Shown here one piece after another: positions 1-64,000 of a stretch of 64,000 nucleotides of DNA. A model generated the notes under the pieces. That model worked only from the letters and a program-made list of their open reading frames with translations. It was not told where the DNA came from and did not search any database. This DNA comes from a virus. Each line of letters begins with the position of its first letter. Positions within the stretch are counted from its first letter, which is position 1. The DNA is taken from positions 2,706 through 66,705 of the IMG/VR virus record IMGVR_UViG_3300045933_000229. The stretch is one strand, 5' to 3'. Both the position numbers and the translations under genes were made by a program.

Positions 1-157
1 ACCCCCGATGATGAAGCACGCCCGCCCACCGCGCGCGCTGGAGATTCGCCCCCTGCCTACTCTTTTAGTGTAGCCGGTGGACCGGGGAAAGTTTAGGGGG
101 CTGTGGCGCCGTGGAAACGACTTTATTGAAAAATTGTCTTTTCGACCCTCGGGGGTA

Positions 158-186
158 TTGACAAGATCATGTCATAGCTTCACGAT
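158..186 (+). promoter_or_regulatory. sigma70-like promoter overlapping palindromic operator
   Basis: TTGACA (158-163), 17-nt spacer, CACGAT (181-186); palindrome TGACAAGATCATGTCA at 159-174. Confidence 0.65.
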
Positions 187-273
187 GGCGTCGCTTCCTG
201 ACGACAACGGCCCGTTGGCGGGGAGGGGAATCCACAGGTGGGCCAACCCAACTTTCATGAAAGGATCTACCAA

Positions 274-675
274 ATGAAGAAGTTGCTTCTCGTCTCGGCG
301 GCGCTCGCGTCGCTGTTCGCCGGTCAGGCGTTCGCCGCCTGCGCCGGGGTGAACGTCCTGGCTGGCAACTGCGTGCAGTCCGAAGCGGCCGTCGCCAACG
401 GCTCGACCGCTCAGGGCGCGCAGGCGATCCTCGGCTTCTCGGCCGGGACGGCGACGAACACGAGCGGCGCGCAGAACACCAGCGCGGCCGTCAGCACCCC
501 GCTCGGTTCGGCGTCGCAGTCCACCAGCCTCGGGCAGAACGTGTCCTCGCAGGCCGGTATCGCCCTCGGCGGCGCGATCGGCGCGCAGGGTGCGGCGGGC
601 GCTGGCGCAGCGGCGGGCAACGCCGTCGGCGTCGGCGGTTTCGGCATCAACGTGTTCGCGCTGCCGACCCCGTAA
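274..675 (+). CDS. secreted Gly/Ala/Ser/Gln/Asn-rich protein
   Basis: SD AAGGA; MKKLLLVSAALASLFAGQAFA signal peptide; low-complexity mature part with one Cys pair. Confidence 0.75.
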   Translation: MKKLLLVSAALASLFAGQAFAACAGVNVLAGNCVQSEAAVANGSTAQGAQAILGFSAGTATNTSGAQNTSAAVSTPLGSASQSTSLGQNVSSQAGIALGGAIGAQGAAGAGAAAGNAVGVGGFGINVFALPTP

Positions 676-687
676 CCAGCACGATCA

Positions 688-733
688 CCGGGCGGGGAGT
701 TTCCCTCCCTTTTATCCCCGCCCGGCCTTTTTC
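688..733 (+). terminator. intrinsic terminator-like hairpin
   Basis: CCGGGCGGGGA...TCCCCGCCCGG followed by a T-run. Confidence 0.55.
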
Positions 734-746
734 CTAGGAGACACAG

Positions 747-1496
747 ATGAACGCAGTCAAGATCGCCCTCGCCGTAGCCGCGGCGCTGGGCGTGAGCGTC
801 GCGAACGCTCAGAGCAACCAGCAAATCGGCGGCGCGAACGCGGCTGCGGCATCGCAGTCCGGAGCGCTGTCCGGTTCGTCCTCGGGCGCTGGCGCCGCCG
901 CCGTCATCGAGCAGAATTTCGAGGCGCCGGTCCAGCTTCGGGAAACGAAGAACACGCAGGATCTGAACTACAGCGGCACCTACACGATCCGCAACGTGCC
1001 GAACATCGCCCCGCCGAACATCCTGCCGACGTCGCCCTGCATGGGATCCTCGTCGCTGGGCCTCGGCATCAGCGGGTTCGGCATCGGCGGCGGTACGTCG
1101 TGGAAGGATGACGATTGCGGGTATCGCGAAACCGCGCGCGTCTTCCTGCAGGCCGGGCAGGCCGCTGACGGCATGGCGGTCCTTTGCTCCTCGCCCTACG
1201 CAGCTGCAGCGCCGACCTGCCAGAAGCTGAAACCGGCGACGCAACCGGCGAAGACGTCGGCGTGGGACAGCCCGAAGGAAACGACGATCCGCGACATGAA
1301 CGACCGCAACCGCACGGCGACCACGCTCTCCGGCATGACCAAGAGCGAGCAGGACACGGCGCTGACGAAGGCGGCGATGCAGCCGACGCTCGCGGAGCAG
1401 AAAGCGGCCAACTGCCGACTCGCCGGGGATGACACCATCCTGCGCGGTCGGTTCGGCTGCGACGGGATCTTCCAGCCCGTCACGCTTCGCCAGTAA
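747..1496 (+). CDS. secreted protein with SPCMGSS...GFGIGGG..WKDDDC..RETAR domain
   Basis: SD AGGAG; Sec signal peptide; Gly/Ser-rich N-terminus; Cys-containing core; function unknown. Confidence 0.75.
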   Translation: MNAVKIALAVAAALGVSVANAQSNQQIGGANAAAASQSGALSGSSSGAGAAAVIEQNFEAPVQLRETKNTQDLNYSGTYTIRNVPNIAPPNILPTSPCMGSSSLGLGISGFGIGGGTSWKDDDCGYRETARVFLQAGQAADGMAVLCSSPYAAAAPTCQKLKPATQPAKTSAWDSPKETTIRDMNDRNRTATTLSGMTKSEQDTALTKAAMQPTLAEQKAANCRLAGDDTILRGRFGCDGIFQPVTLRQ

Positions 1497-1508
1497 CCGG
1501 AGTCGATC

Positions 1509-1772
1509 ATGCGCATCCACTTCTGGCTCGCCATGATCGTGACGATGCTCGTCCTCGGTGCGGCTTACGGGCAGACGATGCCCCAGCAGCAGAATTGCAC
1601 CACGACGACCAGCGGCTCGATCAGTCACACGTACTGCGGCCCCCCGGTCGTGGTTCAGGTGCAGGCGCCAGCGGTGACGGTTCAGGCCCCGGCGGTCACG
1701 GTGCAACCCGCACCCGTGGTCGTGCAGCCCGCGCCGAAGCCGCAGGCCGTGGAGAAAAAGATCCGCGAGTAG
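1509..1772 (+). CDS. secreted protein with VTVQAPA repeats
   Basis: SD GGAG; signal peptide; Cys pair; (V/T)VQ(A/P)PA repeats. Confidence 0.65.
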   Translation: MRIHFWLAMIVTMLVLGAAYGQTMPQQQNCTTTTSGSISHTYCGPPVVVQVQAPAVTVQAPAVTVQPAPVVVQPAPKPQAVEKKIRE

Positions 1773-1858
1773 TCCCGGCGTAACCCTGACCCATCGGGGT
1801 GGCACCCGGGTCAGAACGCCGTTCATGCCCAAGGCCCTGCGCAAGCGGGGCCTTCCAC

Positions 1859-2062
1859 ATGAACCACTACAACCCCATCAAGCTGATGGCCGCGGTCCTC
1901 GGCGGCATCGGGATGTTCGGCACGCTGTCGGTGTTCAAGCGCGTGCTGTTCGGCCCGCCCGCGGCGACCGTCGATCTGATCGGCCCGATCTTCATTAGCG
2001 GGTGCCTGATCGGCGCGGCGTGGGTGCTGGTGGACATAGCCGCCAAGCGGGACCGCGAGTGA
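1859..2062 (+). CDS. small two-TM membrane protein
   Basis: MNHYNPIK start; two hydrophobic stretches. Confidence 0.55.
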   Translation: MNHYNPIKLMAAVLGGIGMFGTLSVFKRVLFGPPAATVDLIGPIFISGCLIGAAWVLVDIAAKRDRE

Positions 2063-2286
2063 TTCCTGCCGCCACGCTCGCCGTGCTGGGCACTAGCCGC
2101 CGCGTGATCGAGTTCGACGGCGACGGCCTCTACTACGTCGAAGGCCCCATGCTGATCGACCTTGAGGCGCTGATGCGTCGCCTCGGCACCGAGCGGCGCA
2201 TGGACGCCGACGAAATGCGCGACTGGATGAACCGGCTCCACGTTGGCCTGCGGGCGATCGAGGGGCTTAAGGTGGTGAGCGAATGA
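2059..2286 (+). CDS. hypothetical protein
   Basis: GTGA overlap with upstream stop; GC3-biased codons. Confidence 0.5.
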   Translation: MIPAATLAVLGTSRRVIEFDGDGLYYVEGPMLIDLEALMRRLGTERRMDADEMRDWMNRLHVGLRAIEGLKVVSE

Positions 2287-2609
2287 TCGAGGTGTTCCTG
2301 GCGTCGGCCACCATCTGCTTCCAAGGTGTCTGCTATCCGGCACTTGTCGGGCGCTCGACACCTCGCGGTGAATTCCCGGTCCAGCACCAGGTCACCCGTC
2401 TTCCGGGCTACGGTGGTGAGATCCTGACCTTCAAGGAAACAGCGCTCGATCGGTTCGCGATTCATCGCACGTGGCGGGGGCGCGAGAAGCTGTACGACCG
2501 GCCGAACGCCGAGCGCGTGGCGGTCACCAACGGCTGCATCAACGTCGAGCCGTCGGTGTTCGCCGCCCTCCTCAGCTGCTGTGCCAGCGCAACCGTGGTG
2601 ATCCGATGA
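2283..2609 (+). CDS. L,D-transpeptidase-like (YkuD fold) protein
   Basis: TPRGEF motif; AIHR...VTNGCINV resembles the H...(S/T)HGC catalytic motif. Confidence 0.7.
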   Translation: MIEVFLASATICFQGVCYPALVGRSTPRGEFPVQHQVTRLPGYGGEILTFKETALDRFAIHRTWRGREKLYDRPNAERVAVTNGCINVEPSVFAALLSCCASATVVIR

Positions 2610-2800
2610 TGAAGCTATCGACCGGCGACGACTCGACGCTGGGCAATTACCGGCGGCTGGCGGTGGTCGCCTTCGGCCCCACCTCCAAGGCGGTCGCCTA
2701 CCTCGACGAGAGGATCGCCGCCGAGGGGCCGGGCGGTCAGGTGATCGCTGACGAGCGTCAGGTGATCCAGCTGCTCGCGACGATCGACGCGAACGGGTAG
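2606..2800 (+). CDS. hypothetical phage protein
   Basis: ATGA-coupled start MMKLSTGDDSTLGNY. Confidence 0.55.
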   Translation: MMKLSTGDDSTLGNYRRLAVVAFGPTSKAVAYLDERIAAEGPGGQVIADERQVIQLLATIDANG

Positions 2801-2805
2801 CCCGG

Positions 2806-3072
2806 ATGCCGATCGACCGTAACAGCCCGTTCGTCAAGGCGATCATCGCCGACCGGGACAACATCGGCGACAAGATCAGAGCAGCGATCCCCGAGGGGGC
2901 GGTGTTCGCCCTGTTCGTGGCGGGCGACGACTTCGAGCAGGCGGCGCTCATCGCGAACATCCCGCCGGAGGACGTCTCGGCGATCGTGGGTGAGTGGCTC
3001 GCGAAAAAGGCGAGCGAGAGGATGCGGCTAGATGACGGCGACCCGACAGGCGGGTGCCCTAACAGGGAGTAG
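2806..3072 (+). CDS. hypothetical protein
   Basis: ORF with typical codon bias inside operon. Confidence 0.55.
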   Translation: MPIDRNSPFVKAIIADRDNIGDKIRAAIPEGAVFALFVAGDDFEQAALIANIPPEDVSAIVGEWLAKKASERMRLDDGDPTGGCPNRE

Positions 3073-3077
3073 CGACC

Positions 3078-3269
3078 ATGAAGGCGATTCTGGTGGTGGG
3101 GATCCTGACCGTGCAGAACGGCTGGGTGATCGACACGCAGCGGACCGAGGTGCTGGCGCCGACGATGGAGGCGTGCGAGCGGATGCGTCAGGCCGTCGTG
3201 CAGAAGAAGCAGGCGGCGAAGGCGACGAACTACTACGCGATCTGCCGCCCGGACTGGGTGCGGTCGTGA
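3078..3269 (+). CDS. hypothetical protein
   Basis: SD GGGAG; GC3 bias. Confidence 0.5.
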   Translation: MKAILVVGILTVQNGWVIDTQRTEVLAPTMEACERMRQAVVQKKQAAKATNYYAICRPDWVRS

Positions 3270-3550
3270 TCGAACACGGTCCCGAGCGCGAGGCGCTTGT
3301 CCTCGCGTACGTGGACGTCCTGGAGGAGTGCTTCGCCTACGCGCTGGCGGCGATGGCCGCGACCGACAAGCCGATGCACGACGCCCACATGGGCGCGCTG
3401 CGCGACGCGATGGCGAAGGGGATGCCCGCGATGGACCGGGCCGTCTCTGCCGGGGTCCGTTTCAACAAGCAGCCGCACCTCGACCAGCTGGGGAACGAGC
3501 TCCCCGGCCACCTGGCGCGGATTCTTCCGGGTTTGCCGACCAAACAGTGA
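3266..3550 (+). CDS. hypothetical protein
   Basis: GTGA-coupled start. Confidence 0.5.
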   Translation: MIEHGPEREALVLAYVDVLEECFAYALAAMAATDKPMHDAHMGALRDAMAKGMPAMDRAVSAGVRFNKQPHLDQLGNELPGHLARILPGLPTKQ

Positions 3551-3558
3551 GGTGACGA

Positions 3559-3879
3559 ATGCGCGTCAACGTCTATGCCGAGGAAATCACCCGTCGGGTG
3601 GAGATCGTCTCGAAGGAGGTGTCGGGCGAGGTGTTCACCGGGGTTCGCTTCTATCTGGAACTGCCGGTCACGCACGGGCAGATGCACGTGCGCGGGCCGT
3701 TCAAGCATCATGAGGGTGACGATGACTCGTCAGCAGTCACGTTTTGGGGGAAGCGCGACCTGCGCGAACTCCTCCTTCTCGGCTTGAAAGCCCTCGATGA
3801 ACACTACGAGCAGCGCGCTCCGCGCGCGCCGACGTCGGGCGTCGCGCCGATCGAGACACCGGAGAACGTGCTGCCGTAG
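3559..3879 (+). CDS. hypothetical phage protein
   Basis: SD GAGGTG; MRVNVYAEE...DDDSSAVTFW. Confidence 0.65.
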   Translation: MRVNVYAEEITRRVEIVSKEVSGEVFTGVRFYLELPVTHGQMHVRGPFKHHEGDDDSSAVTFWGKRDLRELLLLGLKALDEHYEQRAPRAPTSGVAPIETPENVLP

Positions 3880-3881
3880 CC

Positions 3882-4139
3882 TTGGGGTCTATCGCGGCTC
3901 GACCCACATAAACGTACCGCGCCCGGGGAATGTCAGCCCGGTGAAGTCGCACACGTCGGCGCTCTGACTGATCGAATGGGCGACGGGGGACTCGACTAAG
4001 GCCAGCCGGTCGCATCACCGGGACTTACGACCCCGGGGCCGTAGCCGACCGACCGAGAAAGCCGTTGCCCGCGGGTGCCGTCCGTGGGAGAACCGCCGAT
4101 CCTCAAGGGTGGACCGCTGAAACTGGGTCCGGACCCCAG
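3882..4139. ncRNA. candidate structured non-coding RNA
   Basis: ~260-nt gap between convergent genes; ends complementary (TGGGGTC / GACCCCA); several internal hairpins. Confidence 0.3.
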
Positions 4140-4140
4140 C

Positions 4141-4632
4141 TTAGTAGCCCCGTGGGATCGGCGGCAACTCCGAACCTGCCAGCAGTTCATCAACCGTCAG
4201 CCCGGCGGTGTAGTAGAAGTGCCAGACGCGCCGCACCCCCTGCGGCTTCAACTCGCGCCCGCCCCATTGCAGGTTCACGCGCGCGTCCTGCGCGACCTCG
4301 CCCATGATCGCCCACAGGCGCCACTCACCGATCGAGCGGGAGAACGAGAGCGGGATCCCGGCGAGCAGCGGGCAGGCGTCGAATGCGAGGCCGAGTTCGT
4401 GCAGGCTGCGCCCCGGCTCGTCCGGCGTCACCGTCTTGCCGAGCAGGTCGTGGGCGTTCGACATCGGCCCGGGCACCGTGCGCCCGATCGCGTAGCGCGC
4501 GGCTTGCTCCTCCCGCGTGCGCCGCGTCGAGAAGACGAGGACATCGACGCCACGCTCGTTGCAGATCGTGAGGAACCGCTGCGCCTTCAACTTCACGAAC
4601 GGGTGCAGCGACGCGAGGACGCCGGGCCGCAT
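4141..4632 (-). CDS. M15 family (L-Ala-D-Glu type) peptidase, endolysin-like
   Basis: RTREEQ..Y.IGRT..G and SLHELGLAFD (SxHxxGxAxD), WGG...H; start uncertain (4632 or 4686). Confidence 0.8.
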   Translation of the reverse strand: MRPGVLASLHPFVKLKAQRFLTICNERGVDVLVFSTRRTREEQAARYAIGRTVPGPMSNAHDLLGKTVTPDEPGRSLHELGLAFDACPLLAGIPLSFSRSIGEWRLWAIMGEVAQDARVNLQWGGRELKPQGVRRVWHFYYTAGLTVDELLAGSELPPIPRGY

Positions 4633-4760
4633 CGCAGGATGTTGACGGGCGACGTCGAATCCCGCAAGTTTCTCCCGGCGAGGCAATCGCCAGGATCAAG
4701 AAGGCAATCGCCAGGCAAAGAAGACGAGGGGCCACGAGCGACAACGAACCGGAGGGTGAG

Positions 4761-5378
4761 GTGACGAGATCCCGACACATCAGGTGGGCCGAGAAACAAG
4801 GAGATGTCGCCGACCAGGCTGGGACGACCAGGGGGACTGCTCCGCGGACCTCCCGGAGTAGTCGGCGCCGGAAGGCCAACCCGGAAACCCCGATCCTCGC
4901 CGCCTGCCTGTCGTACCTCAACTTGCACCCCTCGGTCGCGTGGGTCCGGCGGATCAACTCCGGGGCGGCGTTCATCAAGGGGCAATTCGTCAGCTTCGGC
5001 TTCACGGGCTGCGCCGACATCCTCGGGCAGATGACCCGCTCGTTCGGCGGCGCGTTCCTCGCCGTGGAGACGAAGGCCCCCGACGGGGAACTGACCGGGC
5101 CGCAGGAGAGTTTCCTGACCGACGTCGCCCGGGCGGGCGGCTTCGCGGCGGCGGTGAACAACGTGGCTGACCTCGACCGGGCGATGAACGACTGGAGACG
5201 GGGCTGGACTGGGACCGCAGGCTCATCTGGTGAGCCATACGTCATGGTGTCGAGAGCTCGTCAGGTTACCCCGCGGGCGCGGAAACGCTCGAACTCGTCG
5301 AGATCGAACCCTTCTTCCCCTGGCGGAGTCCCTCCTCGACGTCGGGGCGAAAAAAAACCCGGCACGGGGGCCGGGTGA
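4761..5378 (+). CDS. VRR-NUC domain nuclease
   Basis: GCADILG...AVETKAPDG.LT..Q..F PD-(D/E)XK signature. Confidence 0.8.
   Translation: MTRSRHIRWAEKQGDVADQAGTTRGTAPRTSRSSRRRKANPETPILAACLSYLNLHPSVAWVRRINSGAAFIKGQFVSFGFTGCADILGQMTRSFGGAFLAVETKAPDGELTGPQESFLTDVARAGGFAAAVNNVADLDRAMNDWRRGWTGTAGSSGEPYVMVSRARQVTPRARKRSNSSRSNPSSPGGVPPRRRGEKKPGTGAG
5350..5376 (-). terminator. intrinsic terminator of minus-strand cluster
   Basis: ACCCGGC/GCCGGGT stem with an A8 run on + (U-tract on -). Confidence 0.65.
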
Positions 5379-5396
5379 AAGGGGAGTCAGCGCGGG

Positions 5397-5861
5397 CTAG
5401 TTGGGCGGCGGCGTCGGGGTGGCGTCCTTCGGGTCGATCGGCTCGACGCCCTGCGCCTTGCACATGGCGACGATCTTGTCGATCAACTCGTCCGGGCAGT
5501 AGATCAGCGGGAGCGGCCTGCCGTCCCTCGCCTTCGGCCAGCCGCCGGTCAGCACCGCTTCGGCGGTCGCCAGCCTCAGGTGCATCACCGCGCCGGTCCG
5601 CTCGATGTCGCCCGGGTCGGCGTTTCGGTGCGGCTCGCGCTTCACGCCCACGAAGGCGACGTACCCGGCCGCGTACAGGTCGCGGTGTTCCTTGCACGGC
5701 GACCAGCCGGTGACGGTGTGCATATCGAAGGTTTCCCGCATCTTCGACCGGCCGGTGCGATGGTCGTAGGTCAGCCGGGTGTCCATGAGGATCGCCCCGG
5801 TGTCCTCGACCTTGCAGCAGACGGGGCAGGCAGCTTGCTCGATGGTCACGTAGGACTTCAT
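5397..5861 (-). CDS. hypothetical protein with CxxC motifs
   Basis: CPVCC and PCKEH motifs; SD GGAGG. Confidence 0.6.
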   Translation of the reverse strand: MKSYVTIEQAACPVCCKVEDTGAILMDTRLTYDHRTGRSKMRETFDMHTVTGWSPCKEHRDLYAAGYVAFVGVKREPHRNADPGDIERTGAVMHLRLATAEAVLTGGWPKARDGRPLPLIYCPDELIDKIVAMCKAQGVEPIDPKDATPTPPPN

Positions 5862-6915
5862 CGCGGCGTCCTCCCGGCGAGCGCGTTGCGGTAGGCCCCG
5901 GCGGCGTGTTCGCGGGCCGCGGCAATGTGCCCGAGACAGATGGGCGACAGGCCCGCGTCGCGCGCGTAGGTCGTAACCTCGTCCAGCCGGATGATGACGA
6001 GCGCGAGCATGGCCCGGCGCTCGGCCTCGATCAGATAGGGCGGGATGCCCGGGGTGTCTTTCAGGTTGGGTCGGTCGGGTGGCACGGACTTTACTCCTTC
6101 GTGACGATGAGAACGACGATCAGCGCGATGATGCCGAAGCCGATCGCCATGAAGTACCAGTCGGCGGCGAGCATCATCCGCGCGCCGACAGGCAGATATA
6201 CCCGGCCGGGAGCCTGACGATCGCCTGCGCCTCAAACGCGCGCGCGGCGGTGTAGCAGGCATCGGCCGAAGGGAAGAACTGCAGCGGGGTGCAGGTCTGG
6301 AAGTCCGCTGCGTTCACGCACAGGAACAGGATCGCGGCGGTCATCGGCCCACCCACTCGGCCAGCCGCCAGAACACCCACGCGCCCCCGTACATCATGAG
6401 GCCGATCGCGGCGAGCAGCCCGACGAGCAGCGCGAGCGCCATCGCCGGGCCGGGCAGGCCGCGCTCCTCGCGCTCCTCCGGGGTCAGGCGGCGCATGGTG
6501 CACGCTCCCGCAGCGCCACGATCACGCCGCTCGCCCAATCGTGCGCCTCGCCCTCGTTCGCGAAGCACCCGCTCGCCTGCGCGACCAGCTTCGCCCCCTC
6601 AAGCACCCGCGCGACGATCACCGGGGCGGGCGGGAAGCCGCCGTACAGCGTGACCACCTTCGCCTCAAGCGTCTTCATGCGGGGCGCTCCTGTTCGTGGA
6701 ACCTGCGGATGATCCGGTAGGCGAGTTTCAGGGCGGTCCGGCGGCTCACCCACACCGATACCTCTTTGCCGTAGACGTCGCGGACGTTGACGATGATGTT
6801 GGACTCGCCGCCCTGCGACCAGCGGACCTCTTGAACGTGCGAGCGGTCAGCCATTGGGATTCCCGGAGAAGTACCACGCGACGAACAGCAGCACGACGAT
6901 GATGGCCGCGGTCAT
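5858..6915 (-). other. cluster of short coupled hypothetical ORFs, several membrane-like
   Basis: overlapping stop/start junctions; hydrophobic N-termini (MTAAIL..., MTAAII...); boundaries not individually resolved. Confidence 0.45.
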
Positions 6916-7346
6916 GCGCCCCCCTTGCCGAACAGCCGACCAAGCGCGGCGTACAGCGCGCGCGCGTCGCGCTCGGTGACGGTCATCGTTTCGCGCTTGC
7001 CTACGGGCAGCGTGACGAGCAGGTCGCCCGCCTTGCCGATCCGCGGGCCGTGCGCGCGGTTGCGCGTGAGGCCGGGGGCGATCGGCTTGGACAGGCGCCC
7101 GGTCTGCAACTCGGCGGGCAGCGTGCGCACGACCGCGCGCCACACGGCGGGCCGCGTGCCGGTGTTGCGCTCGATCGCCTTGAAGTCGCGCAGCTTGGAC
7201 AGCGAGGAGGAAACCGTGCCCTCGGGCATCTTCGGCAGCGCCTTGCGGACCGCGTGGATGTCAAGCGGGCGGTCGGCGGCGGCGAGGACCGCGAACACGG
7301 CGGCGGCGGGGTTGTAGTTGGCGGGCGCGGAATCTGGCTCGGGCAT
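6912..7346 (-). CDS. winged-helix DNA-binding protein
   Basis: PLDIHAVRKALPKMPEGTVSSSLSKLRDFKAIER wHTH-like; promoter upstream. Confidence 0.55.
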   Translation of the reverse strand: MPEPDSAPANYNPAAAVFAVLAAADRPLDIHAVRKALPKMPEGTVSSSLSKLRDFKAIERNTGTRPAVWRAVVRTLPAELQTGRLSKPIAPGLTRNRAHGPRIGKAGDLLVTLPVGKRETMTVTERDARALYAALGRLFGKGGA

Positions 7347-7403
7347 GACGGACCTTTCTATGTGCGTTTGCGTTGCGCTCCCGGGATTGGGAACGCTCCC
7401 GGA

Positions 7404-7432
7404 ACTGTACTCCGAACGCAGGCCGCTGTCAA
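7404..7432 (-). promoter_or_regulatory. sigma70-like promoter
   Basis: minus-strand TTGACA, 17 nt, TACAGT; operator-like CAAGATCATG at 7430-7439. Confidence 0.65.
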
Positions 7433-7708
7433 GATCATGATCCGGGCCGGGGCGGGCCGCGGCGGTGCCATAGGGGGATCCGGTGCGGGCCGCTGGAGCG
7501 CGTTCAGGGGATTCTGGGGGATCCCACCGGCGGACATGGCCGGGCGGGGCGTTGCTTCGGGGGGTTGTGTCGGGATGCCGGCGGTGTCGGGAGTCCGTCA
7601 GGTCACCGGGCGGGGCGCAAATTCTCCGGAGCGAGCTCCAGGCGGCCGCCAGGCGAGCGGCTCAGGGGAGGAGGGGGGGGGCGGGGGCGTTGCACCCCCG
7701 CCCGGGGG

Positions 7709-9844
7709 TCACGCGTGCGCCCGCTCCCATTCGTCGGCGCAGTGCATCAGCACCTTGGCGAGCGCGGCGGGCAGGTCGGTCACCTGATCGACCGCGACGC
7801 TGCGCCCCTCGCCCGGGTAGCGCAGCGTCAGCTGCTCGGGATGCACGCCGATCCCGACGCCCACGACTTGCACGCCCATCCGCTCGGCTTCCCGGATCCG
7901 CTCGGCGTGCGCCGACTGCGACGCGGACCCGACGCCATCGGTGATAACAAGGAGGATCTTCCGCGCCTCGGGCCAGCGCGCCATCTTGCGCGCGTAGGCA
8001 ATCATCGCCTCGGTGTCCGGGGTGCCGCCGTTCGCGCGCCCCTGAATTTCGGCAATGTGCGGCAGCGCCCGGCGCAGCGCGGCGTCGCGCAGCTTGGCGG
8101 TGTAGATAATCGGCCCGGCGTCCGCATCCTTGAAGATGGCGACCTCGCACGGGAGCCTCATGGACGAGAACAGCGCGGCCAGCGCGTAACTCGCCTGCGC
8201 CGCCGCCCACGCCTTGCGCCCGCCCATGCTGCCGGAGGCATCGACCAAGATGGTCAGCGCAGTCTCGATGCCGGGAGTCTCGCCCCGGCGGATGAACACG
8301 GTCGGATCATCGACGCCGACGCGCGGCAGGCGCTGAGGGTCGATTCGCCCGGCGGTCAGCTTCCGGGTCGCCCACGATACCCGGGGCGAGCGCAGCGCGC
8401 GCGCCATGCGGGAAACCGTGAGGGGGTTCGCTTTGGCTTCCTTCAACGCGCGTGCCGCCCATTTCTGATAGTCCTCGGCGGTCCATCCCATCGTCGCGCT
8501 GATCTTGCGCCATACGATCGGCTGCTGATGCGCCATCATCTCGCCCAAGTAGGTGCCCGACTCCTCGCCGCTCACGTCCTTGGCGACCGCGTCCGCCGCC
8601 TTGCTCGGCTCCGGGTCAAGGGTCGGGTCGGCGTCAATCTCGGCTGCAGCCTTCGCCGCTTCGTCGTCGGATCCGCCCTTGCCTGCAGCGCCCCCGCCCG
8701 TTCCCTCGCCCGCGTCGCCCGGGTCGCCCGCGTCCGCGTCGCCAGCGTCGCCAGCGTCGCCAGCGTCGCCATCGGCGTCGCCCTCGCCCTCGCCCTCGCC
8801 ATCGGCGTCGCCTGCGCCATCGTCGCCCTCGGCGTCCGCGTCGCCATCGTCGCCCTCGCCGTCGGCGCCGTCGCCCGAACCGTCGGCGCCGTCCTCCTCG
8901 CCATCGTCGGCGCCATCGTCGGCGTCCTCGCCCTCGCCCGGGGTGCCGTCCTCGGCGCCATCGTCCCGGGGCGCGTTGACGCCCGCATCGTCGCCCTCGC
9001 CATCATCGTCGCCCGGGTCGCCCGCGTCGCCCGGGTCGCCCGCGTCGCCCGGGTCGCCCTCGCCCGGCTCGCCCGGCTCGCCCTTGGGCGCCTTGGCGCC
9101 CGGCTGCGGCTGCGGCAGGGGTGCCGGGGCGGCGGGGATGGCATACAGGTCGATGATTGCCTGCGCCGCGCTGACAAGGTCGGCGGTGCCGTTCGCGCAG
9201 TCGATCGCCGCGTCGGCCTGCGCGACCGCGGTGCGCATCCTCGGCGGCAGGACCGCCCGGATGGCTTCGGTCAGTGCGCCCCCGTACCGGCGGCACAGGA
9301 CCGCCAGCGCGAACGGGAGCGCGCTGTACTTGTCGGCGCGAACGAGCGCCGGGAACTCAGGCCCGGCGCGGTCGATCAGGTACTCAACGAGCGGGAGGAG
9401 GAGCGAGCGCCCGCCCGGCACGATGCGCTCCCGGATCAGCGTGCGCTCGATCCGCGCATCCTCTAGCGCGTTCAAGACATGGCGGTGCATCGGCCCGCGC
9501 TGCGCGAAGTCGGCGTACACCTTAAGGTCGGTGTAGCAAACGTGCGCCAGTTCATGCACCGCGTAGCCCGCGAAGATCGCCGCCTCGCGCCGGGTCATTT
9601 CGTCCTCGGGGTTGACCGCGGGGAGGATGAGGGTCACGTCGTAGGTCGTGCCGCCGCGCGGTTGTGTCGCCGCGCCGACACCTGGCGAGAACGTGACAGC
9701 TGCCATGTTGCCGGGGATGACGCATACCCGCCCCACCTTGGCGCGCTTGGGGAGTCGGCTGAACGCGGTGCGGACCTGCGCCTCGAATGCGAGGCCGATC
9801 CCGCTGAACACGTCGCCTGCGATCGGGGAGTCGAACGCGCTCAT
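7709..9844 (-). CDS. CobT-like VWA protein with acidic linker
   Basis: HELAH and LNALEDARIE N-domain; Asp/Gly-rich linker; MIDAS DASGS..GGTP..ITDG. Confidence 0.85.
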   Translation of the reverse strand: MSAFDSPIAGDVFSGIGLAFEAQVRTAFSRLPKRAKVGRVCVIPGNMAAVTFSPGVGAATQPRGGTTYDVTLILPAVNPEDEMTRREAAIFAGYAVHELAHVCYTDLKVYADFAQRGPMHRHVLNALEDARIERTLIRERIVPGGRSLLLPLVEYLIDRAGPEFPALVRADKYSALPFALAVLCRRYGGALTEAIRAVLPPRMRTAVAQADAAIDCANGTADLVSAAQAIIDLYAIPAAPAPLPQPQPGAKAPKGEPGEPGEGDPGDAGDPGDAGDPGDDDGEGDDAGVNAPRDDGAEDGTPGEGEDADDGADDGEEDGADGSGDGADGEGDDGDADAEGDDGAGDADGEGEGEGDADGDAGDAGDAGDADAGDPGDAGEGTGGGAAGKGGSDDEAAKAAAEIDADPTLDPEPSKAADAVAKDVSGEESGTYLGEMMAHQQPIVWRKISATMGWTAEDYQKWAARALKEAKANPLTVSRMARALRSPRVSWATRKLTAGRIDPQRLPRVGVDDPTVFIRRGETPGIETALTILVDASGSMGGRKAWAAAQASYALAALFSSMRLPCEVAIFKDADAGPIIYTAKLRDAALRRALPHIAEIQGRANGGTPDTEAMIAYARKMARWPEARKILLVITDGVGSASQSAHAERIREAERMGVQVVGVGIGVHPEQLTLRYPGEGRSVAVDQVTDLPAALAKVLMHCADEWERAHA
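8700..9080. repeat. low-complexity 6-, 9- and 18-bp tandem repeats encoding GD/GE linker
   Basis: GTCGCCAGC x3, GTCGCCCGGGTCGCCCGC repeats, TCGCCC runs. Confidence 0.7.
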
Positions 9845-11115
9845 TCGTCGCCCTCCTCGATCGCCTTCGCCGCCTCGGGGGTGACGTCGCCCGGGGCGAA
9901 GTTCTTCAGGTACAGCGCCTGCAGCGCCTCGCCCATTTCCGGGTCGTGGCGCGCGCTCACGGCGGCGGTGAACGCCGCCTGCGGTGTCATGCCCGCGCCC
10001 ATGAGGGAAGCCCACGCGAGCGCTTGGCGGTGACTGATCGCCGCCTGCGGGAAGTCCTCCTTCCGGGCAAGTTCCCGCGACGCCTGCAGGGTCGTGGCGA
10101 GCGCGACCGCGGTCGCCTTGTCCATGCTCGGGATGCGCTTCCTTAGCAGCCGCCCTTCCTGCGCGACGGTCAGATGGGGAACCTCGATGAACACGCCGAA
10201 CCGATCCCGGAGCGCTTCGGACTGCGGGCGAAGCCCGGCGTACATCCCGGAGCGATCGGCGTCGCCCCGATTGTTGTTCGCGACCGCGATGCTGACGCCT
10301 TCGGCAACCTCGATGCGCTGCCCGGTCTGCGGGATGATCGCCGCCCCGGATCCGTCAAGGATGGGGTGCAGCGCGATCAAGTCCTCGGGGCGCGCGACGC
10401 TCGGCTCGTCGAGTAGCAGGATGGCGTGCGGGGTGCGGAGCGCTGTCAGCACGGCGCCCGCCCGGAACGTGATCGACCCGGCGGTGAGGGTGTCTTGCCC
10501 GATCAGGTCGCCCCGGTCCACGCCATCGGCGAAGTTCACCCGGAAGAAGGGGCGCCCGGTGCGCGCGGCAATCTCGCGCAGCATCGTAGTCTTGCCGGTG
10601 CCCGGCGGGCCGTACAGCCACGCGTGAAGCCCGGCGCCCCACGCGTGCAACAGCGGGGCGATCAGGTCGGCGCGGAACACGTAGGCGGGGTCATGCTTGC
10701 GCCCGCCCGGGAGGATCTTGACCGGGATGGCGCCCGCGTCGCCCGCGACGCCGAACAGCGCGCCCGCGGTTGACGTTGTCGCAGCCGCCGGGGCGGCAGG
10801 GGGCAAGTCCTCGGGGTGCGCGACCGGCGCAGCCGCGACCGCCGGAGCGGGCGAGGGGAGCGCCGGGGCGTCGCCCGGGGCGGGGGTCGGCGCGGCGGCG
10901 GTAGCGGCCGGGGCGCCTTGGGTGAACATGGTGGCGAGGGTCAGCGTGCGCGGTCCGCACAGGGCGGCAGCGCGCGTGACCAAGTCCGGGGCGAGGCTTC
11001 GCAGCCACGCGTCCGTGACCTGCCCGCCTTGGGGTGCCGGAGCGCCCAGCATGACCAAGGCGTTCAACATCGCCCCGGTCTGCTTCGCGGTCAGCATGGC
11101 GGTAAGGGATTGCAT
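9841..11115 (-). CDS. CobS/MoxR-like AAA+ ATPase
   Basis: Walker A GPPGTGKT, Walker B LLLDE, ALRDRF Arg finger; SD GGAGG; coupled to VWA gene. Confidence 0.88.
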   Translation of the reverse strand: MQSLTAMLTAKQTGAMLNALVMLGAPAPQGGQVTDAWLRSLAPDLVTRAAALCGPRTLTLATMFTQGAPAATAAAPTPAPGDAPALPSPAPAVAAAPVAHPEDLPPAAPAAATTSTAGALFGVAGDAGAIPVKILPGGRKHDPAYVFRADLIAPLLHAWGAGLHAWLYGPPGTGKTTMLREIAARTGRPFFRVNFADGVDRGDLIGQDTLTAGSITFRAGAVLTALRTPHAILLLDEPSVARPEDLIALHPILDGSGAAIIPQTGQRIEVAEGVSIAVANNNRGDADRSGMYAGLRPQSEALRDRFGVFIEVPHLTVAQEGRLLRKRIPSMDKATAVALATTLQASRELARKEDFPQAAISHRQALAWASLMGAGMTPQAAFTAAVSARHDPEMGEALQALYLKNFAPGDVTPEAAKAIEEGDE

Positions 11116-11224
11116 CGGTCCTCCGATCGGCCCGGGGCGCCGACTGACGCCGCAACGGGAACCGGCACCCATGCACCGATCATGCCATCCGGACAGGATC
11201 CTGTCATGCGCCCGACGCCTGCCC

Positions 11225-11712
11225 GGGGGTGACCGCAGCCCGACACCTCGGCGCCCTTGCGGGCGTGCGATCGCGCCCTCGCGCGCGCGTACGCGTGGGG
11301 AACGTGACGGGATAGCGTCAGGTCGGCGGGGGATGGGCGGCTGGTCGGCGGCGGGGTGACCGGAAACCGTCAATTTCCCGCGCGCCGTCGGGATCTCGCC
11401 AGGTGACGCGGCACGTCACATTCTGCCGCAATTTGCGTCACCTCCGCTGCCGGAAACCTGTCGGGAATCAGTCACCTGGCGGGATTCCGTCACCAGCATC
11501 CCACGTGCCACGCAGCCGACACCTGCCGGAGCGCCGACACCCGGGCAGCCGCGTCCGTCAGGCGTCCGTCACCTGTCGGGAGCGCGTCAGGTCACCCGCC
11601 GCAGCGCCCGGGCAGCGCGACCCCCCCCCGCATCGGACCAGGCCGGCGGCCCCCGGGGGTGCGCGAGGACACCATAGGCGGGTTCCGGCACGCTGACCGT
11701 TGTCCTCACCTC
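11225..11712. repeat. non-coding region with dispersed GWCACC repeats
   Basis: at least 11 copies of GTCACC/GACACC on both strands within ~450 bp. Confidence 0.5.
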
Positions 11713-11791
11713 GGGACAGGGGGGGGGCATCACGGCCACCCCGAAATTTTCCGCCCTTGCGGCCGAAGTTGTTTCAGTGGAACATCAGGCC

Positions 11792-12109
11792 ATGAGGAAG
11801 ACGACGTGCAGCGCGTGTGGCGGACCGAACGACCGTCTGCCGCAGAGGTACTGCCGGGCCTGCCACGCCGCGAACATGCGCCGGACGAGGCCGAAGCACC
11901 GCGATCTGCCGGATGTTGAGCGCCTCAAGGCGAACACGAGGTCGTACTCGAACGTGATGCAGCGCCGGGGCAAGCTGAAACCCGAGCCGTGCATGGTGCT
12001 TGACTGCCTCAACAGGGCCGAGAAGCACCACCCGGACTATCGGGATCCGCTACGGGTGGTGTGGATCTGCAGGAAGCACCACCGGGAGAGGTTTCACGGG
12101 AAACCTTGA
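11792..12109 (+). CDS. zinc-finger/HNH-like small protein
   Basis: CSAC, CRAC, C...C..KHHPDY...VWICRKHH; start uncertain. Confidence 0.6.
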   Translation: MRKTTCSACGGPNDRLPQRYCRACHAANMRRTRPKHRDLPDVERLKANTRSYSNVMQRRGKLKPEPCMVLDCLNRAEKHHPDYRDPLRVVWICRKHHRERFHGKP

Positions 12110-12120
12110 CCGGGTCAGGG

Positions 12121-12187
12121 AGCGGGTGGCGGGACTCGAACCCGCGGCCTCAGCCTGTCAGGGGCCTCGGTCCCTCCCGGCACCCAC
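12121..12187 (-). tRNA. degenerate tRNA-like element (tRNA-Gly-like 3' half)
   Basis: minus-strand T-arm GCGGG-TTCGAGT-CCCGC and acceptor CACCCGC pairing with GTGGGTG; D and anticodon arms non-canonical; only 67 nt. Confidence 0.4.
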
Positions 12188-12435
12188 GTTGAGGCAGGCA
12201 ACGAGTGAAGACCTCCCCCCCTACCCCCCCTCCGGGGTGGTGATGAAGGCTCGCTCCCCACGGGTCCGTTGGGGCGGATCACCGCGCGTCCTCCCGGCTG
12301 ATCGCGAACGAGGCCGGTGGCTTGGTCCCGTATGCCCCCAGCTGCCGAGCAGGGGTTTCGGGAGACGAGAACAGGGGACGGGGGTGCCGAAAGACGGTTC
12401 GGCGAGATGGAGCGACCACGGACCCTGCGATCGGG

Positions 12436-12465
12436 AGCGTGCGCTTACCTCGGGTGAGGTGTCAA
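12436..12465 (-). promoter_or_regulatory. promoter into non-coding region 12110-12430
   Basis: minus-strand TTGACA, 18 nt, CACGCT; 17-bp identity with 59137-59153. Confidence 0.5.
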
Positions 12466-12998
12466 GAGTCCGACAGGATCGTGGGGCGCTTGTCGATGAA
12501 CTGCCGAAGGACGTGCTGCGGGACGTTGTAGGCAGGGCGGCCCGGCTGGAGCTCGCCCCACCAGTCGTCGTTCTTGCCGTCGCGGCCGAGGATCCAGCCG
12601 CGGATGTAGAGGCAGGGGCGATGGCCGGTGACGAGGACGAACGCGTGTTCGTCGCGGTCCCCGCGCCAGCCGTTCTTCTTGGTCCACACCCGCTTGTGGA
12701 GGATCAGGTGGCCGCCCGAGTAGGGGGTCGAGCGAACCTGCACCCGGCCGACGTCACCACGCTCGGTGTCGGGGAGGAGGGACGGCTCCCACGCCCGGCA
12801 GGCGGCGATGGCGACCGCGAACTCGGCCACCGCCCCGGCGATGTGCGGCTCGGCCGGATCCTTGCCCGTCCAGCCGTAGCGGTGCTGCCAGGTCGGCTGG
12901 CGAGCGGCGTAGTCGGCGCGCGCCTGACCGACGGCCTCGCCCCGGCGCACCTGCACCGGCGTCATCTCGACATAGACAGGACGCGGGTTCAATCGCAC
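12462..12998 (-). CDS. hypothetical protein, possible PD-(D/E)XK-like fold
   Basis: GAVAEFAVA...GDVGRVQVRST; start uncertain. Confidence 0.5.
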   Translation of the reverse strand: MRLNPRPVYVEMTPVQVRRGEAVGQARADYAARQPTWQHRYGWTGKDPAEPHIAGAVAEFAVAIAACRAWEPSLLPDTERGDVGRVQVRSTPYSGGHLILHKRVWTKKNGWRGDRDEHAFVLVTGHRPCLYIRGWILGRDGKNDDWWGELQPGRPAYNVPQHVLRQFIDKRPTILSDS

Positions 12999-13703
12999 AG
13001 CCCCTCGTAGTCGTGGGTCGAGGAGCCGTCGTGGTCGTGCAGCCGGTCGCGGTAACGCTGCGACCAGGGGAGGAAGCGCCCGCACTCGGCGCAGCGCGGC
13101 GGGAACTCGCCCGGGCCGTGCACCGGGCAGCGCTCGTCAGGCTCCAGCGCCACGATCGAGCAGCAGCACCAGTCGCGCTCCCTACACCTGTGGGTAGGTG
13201 TGGAGGTGGGTTCCGGTCTTGGGCTTTTGTCCACCGTCGAACTCGGGCGCGGGAAGGTGGTAGCCGCACACGTCGCACTTCGGCCGCCACCGGCGCCGCC
13301 AGTGCCAGCGAGGGCTATCGTTGTAGAGGAGCTCCCACAGGTTGCCGCAGCAGCGCCAGGTGCGCAGCATGAAGCGGCCCCGCGGCTCGTTCGAGACGGT
13401 CATTTCTCAGTCCGCCGTGCCGGGCCAGTACGGGCCGGTCCGCATGGACGGCGCCTCGATCGAGCGCGGGAGGTGCATCCAGTGCGTCGGCTGGGACTTG
13501 AGCGGCGCCCACCGGCGGATCACCCCGTCGAGATCGCGGCGCCCGATGCGCATGATGATCGGGCGGTAGCCGCTGCAGCGCATGAGGAGAACCATCCCGT
13601 CGCGCGCCGACAGCGACTCGATCCGTTTCACCCGCGGGTCGAGGTTGCGCACCGCTATCGCGATGGCGGTCGTGTACTGGTTCTGACGGTTTGGGAGGCT
13701 CAC
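12989..13703 (-). other. three short hypothetical ORFs (12989-13234, 13182-13403, 13407-13703), two Cys-rich
   Basis: ORF track; coupled arrangement. Confidence 0.4.
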
Positions 13704-14194
13704 GGCTTGCGGCCCTTCGGCCCGCGCCGCCGCCCGCCCGGCTGCGGGTCGGCCGGGGGCACCCAGTCCTTCGGCAGCAGGCCCGCGGCAATGGCGTCCT
13801 CGCGGGTCATCACCTTCACGTCGCGCCCGCCCCCGGCCTTGATCGCCTCGGTGATCGCGCCGATGAACTCCTTCATCGAGCCGAACTCCGGGATCGACGC
13901 CTGCTCGCGCGTGTCCTCGCGCTTCGCCTCATCGCGCTTGGCCTCGATGATGCCCTCCAGATCCGTGAGCAGCGCCACCTCCCACTGCGCCACGAACTCG
14001 TGCCGCCCGGGCGTGCACAGGAAGTCGTGCGCGAACCCGCACAGGTGGCGCGACACCTCGCCCATCTTCACCGCCGCGGTCGCCACGCTCATGATGTAGA
14101 GCCGCGCAAGGAGGTTCAACTCGCGCTCGGAGAGGTCGTCGAACTCCACCCGGATGCGGTTCTTCACCATGATCGTCATGTCGCCCAGCTTCAT
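13700..14194 (-). CDS. hypothetical protein
   Basis: SD GGAGG; coupled to neighbours. Confidence 0.55.
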   Translation of the reverse strand: MKLGDMTIMVKNRIRVEFDDLSERELNLLARLYIMSVATAAVKMGEVSRHLCGFAHDFLCTPGRHEFVAQWEVALLTDLEGIIEAKRDEAKREDTREQASIPEFGSMKEFIGAITEAIKAGGGRDVKVMTREDAIAAGLLPKDWVPPADPQPGGRRRGPKGRKP

Positions 14195-14445
14195 CTTGCC
14201 TCCCGGTCCGGGTCACGTTTCAGCACCACGTCGCGCTCCTGCGCCTCGATCCACGCGGTCACGCTGTGCGTCTTCACCACCGGGCAGCCGCGATGGTCGA
14301 AGCGTACGACGCTCGGCCCGTTGATGACCACCATGTTGCCCTCGGCCCTGATCGTGCCGGTGGCGTTCTGCACCACGATCACCGGCCGCCGCGGCCGCGA
14401 GCGGCGGATCTGCTCGTTCATGTAGATGAACAGGATGTCGCTCAT
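14191..14445 (-). CDS. hypothetical protein
   Basis: ATGA-coupled MSDILFIYMNE. Confidence 0.5.
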   Translation of the reverse strand: MSDILFIYMNEQIRRSRPRRPVIVVQNATGTIRAEGNMVVINGPSVVRFDHRGCPVVKTHSVTAWIEAQERDVVLKRDPDREAR

Positions 14446-14894
14446 GGGACGTCTTTCGGCGGCGGCAGCGCCTTCGAGGCTTCGACGTGTTCGAGGACGG
14501 TCTTCCCCGAGGGCAGCAGGATCTGCGCGAGGAACGCCCCCTCGAAGGACAGCATCCCCGTCTCGATCGCGGTCAGCTGCCCCTTCAACCAGTCGCGCAG
14601 CATCGAGTACACCGCGATCTCGGCCTGCTCCAGCGCGGCGCGCTCGTAGTCGGCCTTCGGGCGCGCCTTGCGGGGCGTCCACGGGTTGCGTTTCAGCTGC
14701 GCCGCCGCGTAGCCGCGCGTGCTGGCCTTCACCGACACCTGTCGGCCGCGGTACTCGAACTGCACCATCACCTCGCCCACCGAGGCGTCGGTCATGTGGC
14801 CGAACCGGCCGCAGCCGAACGCCCCCAGCAGGCGCTGGATGTCGTCGAGCGCCCGTCGGCCGCTGGTCGCGTTCGCGTAGGGCAGGTTGCTCAT
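14442..14894 (-). CDS. hypothetical phage protein
   Basis: MSNLPYANATSG...LRDWLKGQLTAIETGMLSFEGAFL. Confidence 0.65.
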   Translation of the reverse strand: MSNLPYANATSGRRALDDIQRLLGAFGCGRFGHMTDASVGEVMVQFEYRGRQVSVKASTRGYAAAQLKRNPWTPRKARPKADYERAALEQAEIAVYSMLRDWLKGQLTAIETGMLSFEGAFLAQILLPSGKTVLEHVEASKALPPPKDVP

Positions 14895-15114
14895 GCGGTG
14901 GGCCGCCCGGTGTAGTCGTCGAGGAATGACTGCAGCGCGTTCGCGAACTGGTCGGCCATCCACTCGGCCTCGGCCTTCGTCGGCAGGTCGCCGCCGACCT
15001 GGAAGTTCTGGATCCCGCTTACCTGGCACCAGACCTCCCAATGCCCGCGGTATCCCCGCACCTTCGTCCGCTCGCGCAGCCACTTCGCCCGCGGCTTGAT
15101 GACGCGGCGGTAGG

Positions 15115-15417
15115 TCACGGCTGCTTCGCCTCGAACGGGCTGACCGGCTTCGCCACCGCGCGCGACATCGCCATGAAGCCCTGCTCGAAGTGCGTCTTGG
15201 CGATCGAGAGCCAGCGGCTGTCGGTGGACTTGTCGGCCATCATCGTTTTCCACAGCATCGCCACCGCCACCTCCATCGACTTCACCTCGTTCATGCGCGC
15301 GATCACCTCCGGCGGCAGCGTGCGGTAGCCGCGGATCTGGCTGCCGTCCATCGGCGGGGCGGCGCCCAGCGCATCGCTCGGGGCTTCGGGAAGGGCGGAT
15401 TGGTTGTCGTCGGTCAT
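15115..15417 (-). CDS. acb2: Acb2 (anti-CBASS cyclic-nucleotide sponge) homolog
   Basis: IRGYRTL...MNEVK...RWLSIAKTHFEQGFMAMSRAVAKP matches the Acb2 pattern IKGYR.L...MN..K...RWLAIGKT..Q.G.MA..RAIA.P. Confidence 0.8.
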   Translation of the reverse strand: MTDDNQSALPEAPSDALGAAPPMDGSQIRGYRTLPPEVIARMNEVKSMEVAVAMLWKTMMADKSTDSRWLSIAKTHFEQGFMAMSRAVAKPVSPFEAKQP

Positions 15418-15445
15418 CGTTCGGTCCTCGCAGGTTGTTGAAAAC

Positions 15446-15474
15446 TTGACAGGTGAGTAATCGCTCGCTACAGT
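15446..15474 (+). promoter_or_regulatory. near-consensus sigma70 promoter with no downstream + strand CDS
   Basis: TTGACA, 17 nt, TACAGT. Confidence 0.7.
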
Positions 15475-15480
15475 CCGCGG

Positions 15481-15593
15481 CATGATCCGTCCCGGTCTTG
15501 TCACCCGGGATGACGCTTTGGTCGGCGTCGGCACGGACCCCGGATCTACAGACGGCCCCGTCGGAATCCCACCGCCCGGGGCCGTTGACTTTT
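15481..15593 (+). ncRNA. candidate ~110-nt small RNA
   Basis: promoter upstream; closing stem GATCCG/CGGATC enclosing two hairpins; terminator ACGGCCCCG/CGGGGCCGT + TTTT. Confidence 0.55.
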
Positions 15594-16437
15594 AGAACTC
15601 CGGCATCTTCCCCTCTCGAATCATGAACTTGGGCGGCATCATGTTGCGCTCGTAGGCGGCGAGCGCCTCGCGCGCGCGCACCTGCGCCCGGTCCATCAGC
15701 TGCCGCTCCACCTCCTGCCAGCGGCGCGGGTCGATCCTGAACTCCTCGGCCATGCGCCGCGCCATCGCCTGCACCTCGTCGGCAACGAGCCGCTGCAGCA
15801 GGCGCAGCAGGTCCGCCGGCAGCTGCGGCGCCGGGGGAAAGAGCGCCGCGTTCATCGCGTCGATCCCGCGCCCCTCCTTCGCCTGCGCGATCGACCACTC
15901 GCGCTTGATGCGCTCCACCTCGGCGCGCGCGAGCGCCGCCTGCCGCTCGGCCGCGTCCACCTTCACGCGGATCTCCTCGGCGGTGAGGCCCCACGCCTCA
16001 TTTCCGCCCGGGACGATCTGGCCCCAGTCGGCGTTTGGTCCGACCCTCATTCCGGGCGGCTTCTTCACGCTCGAAGGCGGACCCGCCACGCCGCCCTCCG
16101 GCTTTTTTGGCAGCATCGTGAATGGCTTACCCTGCTGCGCGATGAGTTCGTTGAGGGCCTGCTTCATGCCCTTCGCGTCGAGGGCGTCGCCGCCGTCGGT
16201 GACCTCCTTGACCACCTGCGCAAGCGCCGGGTCGATCGCCATCGGGATCTTCTCGATCACCCGCCAGCCGAAGCGCGCGCCGTCCTCGACGAACTTCGCC
16301 AGCGGCTCGCCGATCCAGTCCTCCAGCGTCTCGTCGGCGCCGACGATCACGCCCGCGGCGTCGATGATGATCTCGACCTCCTGCTCGCCGATCTTTACCC
16401 ACCGCCGGGTCGTCTCAGGTGCGGCCTTCTTCGCCAT
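15592..16437 (-). CDS. hypothetical coiled-coil protein
   Basis: SD GGAGG; strong GC3 bias. Confidence 0.65.
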   Translation of the reverse strand: MAKKAAPETTRRWVKIGEQEVEIIIDAAGVIVGADETLEDWIGEPLAKFVEDGARFGWRVIEKIPMAIDPALAQVVKEVTDGGDALDAKGMKQALNELIAQQGKPFTMLPKKPEGGVAGPPSSVKKPPGMRVGPNADWGQIVPGGNEAWGLTAEEIRVKVDAAERQAALARAEVERIKREWSIAQAKEGRGIDAMNAALFPPAPQLPADLLRLLQRLVADEVQAMARRMAEEFRIDPRRWQEVERQLMDRAQVRAREALAAYERNMMPPKFMIREGKMPEF

Positions 16438-16476
16438 CCCGACCTCCATGCAAGATCGTGTCAGTATGGACCGGGG

Positions 16477-16505
16477 TTGCAAATCCCGCAAGCGGCGTCT
16501 ACCAT
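16477..16505 (+). promoter_or_regulatory. putative promoter of packaging/structural operon
   Basis: TTGCAA, 17 nt, TACCAT; operator-like box at 16448-16463. Confidence 0.55.
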
Positions 16506-16623
16506 CGCGCGCAACGAGGTGAGCGCCCGCTCACCGTTCGAGGAGCGTTCAATGGGATGTCCCTGCCGGGGACGACGCCCCATTCCGCCACGGCCAGCGC
16601 CCCCGCGATAGGCTGACCAGCCC

Positions 16624-17205
16624 ATGTCGGGGACACCGCTTCGGCGCCGGGACTACGCCCGGCTCGATCAGGTGGGGATCGACGTCATCGAGGCAGCCTT
16701 GTCCAAGGCTGGCGCCTCGACGCAGGCCATCGCTGATCGCTACAGCGTCTCCGAGTTCAACCTGAGGATGTGGCGGCGGTTCCGCCGCACCGAGCTCTTC
16801 CTCCACGAGTACGGCCCCGAGGATCTGCTCGACGACATCGCCAACGGCGACACCGTCGCCTCGATCGCGAGGAAGCACGACATCTCGCACGGCCTGCTCG
16901 CCAAGTGGGCCGCCGTGCACGTCAACGCCGAGGATCTCGCGGTCGCGCGCGACAACGCCGCCGACGCGCAGTTCGATGCGAGCAAGGTGGAGCTCGACGG
17001 CGCCGCCGACGACGTCGCGGTCCGCCGCGCAGTCGAGAAGCACAAGATCGACCGCTTCGTCGCCGAGCGCACGACCCGGAGATTCACCGACGAGAAGCAG
17101 CTGCGCGTCACCGGCACCGAGGGCGTCGAGTTCCATATCAGCTACAAGATGAAGGACCGCCCGAAGGAGGAGTCGAACCCGCCCGAGGAGCGCGAGCCGG
17201 CGTGA
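16624..17205 (+). CDS. putative terminase small subunit
   Basis: two HTH-like segments; position upstream of TerL. Confidence 0.6.
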   Translation: MSGTPLRRRDYARLDQVGIDVIEAALSKAGASTQAIADRYSVSEFNLRMWRRFRRTELFLHEYGPEDLLDDIANGDTVASIARKHDISHGLLAKWAAVHVNAEDLAVARDNAADAQFDASKVELDGAADDVAVRRAVEKHKIDRFVAERTTRRFTDEKQLRVTGTEGVEFHISYKMKDRPKEESNPPEEREPA

Positions 17206-17525
17206 GCGAGCTCATCCTCCTCGACGAAGCGCGCCGCCAGAAGGCCGAGGCCGACTCACCGGAAGTCCCGCACATTCAAGGCCCGGCGATCTGCCTCGCC
17301 TGCAAGCACGAGTGGCAGGCGGTGATCGACGCGCGCGCCGACCCCTCGAAGATGGAATGCCCGTCGTGCACCGCGATGCGCGGGGTGTTCGCCACCCACG
17401 TCGAGCAGGCCGGTGACCACTGGACCTGCAACTGCGGGAATCATCTTTTCGGCATCACCAGGCAGGGCACCTACTGCTGCTGCTGCGGCAGCTGGCAGCA
17501 GTTCAACTTCAAGGGCGGGGCGTGA
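17202..17525 (+). CDS. zinc-ribbon protein
   Basis: GTGA-coupled; CLAC, CPSC, CNC, CCCC. Confidence 0.6.
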   Translation: MSELILLDEARRQKAEADSPEVPHIQGPAICLACKHEWQAVIDARADPSKMECPSCTAMRGVFATHVEQAGDHWTCNCGNHLFGITRQGTYCCCCGSWQQFNFKGGA

Positions 17526-18994
17526 ACGCGCCCGCGCCGGTGGCAGCGACCCAGCGACCCAAGCCGCGCGTCGCCTACGAGCCGCCCGACCTCACGATCG
17601 AGGCGTTCCACGACGACGACTCGCCGGTGCGCGGGGTGATGGGGCCGCGCGGCTCGGGCAAGTCCGGCGCCTCGATCATGGAGGCGATCCAGGGCGCCTT
17701 CGCGCAGAACGTCAACGCGCGCGGCTACCGGCGATCGAAGTTCCTCGTGCTGCGCGACACCTACCGCCAGCTGGAGACGACGACGATCCCGTCGTTCAAG
17801 AAGTGGCTCGGAAGCGCGAGCCGGTTCACCGGCCAGTACCCGATCCGCGGCTTCACCAAGCTGCCCGGCGCCGACGGCTCGCGCGTGGAGATGGAGACGA
17901 TCTTCCTCGCGATGGACGGCGAGAACGTGATCGAGAACCTGCAGTCGTTCGAGGCCAGCTTCGCGTGGATCAACGAGGCGCGCGGCATCGAGCGGCCCGA
18001 CGTCGTGGCGATGGTGAAGTCATCCTGCGGGCGGTTCCCGTCGAAGGACGAGGAGGGCTGCGTCTCGCGCTTCGTGGTGATGGACACCAACCCGCCCGAC
18101 GAATATCACTGGTGGTACAAGGCCGACATGGTCGATCCGGTGGAGGGCTGGCGCTTCTTCAAGCAGGCCAGCCCGCTCCTCTACGACGGCCCGCCCGGGA
18201 TGTTCCTCCCCGACAAGCGCCTCTACCGGCCGAACCCGGCGGCGACCTACGCGCGCATCCAGAACGCGGGCTACGACTACTGGCTCGACATGATCCCCGG
18301 CTCGTCGGACGCGTTCATCCGCACGATGGTCATGGGCCTGTACGGCACGCTCGTCACCGGCAAGCCCGTCTACGAGGGCTACTGGCACGAGGACATGGTT
18401 TCGCCGGAGCCGCTCAGGATCCACGACGCGCTCACGATCTGCGTCGGCATCGACACCTCCGGCCTCCACCCGGGCGCGGTCTTCGGCCAGATCGCCGGCG
18501 GACGCGTCAACGTGCTGCGGGAGCTCCATGCGAAGGACACCCCGTTCGACGAATTCATCGAGGCCGCCCTGGCGCCGTTCGTGGCGCAGCACTTCCCGCG
18601 TAACCCGATCATCTGCATCCTCGATCCGTCGAATCCGCGTCTGGGCGCTGGCGGGAAGACGGCGCTACAGCTTCTCCAGCGCCGCGGCTTCGAGGCCACC
18701 CTTGCGACTTCCAACCGTTTTAACCTGCGCATGGGGGCTGTTGTCTATCTCCTCCAGCGACGCGGTGCGATGTCCATCGACCCGTCCTGCAAGATGGTCA
18801 TCGAGGGCTTCCGCGGGAAGTACCACTACAAGAAGATCGAGTCGAGCGGCCTGATGGTCGCGCACCGCGCGATGCCGGAGAAGAACGACTTCGCCGACAT
18901 CCATGACGGCCTGCAATACCTGGCGCTGCACTACCAGCAGGGCCGTCTCGCCACGCCCACCCCGATGCCGCGCGCGAAGACACTCTGGGCATGA
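17522..18994 (+). CDS. terL: terminase large subunit
   Basis: Walker A GPRGSGKS, Walker B WINEA, DTNPP, nuclease GIDT..DPS..HDGLQY. Confidence 0.92.
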   Translation: MNAPAPVAATQRPKPRVAYEPPDLTIEAFHDDDSPVRGVMGPRGSGKSGASIMEAIQGAFAQNVNARGYRRSKFLVLRDTYRQLETTTIPSFKKWLGSASRFTGQYPIRGFTKLPGADGSRVEMETIFLAMDGENVIENLQSFEASFAWINEARGIERPDVVAMVKSSCGRFPSKDEEGCVSRFVVMDTNPPDEYHWWYKADMVDPVEGWRFFKQASPLLYDGPPGMFLPDKRLYRPNPAATYARIQNAGYDYWLDMIPGSSDAFIRTMVMGLYGTLVTGKPVYEGYWHEDMVSPEPLRIHDALTICVGIDTSGLHPGAVFGQIAGGRVNVLRELHAKDTPFDEFIEAALAPFVAQHFPRNPIICILDPSNPRLGAGGKTALQLLQRRGFEATLATSNRFNLRMGAVVYLLQRRGAMSIDPSCKMVIEGFRGKYHYKKIESSGLMVAHRAMPEKNDFADIHDGLQYLALHYQQGRLATPTPMPRAKTLWA

Positions 18995-21054
18995 GCCGCT
19001 CCTACCCATCGGGCGAAGCCCTCGCGATCAAGTCCGACGAGAAGACGATCTTCTCGTCCTCCTCGCGCGCGACCGACACCTCGCGCTACGACCCGCTCGC
19101 CGACATGGTGGTGCGCCGCTGGTGGGACGCGACGCAGTGGATGCGCTCCGACGTGATCGCCGGGTACTCGATCGAGGAGACGCTGTTCATGTGCGACCGG
19201 CAGCGCCGCGGCGTCTACGACCCGCAGGACGCGCCGCTCCTCGGCGGGATCGACATCTTCATCCCGCTCACCGACATGAAGTGCATGGCCGCCGAGGCGT
19301 GGCTGCGCGATATGCTGGGCAACGTGGTCGAGATGCCGTGGATCGTCGAGCCGACGCCGATCCCCGACCTCCCCTCGCGCATGAAGCAGAAGATCCTGCG
19401 CGATCTGAAAATGGAAATCGTCAACGCGTCCACGCAGGGCAACGCGCTCGCCGCGGCGCAGGCGTTCGGCGCGATGCCCGGTCAGGCGCAGGACGTGCTG
19501 TTCGGCGAGATGATCGCCCGCTTCCCGGGCGACCTGGAAAAGACCGCGCGCGAGTTGAAGGAGGCGCAGCGCAAACTCGCCTACTCGGAGGCGGCGAAGG
19601 CGGCCAAGGGCATGGAGCGTCTGATGCGCGACGAGTGCGTCGAGATGGACTTCCTGCAGACGATGTACCAGCTGTTCTACGACCTCGTCACCTTCCCGGC
19701 CGCGATCGTCAAGGGTCCGATCCTCACCAACAAGCCGCGCATCTACTGGAAGGGCAACTCGCGCGTGGTCGAGAAGCGCGACCGCCTGAACGCCTACCGC
19801 GTCGCGCCGTTCGACTTCAAGCCCTCGCCGGACTCCTCGAACACCCAGAACGGCACCTACGTCATCGAGAAGCAGCGCATGACCCGGCGCTCGCTCACGT
19901 GGGCGCTCGGCCAGAAATACTGGATCGACTCGCAGGTGAAGGCGCTGCTGCACGAGTACCAGACGCGCAACCGCAACTGGCTGATCGACGACCTGAACGG
20001 CAACCCCGAGGTGCAGGCGAACGTCCAGCTGTGGCGCGAGGACGAGACGATCGAGGCGATCGAGCATCACGGCATCTGCTCGGGGCGCGAGCTCCGCCCG
20101 TACGGGATCTCGGCCGACGACGATACCTACTACGAGACGAAGGTGGTGGTGTCGGGCTACCGCACGCTCATGTGCAAGGTGATGGAGGAGCCGTACGTCA
20201 GCCAGCGCCCGTTCCACAACGCCTCCTACGAGCGCCACGGCGAGCGGTTCTGGAACACCTGCCCGGTCATCAAGCTGCGCGACGTGCAGCGCTCGTTGAA
20301 CGCCGCCACCCGCGCGCAGATCCGCAACATGGCGTTCTCCTCGGGGCCGCAGGTCGAGATCGACGTGCAGCGCGTGAAGGGCTACGTCGCCAACCTCGAA
20401 GACCTGCTCGACATCAGCCCCTACCGCGCGCGCCTGGTGGACCCCGACATGGTGAACGGCGGGCGCCCGGCCTACACCTTCACCAACGTCCCGGAGATCA
20501 TCTCCAAGCTGATCCCGGTGCTGCAGTATTACTGGAAGGTCGCCGACGACGTCTCGAACATCCCGAACTACGCGCAGGGCGACACCGGGTTGAGCGGCGC
20601 CGGTCGCACCTTCCGCGGGTTCAGCGCGGTGTTCGCGCAGGCGCTCAAGGTCTTCAAGATGCCGGTGCAGAACCTCGACACCGGCATCTTCGTGCCGTTC
20701 GCGCAGGCGCTCTACGACTACAACATGACCTACAGCGAGGACGACTCGATCAAGGGCGACGCGAACGTGCGCGCGCTCGGGTCGAGCGGCATCGTCGAGC
20801 GCGAGCTCGCGCAGCAGCGCGCGCTGGAGTCGATGCAGGTCGTGTCCCAGATGTCCCCCGCGGTCGCCGAGATCGCACCCGACAAGGCGAGGAAGGTCTT
20901 GGAGTGGGTGTGGGCGAAGGCGCTGGAGGGGCTGGGCGTGCCGATCGAGCAGTTCGCGATCAACCCCGACGTACAGGCGACGATTACCGAGGAGATCGAC
21001 GCCGGGCCGCAGACTCCGATCCCAGCGATCGGGCAAACCCCTTCACCCGGCTAG
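18991..21054 (+). CDS. portal protein
   Basis: 687 aa directly after TerL; PTPIPDL and ADDVSNIPNYAQG..GAGRT motifs typical of podovirus portals. Confidence 0.85.
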   Translation: MSRSYPSGEALAIKSDEKTIFSSSSRATDTSRYDPLADMVVRRWWDATQWMRSDVIAGYSIEETLFMCDRQRRGVYDPQDAPLLGGIDIFIPLTDMKCMAAEAWLRDMLGNVVEMPWIVEPTPIPDLPSRMKQKILRDLKMEIVNASTQGNALAAAQAFGAMPGQAQDVLFGEMIARFPGDLEKTARELKEAQRKLAYSEAAKAAKGMERLMRDECVEMDFLQTMYQLFYDLVTFPAAIVKGPILTNKPRIYWKGNSRVVEKRDRLNAYRVAPFDFKPSPDSSNTQNGTYVIEKQRMTRRSLTWALGQKYWIDSQVKALLHEYQTRNRNWLIDDLNGNPEVQANVQLWREDETIEAIEHHGICSGRELRPYGISADDDTYYETKVVVSGYRTLMCKVMEEPYVSQRPFHNASYERHGERFWNTCPVIKLRDVQRSLNAATRAQIRNMAFSSGPQVEIDVQRVKGYVANLEDLLDISPYRARLVDPDMVNGGRPAYTFTNVPEIISKLIPVLQYYWKVADDVSNIPNYAQGDTGLSGAGRTFRGFSAVFAQALKVFKMPVQNLDTGIFVPFAQALYDYNMTYSEDDSIKGDANVRALGSSGIVERELAQQRALESMQVVSQMSPAVAEIAPDKARKVLEWVWAKALEGLGVPIEQFAINPDVQATITEEIDAGPQTPIPAIGQTPSPG

Positions 21055-21063
21055 GAGGCCCTC

Positions 21064-21369
21064 ATGGCGCTCGAACGAACCGACAAGTGCGGCAACCCCA
21101 ACCCCGACGTGTGCATCCCGCAGACGGTGCAGACGCCGATCTGCTACCTCACCCCGGCGCTCTACGCGCAGGGCGTGTGCTGCGGCCTGCCCGGCTTCAA
21201 GGAGGTGACGATCCTTGCCGACTGCTCCGCCGACTCGGTCGTCATCACCGACGCGAACCACGTGCCAGTGCCGGGCGCCTACGAGGTGCCCTGCGCCTCT
21301 ACGCTCGGCGGCGGCGACATCGCCTACTCCAGCTGCCCGCCGCCTCCGGCTGCGTCGTCCCCCAGCTGA
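21064..21369 (+). CDS. Cys-rich putative virion protein
   Basis: SD GGAGG; 8 Cys in 101 aa. Confidence 0.6.
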   Translation: MALERTDKCGNPNPDVCIPQTVQTPICYLTPALYAQGVCCGLPGFKEVTILADCSADSVVITDANHVPVPGAYEVPCASTLGGGDIAYSSCPPPPAASSPS

Positions 21370-21379
21370 GGAGCGCGCC

Positions 21380-21643
21380 ATGCTCGACGGATTCGCGGTC
21401 GAAGTCGGCGACAACGTGTGGGACATCCTGCTCGCGCGCTTCGGGACCGTCACGTTCGTTGACGGCTCCGGGATGTTCACCCTAGACTTCTCGGCGGGTA
21501 AGGTGCTGACCTACGCGAGTGGGGGCGGCATCGCGGGGGTCCGCCGGGCGTATTGGCGTAATCCGGTGCTGACGTTGCCGGAGAAGAACGACCAGCAGTG
21601 GTCGCTTCTCCAGGCGCTCGTCGGCGCCGTGAGGAACAGCTGA
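21380..21643 (+). CDS. hypothetical protein
   Basis: SD GAGGAG; MLDGFAVEVGDNVWD. Confidence 0.65.
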   Translation: MLDGFAVEVGDNVWDILLARFGTVTFVDGSGMFTLDFSAGKVLTYASGGGIAGVRRAYWRNPVLTLPEKNDQQWSLLQALVGAVRNS

Positions 21644-23265
21644 TGTCCCAGGACAACCTCTGCCTGCCCACCGACGGGGTCTTCACCAACGACCCCGCCC
21701 ACCCGCAAGGGCCGGGACCGTTCCTTTCCCCGATCTGCTACACGATCCCGCCCGCGGAGGACGTCCTCAACGCGTTCCTCTCGACGACGCTCAACCCGGA
21801 CGGCAGCGTCAACACCCAGACGATCGTCGATGGCACCAACACGCCGATCCCGGGCGCTGTAGCAGCGGACTGCCCGACCGCTTCGAGCGGCGGCGGCTCG
21901 ACCGGCCCGGCGCTCATCAGCATCCAGGACGAGGGCGTCCCGCTCGGCCAGTTCAGCTGCCTGAATTTCACCGGCGCCGGCGTCACCGCCTCGGTCGGCG
22001 GGTGCGGCGTCACCATCAACATCCCGGGCGGTGGCGGCGGCGGCTTCCCGCTCCTCGCCCCGGACGGCACCTGCGCGGCGCCGTCGTACTCGTTCACCTC
22101 CGACCCAGACTCCGGGCTGTTCCGCAACACCGCTGGCGGCGAGGTCACGCTCTCGTCGAACGCGTGCAACGACTTCGTGCGCGTGGGCGGTGTTACCTCC
22201 GGCGTCGTGCTGGAGTCGGCGACCGCGCTCGCGCTCAACTTCGCGGGCGAGCTCTCGATCAACGGTACGCCCGGCGCGGCCGGGGAGGTGCTGACCTCGA
22301 ACGGCCCCGGCGTTGCACCGACCTGGCAGGCCGCATCCGGCGGCTCGCCGGTGCTGTACGCCGAGAACCCGGTCGCCCACGTCGCGCCGTCGGCCTCCGG
22401 CAACAACTCGGTCGCCATCGGGTCTGGCGCGAACTCGGTCGGCAACGACGCGATGGTGTTCGGCACCGGGGCGATTGCCGCCTCGGGCGGCGGTGGCACC
22501 ACGCCGGGCATCGCCATCGGCCTGAACGCGCTCGCCGGCGGCCCAGAGGGCAACTCGATCGCCATCGGCACCAACGTACAGGTGTCCACCGGCGCCACGA
22601 TCGCCATCGGCCACACGATCAACATCAGCGCGGCCAACGCCGGGGTGAACGACGGCTCGATCGTGATCGGCCAAGGCGCCTCCGCGACGAGCAACGACAA
22701 CATCGTCATCGGCTTCTCGGCTTCGGCCCTGAACAACCAGGGGGTCGCGATCGGGGCGCTTTCCGGCGCCAGCGCGCTGCGCAGCGTCGCCATCGGCACC
22801 GCAGCGACCGCCGGCGCAGCCAATGCGATCTCGGTGGGATTCGGCGCATCGACCGGATCGGTGGATGCGATTGCCATCGGCAACGGCTCTGCGGGCAACG
22901 CGCTTCGCGCGATCGGTATTGGCCCGGGCGCTGTCGGCGCGGCGACCGACGCCATCGCGATCGGCACCGGCACGCTCTCGGTCAACGCGAACGCGGTGGC
23001 GATCGGCACCGGCGTCACCACCACGGCGACGCAGGTCGCGATCGGCACGAGCGACACCAACAAGTTCCTGCTGTCCTCGACCGGCGCACTCTCGGTTGTC
23101 GGCACGGCGGCGATGCTGATGGGGCCGATCTACACGGTAGGCACGCTGCCAGCGCAGGCTGCAGGCGGCATCATCTACGTGTCGAACGCGACGCCGGCGG
23201 CGGCGCTGTGCTTCTCGAACGGCACCAACTGGATTGATCTGCTCACCGGGGCGCCAGTCGTATGA
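21643..23265 (+). CDS. fibre protein with YadA-like head repeats
   Basis: about 14-aa (S/A)xAIG repeats (Hep_Hag-like); PLLAPDG.C..PSYSF module. Confidence 0.8.
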   Translation: MSQDNLCLPTDGVFTNDPAHPQGPGPFLSPICYTIPPAEDVLNAFLSTTLNPDGSVNTQTIVDGTNTPIPGAVAADCPTASSGGGSTGPALISIQDEGVPLGQFSCLNFTGAGVTASVGGCGVTINIPGGGGGGFPLLAPDGTCAAPSYSFTSDPDSGLFRNTAGGEVTLSSNACNDFVRVGGVTSGVVLESATALALNFAGELSINGTPGAAGEVLTSNGPGVAPTWQAASGGSPVLYAENPVAHVAPSASGNNSVAIGSGANSVGNDAMVFGTGAIAASGGGGTTPGIAIGLNALAGGPEGNSIAIGTNVQVSTGATIAIGHTINISAANAGVNDGSIVIGQGASATSNDNIVIGFSASALNNQGVAIGALSGASALRSVAIGTAATAGAANAISVGFGASTGSVDAIAIGNGSAGNALRAIGIGPGAVGAATDAIAIGTGTLSVNANAVAIGTGVTTTATQVAIGTSDTNKFLLSSTGALSVVGTAAMLMGPIYTVGTLPAQAAGGIIYVSNATPAAALCFSNGTNWIDLLTGAPVV

Positions 23266-25880
23266 ACATCATCCTGTTCGACGCGCAATCCACCTCCCCG
23301 GTATCGCAGATCATCGCCGTCGCGCCGGGCGACTGCGTCCTCATCAACGCGTGGGGCCTCGGTGCGGGCGAGGTGGCGCAGGTCTACCGCGCGCTGGTCG
23401 CGCTCGGCAACCTCCCGCAGCAGCAGTCGGGCAGCTGCCTGCCGCCGCCGCAGGTCACCCCGGCGACGATCCAGACCGAGGCGCCGTTCTTCCCGTGCAA
23501 CGTGCCGGTGCAGGTTGGCGAGGACGACGACATCTCGATGACGAGCGTCGTCATCCAGCAGCCCGGCTTCTACCGCGTCCACCTGACGCCAGCCGCGCTC
23601 GGCAACGCCACGGTGGAGGCGGTCGTCCTCACCGGCCGCGAGGCGTGCAAGCAGGCCGCCGACCAGTGCTGCTGCCTGCCCGAGACGTTCTGGAGCGGCA
23701 CGAGCCTGTCGGCCTGCCTCACCATCACCCCCGGCGGCACCGCGGGCCACAGCCCGACCTTCGACATCGACGGCTGCTGCCTGCTGCACCAGTTCCCGGC
23801 GCTGCCGGCGCCGGTCCTCACCGACGAGCTCGTCGTGCTGTCGGGCGGCCAGTGCTTCCGCTCGACCATCGCGCAGGTGTTCGACCCGGCGGTGATCTGC
23901 ACCGCGCTCGGGAACTACCTCCTGCAGCTGCCCGCGCCCGGAGACACCATCGTCGTGGTCGATGCGGGTGCCGGGTGCGTGCGGCGCGACGCCGAGACGC
24001 TGGTCGAGTTCTTCGAGACGCCGTGGACCGGCATCAGCGTCACCGCGGCGCTGACGATCACCCCGGGTGGGATCAATGGGCACGGCCCCACGTTCGCCTA
24101 CGACCTGTGCGCGGACCTGCAGGCCATCGCGGCCTGCGCGTGCGAGCCGGACCCCGGCGACCTCGTGCCGATCGTGCAGGGCGGCTCGTGCGTGCTGGCG
24201 ACCTGGCCGACGATCGACGTCTGCGACCAGATGGGGGCGCTCCCGGTGGGCGCGCTCGTCGCTGGCGACACGGTCATGCTGCGCGACGTCGGCGGCAACT
24301 GCAAGCAGGTCGATGCAACGGCGCTCGCCATCCCGTTCGACGGCGGCGTCATCACCACCCCGATCCTCGCTGCCGACGGCGCCTGCGCGACGCCCTCGTA
24401 CTCGTTCACGTCGGCGCCCGACTCGGGGATGTTCTTCGACCCGGCCTCTCCCGTCACCTGCAACGGCGATACCGCGGTCGTCATCGGCTGGCAGAACTGC
24501 ACCTCGCGGGTCGATGTCTCCGACTCGATCCGGCTCACAGCCGCGAACACCGACTTCTTCGAGGTCGGCTGCTCGATCCAGGGCACGTCGGCCACCGGCC
24601 CCGTTCAATTCGAGGCGACGACCGGCTCGATGTCGCTGAACGCCGGGACATCGCTCACGGCGAACGCCGGAACGCTGCTGAATCTCAACGCCGGCGATCT
24701 CGCGAGCCTCGTCGGCGGCACCGGCGTCTCGATCATCTCCCTCGTCAACGACATCCACCTCAACGCGGACACCGGCAACATCATTCTGCAGTCGAACTCG
24801 GGCATCTTCACCGTGTCCGGGGCGGTTGGTGCACCGCAGATCGTCGGCCCGGACGGGTCGTGCGCGAATCCGACGTACTCGTTCAACAGCGACGGCACGA
24901 CGGGGATGTTCTTCGACCCGCTCACGCCCGCGCTCATGCTCGGGCACGACACCTGCGACTCGTTCATCCGCATCGGCGACATCATCCGCATCGAGGCGGC
25001 GAACGGCGACTTCGTCGAGTACGGCGCGTCCATGCTCACGCAGATCGCCGGCGGCACGCGCATCCAGCTTTCTCAGGCCGCGCCGATCGTCGGCCGCGGC
25101 GTCTCGAACCTGTTCAGCCTGTTCGCCGCCGGTGACACGCAGGCCGCGCTCATCATCGGCGGCAACGCAACTGCCATCGCCGCCGCCGGGGAGGGCTGGC
25201 TGCGCGGTGGCGACTCGAACTTCGCCGGGCAGAACGGCGCCTCGGTCGTCATGGACGGCGGCGACGCGAACGCTGCCGGCGCGGTCGCGGGCGATGCGAT
25301 CATCGCGGCCGGTCGCGGCACGCTCGGCGGCACGCCGGGCAACATCCTCCTGCGCACCAACGCGCTGACCCGGTTCAGCGTGAACGCCGCCGGTGCGCTC
25401 GGCATCGGCGACCCGGCCGTATTCGGCGCGGCCGGTCAGGTCATTACCTCGGCTGGCGCAGGCGCCCCGCCAGCGTGGGCGACCCCGACCGTGCCGGTAG
25501 GCTCGACGTTCAACTGGGGCGCGAACAACATCAACAGCGCCGCCGACACGCGCGTCATGACGCCGGGCTTCCTCGACGGCCTGGTCAACACGAACACCCC
25601 GCGCGGGTTCGTCGCGCCTCGCGCCGGTATGCTGCGCAACCTGTTCGCGCGCCACAACATCGCTGCCGGGAACGGCAACGCGGTCACCTACACGATCCGC
25701 CTGAACGGCGTGGCGACCGCGCTGACCGTGAACCTCGCCACCGCGGCGATCGGCAGCGCCGGGAACACGGTGAACACGGTGGCGGTGGCGCAGGGCGACC
25801 TCATCGAGCTCCTGACGATCAAGGCGGTGGCGATCGGGTCTGGGGTGCTGGACGCGATGGTCACCTGCCAGTTCAACTGA
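23262..25880 (+). CDS. Cys-rich fibre/spike protein
   Basis: N-domain ILFDAQST shared with 28686 and 31549; two PSYSF modules; Gly-rich beta region. Confidence 0.75.
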   Translation: MNIILFDAQSTSPVSQIIAVAPGDCVLINAWGLGAGEVAQVYRALVALGNLPQQQSGSCLPPPQVTPATIQTEAPFFPCNVPVQVGEDDDISMTSVVIQQPGFYRVHLTPAALGNATVEAVVLTGREACKQAADQCCCLPETFWSGTSLSACLTITPGGTAGHSPTFDIDGCCLLHQFPALPAPVLTDELVVLSGGQCFRSTIAQVFDPAVICTALGNYLLQLPAPGDTIVVVDAGAGCVRRDAETLVEFFETPWTGISVTAALTITPGGINGHGPTFAYDLCADLQAIAACACEPDPGDLVPIVQGGSCVLATWPTIDVCDQMGALPVGALVAGDTVMLRDVGGNCKQVDATALAIPFDGGVITTPILAADGACATPSYSFTSAPDSGMFFDPASPVTCNGDTAVVIGWQNCTSRVDVSDSIRLTAANTDFFEVGCSIQGTSATGPVQFEATTGSMSLNAGTSLTANAGTLLNLNAGDLASLVGGTGVSIISLVNDIHLNADTGNIILQSNSGIFTVSGAVGAPQIVGPDGSCANPTYSFNSDGTTGMFFDPLTPALMLGHDTCDSFIRIGDIIRIEAANGDFVEYGASMLTQIAGGTRIQLSQAAPIVGRGVSNLFSLFAAGDTQAALIIGGNATAIAAAGEGWLRGGDSNFAGQNGASVVMDGGDANAAGAVAGDAIIAAGRGTLGGTPGNILLRTNALTRFSVNAAGALGIGDPAVFGAAGQVITSAGAGAPPAWATPTVPVGSTFNWGANNINSAADTRVMTPGFLDGLVNTNTPRGFVAPRAGMLRNLFARHNIAAGNGNAVTYTIRLNGVATALTVNLATAAIGSAGNTVNTVAVAQGDLIELLTIKAVAIGSGVLDAMVTCQFN

Positions 25881-25900
25881 CGTGACGGGATCCTGACACC

Positions 25901-28423
25901 ATGACCCAGCCCGCCTGCCCGCCCGTCCAGCCCTGCTTCTGCCCGGCTGCCGACCTCCCGATCGCCGCCCAGCTGGTGCCGCAGGGCGGCCCCGGCATCA
26001 CGATCGAGATCCCGATCTTCGGCACGCAGCCGTTCTCGGTGAATCTTGTCGAGAACCCGCTTCTTCCCGTCGCCGACACCGTGGTCGCGGCGTCCGTCCA
26101 GATCATCGGCGGCAACGTCCTCACGATCCAGACCGCCTCGCCCGCGATCACCGAGACGCTCGGGGTCTACTCGGTCACCGTCCAGGTCTGCAACGCCTGC
26201 GGGTCGGTCACGCTCGTTATCCCGGTCGAGGTTGTCGTCGATCTCAACCCGGTCATCGCCTCCTGCGTCCTCGCCCAGCAGCTGTGGACCCCGGAGGCGC
26301 GCGTCCCCACGGTCGGCGACCAGCTGCTCGCCTTCACCCCCGCCGGGTGCCGCTCACTCCTACCGCCGCTCACGACCTGCGAGGCCATCGCGACGTTCCC
26401 CGCCGGTGCGGCAGCGCTCGCCACCACGCTCGTCACCGGCGCGTGCACCACCGTCACCGCGCAGCAGATCCTCGACCTCTACGACCTGTGCGCGGAGATC
26501 GGCGCGTTCCCGGCCGCTGGGCCGCTCGTACCGGCCAACACGTTCATCGTCAGGCAGGGCGCGACCTGCGCGCTGACGACGTTCGCCACGCTGCTCGCCG
26601 AGGTCGAGGCATCGCTCGACCTGTGCGCGATGCTGCAGAACTTCCCGAACGCCGTGGTGCAGCCGACCGCGGTGTTCTACGGCCAGCAGGCCGGGGTGTG
26701 CCACGAGTTCGCCGTCTCCGACCTGATCGCGCTCGTCGGCGGTGGCTGCCCGCTGGAGGCGACCTGCGACGGCACGTGTGCCGCTCCGGCGTACTCGTTC
26801 GCCTCCGCGCCCACGACCGGAATGTGGCTGAACGCCGGTGTCCTCACGCTGTCGGCGAACAACTGCGCCGACATCTTCGAGGTCGGCGCGAGCATCCTCG
26901 GACGCTCGACGACGAGCCAGGTGCACTTCGAGGCCGGGCACCCGTCGTTCGGCGACGGCGCCAGGATGACCCTCAGCGCCCAATCCGCTGGCGGCCACGC
27001 GCAGATCCTCGGGGCTACCGCGGATGCGGCCAATTCCCCAGGGCAGGCGTTCATCTTCGGCGGGTCCGACAACTTCGGGTTCAACGGCGGCAACGTCGTC
27101 GTCGAGGGCGGCAGTTCATCTCTCTCTGCCGGCGGCAGCGTCCTCATCAACGCTGGGAGCGGCCCGCTCTCCGGCGGCAACGTCGTTGTCACCGGCGCAG
27201 GGACCAACAGCACGTTCCTCGCGCAATCGTTCGACATCGTCAACATCGGCGACTTCTCGAACGATCGGATCGTCATCGACTCGACGAGCGGCACCGTCAG
27301 GATCGACACCTCAAATGTGGTGCGCTGGTCGTGGGGGCCGAACGGCGAGGTCACTATCGGCGGAACGCCGGGTGGTGCTGGAGACGTACTCACGAGCGCC
27401 GGACCCGGCGCACCGCCGACGTGGTCGGCGCCCGCCGGCGGCACGCCGGTCCTGTACGCCGAGAATCCGGTGGTGCCGACTCCGCCAGCGGCGGCTGGCA
27501 ACAACGCGGTTGCCATCGGCTCAGGCGCTTCGACTCTCCAGGCCAACGATATTGCCCTCGGCACGAACGCGCAGGCGCTAGGCGCCAGTTCGAGCGCCTT
27601 CGGATCGGGCGCCGCGGCAAATGGCCTCAGCACGATCGCGATCGGCAACAACCCGACGGCGAGCGGCGCCAACTCGATCGCGATCGGGACGCAGACCACC
27701 TCGCAAGGCGTCGGGTCGATCTCGATCGGTCAGCTGGCTGGCACGCCGCTCGGCGCGGCCGGGACGACTTCGATCCAGATCGGCACGCTTTCCAACGCGA
27801 ACCAGCTTGACGGCATCGCGATCGGCAACGGCGCGGTCACGAATCGGGTGCGCGCGATCGTCATCGGCCAGGGCGCGGCGGCCACGATCGGCGGGTTCGG
27901 GAACATCGTGATCGGCGGAAACGGCGCGAAGTCCGACGTGTCGCAGTCGATCGCCATCGGCGAGAACGCCCGCAACCTGTTCACCGGCGGGGGCGGCGGC
28001 GCCGACATCGCGATCGGCCTCGACTCCACAACCGACTCGGTCGGCGGTGGTGACAACTCGGCCATCGCGATCGGCTTCGGCTCCTCGGCTACCCGCCTGC
28101 AGTCGATCGCTATCGGCCGCGCCGCCTCGGCGACCGCGCAGAACGCCGTCGCGATCGGCCCGAACGTCGGCAACGCCTCGTCGAATTCGGTGCTGATCGG
28201 GTCGTCCGGGACCAACGTCTTCTTCCTGACATCGACCGGCGCCTTCGGGTTGGCTGGAACAGGGGCGATGTACCTGCTACCGAATTACGCGGTCGCGAGC
28301 CTGCCGACCGTGGCGAACCTCGGCGGTTTCATCTACGTCACGGACGAGTCGGGTGGGGCGGTCCCGGCGTTCTCCGACGGGGCCAACTGGAGGCGCGTGA
28401 CCGACCGCGCGATCGTGACATGA
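25901..28423 (+). CDS. Cys-rich fibre protein with YadA-like head repeats
   Basis: paralog of 21643 (PVLYAENPV, AIG repeats, C-terminal YVxD..FSDGxNW). Confidence 0.8.
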   Translation: MTQPACPPVQPCFCPAADLPIAAQLVPQGGPGITIEIPIFGTQPFSVNLVENPLLPVADTVVAASVQIIGGNVLTIQTASPAITETLGVYSVTVQVCNACGSVTLVIPVEVVVDLNPVIASCVLAQQLWTPEARVPTVGDQLLAFTPAGCRSLLPPLTTCEAIATFPAGAAALATTLVTGACTTVTAQQILDLYDLCAEIGAFPAAGPLVPANTFIVRQGATCALTTFATLLAEVEASLDLCAMLQNFPNAVVQPTAVFYGQQAGVCHEFAVSDLIALVGGGCPLEATCDGTCAAPAYSFASAPTTGMWLNAGVLTLSANNCADIFEVGASILGRSTTSQVHFEAGHPSFGDGARMTLSAQSAGGHAQILGATADAANSPGQAFIFGGSDNFGFNGGNVVVEGGSSSLSAGGSVLINAGSGPLSGGNVVVTGAGTNSTFLAQSFDIVNIGDFSNDRIVIDSTSGTVRIDTSNVVRWSWGPNGEVTIGGTPGGAGDVLTSAGPGAPPTWSAPAGGTPVLYAENPVVPTPPAAAGNNAVAIGSGASTLQANDIALGTNAQALGASSSAFGSGAAANGLSTIAIGNNPTASGANSIAIGTQTTSQGVGSISIGQLAGTPLGAAGTTSIQIGTLSNANQLDGIAIGNGAVTNRVRAIVIGQGAAATIGGFGNIVIGGNGAKSDVSQSIAIGENARNLFTGGGGGADIAIGLDSTTDSVGGGDNSAIAIGFGSSATRLQSIAIGRAASATAQNAVAIGPNVGNASSNSVLIGSSGTNVFFLTSTGAFGLAGTGAMYLLPNYAVASLPTVANLGGFIYVTDESGGAVPAFSDGANWRRVTDRAIVT

Positions 28424-28689
28424 ACTACGAGCGCTTCAACCCGTGCGGGACGAGGCTGTGGGCGGATCTCCTCGCGTGGGCCGAGACGGGGTGCTGGTGC
28501 TGCACGGCCACGCGCGCGCTGCTCGTCGGCGGCTGGCTCGGCTCGCTCGTCACCGTCCTCCTGATGCAGCGCTGGTGGCTCGCGGTGCTGGTGTTGCTCG
28601 CCGGGGCGCCGATCGTCACGGTCCTGCTGTACGTCGCGCGCGAAATCTGGGCCGAGTCCTACGCCCCTGACGAGGAGCAGCCCAAGTGA
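28420..28689 (+). CDS. small two-TM protein with CWCC motif (holin-like?)
   Basis: coupled on both sides; two hydrophobic helices. Confidence 0.6.
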   Translation: MNYERFNPCGTRLWADLLAWAETGCWCCTATRALLVGGWLGSLVTVLLMQRWWLAVLVLLAGAPIVTVLLYVAREIWAESYAPDEEQPK

Positions 28690-31145
28690 ACAAGATCCTG
28701 TTCGACGCGAGCTCAACCGATCCGGTGTCGGCGACGATCTACGTCGCGCCCGGCAGCTGCGTCCTCATCAGCGCGTGGAACCTGGCGCTGAACGAGGTCG
28801 CCGAGGTCTTCCGGCTGCAGGTCGCCCCCGGCGCGATCCCGGGCGACGTCAACGGCTCCAGCTGCGGCCTCGCGCCGAACATCACCCCCTCCGAGATCCT
28901 TGAGGAGTCGCCCTACATCCCCTGCAACGCGCCGGTGCTGGTGGGTGTCACCCCGACGCAGCAGCTGTCCTCGATCGTCCTCTCACAGCCGGGCTACTAC
29001 AACCTGCACCTCACCCCGGCGGCGCTCGGGACCGCGGTGGTCGAGGCGCAGTTCCTCACCGGCGAGGACGCGTGCGCGCAGGCGGCGAACACCTGCTGCT
29101 GCGAGCCGCAGCTGCAGTGGGCCGGGTCGAGCGCGAACCCGTGCCTGACGATCACCCCGGGTGGCCCGCTCGGGAACGAGCCGGTGTTCGACCTCGACGC
29201 GTGCTGCCTCGTGCAGCAGATCGCGAACGTCGTCGTCCCGGATCTCTCCGACCGGATGATCCTGCTGCAAGGCGGCGCGTGCGGCGTCGCCACCCTGCAG
29301 GACGTGTTCAACCTCGTGAACACCTGCGCGACCCTTGCCGGGTTCCCGCTCGGGGCCTACGTCGCGCTCGACTCGCTGGTGACGATCGACTCGGGCGCGA
29401 ACTGCAAGCGCCTCGATGCCGCCGTGATGGTCACGACGCTGGAGACGCCGTGGACCGGGACGTCGCTCAACGCGAACCTCACGATCACGCCGGGCGGGGT
29501 GAACGGCCACGCGCCGGTGTTCGACTACGACTGGTGCGGCGATATGCAGGCGCTGCCCAGCTGCACCTGCGAGCCGAACCCGGGCGATGGCGTGGCGATC
29601 ATCCAGGGCGGCGCGTGCGTGCTGGCGACGTGGCCCGTCGTGGACGTGTGCGATCAGATCGCCGCGCTCACCGTCGGCACGCTGATCGCCGGGGACAACG
29701 TCCCGGTCATCGAGGCGGGCGGGGCCTGCAAGCTGGTCCCGGCGACCGACTTCGCCGGGGGTGGAGCGACCTTCCCGTTGCTCGGGCCGGACGGATCGTG
29801 CGCCTCGCCCACGTACTCGTTCACGAGTTCGACCGACTCGGGGATGTTCTACGACGTCGGACTCGGCGCCGTAGTCATCGGCGACGACAACTGCACCGAC
29901 TTCATCCAGATCGGCGCCTCGATCGTCGTTACCGCCGGTGTCGGGAACATCGCGATGTCCTCGGCGGCGGCGACGATCGCCACCGCAGGAACCGGGATCC
30001 TGCTGACCGCCCTCTCGGGCAACGTGGTGGCGGCAGCAAGCGCCTCCTTCGTCGTTCAGACGGCGGCGACGAACCGGCTGGCGATCGACAACTCCGGCGC
30101 ATGGCTCCTCGCTGGCAGCGCTGGGACTCCGCTGCAGGTGCTGACCTCGAACGGACCGGGCCTGCCGGTGACATGGGAGACGTTCGCGGCAACGGTGACG
30201 TTCCCGCTGCTCGCGCCCACCAGCGCGACCCCGCAGTACAGCTTCTCCGCGCAGCCCGGCATGGGCATGGCGATGGACGGGAGCCAGCTTCACTACGGCA
30301 GCCTCGATCCTGTCTCGCCCGTCTGGGGCGTGTCCTCGCGCCTGTCGATCGACACCGGCGTCACCGGCGATATGTTCCTGCGCGGCTCGCGCGGCGACGG
30401 TTCGCGCGGGGCGAACATCGACATCCACGGCGGCGACGCGCTCAACCCCGGCATTCAGGTCGAGGGCGGCGGCGTCAGCGTCACCGGCGGCAACTCCACC
30501 GAGAGCAACGGTGGCACCGTTACGCTCGGCGGCGGGAGTTCAACCGGCAGCGGCGCCGGCGGCAATGCGGTCATCCTCGCGGGCAACGCCGTCACCGGCG
30601 GCGGTGGCAGCGTGTCGATCACGGCGGGCGTCGGCAGCGCGGCTGCTGCCGGCGGCAACATCCGGCTGAGAACGAATCATCTGAACGTCGGCACGCCAGC
30701 CGCGATCACGATGGATCACCACGGCAGCGTGCAGTACGGCGACCCCTACGTGTTCGCCGCGCAGGCGCACGCCTCCGGCACGTCGTTCTGGTACGGCGTC
30801 AGCGGCGAAGCCGCCTCCACCCGCGGCCAGAACATCCGCATCTGGGCCGGTCACGGCCTGAACGGCGGGGCTGGCGGCAACGGCGGCGATCTCGATCTGC
30901 GCGGCGGCAACGCGACGGCGGGCGCGGCGCACGACGGCGGCCAGCTTTTCCTCAAGGGCGGCGACCTGAACGCTGGCGGCATCCAGGGCTACGTCCACCT
31001 GCAGCGTGTTGCGGCCGCGCCGGTTGCCGCGCCGAACCTGACCGCGGGCTACGCGCCGATCGTGCTGTTCGACGACGGCGCGAACATCCACCTGTACGCG
31101 TGGTCGGTCGGCGCGGGGGCATGGCAGAGCGTGATGCTGGCGTGA
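28686..31145 (+). CDS. Cys-rich fibre/spike protein
   Basis: paralog of 23262 over the N-terminal ~400 aa; GG(N/S)VxIxAG repeats. Confidence 0.75.
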   Translation: MNKILFDASSTDPVSATIYVAPGSCVLISAWNLALNEVAEVFRLQVAPGAIPGDVNGSSCGLAPNITPSEILEESPYIPCNAPVLVGVTPTQQLSSIVLSQPGYYNLHLTPAALGTAVVEAQFLTGEDACAQAANTCCCEPQLQWAGSSANPCLTITPGGPLGNEPVFDLDACCLVQQIANVVVPDLSDRMILLQGGACGVATLQDVFNLVNTCATLAGFPLGAYVALDSLVTIDSGANCKRLDAAVMVTTLETPWTGTSLNANLTITPGGVNGHAPVFDYDWCGDMQALPSCTCEPNPGDGVAIIQGGACVLATWPVVDVCDQIAALTVGTLIAGDNVPVIEAGGACKLVPATDFAGGGATFPLLGPDGSCASPTYSFTSSTDSGMFYDVGLGAVVIGDDNCTDFIQIGASIVVTAGVGNIAMSSAAATIATAGTGILLTALSGNVVAAASASFVVQTAATNRLAIDNSGAWLLAGSAGTPLQVLTSNGPGLPVTWETFAATVTFPLLAPTSATPQYSFSAQPGMGMAMDGSQLHYGSLDPVSPVWGVSSRLSIDTGVTGDMFLRGSRGDGSRGANIDIHGGDALNPGIQVEGGGVSVTGGNSTESNGGTVTLGGGSSTGSGAGGNAVILAGNAVTGGGGSVSITAGVGSAAAAGGNIRLRTNHLNVGTPAAITMDHHGSVQYGDPYVFAAQAHASGTSFWYGVSGEAASTRGQNIRIWAGHGLNGGAGGNGGDLDLRGGNATAGAAHDGGQLFLKGGDLNAGGIQGYVHLQRVAAAPVAAPNLTAGYAPIVLFDDGANIHLYAWSVGAGAWQSVMLA

Positions 31146-31219
31146 AGCGCAAGTCGGACAGGAGGTTTGAACGGTACGAGCGGCGCCGCAGAGTCCGCTC
31201 ACAAACGAGGACCGCAACG

Positions 31220-31552
31220 ATGAAGATCGACTTGGAAAAGAAGCTGCTGGACGCCCGAGGCAAGGAGTTCACCGATGGCGCGACCGTCGCGATGGCGGCG
31301 CTCAACGCGCTCTCCGCGCCGCACCCCAGCGATCAGCAGCAGACGATGGAACAAGCCTACAAGCGGTGGAAGCTGCTGCAGGTGCTGGGCAAGGGCGGCG
31401 TTGCCGACCTGACCGCCGAGGACGTGGCCGAGATCAAGAAGCGGGCGGTCGGCTCGCTCGGGATCATCGCCTTCGGCGCGCTCGCTGACGCGCTGGAGGG
31501 CCGCGCCGAGGTGGTGCCGATCAGCGGCGAGGCGAAAGAAGGGGCTGCGTGA
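31220..31552 (+). CDS. putative fibre-associated chaperone-like protein
   Basis: SD GAGGA; helical protein following fibre gene. Confidence 0.55.
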   Translation: MKIDLEKKLLDARGKEFTDGATVAMAALNALSAPHPSDQQQTMEQAYKRWKLLQVLGKGGVADLTAEDVAEIKKRAVGSLGIIAFGALADALEGRAEVVPISGEAKEGAA

Positions 31553-32052
31553 ACGACATCTGCACCGGAGAGTATCTCGACCCCGAATTCCCGCAGGGCG
31601 CTGTCGGCCCGTGCGGATTCGGCGGTCCCTGCGTGATCGGAGGCGAACCCGTGAACAACGTGCTGTTCGATGGCAACTCGACGAGCGTGATCTCGCGCAC
31701 CTTCCAGGTGAGCGAGGGCGCGTGCGTCCAACTCACGGCGTACAGCCTCGGCGGCGGGACGATCCAGGTGCAGAAACTCTACCTCGACCCCACCGCCAAC
31801 ATCCCCGTCACCGAGGCCGGATCGTGCGACGTCGATCCCGACGTCCCGGGGCCGGGGGTGCTGGCGGTCAAGAACGTGTGCAACTGGGTGCTGAACGACT
31901 GCCAGGACATCCGCTACATCTGCGCGGCGGGCACCTACCGGCTGTGTCTCTCGCCGCCCGGCGCGCTCGGCAGCGCGTTCGTGGTCATGGAGCGGAGCCA
32001 GCGCACCAACAACCCGATCCCGGAGGGCATGGTCCTCGGGGCGTGCTGCTAG
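31549..32052 (+). CDS. Cys-rich virion protein, stand-alone fibre N-domain paralog
   Basis: VLFDGNSTSVIS...GACVQLTAY...AGTYRL resembles N-termini of 23262 and 28686. Confidence 0.65.
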   Translation: MNDICTGEYLDPEFPQGAVGPCGFGGPCVIGGEPVNNVLFDGNSTSVISRTFQVSEGACVQLTAYSLGGGTIQVQKLYLDPTANIPVTEAGSCDVDPDVPGPGVLAVKNVCNWVLNDCQDIRYICAAGTYRLCLSPPGALGSAFVVMERSQRTNNPIPEGMVLGACC

Positions 32053-32063
32053 GAGGCGATCGA

Positions 32064-32240
32064 ATGGCGAACGGAACGAAGCTGGACCCGCTGCTCGGCG
32101 GCATGACAGGCAAAGCCGCGGCCGCGATCAAGGGCCGCAAGAAGCGGCTCGACGAGGAGGAGGAGAAGTCCTCGCTCATGCCCGAGGAGCCGCCGCCCCC
32201 GCCGCCGCAGCCGAAGGTGGACAACTACCCTTGGGACTAG
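32064..32240 (+). CDS. hypothetical protein
   Basis: SD AGGAGG. Confidence 0.5.
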   Translation: MANGTKLDPLLGGMTGKAAAAIKGRKKRLDEEEEKSSLMPEEPPPPPPQPKVDNYPWD

Positions 32241-32244
32241 CGCC

Positions 32245-32397
32245 ATGCCCGAGAAGAAGGCGCCGCAGAAGCCGTGCCCGATCGGCAAGCACCGGATGCC
32301 CGACGGGAAGTGTATGCGTGACGACGATCCGAGGATGAAGAAGTCCTCGGGCTACAAACCCGGCGGCGCGCCGATCAAGCGGTCTTCCGGGTACTAG
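32245..32397 (+). CDS. small basic protein (HRMPDGKCM motif)
   Basis: 50-aa ORF read by eye, below track cutoff. Confidence 0.45.
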   Translation: MPEKKAPQKPCPIGKHRMPDGKCMRDDDPRMKKSSGYKPGGAPIKRSSGY

Positions 32398-32406
32398 GAG
32401 ACGGCC

Positions 32407-32580
32407 ATGCCGGTCAAGAAGGGTCGCGAGGGGATGAAAACCTGCATGGAGGAGTTCAAGGCAGGGACGCTGCATTCGGGCGGTGACGGCAAGGTGGTCA
32501 CCGACCGCAAGCAGGCCATCGCGATCTGCCTGCGCTCCTCCGGGCAATCGCGGCCTCAGCCGCCGAAAGGGAAGCGATGA
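32407..32580 (+). CDS. DUF6496-like small protein
   Basis: MEEFKAGTLHSG..GKVVTDRKQAIAI; SD AGGAG. Confidence 0.6.
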   Translation: MPVKKGREGMKTCMEEFKAGTLHSGGDGKVVTDRKQAIAICLRSSGQSRPQPPKGKR

Positions 32581-33689
32581 ACTGCTCCAGCTGCGGCTGC
32601 CAGCCCTGCCAGTGCGCGGCACCGACCGTGCTGAACCAGGCGCGGCTCATCAGCCCGATCGTCTCCGGCGGCACGTTCACCGGCGGCACCTTCGCCGGCC
32701 CGACCATCAACGGCGGGACGCAGACCGGCTCGAACATCGTCGGCGCGACGATCGACTGCACGACGCTCGGCTGCACGCAGCCACCGGGCACTTCGGATGC
32801 GACGCTCGCGACCACCGCGTTCGTCGGTCAGGCGGTGGCCGATGCGATCAGCGGGGCGAACCCGGACTTCTGCGCGGCGGTGCAGACCTGCCTCGGCGGG
32901 TCGCCGACCCTGTGCAGCGAGATCCTGAACTGCATCAACAACACCCCGGGCGCGCTCGCCAACCCGATCATCTTCGACCCGGCGGTCTTCGCAACCTCGC
33001 TGCAGGAGGGCGTCGTCAGGTTCGCCACGCTTGTCGAGGTGCAGGGCGCCAGCTGCAGCGTGGCGCTTGACCCATGCACGCTGCAGGCGTTCCTCGACGC
33101 CGGTGGCCCGAACGCGCTGTGGACGTCGTTCGAGAACGCGGTCAACACGGTACTCGCCACCGCGCCGGGGTTCTGCGCCGCGGTCCTTGCCTGCGGGGTA
33201 GCGCTGCTCGACAGCCCGGCGTTCGTCAACCTGCCGACGGCGCCGACGCCGCCGCTCGTCGATAACTCGACGCGGCTCGCCACCACCGCGTTTGTGCAGG
33301 GCGTCGTCGCCGCCTCGATCACCGGCGCGATCACCAGCAGCAACCCGGCGTTCTGTTCGGCCGTAACCGGATGTCTTGCCGGAACTGGCGTTGTCGCGCG
33401 CGGCATGGCCCGAGTGGATTCGGCGACCGGGTTCTTTGCGGCTGGCACCAACTTCATCAGCGGTGCCACGTATGGCGCGCTCGGCGCCGTCAGCATCACG
33501 GTGACTTTCCTTTCTCCGCAACCTGACGCTGAGTATGTCGTCGTCGTCGGCGGCGACCCGGGAGCGGTCATCGTCGCCGGTGATTCGATCGGGGGCTATC
33601 AGTTCGGCAGCAAGACCATCAACGGCTTCACTCTGCTCGCCGGGGTGGCGTCGATCGACTACGACCTTGACTGGAGCGTGCTGCGATGA
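32577..33689 (+). CDS. Cys-rich short fibre protein
   Basis: DSPAF..LPTAPT...LATTAFV fibre motif; variable C-terminal tip. Confidence 0.7.
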   Translation: MNCSSCGCQPCQCAAPTVLNQARLISPIVSGGTFTGGTFAGPTINGGTQTGSNIVGATIDCTTLGCTQPPGTSDATLATTAFVGQAVADAISGANPDFCAAVQTCLGGSPTLCSEILNCINNTPGALANPIIFDPAVFATSLQEGVVRFATLVEVQGASCSVALDPCTLQAFLDAGGPNALWTSFENAVNTVLATAPGFCAAVLACGVALLDSPAFVNLPTAPTPPLVDNSTRLATTAFVQGVVAASITGAITSSNPAFCSAVTGCLAGTGVVARGMARVDSATGFFAAGTNFISGATYGALGAVSITVTFLSPQPDAEYVVVVGGDPGAVIVAGDSIGGYQFGSKTINGFTLLAGVASIDYDLDWSVLR

Positions 33690-35212
33690 GTTGCTCAACC
33701 TGCGGTTGCTCGCCCTGCCAGTGCGGCGGCAGCGGCACGCCAGCGGTCCTCGCGAACACGCAGCTGCTGAACCCGGCGATCGTCGGCGCGCTGATCGACG
33801 GGGGCACCCTGAACAGCCCGGCGATCAACTCGCCCACCATCGTCGGCGGCACGATCGACTGCACCGCCCGCGGCTGCACCGCTGGCAACGGCGTGTGCAA
33901 CGATGGCCTCGCGACCAACGCGAAGGTGTGCAATGAGATCGCGCTGGCGATCAGCGGCTCGAATCCGGCGTTCTGCCAGGCGATCGAGGACTGCCTCGCC
34001 GGTGATCCGTCGATCCTCTGCCCGACGGTGGCCTCGTGCATCAACACCACCCCGGGGATCATCAACAACACGCAGGCGTTCGGCTTCAACGCGCGCGCGA
34101 CGACCGCGCTCTACGGTGTCACGCGCTTCGCGACCGGCATCGAAGCCCTGAACGGCTCGTGCCTGCTCGCGCTCGACCCGTGCACGCTGGTCGCGGCGCT
34201 CGCGTCGCCGACGATCGGCTCGACGTTCTTCAACGCGTTCGTGACCGCCGTCAACGCGGCGCTCGGCGGGGCGTCGCTGTGCGACGCGGTGGACGCCTGC
34301 GGCTTCGCGCGCCTCGACAGCCCGACCTTTATCGGCGTGCCGAGAGCGCCGACGGCCGCGCCCGGAACGAGCTCTACGCAGATCGCCACGACCGCGTTCG
34401 TTGGTACGGCAGTCTCGAATGCGATCTCGGCATCCAACCCAGCGTTCTGCGCGGCGGTTTCCGCCTGCGGCGGCGGTGGTGGTGGAGGCGGCGGTAGCGG
34501 TGGTGGCGGATCCTGCACACCGGAGGTGATCGCGCGCGGTCGGTTCCAACTGGATACGTCCGCCCTTCCGATCAACGCGGAAGCGGGGCCGCTAGGCTTC
34601 ACCGTCAACTGCTCGATCTCCTACAACAACCCGACGAACGGATGGGTCACGATCACGCTCGCGAACGCTGCGGCGAACCTGCAATACGACATCATCGCGA
34701 ATGGCTATTTCGTCTCGCAAACCCCGTTCGCGCCGAATCCAACGACGCTGGTGTTCACGCTACAACCGCAGGCGGGCGTCGGACCTTCCGGCTCCGGCGT
34801 TGCCCAAGTCGATTTCGTCGTGGTCGAGTCGAGAACGTGTGCCGCCGGCGCCCAAAGCGGTTTCGCAGCGGTCGCCTACGACTACACGCTCAACGAACTG
34901 AGCGGCAACTTCCTGCTTGCGGTGACGCCGCTCTACGGCTGCTCGGCCGCGCTCTCGGGGGCGATCACGTTCACCGCGCCGCAGCCCGACACCAACTTCG
35001 TGACGTCCACGTCGTTTGCCTTTCTCAGCGGCCCAGCCGTCGGATTCGTCTACGACACCGCAGTCTCTGCGGGAACGGGGAGCGTCACGGACGGCTTCCA
35101 GGGCGCCGGCCTATCGGTCAACGGCTTCACGTCGTCGTCGGTGATTCGCGCCCTGTTTTCCAACCCCGGCGTTGCCGGGACCATGCGCTGCACAGTGGTC
35201 TTCCACCGATGA
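33686..35212 (+). CDS. Cys-rich short fibre protein, paralog of 32577
   Basis: MSCSTCGCSPCQC start; PRAPTAAPGTSSTQIATTAFV; Gly linker then tip domains. Confidence 0.7.
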   Translation: MSCSTCGCSPCQCGGSGTPAVLANTQLLNPAIVGALIDGGTLNSPAINSPTIVGGTIDCTARGCTAGNGVCNDGLATNAKVCNEIALAISGSNPAFCQAIEDCLAGDPSILCPTVASCINTTPGIINNTQAFGFNARATTALYGVTRFATGIEALNGSCLLALDPCTLVAALASPTIGSTFFNAFVTAVNAALGGASLCDAVDACGFARLDSPTFIGVPRAPTAAPGTSSTQIATTAFVGTAVSNAISASNPAFCAAVSACGGGGGGGGGSGGGGSCTPEVIARGRFQLDTSALPINAEAGPLGFTVNCSISYNNPTNGWVTITLANAAANLQYDIIANGYFVSQTPFAPNPTTLVFTLQPQAGVGPSGSGVAQVDFVVVESRTCAAGAQSGFAAVAYDYTLNELSGNFLLAVTPLYGCSAALSGAITFTAPQPDTNFVTSTSFAFLSGPAVGFVYDTAVSAGTGSVTDGFQGAGLSVNGFTSSSVIRALFSNPGVAGTMRCTVVFHR

Positions 35213-35442
35213 ACGCGCCAGCGAAACAGGTCATCGAGCCGGTCGGCTTCCGCAACGAGCGGCTGCTCAAGCGGCTGCGCGAGGACAAGGTCACCTACGC
35301 GGCGATCCGGCACATGTTCGTCGAGCGCCGCGAGCAGCGCCGCGCGCAGACCGAGACGATGACCGTCGGCAACGTGGACGTGATGCGCGGCCGCTGCCAA
35401 GAGCTCACCAGCATCCTGATCGAACTATTCCCCGAGGAGTGA
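35209..35442 (+). CDS. hypothetical protein
   Basis: ATGA-coupled MNAPAKQ...RGRCQEL. Confidence 0.55.
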   Translation: MNAPAKQVIEPVGFRNERLLKRLREDKVTYAAIRHMFVERREQRRAQTETMTVGNVDVMRGRCQELTSILIELFPEE

Positions 35443-35445
35443 CCG

Positions 35446-35772
35446 ATGGCACGCAGACCCATGCAAATCGCTGCCCCGATGTTCGAGCCGATGGAGCCGC
35501 TCAAGGCGGACTGCATCGAGTGCCTCGAAGACCAGGGTATGTGGTACTTCGCCCAGAAAGTCCGGATGGGCGGCACCGTCTACGAGTACGAGGTGCGCGA
35601 CGTGATGGAGCGCGGCCTCGCGATGAACCGCCCACCCGAGTCGTACGGCTCGAAGGCGGTCGGCCAGCTGGTGCTGGATCCGATCGTCAACTCGGCGGGC
35701 ACCAACTCCCTCGGGGCCATGATGTCCGAGGGGTATCCGCCCAACACGGGGCGCCACTACGAAAAGGCTTGA
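35446..35772 (+). CDS. hypothetical protein
   Basis: SD GAGGAG. Confidence 0.6.
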   Translation: MARRPMQIAAPMFEPMEPLKADCIECLEDQGMWYFAQKVRMGGTVYEYEVRDVMERGLAMNRPPESYGSKAVGQLVLDPIVNSAGTNSLGAMMSEGYPPNTGRHYEKA

Positions 35773-35775
35773 GCC

Positions 35776-36174
35776 ATGAAGCGTGACAACCACCAAGGCG
35801 GCGCCAACATGGGGCCGCACACCAGCGACAGCTACACGTCGCGCACGATGTCGATGGCGCGCTCCGGCGCCATGACGCCGAACTCGACGCCAACCGGGGC
35901 GCTGCAGAAAGGACCGGCGCGCCAGCTGCAGAAGTCCGGCGGCGGCGCGAACACGCCGAACTCGACGCCGTCGGTCGGGCCGCTGCAGAAGACGAACCGC
36001 AACTACGGCGAGCCGCTCGTCACCGGCTACCCGATGGTGCCGCAGGTCGAGAACCTGACCGGCATCCCGCACCGCGACCCGAATCTGGGCGGCCCGGGCC
36101 AGACGCAAAAGAGCGATCCGACCGGCGGCAAGGTGAAGACCTCGTCGAACATGAACGCGAAGATCAGCTACTAG
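35776..36174 (+). CDS. disordered basic protein with TPNSTP..LQK repeat
   Basis: internal duplication; position before scaffold. Confidence 0.55.
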   Translation: MKRDNHQGGANMGPHTSDSYTSRTMSMARSGAMTPNSTPTGALQKGPARQLQKSGGGANTPNSTPSVGPLQKTNRNYGEPLVTGYPMVPQVENLTGIPHRDPNLGGPGQTQKSDPTGGKVKTSSNMNAKISY

Positions 36175-36241
36175 TCCTCCGACCTCCACACGCAACGGAC
36201 GGCTGACCGGCACCACCAAGTCCCCGTCGAAGGAAACGAAG

Positions 36242-37243
36242 ATGCCCAAGCGCCAAGACCCGAATCACCCGATGGCAGCCGCAGCTGCGGCAGAGAACGC
36301 AGAGATCGACAAGATGGTGACAGCCCCGCCGACACCCGATCCGGCCCCCGCGCCTGCAGCGCTGGTTCCCGATCCGACCTCCCGGCCGGACCCGCCGCCG
36401 CCGCCGACCCCTGCGCCGCCTGAGGACCGCTTCGCTCTACTGGAGCGGCGATTCGACTCGATGGCTGGCCGGTTCGAGGCCACGCTGAACGAGAACCGCG
36501 AACTGCAGACGACCCTCAAGACGCACCAGGACAACGCGGCCTTTGCCGCCCGCACCGCCGCGGATGATCGCGCGCGGCGCGAGCAGGTCGAGGCGGACAA
36601 CGCCGCGCTGCTGAAAGAGAAGCGCCGCCTGGAGCAGCAGCTGGAGGCCGAACGTCTCGGTCGCGAGTTCAAGTCCGACGTGGTGGACGCCGATCAGTTC
36701 AACGACATCGTGCGCGGTATCCAGCCGCACCTGCAGCGCCGTGACGATCGCATCGACGAGCTCGTCGGTGAGGTCACGTCCCTCCGGACGAAGATGGCGG
36801 CGATCGAGGGTGAGGCCGAGAAGCGCGTGAACGGCGTGCGCAAGGAAGTCACCGAGCGCCTGCTGCTCCGCGATGAACCCGACTTCAAGGTGTTGCTCGA
36901 ACGGAAGGACTTCCAGGACTTCCTCTCCGAGCGCATCCCCGGCGCCCGCCGTACGCGGCTGCAGGAGGTGCAGGACGCCTACAACGAGGGGGACACCACG
37001 TTCATGCACTCGGTCGCAGAGGAGTTCCGCAAGCGGCAGACGCCGCCACCGGCTCCCGGCGCGCAACCCCCAGGCAGGCAGATCGCAGACCAGACGCCCC
37101 GGGCACCCGTGCCCGAGAAGCCGGTCACCGAGGACGACATCGCGGTGGCGTACGGGCAGCTGCTCCGCAACGAGATCACGCCCGCCCAGTACCGATCGGT
37201 CCGCAAACGCCAACGCGACCAGGAACTCGCCGCGGCTCGCTAA
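36242..37243 (+). CDS. capsid scaffolding protein
   Basis: Pro-rich plus coiled-coil, immediately upstream of capsid gene. Confidence 0.7.
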   Translation: MPKRQDPNHPMAAAAAAENAEIDKMVTAPPTPDPAPAPAALVPDPTSRPDPPPPPTPAPPEDRFALLERRFDSMAGRFEATLNENRELQTTLKTHQDNAAFAARTAADDRARREQVEADNAALLKEKRRLEQQLEAERLGREFKSDVVDADQFNDIVRGIQPHLQRRDDRIDELVGEVTSLRTKMAAIEGEAEKRVNGVRKEVTERLLLRDEPDFKVLLERKDFQDFLSERIPGARRTRLQEVQDAYNEGDTTFMHSVAEEFRKRQTPPPAPGAQPPGRQIADQTPRAPVPEKPVTEDDIAVAYGQLLRNEITPAQYRSVRKRQRDQELAAAR

Positions 37244-37261
37244 ACCAACTGGAGGTCGTCA

Positions 37262-38206
37262 ATGATTCCTTCCGCATCAGGCTGGAGAAGCCTCGAAGAA
37301 AGCCCACTGGGCCGTCGCAAGTACGCGCGCACCATCGCCTACGACTACCACTGCGACGGGATCTTCTCGCTGTTCACGAACGGGATGTATAACCGCGAGA
37401 TCGACTACTGCTCGCAGGAGATCCAGTTCGTCAGGAACTTCGAGTTGGAGTTCATGCCCTACGAGAAGAACGAGACGGGCATCCCGCAGACCGCCACCCC
37501 CGACGCGTTTTGCTTCCGCATCTGCGATGCGGCCTACATCCGCGTCAAGGTGGACGAGCTCGACGAGCGGTTTCTGTGCGAGCGCTGGTCCATGTGGAAG
37601 GAGATGTTCGACGTCGCGGTCACCCGCGCGTGGGACCGGCTCCTCTCGAACGACATCATGAAGCGCCTCCCGTTCTACGCCTCGGCGCGGAACAAGGGCT
37701 GCGCGGCCGGTCGTTCGGGGCAGGTGAACCTCGGCTGCCCGGGCGCCCCGGTGGTCATCACGCCGACGAACGTCATCGGCGAGATCGCCAAGCTGCAGCA
37801 GGTGATGGCCGAGGCGTGCAGCTGGCAGAAGGGCAAGATGATCCTCGTCGTGCCCCCGGTGCTGCTGCCGATCCTGTTCGCCTCGCCGCTCGCGAACGCG
37901 CTGCAGATGGGCCGCTGCGTGGAATGCTCGCCGCTGATGTCCGGCGAGTGGTACACCAACATGATGGGCTGGGAGTTCGTCATCAGCAACTACGCGTGCC
38001 AGGGCACGGACGCGACGGCGAACAAGCCCGTCTTCTACGCGATGGCCGTCAACAAGGACGCGCTGCTGTTCGCGCAGAACCTCATCATCACCCGCATCCG
38101 GCAGGGCGACGGCTTCTACAAGCTGCTCGAAGTGCTGGGTGTCTGGGGGCACCGGCCCGTGCACCCGGACGGCTTCGCCGTGGGCTACTGGACGGTTCAG
38201 CCGTAA
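37262..38206 (+). CDS. major capsid protein
   Basis: SD GGAGG; 314 aa after scaffold; TN..Y..EI N-terminal and GVWG...VHP C-terminal pattern of P22-like coats. Confidence 0.75.
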   Translation: MIPSASGWRSLEESPLGRRKYARTIAYDYHCDGIFSLFTNGMYNREIDYCSQEIQFVRNFELEFMPYEKNETGIPQTATPDAFCFRICDAAYIRVKVDELDERFLCERWSMWKEMFDVAVTRAWDRLLSNDIMKRLPFYASARNKGCAAGRSGQVNLGCPGAPVVITPTNVIGEIAKLQQVMAEACSWQKGKMILVVPPVLLPILFASPLANALQMGRCVECSPLMSGEWYTNMMGWEFVISNYACQGTDATANKPVFYAMAVNKDALLFAQNLIITRIRQGDGFYKLLEVLGVWGHRPVHPDGFAVGYWTVQP

Positions 38207-38611
38207 TCAGATGACATCGAACGCCGCTTGGGGCGACAGCCCCTTGCGGCGGCGACGATAGTAGGAGTGGATGCTTTTACCGGACGAGGCGATAGCATGA
38301 AGCAGCGGCAACCTCTCCCCTCCCCACTCGACCATCACGGTCGAGCGGCGGGAGATGTATTGCTCGCCGCGGGTCGCCCACCGGCAGTTCACCGGCTCGT
38401 AGTTCCCGTTCGTGTCGATGCGATCGAGCGAGTGGAGGCGGGACGGTTTCGGACCGAGGTCTTCGAGGAATGTCGAAAAGCTGTGGCGCCAACGCGAGCA
38501 GACCGTGATGCCGCGACCGCCGTAGTCCTTGAAGCGGTCAGCACTGGGCCTCTCGCAGCGGGCGATCATGTTGTCCCACGCCCGATATTCAGGTGTCCGG
38601 CTCAGAATCAC
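38207..38611 (-). CDS. free-standing HNH homing endonuclease
   Basis: YRAW.NM..RC...YGGRGITVC.RW...SLDRID.NGNYEP.NCRWAT. Confidence 0.85.
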   Translation of the reverse strand: MILSRTPEYRAWDNMIARCERPSADRFKDYGGRGITVCSRWRHSFSTFLEDLGPKPSRLHSLDRIDTNGNYEPVNCRWATRGEQYISRRSTVMVEWGGERLPLLHAIASSGKSIHSYYRRRRKGLSPQAAFDVI

Positions 38612-38715
38612 CCACGCATCCTACAGGATCGTGGTTCATCGGCACGGCGCGGCGTGCCCTTTATCCTCCCGGCGGCCCGCGTTGCCGTCCGTAATTATGG
38701 ATGGAGGAGTTAATC

Positions 38716-39324
38716 ATGGATGTCCAACTGTGGGAAGGTGGTCAGGCTTTTCTGCCCGACTGCGGCGAGTGCAAGGTGTCGGTCTGCCCGGCGCCGCACC
38801 GGATGGCGGCTCACCGTCGGCGCGCGCCCTACAACATGGGCGGGGCGTTCGACTACGAGTGCGACGTCGTCAACCGGGTGTGCTACGACCTCTTGACCGA
38901 GGGCGACACGCTCTGGATGGTGCTGGTGCCGGAGGACTCGTACACGACCCTCATCCGCGTGAAGGTCACGGCTGCCGACCCGGTGAACGTCATCACGTTC
39001 AACACGGTGGCCGAGGTCATCAACGGCGAGACGTGCGAAGTGATCTCGACCCCCGTTGTTCCGGTCGCGGTCCAGGGCCTCTCGACGGCGGCGGTCGATG
39101 CCGCTCTCGGGGTGCTGGACCCGGCCATCTACACCGACCCGTATGCTTCCGCGGGGACGGTGCGTGAGGTGCTGCGCGTCGGCCTGCAGTTGGCGACCTT
39201 CCCGGCGAACGGCCTCGCGGCGTTCCTCGGGCGCATCGAGCTCACGGTCGTCGCTCAGGACTTCGAGACGGTGCAGATCGCCGACTGCCGCGCGAACGGT
39301 CCGTGCATCATCGACAACCCGTAA
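38716..39324 (+). CDS. Cys-rich putative capsid decoration protein
   Basis: SD GGAGGAG; position after MCP. Confidence 0.6.
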   Translation: MDVQLWEGGQAFLPDCGECKVSVCPAPHRMAAHRRRAPYNMGGAFDYECDVVNRVCYDLLTEGDTLWMVLVPEDSYTTLIRVKVTAADPVNVITFNTVAEVINGETCEVISTPVVPVAVQGLSTAAVDAALGVLDPAIYTDPYASAGTVREVLRVGLQLATFPANGLAAFLGRIELTVVAQDFETVQIADCRANGPCIIDNP

Positions 39325-39365
39325 TCGGCTGACCACCGATCAACCCACTCGGAGAGGACCGAACC

Positions 39366-39791
39366 GTGGCAGACATTCGAGCAGTCGAAGCTGGCGTCAT
39401 CATCCCCCGCTCAGGCGGGCAAGACCTGAACGGCTACAAGGCGAAACCCCCGCTGTTCCCACCGGGCGAGCCGAAGTCGCCGTACGTCAGGGAAAAGCTG
39501 ACCGGCATGATCTGGCACTACCAGCCCTACATGGACGACATGGGGGACGTGCTGGAGCCGTGCTGGGAGGCGCCCGCGGCGCAGGAGGTGATGATCCCCA
39601 CGCACACCGACATCTCGAAGTACGCCGGGTTCGGTTCGCCTCTGCCAGAACCCGCGGCTGCCCCGCAGCCCGAACCCTCTAACCCGTCGGTCCTCGCCGA
39701 GCCGCCGCCCCAAGCAGCGCCCTCGGAACCCAAACGCAAGGGGGCGAAGGCCAAGGGTCAGCCGCGGGCCACGGACGGTGCCGACGCTTGA
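39366..39791 (+). CDS. hypothetical protein
   Basis: SD GGAGAGG; Pro-rich tail. Confidence 0.55.
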   Translation: MADIRAVEAGVIIPRSGGQDLNGYKAKPPLFPPGEPKSPYVREKLTGMIWHYQPYMDDMGDVLEPCWEAPAAQEVMIPTHTDISKYAGFGSPLPEPAAAPQPEPSNPSVLAEPPPQAAPSEPKRKGAKAKGQPRATDGADA

Positions 39792-40467
39792 AAACCTGTT
39801 GACGGACTATGCCCGGGAGCTCCGCGACGCGGAACCCGGGCACGAGTTCACCCAGTTCCCCCGGGAGACGCTGCTCATCTGGTGGAACGAGGCGCTGTGC
39901 ATCCTTCACCGGATGCGCCCGGACCTGTTCACGCGCTCGCGCGAGGTGACGCTCGTCCCCGGCAACCGGCAGTCGGTTGGCGAGGACTGCACCTTCAAGA
40001 GCGTGGACGCGAACCTCGGCCCGCAGGGGCAGGACGAGACGCCGATCCGCATGACCAGCGTCACCGCGATGCGCCAGTGGGGCGGGAAGCCGACCTGCAT
40101 CCCGCCGCCGAAGGAGTACCGCGTCACCGAGTTCCAGTTCGACAAGATGCAGCGCGACATCTTCTACGTCGCGCCGCCGGTTCCCGCCGGTGCCACCGCC
40201 AAGGTGCGTGTCACCTGCGTCGAGCCGCCGCCCACGCTCACCGTCAGCGACCTCGGCGAAGAAGCGCCCACCGACTGCTGGCAGAACGCGCTCGTCAACC
40301 ACTACCTCCTCGCGCAAGCCTACGCGCAGGACTCCGATCAGATGTCGCTCGCGCTCGCCCAGCACCACCAGGGCCTGTGGGGCGCGCTGTTCCGCGGCAC
40401 GCTGCAGGGCGACCTCGCGCTGCAGGCCGCGCAGATCCCCACCCCACCTGAGCCGAGGGCACGGTGA
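39778..40467 (+). CDS. head-tail adaptor-like protein (DUF6682-like)
   Basis: LL.WWNEAL....RPDLF, FYVAPP, ALVNHY.LA.AY motifs. Confidence 0.65.
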   Translation: MPTLENLLTDYARELRDAEPGHEFTQFPRETLLIWWNEALCILHRMRPDLFTRSREVTLVPGNRQSVGEDCTFKSVDANLGPQGQDETPIRMTSVTAMRQWGGKPTCIPPPKEYRVTEFQFDKMQRDIFYVAPPVPAGATAKVRVTCVEPPPTLTVSDLGEEAPTDCWQNALVNHYLLAQAYAQDSDQMSLALAQHHQGLWGALFRGTLQGDLALQAAQIPTPPEPRAR

Positions 40468-41174
40468 CACCGCTCGCCGCGATCGAGACGACGCCGAAGG
40501 TGCCGCTCACCGTGTTCCTGCCCGAGATCAGGATGCTCGCGCCCGGCTGCCCGGACGAGATCATCGCCTCCTACGTCCGGCAGGCGATCATCGAGGTGTC
40601 CGACAAGGGCCTCGCGATCAAGCGCGAGCAGTTCGTCTTCCTGCAGGCCGGGGTGCGCGAGTACCTGCTGGAGCCGGACGACTGCGTGCGCGTGGTGGCG
40701 ATCGACTGGGTGTGCGACGAGACGTGCAACGGCCGCCGGATGATCCCGCTGCCGCACCTGCCGTGCCGCATGGAATGCTCGAACTCGAACTGCTGGCCGA
40801 CCTGCGGCACCGGCCAGTTCGTCAACTTCGGCTTCGAGGGACCGGCATGGTGCACGTTCAAGCAGCCGAACTCGTTCTGGCTGTCGTGGACGCCACGCTG
40901 CGACATGGGCATCGGGATCCGGGTGCGGATGTCGGTGGCGCCGAAGCGCGACGCCTGCGAGGTGGACCAGTTCATCTATGAGAAATACGCCCAGGACATC
41001 CACGCCGGGGCCGCCGCCTACCTGCTGATGATGCAGGGGCAGCCGTGGTATCAGCCGCAGCTGGCCGCTATCCTCCAGCGGCGCTGGCTCACCGCGCAGG
41101 GCAAGATCGCCGGTGATGTCATGCTGCAGGAGTCGCGCGGCCCATTCACCGCGAGGGCGCAGAGGATCGTATGA
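40464..41174 (+). CDS. Cys-rich adaptor/tail tubular protein
   Basis: FLPEI...PGCP...; GA.AYLL.M.GQPW pattern; position. Confidence 0.6.
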   Translation: MTPLAAIETTPKVPLTVFLPEIRMLAPGCPDEIIASYVRQAIIEVSDKGLAIKREQFVFLQAGVREYLLEPDDCVRVVAIDWVCDETCNGRRMIPLPHLPCRMECSNSNCWPTCGTGQFVNFGFEGPAWCTFKQPNSFWLSWTPRCDMGIGIRVRMSVAPKRDACEVDQFIYEKYAQDIHAGAAAYLLMMQGQPWYQPQLAAILQRRWLTAQGKIAGDVMLQESRGPFTARAQRIV

Positions 41175-42007
41175 ACGAGTGCACGCCAGCACCGGCGGTC
41201 CCGGTCCCGGTCAGCCCGCCGATCGAGTTCTGCGCAGGCAACAAGATCATGCGCTGGGACGGCGCGCGCCTCACCGAGCGCCCGCGGCCCAGCCCGATCG
41301 TCGATGGCGTGTACGCCAACGCCACGATCGTCATGCAGGGCGGGTGCATCGAGTCGATCAGCGAGGGGACGAACGTCGTCTACTCGGCGTGCGACCCGTG
41401 CGCGGTGCCCCCGCCCCCGCCGCCGACGGCCGAGGTCGTCATCTCGCCCGAGGCGTGCAACCTCACCACGATCGCCCCCGACGGTGGCCTGCTCACCACG
41501 CTGACGGTCATCCCGACCTCCAACTGCCTGGAGGCGACCGGGTGCGGCACCACGCTCTCGCCGCTCCTCCTCGGGCTTCGCATCTCGCCGGACGTCGGCA
41601 ACGCGATCGAGTGCCGCACGAACGGCCTGTTCGCGAACCAGGTGCCGGCGACCACCGGCGTCAACTTCGTCGGCTGCGGCATCACGATCGCGAACGGCCT
41701 GTGGACCACGCTCGCCACGCCGTTCGCGCCGGTGCTGGACATCATCTCCTCGGACGGCTCGCTCACCGTCAACCGCGTCTCCGACTGCGTGATCGACCTG
41801 ACCGGCGCGGTGATCGGCGGCGGCGGTGTCGGTGGCCTCACCATCATCAACTACGACACACCGGCCGACCTGCCGACGACGAACTCGGCGAACCCGGTGG
41901 CGACGGTTGGCACCGTGAACCCGCGGCGCCTGTTCATCTTCGTGACCGGCTTCGGCTGGCGCGAGGTATTCGACTCGACCGCGGCGGCCCTGCAGATCAA
42001 CCTCTGA
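41171..42007 (+). CDS. Cys-rich virion protein
   Basis: DGVYANATI..GGCI motif; coupled. Confidence 0.6.
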   Translation: MNECTPAPAVPVPVSPPIEFCAGNKIMRWDGARLTERPRPSPIVDGVYANATIVMQGGCIESISEGTNVVYSACDPCAVPPPPPPTAEVVISPEACNLTTIAPDGGLLTTLTVIPTSNCLEATGCGTTLSPLLLGLRISPDVGNAIECRTNGLFANQVPATTGVNFVGCGITIANGLWTTLATPFAPVLDIISSDGSLTVNRVSDCVIDLTGAVIGGGGVGGLTIINYDTPADLPTTNSANPVATVGTVNPRRLFIFVTGFGWREVFDSTAAALQINL

Positions 42008-43671
42008 TGCCAGCGTTCAAGATCGACAAGTTCTACGGCCTCGCGCCACGGCTGAACCCGCTTGCCGCGGGGCACAGCCGCGCGAAGTTCGCGCTGGACG
42101 TCGATCTGGACAACGGCACGCTGCGGCCGTGGCGCACGCCGAAGCTGATCCACGAGTCGGGGCTGGGCACGGTGCTGTCGTTCGCGTGCATCGGCGACTG
42201 CTGGCTCACCTTCCCGGGGTGCGTGAGCATCGTCCACCCGTACATCCCCTCCTGCCCGTTCGTGATCCTCGCCGGGCCGGGGCTGCCCTACCCGCAGATC
42301 GCCACGACGGCCGATGCGTGCCTCGGTGACTTCTGCCGTCTCGGGCTGCCGTGCCCGCCGACCGCGCCGCGCATGGACTTCACCCCGGTCGCGGCGAACA
42401 AGAAGACCGCCGCGCGCGCCTACCGCTACAGCTACGTCAACCGCTACGGGCAGGAGGGCGGCGGCTCGCTGCCGAGCGAGGTGCTGAACGTCGAGGACGG
42501 CCAGACGGTCACGGTGTCGAACTTCGCCACGCCCGACCCGGAGTGGTGCGTGACCGCGATCCGGATCTACCGCCTCGGCACGCCATTCGAGACGGGCCTG
42601 GAGAACTCGAACCCGCAGAACACCGAGTATTACTTCGTCGCCGAGATCCCGGCGACCCAGACCTCGTTCGTGGACACGATCAAGGACATCGCTCTCGGAG
42701 GTGATGGGCGCGCGAACGTGTTCACGAACGACGAGTGGCTGCCGCCGCCAGCCGACCTGCACAGCATCGTGTCGCTGGAGAACGGCATCCTCGCCGGGAT
42801 CGCCGGGGAGTACATCTACCTCACCGATCCGATGTCGCCGCACGCGTGGAACCTGCGCTACATCAAGGGCCTCCTCGACCGGCCGCTCGCCCTTGCCGCG
42901 GTCGGCAACGCCCTGTACGCGCTCACCGACGGGCGCCCCTACTTCATCGACGGGCGCAACAACCCGAAGCAGGACGGGTTCGCGCAGGTGCTTCGCACGC
43001 GCGTCCCGATCCCGGTGGTGTCGCCGCGGTCGGTCGCCGCCGACTCGAACGTCGTCTACTACGCCAGCACCGCTGGCCTCGCGGCGATCTCGGGCAAGGA
43101 GGTGAAGCTGATCTCTCAGTCGCTTCTCTCCGAGCGCGACTGGCAGGAGCTCCGGCCGAACACCATGATCGGCGCGGTGCGCGCGGGCTACTACCACGGC
43201 TACACGTCCAACGCCGGGGTGCGCTTCCGCGGCCCCGAGGCTGAGTTCGCGAACATCGGCCAGATCAGCTACACGAACCTCTCCGAGCGCCCCACCGCGC
43301 TGTGGGCTGGCGACAACGGCGAGCTCTACTACGCCGACGGCGGCAACATCATGGGCTGGAACCTCGGCGACCGGATGCGCGACTACTTCTGGGCCTCGAC
43401 CGAGGAGTATTTCAGCCGCCGCAGCGGCCTCACCTCGGCGTCGATCGACCGCGGGGTGCCGGGAAACCTGCGCTTCCGGCTCGAAACCGACTACGGCATC
43501 GTCCTCGACCGGACGGTGAACAAGACGCAGGACTTCCGCACCCGCGGGCTGTCGAACGCGCTGTTCGCGAGCGCCTGGTTCAACGGCACCGCCGAGGTCA
43601 GGCAGGTCGCCATCGGCAGTTCTATCATCCTGCGCATCAACGCCGAGGGGGCCGGACGTGCAGCTGCCTGA
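42007..43671 (+). CDS. tail nozzle/stabilisation protein
   Basis: MPAFKIDKFYGLAPR start; RAYRYSYVN..GQEG, PPP.DL..IV...NGILAG, PHAW beta-propeller-like motifs. Confidence 0.7.
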   Translation: MPAFKIDKFYGLAPRLNPLAAGHSRAKFALDVDLDNGTLRPWRTPKLIHESGLGTVLSFACIGDCWLTFPGCVSIVHPYIPSCPFVILAGPGLPYPQIATTADACLGDFCRLGLPCPPTAPRMDFTPVAANKKTAARAYRYSYVNRYGQEGGGSLPSEVLNVEDGQTVTVSNFATPDPEWCVTAIRIYRLGTPFETGLENSNPQNTEYYFVAEIPATQTSFVDTIKDIALGGDGRANVFTNDEWLPPPADLHSIVSLENGILAGIAGEYIYLTDPMSPHAWNLRYIKGLLDRPLALAAVGNALYALTDGRPYFIDGRNNPKQDGFAQVLRTRVPIPVVSPRSVAADSNVVYYASTAGLAAISGKEVKLISQSLLSERDWQELRPNTMIGAVRAGYYHGYTSNAGVRFRGPEAEFANIGQISYTNLSERPTALWAGDNGELYYADGGNIMGWNLGDRMRDYFWASTEEYFSRRSGLTSASIDRGVPGNLRFRLETDYGIVLDRTVNKTQDFRTRGLSNALFASAWFNGTAEVRQVAIGSSIILRINAEGAGRAAA

Positions 43672-44143
43672 CGTCGTCGCCGAGAAGCCCTACCGGCTGG
43701 AGCGCCCGGGCGTGAAGGAGTGCGGCGACCTGCTGCGCGAGCTCACGCCGCTGATGGCGCGCTGCTGGCAGCCGCACCTGAACACCACCGGGATGTCGTT
43801 CAACCCGGACTGGCTCAAGATGGTGAAGCTGCTCTCGACCGGCGAACTGATCCTGTTCACCGCGCGCTCGCAGGGGAAGATCGGCGGGTTCCAAATGTGG
43901 ACCCTGAACGACTACTACCTCAGCATGGGCACGCGCGTCGGCTTCTGCCACCGGATCTATGGCGGATCGAAGCAGGGCGTGGATGCGCGCGCCTTCCTGC
44001 GCTTCGCGCTCGACGAGTTGAAGCAGCTGGGCGTGCGCACGGTCTACTTCTCGTGCGTGCACGGGTCGGCCGCCGAGCGGGTGTATCTCGACCTCGGTGC
44101 GCAGGAGCAGGAAGTCCTCCTCGGGATGGACCTATGGCGATAA
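43658..44143 (+). CDS. GNAT-fold acetyltransferase-like protein
   Basis: size and position between nozzle and ejection genes; LKQLGV...Y..LG motif. Confidence 0.55.
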   Translation: MQLPDVVAEKPYRLERPGVKECGDLLRELTPLMARCWQPHLNTTGMSFNPDWLKMVKLLSTGELILFTARSQGKIGGFQMWTLNDYYLSMGTRVGFCHRIYGGSKQGVDARAFLRFALDELKQLGVRTVYFSCVHGSAAERVYLDLGAQEQEVLLGMDLWR

Positions 44144-44979
44144 TCGCTGCAGCTGGCATCGGCGCCGCGGCCTCGATCTTCGGGTCGTCGTCATCGTCGA
44201 GCGCCGCCAAGGCGCAGGCGCAGGCCCAGAAGGAGGCGGCGGAACTCCAGACCCGCGTTGCGCGCGAACTCCATGAACACTGGAAGGCGTACTACCGCGA
44301 CTGCGACATCGCCTACATCCGCGAGGTGTGCGCGATCCCGGTCTACGTGCCCCAGTACGAGACGGTGCAATCGCGCACCCGCATGGAGGTGCTGGGGTCG
44401 TTCGGCCGGGCGCGCCAGCAGATGCTGCGTGCGTGCGACATCTTCTGCGTGGGCAAGGTGGCGCAGGACTGCAACTTCATCGCGGGCATCGAGGCCATCG
44501 CGCTCGCCGACGCCATGAACTTCGGCTACCGGCGCGAGGAGAACCTCAAGATCCAGCTGGACCAGATGCGCCTCGACAACCAGCGCGCCGCGCTCGCGCT
44601 GGGGCGCAACCTCCTCGACCAGTCGCGCGCCGCATCCACGGTTGCCGCCGGGGTGGGGGCGCGGGTGGGCGCGCAGGCGGGCAACGCCGCGAACGGCTGG
44701 CTGCAGTTCGCCGGGTTCCTGAACACGCCGGAGGGCAAGCGCCTGCTGGGCGACGTCGGCAAGGGCGTGAGCAACATCTTCTCCAGCCCGCAGGGCGCGC
44801 AGCCCGGCTTCGACCCCGGGCCTGGTGCGGGCACCGGGGGCGACTTCGACAGCAGCAACTACGAGCAGATGAACAACCCGGGCGACACGCAGCAGTCGAA
44901 CTTCGAGTCGTCGCAATCGCTGTACCCCGGACCGAACTTCGCCGACCCGGCGCAGGCCGCGGCGGCAGCCGGGGCATAG
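44134..44979 (+). CDS. pilot/ejection protein
   Basis: MAIIAAAGIGAAASIFGS..SAAKAQA N-terminus typical of DNA pilot proteins. Confidence 0.65.
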   Translation: MAIIAAAGIGAAASIFGSSSSSSAAKAQAQAQKEAAELQTRVARELHEHWKAYYRDCDIAYIREVCAIPVYVPQYETVQSRTRMEVLGSFGRARQQMLRACDIFCVGKVAQDCNFIAGIEAIALADAMNFGYRREENLKIQLDQMRLDNQRAALALGRNLLDQSRAASTVAAGVGARVGAQAGNAANGWLQFAGFLNTPEGKRLLGDVGKGVSNIFSSPQGAQPGFDPGPGAGTGGDFDSSNYEQMNNPGDTQQSNFESSQSLYPGPNFADPAQAAAAAGA

Positions 44980-44988
44980 GAGAGGCAG

Positions 44989-46431
44989 ATGGCCGACCTC
45001 GAAACCACGTTGATGTCGCTCAACCCGATGGACTTCGTCACCGGGATGGAGCGCGGCTTCAAGCTGGGCGAGGCGCGCGCGGCCGAGGAGCGCGCGAAGG
45101 CGCTCGCGGCGACACAGACGCTGATGAGCGAGGAGTTCGCCGGGCCGGGGCAGACGGCGTTCCGTGCCGCCGAGGTGCAACGCGGGACGAGCGGTGCGCA
45201 GCTTGGCGATCTCCTGAACCAGATCAACATCGAGGCGACCGGGCAGGCGCGCCCCGAGATCCTGAACAGCCTCGTGCAGCAGGCGAGGAACATCAACACC
45301 GGCGCGCAGATCCGCGGCGTCGAACTGGGCGGCCAGCTGGAGCGCGCCCCCGGCCAGCAGCGAACGCAGACCGCCTTTGCCGCGCAGACCGAGGAGAACC
45401 TGCCAGCGATGCTGGAGCGCCGACAGGCGGCGTTCGACTTCGACGGCATGAAGCGCAGGGCCGAGGCGGGCGACTTCGCCGCGCAGCGCGTGGTGGTCGA
45501 GGCGACGCGCGGGGCGACCCAGCTGCTGAACGAGACGAGGGCCGACCCGGCGAATCAGGGTCGCGACGACTACGAGATTTCCGAGATCGCGATCCGGCGC
45601 ACCACCGACCCGACCCAGCGCGCCTACCTCCTGCAGCTGCAGCAGCAGCAGGCCCAGCAGGGCATCCAGCGCGAGGGCAACACCTTCCCGGGCCTGTCGA
45701 AGTGGCTGCCACGCCTGCTCCCCGGCGCCGAGGTGCGGCTCACGCCCGGCACCACCGACCAGGTGGACATCGTCATGACCGAGTTCCAGGACGTCTACGA
45801 CTCGCAGACGAAGCAGACCGTGCGGGTGCCATCGAAGCGCATGGTCCAGAGCGGGATCTCGCTGCGCGAGGAAGATCCGACCAACGTCGAGCGCTTCATC
45901 GGCCGCCTGACCGGCCAGAAGGTGCCGTTCGTCACGCCGAACCTGCGGCAAGGCCCGGCCACCGCGCCCACCCCGTCGCAGGCCGGTGCTGCTGCGGCTG
46001 GCGCCCCGGCGCGCGCCACCGCCGCCGCCGTCACCACGACGCCACAGCAGCCGCAGGTCGCGCGCCCGGCCGGTCAACCCGCGGCCGCGGCGGCGAACCC
46101 GCAGCTGGACGAACTCACGCAGATCGAGCGCTCGCTCACCGCCCCCGGGTTCGCCTCGGCCGACGAGCGCAAGCAGGCGGGCGTTCTGCAGATCATCCGG
46201 CAGCTGAAACAGGAGCGCCGCGCGCTCAACCCGGACACGCTCGCGCAGCTGCGCCGCCTTGCCGGTGAGGCGTCGGTGCCGGCGGTGCCGATGCAGCCGA
46301 GCATCGGCGCGGAGTTCGGTGGCACCGGCATCAGCCCGGGCGGGACGCCGGTGATGGGGCTGCCGCAGGCGACCACGCCCGCGCCGCCCACCGTCGAGGA
46401 GCAGATCCGGGCGCTCATCACGGTGCGCTGA
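44989..46431 (+). CDS. internal virion/ejection protein
   Basis: SD AGGAG; Gln/Ala-rich helical; no Cys seen. Confidence 0.65.
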   Translation: MADLETTLMSLNPMDFVTGMERGFKLGEARAAEERAKALAATQTLMSEEFAGPGQTAFRAAEVQRGTSGAQLGDLLNQINIEATGQARPEILNSLVQQARNINTGAQIRGVELGGQLERAPGQQRTQTAFAAQTEENLPAMLERRQAAFDFDGMKRRAEAGDFAAQRVVVEATRGATQLLNETRADPANQGRDDYEISEIAIRRTTDPTQRAYLLQLQQQQAQQGIQREGNTFPGLSKWLPRLLPGAEVRLTPGTTDQVDIVMTEFQDVYDSQTKQTVRVPSKRMVQSGISLREEDPTNVERFIGRLTGQKVPFVTPNLRQGPATAPTPSQAGAAAAGAPARATAAAVTTTPQQPQVARPAGQPAAAAANPQLDELTQIERSLTAPGFASADERKQAGVLQIIRQLKQERRALNPDTLAQLRRLAGEASVPAVPMQPSIGAEFGGTGISPGGTPVMGLPQATTPAPPTVEEQIRALITVR

Positions 46432-47297
46432 TGGCCGACGCCCGCAGCCGCTCAGACCTCGAAGCGCTCGCGCACCAGATCGCGGTGCGCAAGGGCGTCG
46501 ATCCGACGCTCGTCAAGGCGGTGATCGAGCAGGAGTCGAACTGGAACCCGAACGCGAAGTCGAGCGCCGGGGCGAGCGGCCTGATGCAGCTGATGCCCGC
46601 GACGGCGCGTGGCCTCGGCGTGAAGAACATCCTCGACCCGGTCGAGAACCTCACCGGCGGCATCGAGTACCTCAAGCAGCAGATCAACCGCTTCGGCGAC
46701 GTCGGCCTCGCGCTGGCAGCCTACAACTGGGGACCGGCGCGCGTCGCGAAGCTGCAGTACGACCCGCGCAGCGTCCGCATCCCCGACGAGACGCAGAAGT
46801 ATGTGCCCGGCGTGATCGGCCGGATGGGCAAGTACGGCGACCAGCTGGTGCCGAGCGCGACCACCGCGGCGCTGTTCCCGCAGGTGAGGGACTCGGTCGT
46901 CTCTGCGATCCAGGGCAAGGTGAACGCGCGCACCGGCGCCGCGCCGATGCCCGCCGACATCGAGCGCGAGATCCGCTCTCTGAACGCCCGCGCCCCGGGC
47001 GTTCCTCAAGGTGGCCCGGTGGCATCGGGCGACATCGTTCCTGCCAGCGGCGGTGCCAGCACGATGCCCACGGCGGCTGCGATCGAGGCGCCTGCGGTGA
47101 CGGCTGGAGCGGAGGGGACTCCACCCGAGGCGTCGCAAAGCGCGCTTGCGCTCCTCACACCGCAGGCGGCCTCCCGCGGCCAGACCCAGAACCTCGACCA
47201 GTTCCTTCGCGCGCGCTTCGGCCCGCTCGCCGACCTGGCCGATCCGTTCCCGAAGACCTTCGACGCGGAGCTCGCAAGGCTGATCGACCGGGCGTGA
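46431..47297 (+). CDS. virion-associated lytic transglycosylase (SLT)
   Basis: QES.WNPNAKS.AGASGLMQLMPATA...LAAYNWG...ETQKYV. Confidence 0.92.
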   Translation: MADARSRSDLEALAHQIAVRKGVDPTLVKAVIEQESNWNPNAKSSAGASGLMQLMPATARGLGVKNILDPVENLTGGIEYLKQQINRFGDVGLALAAYNWGPARVAKLQYDPRSVRIPDETQKYVPGVIGRMGKYGDQLVPSATTAALFPQVRDSVVSAIQGKVNARTGAAPMPADIEREIRSLNARAPGVPQGGPVASGDIVPASGGASTMPTAAAIEAPAVTAGAEGTPPEASQSALALLTPQAASRGQTQNLDQFLRARFGPLADLADPFPKTFDAELARLIDRA

Positions 47298-47298
47298 G

Positions 47299-50200
47299 AT
47301 GGCCGAGATCGACACCTCTCGCCGGATCCTCGAAAACCCCGACGGGTCGTTCTCGACCGAGCGGACGATCACGATCGAGTCGGACGGCAAGCACCTCCTG
47401 ATCCCGACGATCCTGAACGGCGCGCAGCTGCAGCCGCAGGACGCGATCGAGGCGTGGCGCATCGGCGCGAACCCCGAGGTGGGCGCGTTCGACAGCGCCG
47501 AGGAGGCCGAGCGCGCCGCGGTGGCGCGCAGCGCGCAGATCGGGCAGGTCCGCAGCCCCGACCGGCGCCCGCAGAGCGTCGGCGGGATGCTCGAACAGGT
47601 GGCGAACGTCGCCCCGCGGCGCACCCAGCAGCAGGCCGCGACCACCCTCATGCCGTGGGCCGAGGTGGAGGCGCGCCCCGAGTTCCAGAACCTGAGCGCG
47701 CACGGCAAGCGCCTCGCGAAGACGCAGTACCTGGCCGAAGCCGAGCGTGTCGCCGGGCTGCTCTACAAGAAGGACAAGGACAAGAGCGAGTTCGTGCAGG
47801 GCGTGCTGTCGGTGGTCCCGGAGTTCAAGGATCCCACCCGCACCGTGGGCGACTGGCTGAACGACCTGAACCTCTCGATCCAGTCCGGCGTCGCGGCCGT
47901 GACCGGCAGCGTCGGGGAGGTCGGCCGGATGATCGGCGTCGGCGGCGAGGGCTTCGAGGGCGACCCCACCTCGCTCGGCAACCTGTTCAACCCGGACGCG
48001 CAGGAGGCGCTGCGCAAGACCTGGCAGACCCAGAAGTCGGCCGCGTCGCAGGACTTCCAGAAGTTCAAGGCCGAGCGCGAGGCGGCGGCGCGGGCCGAGG
48101 GCGGCGGGGAGGTGGGCGCCGGGAAGGCGGTGCTGGGGGCGTACGCCAAGCGCCCGAGCGAGGCGCTGCTTTCCCTTGCCGAGCAGGTGCCGGTGATCGG
48201 CTCGTTCATCGGCCCGGGCGGCCTCGCCCGCGGGGCGGCGGTGCTGCCCCGGGCGCGCGCGGCGCTCGCCGGCCTGGAGTCCGGGGCGATGACCGCCGAG
48301 CAGGCGGCGGCGGCGATCGTGGCGGCCGAACGCGCCGGGGTGACGGCTGGGCGGCTGACGACCGGGACGCTGGGCGCCACGCTGGAGAGCGCCGACGCGA
48401 AGCAGACCTTCATCGAGCGCATGACCAGCCTCGGTGACGACGTCTGGCAGGCCGACCCCGAGTTCCAGCAGGCGGTGGCGGCCGGGCAGGATCCCAAGGC
48501 GGTGAAGAAGCGGCTCGCCGAGGAGCGCTCCGGCTGGGCCACCGGCATCGGCGCCGTCCTCGGGGTGTTCGACGGGATCTCGGGCTTCGAGCGCCTGTTC
48601 ATCGGCCCGGCGGTGGCCGGGATCCGGCGACGCCTCCTGTCCGGGGCGGCCGAGCCGCTCGTCGAATCGCTGCAGGGCATCAACCCCCTCGCCGTGGCGA
48701 ACCTGCAGGCGCAGGGGATGGACCCGAAGATCGCCTTCACGCAGGGCTTCGGCCCGGCGGTGGCCGAGAGCCTGGTGGTGGCCGGTCCGTTCGGGGTCGC
48801 CGCAGCGGCGTTCCCCGGCGCCCCGGTGGTCCCGACGGAAGGCGGCCCGCCTGCGCCACCTCCCGGCGCTGCGCCCGCCGCAGGCCCGGCGGCGCCCCCA
48901 CCCGGCGCCCCGCCGACCGCCCCCGCGGAGGGCGCCCCGGCCACGGTCGGCCCGATCCCGTCGGCGATGAGCCGGGCGGCGGAGGCCAGGCAGGCGGCCC
49001 AGGCTGAGATCGCCGAAGCCGACCGGGTGCGTGGTGACGGAAACTCGACACCTCAGGAGGTGGCCGCGGCCGAGGCTGCCAGGACATCAGCCGAAGGTCG
49101 TATTGCGGAACTCGACCGTTTCGAGCAGGCGTGGAACAACGTCGAGGTCATCCGCGAGGTCCAGCGCGACATCGGTCGGGATGAGGCGCGCATCGCCGAG
49201 ATCAACGCCGACCAGCGGGCCGACCCCGACTCGGCGGCGCGCGAGATCGCGGCGCTGGAGGGGCGCATCGAGCGCAACCGCCAGCTGCAGGAGGTGAACG
49301 CCCTCGACGAGAACGAACTGCAGGCGTACATCGACTCGCGGAACAAGTCGCTCGCGGCGGCCTCCGGCGAGCGCGGCCTCGGCATCACCGTGGACCGCGG
49401 GCGCCTGACGAACGAGATCGGCCACGCGCAGCGCCTGCTCGAAGAACGCGCCGAGATCCCCACCCCGGCCGAGGTCGAGTTCGCGCAGCGCGCGCCGACC
49501 GTGTTCACCACCGACGCGGCGGGCGTCCCGAACTGGCCCAGCACCGCCGAGATCGAGCGCCTGCCGTTCATCGACGCGATGAACCTGCAGCGCGACCGGG
49601 CGCTGTCGCTCATCAACCTCGTGCGCGGGAACAAGCAGTTCACCCGCTCGCAGCGCGCCACCGCGATCGGGCAGGCGCGCTCGAACTGGGAGGCGATGAA
49701 CCGCATCGCCGAGGCGTGGAACCTGTCCGACGAGGAACTGCAGGCGCGCTACGACGACCTCGTGCAGAGCCTCGGCGCCGGGTTCCGCGGCGCGACGACG
49801 CTCAACCAGGGCCACTTCCTCGAACTCGCCGGGGTGATCGCCTCGCAGGCTGCGCGCAAGGGCACGCCGATGACCTGGCGGCAGGCCCAGCTGGAGGCGC
49901 AGAAGACGATCGCGGCGATCTACGTGCCGCCGACCGTCATCGGCCCGGGCGGCATCACCGGCGGCCCGAAGGCCCCGGCGGGCGACACGAACCAGACCCG
50001 CTTCTACGACGACGACCCGATCGTCTCGGGCGGCCGGGTGCTGGGGCGCACGCCGAGCGACGCGGAAAAGAAGCTGTGGGACAACGCGATCAAGGCGCTC
50101 GCGAAGCTGGGGTTCAACAAGTCGATGCTCGACGCGCTTGGGCTGCGCATCGCCACCAGCGAGTACGCCCTCGGGCTGTACCTGCCCTCCTCGAACGACG

Positions 50201-53200
50201 CGCGCAACCCGAACATCAGCTACACCCTCTCGGTCAGCTGGGGCCTGAACAACGGCACGCAGGAGCAGCAGTGGACGGCGATCCACGAGATCAGCCACGC
50301 GCTCGCCGACAGCCAGAGGAACGGCACCGACATCGCCGAGGTGGACCCGCGGTTCCTCCCGACCGGGGAATTCCGCGCCGAGCTCGCGGCCGCCTACCAG
50401 AACGGCAACGGCCCGCTGCAGAAACTGCACTACCCGCTCTCCCCGACGTGGAACTACGGCCCCGACGCCATCGCGGCGGAGCTCTGGGCGCAGGCGAACA
50501 GCTACTACTTCCTTGACAGGAACCTGCTCAAGCAGCACGCTCCGAAGACCTTCGCCTTCGTGGAGTCGTTCCATGCCAACAATGCCGGAAATCAATTCAC
50601 TACCCGACTTCAAGTTGCTGCAGCGGTACGAGGCCACTTTTCCGGGGTTCCGGTTGCCGCCCCTCCTCCAGCCGGACAGGCTCCCGCTGGAGGTGCGGGA
50701 CCAGCTGCGCCTGGCGCTGGCCCTGGACCGACCGGACCTCCAGCTGCACCAGCAGGGACTCCAAGCGGACAGCCTCGCCAAGTCGGGCGAGGTGAAGTTC
50801 TAGCCGACATCGGCACGGCGATCGGTTCTCGCTCGCGCGCCGAGCAACTGAGGATCATCGACGATGCCATCAACGCCGTCCAAGCTGAAATCGCCGGTCA
50901 ACCCGGTGCTGTCGCTCCCGTCGTTCAAGGCGCTGTCGGTGGAGGAGCGGCTCCAGTCGCTGCAGCAGTTCAGGGCGAACCTCGCGCCGAAGCCGCGGCT
51001 GGCGAAGCCGGTGCAGCCCGCGAGCGCCGCGCCGAAGCTGAAACGCCCCGCGCCCTTGCGCGACCAGTTCGACCTGCCGCGGAGCGCGGCCGCAGGCTTG
51101 GCCGCGCAGGCGACCAGGATCAAGCAGGCGGCCTCGCCGAGCCTCAAGCGGCCGGAGCCGGTGCCGGTGTTGAAACCCCTCAAGCCGCGAGGAAACTGAC
51201 CCGCGCGCAGCGCCGCATCGCCGACGAGATCGTCCGCCTCGAAGACCTCGAAGCGAACATCCTGAACGAGATGTCGCAGATCAACGAGGTGCAGGAGGAG
51301 ATCACCGACGAGGCGCAGGCCGAGGAAATCGAGAACATCCTGCGCCAGCTGGGCGAGGCGCTCGCTCAGGTGCGTAACGACAAGAACCAGTTCCGCTCCG
51401 ACCTCGCCGACGTGAACCGGATGCGCGAGCGGGTGCCGAACCCGACCACCGCGGTCCGGCTGCAGGAGATCATCGGCCGCATCCTCGGCATCGACCCGAA
51501 GGATCTGGCGCGCCGCGTCCCGGCGATCGAGTTCGCCACCACCGGCGACATCGACCCGCGCAACAAGACCCTCACCCTGCGCGGCGGCGTGGTGGCGGGC
51601 GGCGCCGACCCGAGCGTGCTGGCGTTCTACCTGCCGAACTCGAACCGCGTCGTCTTCTTCGTGGACAACATCAGGAAGGGCGAGGAGGCGTCGGTCATCC
51701 TGCACGAGTTGTTCCACAAGCGCGCTCGCCAGCTGCTTGGCACCGAGACGATGAACCGCCTCAAGCGCGAGGCGCTGCGCTGGAAGGACGCGCCGGTCGG
51801 CTCGATCGAGCGCTCGATCTACGACAAGGCGATGCCGCAGATCATGGCGGGCATCGAGCAGCTGCCGAAGGACCAGCAGCGCGCCGCGTTCCAAGAGGAG
51901 CTCCTGCCCTACTTCATCACCGAGGCGGTGCGCCAGGGCGTGCGCCCGGACCCGAAGGCGATGAAGGCGCCGACCGCCGAGGGCTGGCTCACGCGGATCA
52001 AAGCGGCGTTCGAGCAGGCGGTGGCGAAGGTCATGGGCCGCAAGCCCGACCCGGCGCAGTTCGGCGTGAAGGAGCTCATGGCGGCGGCGTGGGGCGCTGC
52101 GCAGCTGGAGCGCGGCTCCTTGCAGTACGAGTTGATGGCGCGCGGGCAGCCGGTGAGCGGCCCGATCCACGGTGAGGCGGCGGCCGCGGGCGCGCTGATG
52201 TCCTCGCCCATCTTCGAGCGCCGACTCGCGCAGCTGAAACAGCGCGTTGACCTGTTCGTCCCGGAGTTGAGAGATGCACAGGAGCGCAAGGTCTACTCCC
52301 GTCGCGCCGCGAACGCGCAGCCACTCAACGATACGCAGATTCAGGCGGTTCGCGCGGCGCCTGCGGCGCAGGTCCAGCAGGCGGCTACGGCTCCACCGGC
52401 GGTGGGTCCGGCGCAGCCGCAGAAGTCGATCGTCGAGCGGTTCAAGCCGAGCGAGGCGCGGCCGATCAGGAACAAGGAAGACCTCGACAACTTCATGCGC
52501 ACGGGCAACCGCCCGACGATCGAGTGGATGGAGCAGACGCGCGACCGGACGATCGAGAACTACGTCGATCACCAGCGCCCGTTCCTCGCGTGGCTCAAGC
52601 GCCACGTCCTGCCGATGGCCGCATGGGCGAAGTTGAAGCTGGTGCCCGGGCGCCTCAAGGCGAGGTCGGACGCCTACCAGCGCGAACTGCTGGCGCCGAT
52701 TGAGCGCAAGGTCGCCGCCTTCTCGAAGCAGCTTGGGATCCCGTACGACCAGGCTGCGCTCGACGCTGGGTGGCTGCCCACGCTGCAGCACATCAAGGAG
52801 GCGAACGCGGCGCTGCGCAAGAAGCTGGTCGATCGACTTGTGGCCGGGGAGCCGGGGGCCGCCGAGAACCTCGCCCTGTTCGATCGCACGCAGCGTGGTG
52901 CGCTCAAGCCGGGCGAGCAGGCGGCGCCGATGGCTGGCGGCCTCACCGACGCCGACGCGGCGATGCAGCTGCAGCACCTCGCCGCGCGCTACACGCCCGA
53001 GCAGATGACCACCCTGCAGGGCATCGCCGATGACATCGTCGGTGCGTTCGCCACGTTGAAGAACGACGCGGTGCAGAGCGGGCAGATCAGCCGCGACGCG
53101 CTCAAGAACTTCCCGAAGTTCCAGCGCTACGTCGCCCTCACCGGGCCGAACCAGGGCGTGTGGGACGATCAGGTGTCCGACGGCTTCGGCTCCTACATCG

Positions 53201-55245
53201 CGGAGAACCGCCTGCGCGAGCGCGAGGGCCGCACCACCAGCGTCAGCGAGAACGCGCTCGAAGCGCTGGCCGAGCGCGTCGGCCGCGTGTCGGCCTACGA
53301 CGCGAGCCGCGAGTTCAAGTCGGAGTTGAACGACATCTGGACGAGGGCGGGCGGCGATCAGAACACGATCGGGCTGCGCCGCTTCACCGCCAACCTGGTG
53401 CAGTCGCCCAAGCGCAGCGACATCGTGTGGAACGCGCCCGACGGCAAGCGCTACGTGTTCCGGTTCGAGGACGGGGAGACGGTGGGCGAGTCGCTCCTCG
53501 GGAAGAACCGCGAGTACCACGACACGCTGGGCCTCAAGATCATGGACTACCTCACGCGCAAGTTCTCGCGCGCGGTGACCCAGTGGATCCCGGCGTTCGG
53601 ACCGATCAACGCCATGCGCGACGTGCAGGAGAAGGCGATCCTGATCCGCTCGCGCGACGTGAAGGACGCGAACGGGAAGGCGGTCGATCCGAACCAGCTG
53701 TTCAAGAAGACGTGGGCATACGCGATCAGCCCCGACACGTGGCGGGCGGCGAAGCAGCTGGCGTTCGGCGCCTCGAAGCGCGCGCAGGAGAACACGGCGA
53801 TCGGCCGCTACTCGAACGAGCTCATCAACGAGGGCGGCGTCTCGACGTGGGGCGAGATCACCAGGAAGGGCCTCGCCTCGATCGAGGAGGCGATCAAGCA
53901 GGAAGCGGCGCGCGCGGGGCTGGCGGGCGGCGCGACGAACTCGCTGCAGAAGGTGCAGGACTTCGTGCGCAACTACAACCTGATGTTCGAGGTGGTGTCG
54001 GCGCTGTCGGTGAACGCGGCGATGCGCGACCTCAACGTGGCGCCGAAGGACGCGGCGTTCCAGACGCTCGACCTGATGAACTTCCAGAACGTCGGCGCGC
54101 GCAGCGGCTGGCTGCGGGCCGCGTTCGCGTTCTTCAACCCGGCGGCGCAGTCGGGCTACAACCTCTACCGGCAGATCGTGAAGTCGCCGCGAGGGCGCCG
54201 GGACTTCTTCGGCCTCCTCGCGTTCTCGTTCTTCCTGCAGGGCATCCTGCGGATGCTGGCCGACGATGACGAGGATCTCGGCAACGAACTCGACCAGCGC
54301 GGGACGTGGGAGACGGACCGCAACATCCCGGTGAACCTGCTGGGCGTGCCGCTCAAGATCCCGGTCGGCTTCGGCGCGCCGCAGTTCGCTTGGTCGATCA
54401 TGAACAGCGGGTATCGCTGGCTCTCGGGCCGCTACGACACCGCCGACGCCGTCGTGCAGGGCGGCATCTCGACGCTCAAGTCGTTCAACCCGATCCCGAT
54501 CAGCGAGGTCGGCCCGACGAAGCAGCCGATCAACTTCCTGTTGAAGACGTTCACGCCCACGGTGTTCCGCCCGGCGCTCGACTTCGTCACCGACTCCGAC
54601 GCGTGGGGCGGGAAGCTAACCGCCTACTACCCGGACAAGACGAAATTCAGGAGCGAGCAGGGGCGCCCGACGACCTCGGTGTTCTACAAGGATCTCGCCG
54701 AGGGGCTGCAGGGCCTCGGCCTCGACCTCTACCCCGAGCAGGTGAAGGCGATCTCCGAGGCGGTGGCGTGGGGGCCGTACGGCTATCTGCTGCAGGGCGT
54801 CGCCGACTCGAACAAGGAGAACGAGGGGCGCCGTCTCAACCCGATGGACAGGCTGCCTGCGTCGGCCTTCCTCAAGTTCATGGGTGTGTCGCGGTTCGTC
54901 GGCGGCGAAAGCCGCTACCTCGAAGCCCGCTACTATGAGAACTACGACCGGGCGCTCGATGACCTGCGCGAGTTCAACCGCGCGAAGGCCGACGGACGCG
55001 AGGCGAAGTGGCGCAGCGAGAACCCCGAGCGGATGCGCCGGGTCGAGGGCCTGCAGAAGCAGGAGCGCGTGATGCGCGGGCTGTCGAAGGACTTCAACAC
55101 CGCCGTTCGTGACCTGCAGAACGAGAAGATCAACGTCGAGCAGGCGCGGCCGGTGCTGGAGCGGATCCAGAACCAGCGCGAGGCGGCGATGCGGGAGTTC
55201 CTGCGCAACCTCAAGGTGTGGGACGAGGAGGAGGGCGACGAATGA
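47299..55245 (+). CDS. giant ejection / large polyvalent protein with zincin-like motifs and LPD38-like C-terminus
   Basis: 2648 aa; HEISH and HELFH motifs; C-terminal NF...G, FFNP..Q, KIPVGFG pattern. Confidence 0.8.
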   Translation: MAEIDTSRRILENPDGSFSTERTITIESDGKHLLIPTILNGAQLQPQDAIEAWRIGANPEVGAFDSAEEAERAAVARSAQIGQVRSPDRRPQSVGGMLEQVANVAPRRTQQQAATTLMPWAEVEARPEFQNLSAHGKRLAKTQYLAEAERVAGLLYKKDKDKSEFVQGVLSVVPEFKDPTRTVGDWLNDLNLSIQSGVAAVTGSVGEVGRMIGVGGEGFEGDPTSLGNLFNPDAQEALRKTWQTQKSAASQDFQKFKAEREAAARAEGGGEVGAGKAVLGAYAKRPSEALLSLAEQVPVIGSFIGPGGLARGAAVLPRARAALAGLESGAMTAEQAAAAIVAAERAGVTAGRLTTGTLGATLESADAKQTFIERMTSLGDDVWQADPEFQQAVAAGQDPKAVKKRLAEERSGWATGIGAVLGVFDGISGFERLFIGPAVAGIRRRLLSGAAEPLVESLQGINPLAVANLQAQGMDPKIAFTQGFGPAVAESLVVAGPFGVAAAAFPGAPVVPTEGGPPAPPPGAAPAAGPAAPPPGAPPTAPAEGAPATVGPIPSAMSRAAEARQAAQAEIAEADRVRGDGNSTPQEVAAAEAARTSAEGRIAELDRFEQAWNNVEVIREVQRDIGRDEARIAEINADQRADPDSAAREIAALEGRIERNRQLQEVNALDENELQAYIDSRNKSLAAASGERGLGITVDRGRLTNEIGHAQRLLEERAEIPTPAEVEFAQRAPTVFTTDAAGVPNWPSTAEIERLPFIDAMNLQRDRALSLINLVRGNKQFTRSQRATAIGQARSNWEAMNRIAEAWNLSDEELQARYDDLVQSLGAGFRGATTLNQGHFLELAGVIASQAARKGTPMTWRQAQLEAQKTIAAIYVPPTVIGPGGITGGPKAPAGDTNQTRFYDDDPIVSGGRVLGRTPSDAEKKLWDNAIKALAKLGFNKSMLDALGLRIATSEYALGLYLPSSNDARNPNISYTLSVSWGLNNGTQEQQWTAIHEISHALADSQRNGTDIAEVDPRFLPTGEFRAELAAAYQNGNGPLQKLHYPLSPTWNYGPDAIAAELWAQANSYYFLDRNLLKQHAPKTFAFVESFHANNAGNQFTTRLQVAAAVRGHFSGVPVAAPPPAGQAPAGGAGPAAPGAGPGPTGPPAAPAGTPSGQPRQVGRGEVLADIGTAIGSRSRAEQLRIIDDAINAVQAEIAGQPGAVAPVVQGAVGGGAAPVAAAVQGEPRAEAAAGEAGAARERRAEAETPRALARPVRPAAERGRRLGRAGDQDQAGGLAEPQAAGAGAGVETPQAARKLTRAQRRIADEIVRLEDLEANILNEMSQINEVQEEITDEAQAEEIENILRQLGEALAQVRNDKNQFRSDLADVNRMRERVPNPTTAVRLQEIIGRILGIDPKDLARRVPAIEFATTGDIDPRNKTLTLRGGVVAGGADPSVLAFYLPNSNRVVFFVDNIRKGEEASVILHELFHKRARQLLGTETMNRLKREALRWKDAPVGSIERSIYDKAMPQIMAGIEQLPKDQQRAAFQEELLPYFITEAVRQGVRPDPKAMKAPTAEGWLTRIKAAFEQAVAKVMGRKPDPAQFGVKELMAAAWGAAQLERGSLQYELMARGQPVSGPIHGEAAAAGALMSSPIFERRLAQLKQRVDLFVPELRDAQERKVYSRRAANAQPLNDTQIQAVRAAPAAQVQQAATAPPAVGPAQPQKSIVERFKPSEARPIRNKEDLDNFMRTGNRPTIEWMEQTRDRTIENYVDHQRPFLAWLKRHVLPMAAWAKLKLVPGRLKARSDAYQRELLAPIERKVAAFSKQLGIPYDQAALDAGWLPTLQHIKEANAALRKKLVDRLVAGEPGAAENLALFDRTQRGALKPGEQAAPMAGGLTDADAAMQLQHLAARYTPEQMTTLQGIADDIVGAFATLKNDAVQSGQISRDALKNFPKFQRYVALTGPNQGVWDDQVSDGFGSYIAENRLREREGRTTSVSENALEALAERVGRVSAYDASREFKSELNDIWTRAGGDQNTIGLRRFTANLVQSPKRSDIVWNAPDGKRYVFRFEDGETVGESLLGKNREYHDTLGLKIMDYLTRKFSRAVTQWIPAFGPINAMRDVQEKAILIRSRDVKDANGKAVDPNQLFKKTWAYAISPDTWRAAKQLAFGASKRAQENTAIGRYSNELINEGGVSTWGEITRKGLASIEEAIKQEAARAGLAGGATNSLQKVQDFVRNYNLMFEVVSALSVNAAMRDLNVAPKDAAFQTLDLMNFQNVGARSGWLRAAFAFFNPAAQSGYNLYRQIVKSPRGRRDFFGLLAFSFFLQGILRMLADDDEDLGNELDQRGTWETDRNIPVNLLGVPLKIPVGFGAPQFAWSIMNSGYRWLSGRYDTADAVVQGGISTLKSFNPIPISEVGPTKQPINFLLKTFTPTVFRPALDFVTDSDAWGGKLTAYYPDKTKFRSEQGRPTTSVFYKDLAEGLQGLGLDLYPEQVKAISEAVAWGPYGYLLQGVADSNKENEGRRLNPMDRLPASAFLKFMGVSRFVGGESRYLEARYYENYDRALDDLREFNRAKADGREAKWRSENPERMRRVEGLQKQERVMRGLSKDFNTAVRDLQNEKINVEQARPVLERIQNQREAAMREFLRNLKVWDEEEGDE
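50573..50803 (+). CDS. putative gene nested in +1 frame of giant protein
   Basis: SD GGAG 7 nt upstream; G/C-ending codons in this frame while host frame loses GC3 bias. Confidence 0.55.
   Translation: MPTMPEINSLPDFKLLQRYEATFPGFRLPPLLQPDRLPLEVRDQLRLALALDRPDLQLHQQGLQADSLAKSGEVKF
50864..51199 (+). CDS. second putative nested +1 frame gene (Lys/Pro-rich)
   Basis: SD GAGGA 9 nt upstream; GC3 bias shifted to this frame. Confidence 0.55.
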   Translation: MPSTPSKLKSPVNPVLSLPSFKALSVEERLQSLQQFRANLAPKPRLAKPVQPASAAPKLKRPAPLRDQFDLPRSAAAGLAAQATRIKQAASPSLKRPEPVPVLKPLKPRGN

Positions 55246-55682
55246 TCTACCGGGTGAGCAAGTCCACGCCGCGCTTCTGCGTCGGCCTCAACATCAACGG
55301 CTGCGGCGGCGAGCCGCTCACCGCGGGCGACTTCTTCATCATCGTGCGCCGCCTCGGGCCGGGCGTGCTGATCCGCGAGCCGGGTGTCTGGGACGAGGGC
55401 TGCGGGCGGTTCAGCCCGGCGCGCCAAGTCAGCTGGTCGCGGCTGCCGAACCGGCGCATCAAGTACCCGGCCTTCGAGGTGAACGCGTCCGGGCAGGTCT
55501 GCTTCCTGTGGGACAACAAGATCCTGTGCGGTGAGCCGGGCCGCTGGTGCGGTCAGATTTACCACTGCAACAACCATATCGCGACGGTCGAGTTCGAGGT
55601 GGGCGACCGGGCGTTCGTGAAGAACGGTGTGTCGGTGGCGGCGAGCGGCTGCACGCCAGCGCGCTCCTGCCCAACCTGCTGA
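55242..55682 (+). CDS. Cys-rich putative virion protein
   Basis: ATGA-coupled; 9 Cys. Confidence 0.6.
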   Translation: MIYRVSKSTPRFCVGLNINGCGGEPLTAGDFFIIVRRLGPGVLIREPGVWDEGCGRFSPARQVSWSRLPNRRIKYPAFEVNASGQVCFLWDNKILCGEPGRWCGQIYHCNNHIATVEFEVGDRAFVKNGVSVAASGCTPARSCPTC

Positions 55683-55692
55683 GGAGACGACG

Positions 55693-56322
55693 ATGTACGC
55701 GTACAAGGGATTGCAGTGCTGGAAGTCGCGGCTCCTCGCGCCGCTCGAACCGGCCGACACCACGGTCATGATCGGCGCGCTCGACCTCGGCACGATCGGC
55801 GCGCTGCTGCAGAACGGCTCGCACACCTACCTCGTGATCTCGGCGCCCGGCCTCGGCTGCGAGGTGGTGCGGGCGTCCTTCGCCTACGGCGTGCTGAATC
55901 TGGAGCGCGGGCAGGACGGCACGGTGGCGCGGCCGTGGCCGATGAACAGCTGCATCGAGTGGCAGATGGTCGGCGCCGCGGTCAGCGCGCTCGCGTTCCA
56001 AGCCGCCTGCTGCCCGGCCGAGTGCATCGCGCCCTCGATCAGCGGCGGCGCGACATTCCCGGACGGCGTGGCGGGCGTCGCCTACTCGCACACGGTCGAG
56101 CTCTCCGGCACGCCGCCGATCACGATCAACTCCATCTCTGTCCCGTCGTGGATGGAGGCGACGCTCGACGCTGGCGTCATCCGCTTCACCGGCACCCCGC
56201 CGGCGGCGGGCGCCTACATGGTGGACTTCTCGCTCAAGGGCTGCGGGATGATCGTCGATGGCCTGCACGCCTGCATCTACGTCACCGCCAGCGAGGCGGC
56301 CGAAAGCGAAACGCCAACCTAG
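55693..56322 (+). CDS. putative virion protein with Ig-like C-domain
   Basis: E.VR...LERGQDGT.A..W N-domain; P.G.AGVAYS...PSW...GTP..AG.Y He_PIG-like. Confidence 0.65.
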   Translation: MYAYKGLQCWKSRLLAPLEPADTTVMIGALDLGTIGALLQNGSHTYLVISAPGLGCEVVRASFAYGVLNLERGQDGTVARPWPMNSCIEWQMVGAAVSALAFQAACCPAECIAPSISGGATFPDGVAGVAYSHTVELSGTPPITINSISVPSWMEATLDAGVIRFTGTPPAAGAYMVDFSLKGCGMIVDGLHACIYVTASEAAESETPT

Positions 56323-56331
56323 GAGGACAGC

Positions 56332-56529
56332 ATGGAGACGCTCGCATCCCTCGTTGTAGCGATGATCGCCGGAGGCGTCATCGTGATCGGCGCCACGGTC
56401 ACCGGCAACCAGAAGGAGCTCTGCGACCGGATGGGCGGGAAGTACACGCCGCAGGCGGCTCCGGGCGACATCTGCCCGGGCGGCAAGTGGTCGGCGCTGG
56501 TCGGCGTGCGCCCCACCCCGTCGAAGTGA
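56332..56529 (+). CDS. small membrane-anchored protein (spanin-like?)
   Basis: SD AGGAGG; N-terminal TM; two Cys. Confidence 0.5.
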   Translation: METLASLVVAMIAGGVIVIGATVTGNQKELCDRMGGKYTPQAAPGDICPGGKWSALVGVRPTPSK

Positions 56530-56678
56530 AGTGGATCGTCGCGGCCGTCGTCGTCTCGTTCGTCATCGCCTGCGCGCGGGTGATCGTGAACGTCGGCGGC
56601 CGTGACGCGAGGCAGGACGTGTCGGTCGAGGTCGAGGACGTCCTGACCCGGAAGGACTCCAAGAAGGCCGACCGCTGA
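56526..56678 (+). CDS. small putative lipoprotein
   Basis: GTGA-coupled; MKWIVAAVVVSFVIAC lipobox-like. Confidence 0.45.
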   Translation: MKWIVAAVVVSFVIACARVIVNVGGRDARQDVSVEVEDVLTRKDSKKADR

Positions 56679-57430
56679 TCGACCTCATCATCCCGCTGGG
56701 GAAGGGGTCGTTCTTCAGGAACGCTGAGCTCCGCCTCAGCCTGGCGTCGATGACCCGGCACCTGTCGGGATTCCGTCACGTCACTGTCGTCGGCGAGGAT
56801 CCGGGGTTCAGCGTTGAGGTCTTTCCCCAGACCTCCCATCTCCCCTGCCGCGACATCTACGGCCCGAAAGCGGCGCGCATCGCCCACAAGTTCATGGTGG
56901 CGATGAACCGGACCGACGCCGATCGCATCGTCCTGTGGAACGACGACTACATCGTCCTCAAGCCCTACGACGTGAGCTCGCTCGGGCCGCACCACCGGGG
57001 GATCCTCGCGGAACGGGTGCGCCCGAAGAAGCGGGCGCCAGACGCCTACCAGCGGATGATGCTCGCGACCGGGCAGGCGCTACGGGCGGCAGGGCACACC
57101 GAGTTCGACTACGACTCGCACTGGCCGATGCTCGTTGACCGGCGCGCGTTCATGTCGCTGACCGCCTGGTGGGAGCGGAGCAAGGCGCATCACACCGGGC
57201 TGCTCGTCAAGAGCGTCTACGGCAACGTGATGAAGCTGGGCGGGGAGCGCGTCGGGGACGCGAAGGTCTACGGCCTCAAGCAGTTCAACGAGGTGCGCGA
57301 CCGGCTGTGGATGGTGTCGCTGTCGGACACCGCCTCGGACGTCATCGCCGAAGTGGCGAAGGATTACCCTGCGGAAATGGAAACATTTCGATGGTCCGGT
57401 CGCACCGCGGCGGCGGTCGTGCGGCGATGA
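56675..57430 (+). CDS. Stealth-family-like sugar-phosphate transferase
   Basis: IDLIIP..ELRLSLASM..H, LWNDDYIV, HWPM motifs; likely CTG start. Confidence 0.6.
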   Translation: MIDLIIPLGKGSFFRNAELRLSLASMTRHLSGFRHVTVVGEDPGFSVEVFPQTSHLPCRDIYGPKAARIAHKFMVAMNRTDADRIVLWNDDYIVLKPYDVSSLGPHHRGILAERVRPKKRAPDAYQRMMLATGQALRAAGHTEFDYDSHWPMLVDRRAFMSLTAWWERSKAHHTGLLVKSVYGNVMKLGGERVGDAKVYGLKQFNEVRDRLWMVSLSDTASDVIAEVAKDYPAEMETFRWSGRTAAAVVRR

Positions 57431-57662
57431 TCGCGTCGAGGATCTGCGCCACGTTGCGCTCGTCCTCGGTGCCCCACGGCAGCGACCCCGCCTCGGCCAC
57501 GCTGAGCTCCTTGTGGTCGGTGATCTCGGTGGCCCACGTCGTCTCCTCGTAGGGGTCTTCCCCGCTGACGGCGTCGAGCGCCACCTGCTCGGCGTCCCGC
57601 TCGGTGTCGCCGATCGCGAAGATCACCCAGCGCCGGTCGCACTCCACGCGCCACAGCCTCAT
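57342..57662 (-). CDS. hypothetical protein
   Basis: ATGA-coupled to upstream minus-strand gene. Confidence 0.5.
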   Translation of the reverse strand: MRLWRVECDRRWVIFAIGDTERDAEQVALDAVSGEDPYEETTWATEITDHKELSVAEAGSLPWGTEDERNVAQILDAIIAARPPPRCDRTIEMFPFPQGNPSPLRR

Positions 57663-58054
57663 CGCCGCCGCTTCCTCCGCATGGTCCGCACGCGCATCGC
57701 GTCGATCATCTGCTCCGGGGTGTCGAACACCGGCGCCGCCATGTCCAGCTTACGCCGATCGTAGGCGCGGAACCGCTCGTACGCCCGCATCAGCTGGTTC
57801 GGCTTCTCGATCTTCTCCAGCAGGATCAGCGCCCCGGCGCAGTGCTGGGCGTTCTTCTGCCGGGCGCAGGCGATCGGGTCCATGAACTCCTCGTCGCCCA
57901 CCGCGCTGTAGTCGATCGTCTTGTGGCACTGGAAGCTGCCGTCCTGCTCGATCAGGGCGTTGAGGATCTCGGCTGCCCGCCCCGGCCGCAGGAACGGCGG
58001 GATGTCCGTCCGGAACGGGCAGGACGGGCAGGGCGAGGTCATCGTCAGCTTCAC
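57659..58054 (-). CDS. zinc-binding hypothetical protein
   Basis: PCPSCPFR...FQCHKT...HCAGAL. Confidence 0.65.
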   Translation of the reverse strand: MKLTMTSPCPSCPFRTDIPPFLRPGRAAEILNALIEQDGSFQCHKTIDYSAVGDEEFMDPIACARQKNAQHCAGALILLEKIEKPNQLMRAYERFRAYDRRKLDMAAPVFDTPEQMIDAMRVRTMRRKRRR

Positions 58055-58314
58055 TCGTCGCCCTCGTCGCCCGGCTGGAACGGCCGGTACGCCCACAGGG
58101 GGCAGCTGTAGCCGGTGCACCCGGCCACCGCCTGCCGGTCGTACCCCACGCAGACGAGGCACGCCGCCTTGATCGCCGCCCGTGGGCTGGCTCGCCCAGC
58201 GAACGCGCGAGCGACGATCCCGCGCGAGAGGACCGGGGCAGCCTTCGTCACCTCGGCCACCCGGGCTGCACGCGCTGGCGGGTCAGCGGCTCGCTGGGTC
58301 GGTGGGCGCGCCAC
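58051..58314 (-). CDS. small zinc-binding protein
   Basis: AIKAACLVC...C....CPLWAYRP. Confidence 0.6.
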   Translation of the reverse strand: MARPPTQRAADPPARAARVAEVTKAAPVLSRGIVARAFAGRASPRAAIKAACLVCVGYDRQAVAGCTGYSCPLWAYRPFQPGDEGDE

Positions 58315-58317
58315 GGC

Positions 58318-58662
58318 TCACGCCTTGTAGGACATGGTGATCGACTTGAACGAGTCCTTCCACGCCCACTCGTCCATCACCAGCTGGGTGAATTCGTGTT
58401 CGGTCAGGGTCACCTCGGTCTGCACCTCCAGGTCGAGCATCCGCAGCGCCCGGTCGTAGTCCCCGGTGTGGTCGGGGGGTGTCGGGATCCGGACGACGCC
58501 CTTCCAGACACCATCGACCACCTCCTCCATCGCCTTGGCGAGCGCCGCGCGAGCGGCCTCGGTGAAGTCGTGCATCGCCTGATCCACCTCCTTTTGGTGG
58601 ACCTGGCGGTTGTAGGTCAGGATCTCGATCAGACGCTGCTTGTTGATGCGTACGTCTTGCAT
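58318..58662 (-). CDS. hypothetical protein
   Basis: SD GAGGAG; YDRAL.ML...LVMDEWAWK. Confidence 0.65.
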   Translation of the reverse strand: MQDVRINKQRLIEILTYNRQVHQKEVDQAMHDFTEAARAALAKAMEEVVDGVWKGVVRIPTPPDHTGDYDRALRMLDLEVQTEVTLTEHEFTQLVMDEWAWKDSFKSITMSYKA

Positions 58663-58665
58663 GGG

Positions 58666-59067
58666 TCACTCCTCGTGGTCGGGTCCGTTGTTCGTGGGTT
58701 CGGAGGCGGCTGCCTCCTCGTCCGCAAGTTCCTCTTTCAGCAGGGGGATCAGGTCGGCCGGGAACCTGAACCCGGCGGCGCCCAACTCCTCCAGCTTGGC
58801 GATGACGTCCTCGATGCTGCTCAACTCGAACGTCTCCCCGGCGGCGGGGTGGTCGATCCGCTCGCGCTTCGCCGTGTCGAGGTAGTCCATCTGCGCCCGG
58901 TACGCCACCATGAAGGCGTCGGTGCTGGCCTGCATGATGTTCGGCAGCTTCGGGACGTCGCCGACGACGCGGTTGCCCGCCACGTTGAGCGACCAGAATC
59001 CGCCAACGTGTTCATAGAGATAGATGTCGCAGCCGAAGTTCATGCTGCTCCAGCGGCAGTAGGCCAT
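58666..59067 (-). CDS. hypothetical protein
   Basis: MAYCRWSS..CDIYLYE start. Confidence 0.65.
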   Translation of the reverse strand: MAYCRWSSMNFGCDIYLYEHVGGFWSLNVAGNRVVGDVPKLPNIMQASTDAFMVAYRAQMDYLDTAKRERIDHPAAGETFELSSIEDVIAKLEELGAAGFRFPADLIPLLKEELADEEAAASEPTNNGPDHEE

Positions 59068-59099
59068 TGCAACCCCCAGACGAGTGCGCACCCTGCGCA

Positions 59100-59181
59100 T
59101 GACACGATCTTGCACCCTGCGACGCCCGGCGTCAACGTCGGACTCTTGACACCGTCGAAAACCCAGCGCACGATCTTGTCG
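59100..59181. promoter_or_regulatory. divergent promoters with two operator boxes
   Basis: + TTGACA(59146)-17-CACGAT; - TTGACG(59135)-17-CAAGAT; boxes at 59100 and 59166. Confidence 0.65.
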
Positions 59182-59495
59182 CTCGTCCGACCAGACCCCT
59201 TGGGATGGGGCCGTGGCGCGTCACTCCCTCGCGTCCGCTTGCCATCCCCTTTGGTCGGGGGAGGGTTAAGCGCCCCACCCCAAGGTGTCATCGTCGAGCC
59301 GTCCGCGAGCGGGCAGGGCAGCCGACAGCGCGCGCGGGTGAAGACCGCTACTGGTGGGCAAGAGGGTCCGACAGCGGAACAGGGGCGGCGAAGCCAGCAC
59401 CCCTCCCTCGAAAGGCTGGCGGGGACGCGGCTCCGCGAGGGGACACGTTGAAGGCGACCAGGCTAGGGCTTGGTCCGCCCACCGCTGGGGAAAGC
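59181..59495 (+). ncRNA. candidate structured RNA / long leader upstream of replication genes
   Basis: ~310 nt without convincing CDS; multiple stems (CCGACCA/TGGTCGG, GGTGGGC/GCCCACC, GGC-GAA-GCC). Confidence 0.45.
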
Positions 59496-59504
59496 TGGGA
59501 GGGT

Positions 59505-59861
59505 ATGGGTCACTACCTGATTGAACCTCAGACTCCGACCGAGTTTGAGGTCAAGGCTTACCTCTTTGCCCGGCTCAGAGAGCTTGGGTTCAACGTCCGT
59601 GGTGAGGTGCGCTCCACCTCGAAGCCCGGGCCGACCGAGAATCTCCTTGGTGGTGAACTCTGCGCTGACCTCGCCATATTCGACGGGGGTAAGCTGCTGC
59701 TCGTCATCGAGGTGAAGGCGCAGCCGACCGACGTGGACTGGTACGCGTCGCAACAGGGGCGCCGATACGACGGCGCGCCCATTATGCTGGTTGGCGGGAT
59801 GGACGAGGCGCGTCGGTTTACGAAAAGCTGCGAGGAAAATACGGGGCTTATCAGTGGATGA
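59505..59861 (+). CDS. PD-(D/E)XK nuclease-like protein
   Basis: E...ADLAIF...IEVK; SD GGAGG. Confidence 0.65.
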   Translation: MGHYLIEPQTPTEFEVKAYLFARLRELGFNVRGEVRSTSKPGPTENLLGGELCADLAIFDGGKLLLVIEVKAQPTDVDWYASQQGRRYDGAPIMLVGGMDEARRFTKSCEENTGLISG

Positions 59862-60594
59862 CGACGAGGCCCGGCGGCTCGCCAAGCTGATCGCTGAGGA
59901 GTTGGCACCACTCCTCAACCAGCCACACCATCGTTATCGTCTGTCGCAGCAGGCACTTGAACAGCGTCGGGCGGCCTCGCGGTCTGCGGTTGAGAAGCGC
60001 AGCGCGCCCCGGCGCAGGAAGAAAATTCCGGTGCCGGATCCGGGTCCGGAAGTCGTCGGCAGATCAGTGGCTTCCGAAAATCCGGCACCGAAATCCACCG
60101 AAAAAGTTACTCACAGCCGAGTGACCGCTGACGTCTGGACCGCGTACTTCACCGCCTACAAGCTGCGATACAGCACGTTCCCGGTGCGCAACGCGAAGGT
60201 GAACGGGATGCTGGCGCAGTTCGTGAAGCGCCTGCCGCGCGAGGAAGCCCCGCTGGTCGCGGCGTTCTACGTCAAGAGCGAGAACCCCCTGTACGTGCGG
60301 TCGCGGCACTGCGTCGAGTTGCTGGTCCGGGATGCCGAGGGCCTTCGCATGGAGTGGGCCACGGGCCGCAGCGACGTCCAGCGCGTGAACGGGTCGCACG
60401 TGACCACGGTGAGCAAGCCGTGGTGGGAGGTGTGGTCGGCGCTGGAGCAGCAGGGCGACGACCTCGGGATCGAGCGCGACGCCAACCCGACCACCTACCG
60501 CTTCGAGGTTCTGCGGGCCGCGTTCGTCGCGGGCCGTCTTCCAGCCGATGTCGCCACCAAGCTGGGGGTGAACCCCGGCGCCACCGAGGAGTAG
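59854..60594 (+). CDS. phage replication initiation protein
   Basis: W.AY..AY..RY...PVRNAKVNG...FVKRL..EEAP...DAE.LR.EWATGR domain; start uncertain. Confidence 0.7.
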   Translation: MDDDEARRLAKLIAEELAPLLNQPHHRYRLSQQALEQRRAASRSAVEKRSAPRRRKKIPVPDPGPEVVGRSVASENPAPKSTEKVTHSRVTADVWTAYFTAYKLRYSTFPVRNAKVNGMLAQFVKRLPREEAPLVAAFYVKSENPLYVRSRHCVELLVRDAEGLRMEWATGRSDVQRVNGSHVTTVSKPWWEVWSALEQQGDDLGIERDANPTTYRFEVLRAAFVAGRLPADVATKLGVNPGATEE

Positions 60595-60597
60595 TCC

Positions 60598-60891
60598 GTG
60601 CCACCCGACCAATCCCTGCCGCAAGCCCGCCCGCAGCCGGTCGCCCCCGACCAGGTCATCAGGATGCAGTTCACGGTCGCGATCAGCGACCCCGAGTACA
60701 AGCACCTCTCGGCCCACGTGAAGCGCCTCGTCGCCCTCGACCCGGCGCCGGACTCCCCGGCGGGCTGCGCCCTGCAGCTGCTCGCGTTCGTGGTGGACAA
60801 GTACGAGGCGATCCGCTTCAACCCGAGCTTCGGCCTGCCTGCCCCGTCCCCGGCGGCGGGCGAGCCGACCGGCGAGAACATGGTGGGGTGA
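60598..60891 (+). CDS. hypothetical protein
   Basis: SD GAGGAG. Confidence 0.5.
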   Translation: MPPDQSLPQARPQPVAPDQVIRMQFTVAISDPEYKHLSAHVKRLVALDPAPDSPAGCALQLLAFVVDKYEAIRFNPSFGLPAPSPAAGEPTGENMVG

Positions 60892-61991
60892 TGCGCTACC
60901 TCTCCTTGTTCTCGGGCATCGAGGCGGTGAGCGTGGCCTGGCGGCCTCTGGGATGGGAGCTCGCAGCCTGGGCGGAGATCGAGCCGTTCGCCAGCGAGGT
61001 GACGAGAACCCGACACCACGATGCGATGGCGCCCAACCTCGGCGACGTGTGCAGTCTGCGCGCAGACCGCATAGCCGAACTCGGCCACCTCGATATAGTT
61101 GTAGGTGGCTCCCCGTGTCAGGACTTGAGCGTGGCGGGCAAGCGTGCCGGGCTGCGCGGAAAGAGGAGCAGGCTGTTCCATGAGCAGGTCCGAATCTTCG
61201 ACGCAGCAAGAGATGTATGTGGGGCACGATGGCTCCTCTGGGAAAACGTCGCCGGGTCGCTCTACAGCCACCGAGGCCGGGACTTTGCTGCAGTGGTTGG
61301 AGCGCTATCTGGGAACGCAGTTGGCGTTCCGCCCGACGGGTGGCAAAGCGCCGGCGTTGCTCTCGGACCAAGGGGGCTGGTCGAGTGGTGCGTGCTGGAC
61401 GCGCAATTCTTCGGAGTGGCGCAGCGGCGCCGTCGTGTGTTCGCTCTCCTCGATACTGGAGACTGGTCCGCTCGACCGCCGATTCTTTTTGACGCCGAAA
61501 GCCTGCGCGGGAGTGATCCGCCGCGCCGAGCGTCGGGGCAAAGCGTTGCCCCCACACTTGGCAGCCGTGCTGCAGCGGGTGGCGGACTCGGAACCGACCA
61601 CGACCTCGACGGCGGACTCATTGCCGGATCCGTCAGCGCCAAGTGGGTGAAGGGAACGGGCGGCCCGGCGGGCGACGAGTGCTACAACCTGGTGGCGTTC
61701 GACCCCACGCAGATCACCAGCGCCGCAAACCGGAGCAACCCCCAGCCGGGCGACCCCTCGCCACCCTTGTCCTCGAACTCGCTGCCGCCCTCAATCGCAG
61801 GCGCGCAGGCCGTGCGCCGCTTGACCCCGCGCGAGTGCGAGCGCCTGATGGGCCTGCCGGACGACTACACGCTGGTCATGTACCGCAACCGCAAGAGCCG
61901 GGACGGGCCGCGCTACAAGGCGCTGGGCAACAGCATGGCGGTGCCGGTGATGCGGTGGATCGGAGAGAGGATCGAACGATGCCAGACCTAG
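60891..61991 (+). CDS. C5 cytosine DNA methyltransferase
   Basis: motif I SLFSGI, IV GSPCQ, VI ENV, VIII QRRRRVF, IX RRLTPRECERLMG, X LGNSM. Confidence 0.92.
   Translation: MRYLSLFSGIEAVSVAWRPLGWELAAWAEIEPFASEVTRTRHHDAMAPNLGDVCSLRADRIAELGHLDIVVGGSPCQDLSVAGKRAGLRGKRSRLFHEQVRIFDAARDVCGARWLLWENVAGSLYSHRGRDFAAVVGALSGNAVGVPPDGWQSAGVALGPRGLVEWCVLDAQFFGVAQRRRRVFALLDTGDWSARPPILFDAESLRGSDPPRRASGQSVAPTLGSRAAAGGGLGTDHDLDGGLIAGSVSAKWVKGTGGPAGDECYNLVAFDPTQITSAANRSNPQPGDPSPPLSSNSLPPSIAGAQAVRRLTPRECERLMGLPDDYTLVMYRNRKSRDGPRYKALGNSMAVPVMRWIGERIERCQT
61180..61650 (+). CDS. alternative-frame polypeptide nested in methyltransferase gene
   Basis: SD GAGGAG; SLSSILE...FFLTPKACAGVIRRAERRGK.LP motif. Confidence 0.6.
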   Translation: MSRSESSTQQEMYVGHDGSSGKTSPGRSTATEAGTLLQWLERYLGTQLAFRPTGGKAPALLSDQGGWSSGACWTRNSSEWRSGAVVCSLSSILETGPLDRRFFLTPKACAGVIRRAERRGKALPPHLAAVLQRVADSEPTTTSTADSLPDPSAPSG

Positions 61992-62218
61992 ACGCGCAGA
62001 TCGCCTGCGTGAAGCGCGAGATCGGGATGCGCGAGCGCGTGTACCCGGGCCTCGTTGACGCGAAGAAGATGAGCTCGCAGAAGGCGTCCACCGAGACGGC
62101 CACGATGCGATCGGTCCTCGCCACGCTGGAGGCGTTGAAGCAGCTGGCTGCGCCCGGGCCGCTGCCACCCTTGGAGGAATTCAGTGCTGAAACCCGGCGA
62201 CCGGATTCAACTGGATGA
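61979..62218 (+). CDS. hypothetical phage protein
   Basis: QIACVKREIGMRERVYP motif; SD GAGGA. Confidence 0.6.
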   Translation: MPDLDAQIACVKREIGMRERVYPGLVDAKKMSSQKASTETATMRSVLATLEALKQLAAPGPLPPLEEFSAETRRPDSTG

Positions 62219-62337
62219 TGGGGAGTACGAGGTGACCGAGGTGGGTCCGCTCTCGGTCTACGAGAACCTCGCCGAGCGCGGGAAGCGCCCCCGCTACGAG
62301 CCGGTCCACGCTGCGACGTGGGTGCACACTCGCAAGG

Positions 62338-62613
62338 TCAGGCAGGCTGGCGCGCCGCCTGACGCTTCTCCTTCTTCTTCGGCTGCTGCTCCGCGGTCCG
62401 GAGGCTCAGATCGACGATGGCCTGGGCGATCAGCATGAAGCGGTCGGCTGGCGGGTTCGTGATCTGCCTGCGTGCGAACGCCCGGATGTAGCGCTCGCCC
62501 ACGCAGGTCAGGTCCGCCACCTCGGGCCACCGTTTCCTGTTGTCGTTCAGGATCTTGCGCACCCGCTCGATCTTCTCGCGGGGCCACTCGCAGGATGATT
62601 TCGCCTTGGGCAT
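62338..62613 (-). CDS. XRE/Cro-like HTH regulator
   Basis: WPEVADLTCVGERYIRAFARRQITNP HTH-like; promoter ends ~7 nt before ATG. Confidence 0.6.
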   Translation of the reverse strand: MPKAKSSCEWPREKIERVRKILNDNRKRWPEVADLTCVGERYIRAFARRQITNPPADRFMLIAQAIVDLSLRTAEQQPKKKEKRQAARQPA

Positions 62614-62619
62614 GGCGCA

Positions 62620-62676
62620 ATATTGACTGCAGACTTCGGAGGTGTCAAGATCATGCCCATTAACAAGATCATGTCA
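62620..62676. promoter_or_regulatory. divergent promoter region with two operator boxes
   Basis: - TTGACA-17-CAATAT; + TTGACT-17-CAAGAT; boxes at 62643 and 62661. Confidence 0.6.
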
Positions 62677-62682
62677 CGACGA

Positions 62683-62946
62683 ATGAAGGTCGCCACCAAG
62701 CCGCAGCCGCCTGTGATCCTTGCCCGCACCGGGCTGTTCGGTCGGCCGGTCCCGGTCGCCGTGCCGCCCCCTGATCCGGAGGTGGTCGAGCGGCGGGCTG
62801 CAACCGCCGAGGACCGGCGCGCGCAGCTGCAGGAACGCTACGTGCTACACCGGAAGAACCACGTGCAGCGGCTGGACGGGCGTCATGCCGGGCCACCGAT
62901 CCCGGAGTTTCTCAAGCCGAAAGCGAAGGTCAGGACGATCAAATGA
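62683..62946 (+). CDS. hypothetical protein
   Basis: ATGA-coupled to ERF gene; start uncertain. Confidence 0.45.
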   Translation: MKVATKPQPPVILARTGLFGRPVPVAVPPPDPEVVERRAATAEDRRAQLQERYVLHRKNHVQRLDGRHAGPPIPEFLKPKAKVRTIK

Positions 62947-63704
62947 CGGACACCCCCAAGGCCCCGGCCGTGCTGACGGCGATCCACGCAATCAGTGCGG
63001 CGCTCGCCAAGGTCGGCATCGGCAAGGACTCCTTCAACAAGGAGCAGCGGTTCGCCTTCCGCGGCATCGACGCGGTGATGAACGCGCTCGCGCCCCTGCT
63101 GGTCGAACACCGGCTGGTGATCGTCCCGCAGTTCTTCGACCGGGTGCTGCACGAGAAGACCACCAAGGCGGGCGGGCTGATGTTCAACGTCACCGTGCGC
63201 GGGGAGTTCCACTTCGTCAGCGTGGACGACGGCACCGAGATTGTCGCGAAAACGGTAGGCGAGGGGCAGGACACCGCCGACAAGGCCACCAACAAGGCGA
63301 TGGCGGTGGCCTACAAGTACGCGGTGTTCCAGACGTTCTGCATCCCGCTGGAGGCGAGCGACGACCCCGACGCCGGTAGCCCGGAGGGCGCCGTGCGCGA
63401 CAGGGCCACGGGCCTCGATGATCTGACCGAGGAATTCGAGTTGCGCACGGTCGAGGTGCCGAACCTCAAGGAGTTGGCCGACGTCTTCGCCAAGGCGCAG
63501 ACCGACGTGAAGGCGGCGGCGGTCGCGCGCGAGGTGCCGAAGTCCGTCCTGGTGGACGCGCTCGGCAAGCTGACCAAGAGCAAGGATGGGGCGAAGGCGC
63601 GCATCGAGAAGGCGGCGAGGGCCCCGAAGGGCAAGCCAGCTGACAACGAGGGCGGGCCGCGCGGCGACGAGCCGACCGGCACGCATGAGGCGGGCAACCA
63701 ATGA
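62943..63704 (+). CDS. erf: ERF-family ssDNA-annealing recombinase
   Basis: K..FN.EQ.F.FRGIDAV...DG....GEG.D..DKATNKAM..AYKY....F.IP....DPD. Confidence 0.85.
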   Translation: MTDTPKAPAVLTAIHAISAALAKVGIGKDSFNKEQRFAFRGIDAVMNALAPLLVEHRLVIVPQFFDRVLHEKTTKAGGLMFNVTVRGEFHFVSVDDGTEIVAKTVGEGQDTADKATNKAMAVAYKYAVFQTFCIPLEASDDPDAGSPEGAVRDRATGLDDLTEEFELRTVEVPNLKELADVFAKAQTDVKAAAVAREVPKSVLVDALGKLTKSKDGAKARIEKAARAPKGKPADNEGGPRGDEPTGTHEAGNQ

Positions 63705-64000
63705 CCCCGTTCTATCTGGACGTCGAAACGATCCCCGACCAGCGGCCCGGCGTACGGGCGGCGATCGAGGCGGCGCTGCGCCCGCCCGGCAACTACAAGA
63801 AAGCGGACACGATCGCCGAGTGGGAGAAGAACGAGCGCCCGAAGCTGGCCGAGGAGGCGTGGCTCAAGACGTCCTTCGACGGCGGCGCCGGGGAGTTGAT
63901 CCTGATCGGCTTCGCCCGAGGCGACGACTCGATCGAGGTGGTGCGCCGCTCGCCCGACGAGCGCTCGCTGATCGAGGAGGCGTTCGACCTGATGGATGCG
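63701..64000 (+). CDS. 3'-5' exonuclease-like (DEDD) protein, partial
   Basis: MTPFYLDVETIP ExoI motif; runs off window end. Confidence 0.65.
   Translation, partial: MTPFYLDVETIPDQRPGVRAAIEAALRPPGNYKKADTIAEWEKNERPKLAEEAWLKTSFDGGAGELILIGFARGDDSIEVVRRSPDERSLIEEAFDLMDA

What the first reader, a model, noticed from the sequence alone, without database searches (positions are those of the whole stretch)
50560..51199. Two SD-preceded genes overprinted in the +1 frame inside the 2648-aa ejection protein
Seen: right after the first HExxH domain, the main frame abruptly loses its G/C third-position bias (gct, gga, cca, caa) and encodes a low-complexity A/G/P linker. The +1 frame gains normal codon usage in two ORFs: 50573-50803 (GGAG SD; MPTMPEINSLPDFKLLQRYEATF...) and 50864-51199 (GAGGA SD; MPSTPSKLK...). 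The bias returns to the main frame after the second stop, and the main frame stays open throughout. Inference: hidden nested genes, perhaps inhibitors or chaperones of the adjacent metallopeptidase-like domain, or packaged partners. Standard annotation would miss them.
Basis: partly seen in the sequence, partly recalled or inferred. Interest (0 to 1): 0.76.

Follow-up and report, generated by a model that had tools for sequence, protein, structure and literature searches.

The report
Two small genes nested in giant phage gene
Inside the gene for a 2648-residue phage ejection-type protein, two short stretches carry the coding signature of a second reading frame, and one of these hidden small genes has a clear relative in another metagenome, so routine annotation is very likely missing real proteins here.

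Summary
The window is a complete 66.7-kb, 69% G+C virus record. In the 2648-aa LPD38 'large polyvalent protein' gene (47299-55245), main-frame A/T-ending codons jump from 7% (742 of 10673 training codons) to 64% (49 of 77) and 46% (52 of 112) exactly over the two +1 ORFs. The +1 frame there has 14% and 7%. A codon model finds an alternative frame winning in 16 of 996 windows over 27 gene models, all of them here. Its change-points sit at the ORF ends. Independent soil runs hold identical sequence without indels, so this is not an assembly error. ORF2 (50864-51199, 111 aa) has a colinear 110-aa homolog, P0008 (59% identity, E 1.2e-23), from another contig. ORF1 (50573-50803, 76 aa) rests on intrinsic signals only. 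The main frame is also real: relatives P0002 and P0003 share main-frame motifs inside the region. Best reading: two same-strand nested genes with their own SD-ATG starts, lying over the low-complexity inter-domain linkers. Their function is unknown. ORF2 is a basic, proline- and lysine-rich, mostly disordered protein. DNA of the relatives could not be fetched, so nesting in relatives is untested.

The parts
47299..55245 (+). Host gene: 2648-aa large polyvalent (ejection-type) protein, main frame, open throughout
   Evidence: ORF list and translation. Pfam LPD38 at aa 2330-2510, 55.8 bits against a cut-off of 27. Full-length relatives P0002 (2692 aa) and P0003 (2845 aa). The upstream gene 46431-47297 matches transglycosylase / internal-virion-protein PHROGs.
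50284..50298 (+). First HExxH motif (HEISH, aa 996-1000) of the metallopeptidase-like domain that ends just before the region
   Evidence: Read from the translation. Only sub-threshold Pfam hits: Peptidase_M78 at 15.9 bits against a cut-off of 22. The domain is 55% and 35% identical to P0002 and P0003.
50562..50565 (+). GGAG Shine-Dalgarno-like motif, 7 nt before the ORF1 ATG
   Evidence: Sequence. The motif scan finds it; the 50-nt start context has G+C 0.50 and fold energy -5.9 kcal/mol, against 0.66+/-0.05 and -11.1+/-3.6 for 44 out-of-frame ATGs.
50573..50803 (+). ORF1: nested +1-frame gene candidate, 76 aa, acidic-neutral (pI 5.7), Leu-rich, TAG stop
   Evidence: Codon-model LLR +78.7 for +1 over the main frame. 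The Viterbi +1 segment 50587-50802 ends at its stop codon. It is the best of six frames at 0.59 per codon. Its +1-frame A/T-ending codons are 11 of 76, against 49 of 77 in the main frame. No relative was found.
50803..50862 (+). Main-frame island between the two nested ORFs, with normal main-frame codon usage
   Evidence: LLR -17 in favour of the main frame. A/T-ending codons are 3 of 20. The main-frame peptide resembles the P0002 and P0003 linker motifs (VGRG.VLAD; R..D.I..V.A.) by eye.
50849..50854 (+). +1-frame TGA (50849-50851) overlapping the GAGGA Shine-Dalgarno-like motif (50850-50854). It bounds ORF2 four codons before its ATG.
   Evidence: Sequence and three-frame translation. Motif scan.
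50864..51199 (+). ORF2: nested +1-frame gene, 111 aa, basic (pI 11.7), rich in Pro, Ala, Leu, Lys and Ser, mostly disordered, TGA stop
   Evidence: Homolog P0008: 110 aa, E 1.2e-23, 65 of 110 aligned residues identical, one 1-residue gap, same start and end, from a 7576-nt contig of another assembly. LLR +67.0, Viterbi segment 50881-51183. The AF2 model has two short helices and is otherwise coil, with mean pLDDT 67.6.
51703..51717 (+). Second HExxH motif (HELFH, aa 1469-1473) in the module that follows the region
   Evidence: Read from the translation. The motif is conserved in P0002 and P0003.

Best explanation
Two small protein-coding genes lie on the same strand, in the +1 frame, wholly inside the gene for a giant polyvalent (ejection-type) virion protein. 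They sit over the two low-complexity stretches that link its first HExxH domain to the next module.

Each is most likely translated by independent internal initiation at its own SD-ATG on the late mRNA of the giant gene. This is the way lambda Rz1 is read inside Rz. The main frame is read through the same DNA as a flexible A/G/P-rich linker.

Selection on the small proteins fixes the bases that are main-frame third positions, which explains the loss of G/C there. The undemanding linker lets main-frame first positions drift to G/C, which gives the +1 frame a normal GC3.

Shown: the frame-specific coding signal and its boundaries, the integrity of the sequence, conservation of ORF2 as a protein, and main-frame homology of the flanks and islands.

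Inferred: that both are translated, that ORF1 is functional, and that the relatives carry them nested.

Function (inferred, low confidence): ORF2 is a basic, disordered protein with conserved short motifs and probably acts by binding a partner made or packaged at the same time. ORF1 is a small helical acidic-neutral protein. My separate odds are ORF2 a real gene 0.8 and ORF1 a real gene 0.55.
For: 1. Codon counts. Main-frame A/T-ending codons are 49 of 77 and 52 of 112 over the ORFs, against 742 of 10673 in the training genes. The +1 frame has 11 of 76 and 8 of 111.
2. Uniqueness. An alternative frame scores above +5 in 16 of 996 windows over 27 gene models, all at 50569-51109.
3. Boundaries. 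The two-state segmentation gives +1 segments 50587-50802 and 50881-51183. They end at or within 16 nt of the two stop codons and begin 14-17 nt after the two ATGs. A main-frame island lies between them.
4. Strand and frame. Of six frames the + strand +1 frame scores best in both ORFs, at 0.59 per codon. The antisense shadow frames reach 0.11 and 0.44.
5. Linker control. An A/G/P linker in the same protein (48799-48966) keeps GC3 at 0.86, so linker composition alone does not explain the shift.
6. Conservation of ORF2. P0008 has 110 aa, E 1.2e-23 against 1.84 billion representatives, and 65 of 110 identities. It is colinear with one 1-residue gap, has the same first and last aligned positions, and comes from a different 7576-nt contig. 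The minimum base changes fall 32, 29 and 5 on +1 codon positions 1, 2 and 3. Changes are therefore not concentrated on main-frame silent sites.
7. Start sites. Both ATGs have an SD-like motif at 7-9 nt, as do 8 of 44 out-of-frame ATGs. Their contexts have G+C 0.50 and 0.58, against 0.66+/-0.05. None of the 44 null sites combines an SD with G+C of 0.56 or less. A +1 stop lies 4 codons before the ORF2 ATG.
8. Sequence integrity. Contigs identical to the window, without gaps, come from other soil runs: X4 50633-51144, X5 50435-50634 and 50683-51060, X7 51062-51212.
9. The main frame is real. P0002 and P0003 are single ORFs of 2692 and 2845 aa. They share main-frame motifs at 50560-50655 and around 50785-50880. 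ORF1 and ORF2 do not match them (best E 0.11-0.96 in a 5-protein database).
10. Overall G+C. The two ORFs have 0.65 and 0.705 against 0.687 for the window, so this is a phase shift and not foreign A+T-rich DNA.
Against: - No DNA of any close relative could be fetched, so open +1 frames, SD-ATG conservation and frame-specific substitution rates in homologs are untested.
- P0008 cannot be encoded in the +1 or +2 frame of P0002-P0006 (at most 53 of 110 positions compatible, background 43-50). It comes from a fourth, unseen relative, where it may be free-standing and not nested.
- P0002 appears to lack the part of the linker that encodes the best-conserved half of ORF2 (by eye). ORF2 is therefore not universal in this protein family.
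- ORF1 has no relative. One word-index search limited to 41-133 aa found only the window's own sequence. Its first ~28 codons overlap a main-frame stretch that is conserved with P0002.
- The +1 codon score (0.59 per codon) is lower than ordinary genes reach (1.0-1.16). That fits dual coding but also fits a decaying signal.
- The main frame staying open says little. The -1 frame relative to a coding frame has 0.0043 stops per codon, which by my arithmetic gives about a 0.4 chance of no stop in 213 codons.
- There is no expression evidence of any kind.
- Gene callers did call ORF1 and ORF2 on ~1-kb contigs, but those are the same sequence and add nothing independent.
Confidence: 0.7

Rival explanations
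1. Non-functional relic of out-of-frame remodelling. The linker DNA was once read in the +1 frame, either as part of another gene or as a copy inserted out of frame. It is now read only in the main frame, and the +1 codon signature and open frames are leftovers that no longer make protein.
For: - Any high-GC3 coding sequence read in its -1 frame gives an A/G/P/R/V/E-rich product like the one seen, because first positions are forced to G/C.
- The +1 score is weaker than in normal genes: 0.59 against 1.0-1.16 per codon.
- The main frame stays open by chance with probability about 0.4.
- Out-of-frame remodelled gene families are reported in E. coli (PMC8788219; search listing and start of abstract only).
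Against: - ORF2 keeps 59% identity, its length, and its start and end against P0008, with a single 1-residue gap. A linker under no constraint in that frame would not do this at such divergence.
- Main-frame motifs shared with P0002 (55% identity in the neighbouring domain) show that the main-frame reading is old. Yet main-frame third positions are still 46-64% A/T, against the strong G+C pressure seen everywhere else.
- The +1 signal stops at the stop codons and restarts at an SD-ATG.
- The idea that ORF2 is a frame-shifted copy of the tail of the N-terminal module did not replicate: p = 0.002 for ORF2 against P0003, but p = 0.49 for P0008, in 9 tests.
Confidence: 0.13
2. The giant ORF is not one protein here. 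Ordinary small genes lie between two separate large genes, the main frame is open across them only by chance, and so nothing is truly dual-coding.
For: - Stops are rare in the -1 frame of coding DNA: 0.0043 per codon.
- P0008 was called as a separate 110-aa gene on a 7.6-kb contig, which may mean the large frame is interrupted there.
- The region is a module junction. P0003 carries about 580 aa here against about 270 in the window.
Against: - There is no stop in the main frame from 47299 to 55245, so a ribosome that starts at 47299 must read through.
- The 60-nt spacer between the ORFs has main-frame codon usage (LLR -17) and resembles the relatives' main-frame sequence. An intergenic spacer would not.
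- P0002 and P0003 are also single giant ORFs.
- On ~1-kb fragments of this very sequence the gene caller also picks the +1 ORFs, so the calling of P0008 does not show that it is free-standing.
Confidence: 0.08
3. Recoding and not separate genes. Ribosomes shift from the main frame into +1 near 50570 (and again near 50860) to make truncated or alternative forms of the giant protein.
For: - The +1 frame is open upstream of ORF1 from 50513.
- A cluster of codons that are rare in this genome begins at about 50575.
Against: - A +1-frame TGA lies 4 codons before the ORF2 ATG, which leaves 12 nt for a shift.
- P0008 starts at the aligned Met.
- Both ATGs have correctly spaced SD-like motifs.
- No stop-codon or slippery motif typical of bacterial +1 shifting is evident by eye. 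That motif knowledge is recalled, not tested.
Confidence: 0.04
4. Assembly artefact: two compensating indel errors put a stretch of the true protein out of frame.
For: The record is a metagenome assembly.
Against: - Contigs from three other runs and studies match 50435-50634, 50633-51144 (with 50683-51060 a second time) and 51062-51212 with 0 differences and 0 gaps.
- The +1 frame has stops at 50801-50803 and 50849-51851 is not a range; the second stop is at 50849-50851. It therefore cannot be the continuous true frame.
- The relatives match the main frame at the borders.
Confidence: 0.02

Closest known systems
Lambda Rz1 embedded in Rz (two-component spanin, 'embedded' architecture)
   Same: A small gene lies wholly inside a larger phage gene, on the same strand and in the +1 frame, and gene callers usually miss it. 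The embedded protein is proline-rich, needs little secondary structure, and lies over a flexible part of the host protein. An origin by stop-codon loss and read-through of a downstream small gene has been proposed for spanins (PMC6139136, passages read).
   Different: ORF1, ORF2 and P0008 contain no cysteine at all (sequences), so they have no lipobox and are not o-spanins. The host gene is a 2648-aa virion or ejection polyvalent protein, not a lysis protein. There are two successive nested genes, not one. No interaction between nested and host product is shown.
Large polyvalent proteins of phages (Iyer et al. 2017; LPD38; phi24B gp47)
   Same: The host gene has an LPD38 domain above Pfam's cut-off and two HExxH motifs. 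It lies next to a transglycosylase / internal-virion-protein gene. Polyvalent proteins often carry one to five zincin-like MPTase domains that are proposed to process them autoproteolytically (PMC5512222, passages). The 2811-aa LPD38 protein gp47 of phi24B is a virion protein proposed to be an ejection protein (bioRxiv 10.64898/2026.04.10.717836, one passage).
   Different: Those passages describe no genes nested in the inter-domain linkers. I read only the passages found with my search terms, and supplements were closed. The two HExxH domains here reach no Pfam metallopeptidase model above threshold.
Overprinted (overlapping) genes of viruses in general
   Same: Two frames of one DNA stretch are both coding. 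One product is low-complexity and disordered, and one frame has codon usage atypical for the genome. These are the features used to detect and polarise overprinting (PMC8227390, PMC6195259, PMC6188560; search listings and starts of abstracts only).
   Different: Here the frame with atypical codon usage is the long host gene and the genome-typical frame is the nested one. Which frame is older cannot be decided from one genome.

Membership tests
Functional same-strand nested (overlapping) gene | Open frame with a plausible start (SD plus ATG) inside another gene | tested here: met
   ORF1 is 50573-50803 and ORF2 is 50864-51199. GGAG and GAGGA lie 7 and 9 nt upstream.
Functional same-strand nested (overlapping) gene | Coding signature specific to the alternative frame, bounded by the ORF | tested here: met
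   LLR +78.7 and +67.0, change-points at the ORF ends, and 16 of 996 windows, all in this region.
Functional same-strand nested (overlapping) gene | Conservation of the alternative-frame protein in relatives | tested here: inconclusive
   Met for ORF2: P0008, 59% identity, E 1.2e-23, same length. Not met for ORF1: no relative in one word-index search or in phage tblastn. Only one relative is known, and its DNA and context were not seen.
Functional same-strand nested (overlapping) gene | The host frame is also under selection across the overlap (true dual coding) | tested here: inconclusive
   Main-frame motifs are shared with P0002 and P0003 at the ORF 5' ends and between the ORFs. Over the low-complexity bodies the alignment is too poor to judge. 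The upper bound on main-frame identity implied by P0008 is 69 of 104.
Functional same-strand nested (overlapping) gene | Evidence of translation (Ribo-seq, peptides) | not testable with these tools
   No RNA or proteome data were available.
o-spanin (Rz1-like) | Lipoprotein signal with a lipobox cysteine | tested here: not met
   There is no Cys in ORF1, ORF2 or P0008 (sequences).
Large polyvalent protein (host gene) | LPD-type domain above the curated threshold in a very large multi-domain phage protein | tested here: met
   PF18857 LPD38 at 55.8 bits against a cut-off of 27, aa 2330-2510 of 2648.
Large polyvalent protein (host gene) | Zincin-like MPTase domain (HExxH plus downstream Glu) | tested here: inconclusive
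   HEISH and HELFH are present. The Pfam hits (M78, ATLF, M90) are all below their cut-offs. No fold comparison was run.

The most novel reading that the evidence does not exclude
The inter-domain linkers of this giant polyvalent protein were created by read-through fusion across two pre-existing small genes. On this reading the giant gene overprinted the small genes, not the reverse. Both small proteins are still made and work with the giant protein, for example by timing its metallopeptidase-driven processing or its packaging. That would be a general route by which polyvalent proteins grow without losing the genes they swallow.
Probability: 0.2. Interest if true: 0.8.

Novelty: new member of a known kind. 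Interest (0 to 1): 0.58.

Why it matters
Gene callers forbid nested genes, so proteins like these are systematically absent from phage annotations and protein databases. ORF1 and ORF2 entered the big protein collection only because short contig fragments were called on their own.

This case shows that in high-G+C phages a simple frame-resolved GC3 or codon-model scan can expose such genes from a single genome, and that one of the two predictions was then borne out by a homolog.

It also places nested genes in the linkers of a polyvalent ejection-type protein, a class whose processing and delivery are poorly understood. It gives two small, testable candidates for partners or regulators. If the read-through-fusion origin holds, it bears on how these giant multi-domain proteins are assembled in evolution.

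Tried and rejected
Searches for relatives' DNA:
- Single-protein and alignment scans of viral contigs and a degenerate-pattern scan gave nothing close.
- The metagenome contigs and genome-contig scans gave only distant loci, L003-L005, 33% identical in the second HExxH domain. Their linkers differ (L004 inspected).
- tblastn of GenBank phage records found no match for a 600-aa piece of the giant protein, for ORF2 or for ORF1.
- An HMM of ORF2 plus P0008 against 401 genomes of one order gave one hit at E 2e-4 per genome inside a 585-aa frame. I regard it as chance or low complexity.

Family and structure look-ups with no result:
- Pfam and PHROGs for ORF1 and ORF2.
- The protein atlas for ORF2.
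- Rfam and the promoter/terminator scan over 50200-51500.
- The AF2 models were too weak to search with: mean pLDDT 67.6 and 59.6.

Ideas tested and dropped:
- ORF1 and ORF2 as paralogs (shared MPxxP...SLPxFKxL): shuffle p = 0.11 for the whole proteins and 0.02 for the N-termini only. Not claimed.
- ORF2 as a frame-shifted copy of the N-module tail: not replicated with P0008.
- An 'optimistic' test of whether the P0002 protein could co-encode ORF1- or ORF2-like +1 products. The score tracks main-frame identity in 22 control segments, so the test has no power.

Other attempts:
- Complex prediction of the first HExxH domain with ORF2 gave no answer. This is no evidence either way.
- No RNA holder was listed among the sequencing runs. 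This is no evidence on expression.
- The laid runs showed no variants inside 50435-51212, so no population-level test of frame-specific selection was possible.
- The 'left out' rows at 50704 and 50712 come from partly fitting contigs laid at the 80% threshold. I take them to be other organisms' A/G/P-rich sequence.
Full report
**What the window is.** The window is bases 2706-66705 of a 66,705-base virus record rated 100% complete, with 68.7% G+C. The finding lies in the longest gene, 47299-55245, 2648 aa. Pfam places an LPD38 'large polyvalent protein associated' domain at aa 2330-2510 (55.8 bits, cut-off 27). Two HExxH motifs are present: HEISH at aa 996-1000 and HELFH at aa 1469-1473. The Pfam peptidase hits are all sub-threshold. 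The gene just upstream (46431-47297) matches transglycosylase / 'internal virion protein with endolysin domain' PHROGs. Passages of Iyer et al. 2017 (PMC5512222) describe such polyvalent proteins and their zincin-like MPTase domains. A preprint passage reports a 2811-aa LPD38 protein of phi24B as a virion component proposed to be an ejection protein. Calling the host gene an ejection-type polyvalent protein is therefore reasonable, but it was not tested here.

**Check of the observation.**
- Main-frame GC3 is 0.96-1.00 on both sides and 0.30-0.65 between about 50560 and 51200. The phase of +1-frame third positions rises to 0.85-1.00.
- Main-frame A/T-ending codons are 49 of 77 over ORF1 and 52 of 112 over ORF2, against 742 of 10673 (7%) in the training genes. 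In the +1 frame they are 11 of 76 and 8 of 111.
- I trained a codon model on 27 gene models, leaving out this region. In 996 windows of 120 nt, 30 had a main-frame score below 5. In 16 of these an alternative frame scored above +5, and all 16 lie at 50569-51109.
- A two-state segmentation gives +1 segments 50587-50802 and 50881-51183. The log-likelihood ratios are +78.7 (ORF1), -17.0 (the 60 nt between the ORFs) and +67.0 (ORF2), against -73.8 and -82.9 in the flanks.
- The signal therefore switches on after each ATG, off at the first stop, back to the main frame in between, and off again at the second stop.
- Among six frames the + strand +1 frame is best in both ORFs, at 0.59 per codon. Ordinary coding DNA here scores 1.0-1.16 and its antisense shadow 0.4-0.5.
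- Overall G+C of the two ORFs (0.65, 0.705) is close to the genome's, so this is a change of phase and not foreign DNA.
- A second A/G/P-rich linker in the same protein (48799-48966) keeps GC3 at 0.86 and shows no alternative-frame signal. Linker composition is therefore not the cause.
- ORF length is no evidence. The same gene holds alternative-frame ORFs of 266-369 aa.
- The main frame staying open is no evidence either. Stops occur at 0.0043 per codon in the -1 frame of coding DNA. By my arithmetic that gives a chance of about 0.4 of none in 213 codons.

**Not an assembly error.** Logan contigs of three other soil-metagenome runs from different studies match the window with no differences and no gaps. 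X5 covers 50435-50634 and 50683-51060, X4 covers 50633-51144, and X7 covers 51062-51212. The +1 frame also has stops at 50801-50803 and 50849-50851. It therefore cannot be the continuous 'true' frame of the large protein.

**The main frame is real.** The word-index search found 5 relatives of the giant protein besides itself. P0002 (2692 aa) and P0003 (2845 aa) are colinear over most of the length. The first HExxH domain is 55% and 35% identical to them. The C-terminal 448 aa are 80% and 49% identical. By eye, the window's main-frame translation continues to match P0002 through the first ~28 codons of ORF1 (FAFVE.F..A....F..R.Q...A.VR..FSGVP). P0002 and P0003 both have A/G/P-rich stretches of similar length next. 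The main-frame motif VGRG.VLAD (which contains the ORF1 stop) recurs in P0003. The stretch between the ORFs resembles P0002. Neither ORF1 nor ORF2 matches any of the five relatives (best E 0.11-0.96 in that small database). The TAG that ends ORF1 is made by the main-frame codons GTT-CTA. CTA is used 7 times among 842 leucine codons of the training set.

**Conservation of ORF2.** A full HMMER search of 1.84 billion representatives with ORF2 gave 3 proteins at E <= 0.001.
- Two are long proteins matched in 6-12 short stretches, which I take to be low complexity.
- The third, P0008, has 110 aa, E 1.2e-23, and aligns 2-107 to 2-107.
- The alignment is colinear with 65 of 110 identities and one 1-residue gap, and both proteins begin and end at the same columns.
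- P0008 comes from a 7576-nt Logan contig, a single-member cluster.
- It cannot be encoded in the +1 or +2 frame of P0002-P0006: at most 53 of 110 compatible positions, background 43-50. The positive control, ORF2 in the window's own protein, gave 111 of 111. It therefore comes from a further relative.
- The minimum base changes between ORF2 and P0008 fall 32, 29 and 5 on +1 codon positions 1, 2 and 3. They imply at least 35 of 104 main-frame replacements. Change is not concentrated on main-frame silent sites, as it would be if only the main frame were selected.
- I could not see the contig, so I do not know whether P0008 is nested there. Its being called as a gene is not decisive, because on ~1-kb fragments of the window's own sequence the callers also picked ORF1 and ORF2 (P0007, P0011, P0012).

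**ORF1.** No relative was found. I ran one word-index search restricted to 41-133 aa, phage tblastn, Pfam and PHROGs. ORF1's case rests on the same intrinsic signals that correctly flagged ORF2.

**Start sites.** Of 27 model genes, 16 have an SD-like motif. Of 44 out-of-frame ATGs inside genes, 8 do. Both nested ATGs have one, at 7 and 9 nt. Their 50-nt contexts have G+C 0.50 and 0.58 (null 0.66+/-0.05) and fold energies of -5.9 and -5.2 kcal/mol (null -11.1+/-3.6). None of the 44 null sites combines an SD with G+C of 0.56 or less. A +1 stop lies four codons before the ORF2 ATG. This argues for independent initiation and against frameshifting into ORF2.

**What the products look like.**
- ORF2: pI 11.7, with Pro 17%, Ala 14%, Leu 14%, Lys 10% and Ser 10%. 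P0008 is similar, with pI 11.6.
- The AF2 model on the two-sequence alignment gives two short helices (26-40, 73-83) and otherwise coil, with mean pLDDT 67.6 and pTM 0.21.
- Identity between ORF2 and P0008 is concentrated in short blocks (NPVL.LP.FKALS, LQQFRA, AAPKL.RP.PLRDQFDLPRS, LKRP, LKPL). This is the pattern of a disordered protein that binds partners through linear motifs.
- ORF1: pI 5.7, 21% Leu, with three predicted helices at low confidence (mean pLDDT 59.6).
- None of ORF1, ORF2 or P0008 has a cysteine, so they are not Rz1-like lipoproteins.

**Mechanism proposed.** Two small late proteins are translated from internal SD-ATG sites of the giant gene's mRNA, in the +1 frame. The main frame reads the same DNA as flexible linkers between the first HExxH domain, a short conserved helix and the next module.
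- The codon pattern follows from this. Selection on the small proteins holds their second codon positions, which are main-frame third positions, away from G/C.
- The tolerant linker lets main-frame first positions go to G/C, which restricts it to Ala, Gly, Pro, Val, Glu, Arg, Gln, Asp and Leu.
- Which frame came first cannot be decided from one genome. The same equilibrium is expected whichever frame was older.
- A read-through origin has been suggested for embedded spanins (PMC6139136 passage). Here it is a live possibility, because the region is a module junction that differs in content among the three relatives.

**Comparison with what is known.** The closest precedent is lambda Rz1 embedded in the +1 frame of Rz (PMC6139136). 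The architecture is the same and the proteins differ. Overprinting in viruses generally is well documented (listings). My searches for nested genes in polyvalent proteins or comparable cases (terms listed there) turned up none. They were few, and supplements were closed, so I do not claim that none is in print. I file this as a new member of a known kind. It comprises two new small protein families, one of them with a single known relative.

Noticed in passing
window 50803-50862: A 60-nt island between the two nested ORFs returns to normal main-frame codon usage and resembles a short helix in the P0002 and P0003 linkers. The nested genes thus avoid the one conserved piece of the linker, apart from their 5' ends.
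   Followed up: partly
window 50573-50650 and 50864-50935: The N-termini of ORF1 and ORF2 share MPxxP ... SLPxFKxL, with three of the shared residues encoded by different synonymous +1 codons. The shuffle test gives p = 0.02 for the N-termini and 0.11 for the whole proteins. This is too weak to call them paralogs.
   Followed up: partly
window 48799-48966: A second A/G/P-rich linker of the giant protein has ordinary codon usage (GC3 0.86) and no alternative-frame signal. I used it as a control.
   Followed up: yes
window 55218-55682 and 55627-56322: Two high-GC3 ORFs overlap the 3' end of the giant gene by 28 nt and each other by 56 nt, as listed with GTG starts. The true starts are probably further downstream. 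They have no PHROG hits.
   Followed up: no
window 46971-47061, 27311-27371, 48979-49009: These are short stretches inside other gene models, or elsewhere in the giant gene, where the main-frame codon score drops to about 0 without any alternative frame gaining. They are probably low-complexity or weakly constrained segments.
   Followed up: no
L004 3237-11255 (also L003 and L005, one contig filed twice): A distant relative (33% identity around the second HExxH motif) is a single 2672-aa ORF in a 48% G+C contig. L005 is titled as an uncultured Burkholderiaceae MAG. Its pre-HExxH region holds different modules and no comparable nested-frame signal.
   Followed up: partly
proteins P0007, P0011, P0012 (own sequence on ~1-kb contigs): On short fragments of this same phage sequence, public gene calls chose the +1 ORFs over the giant frame. 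This is the only reason these nested proteins exist in the protein collection.
   Followed up: yes
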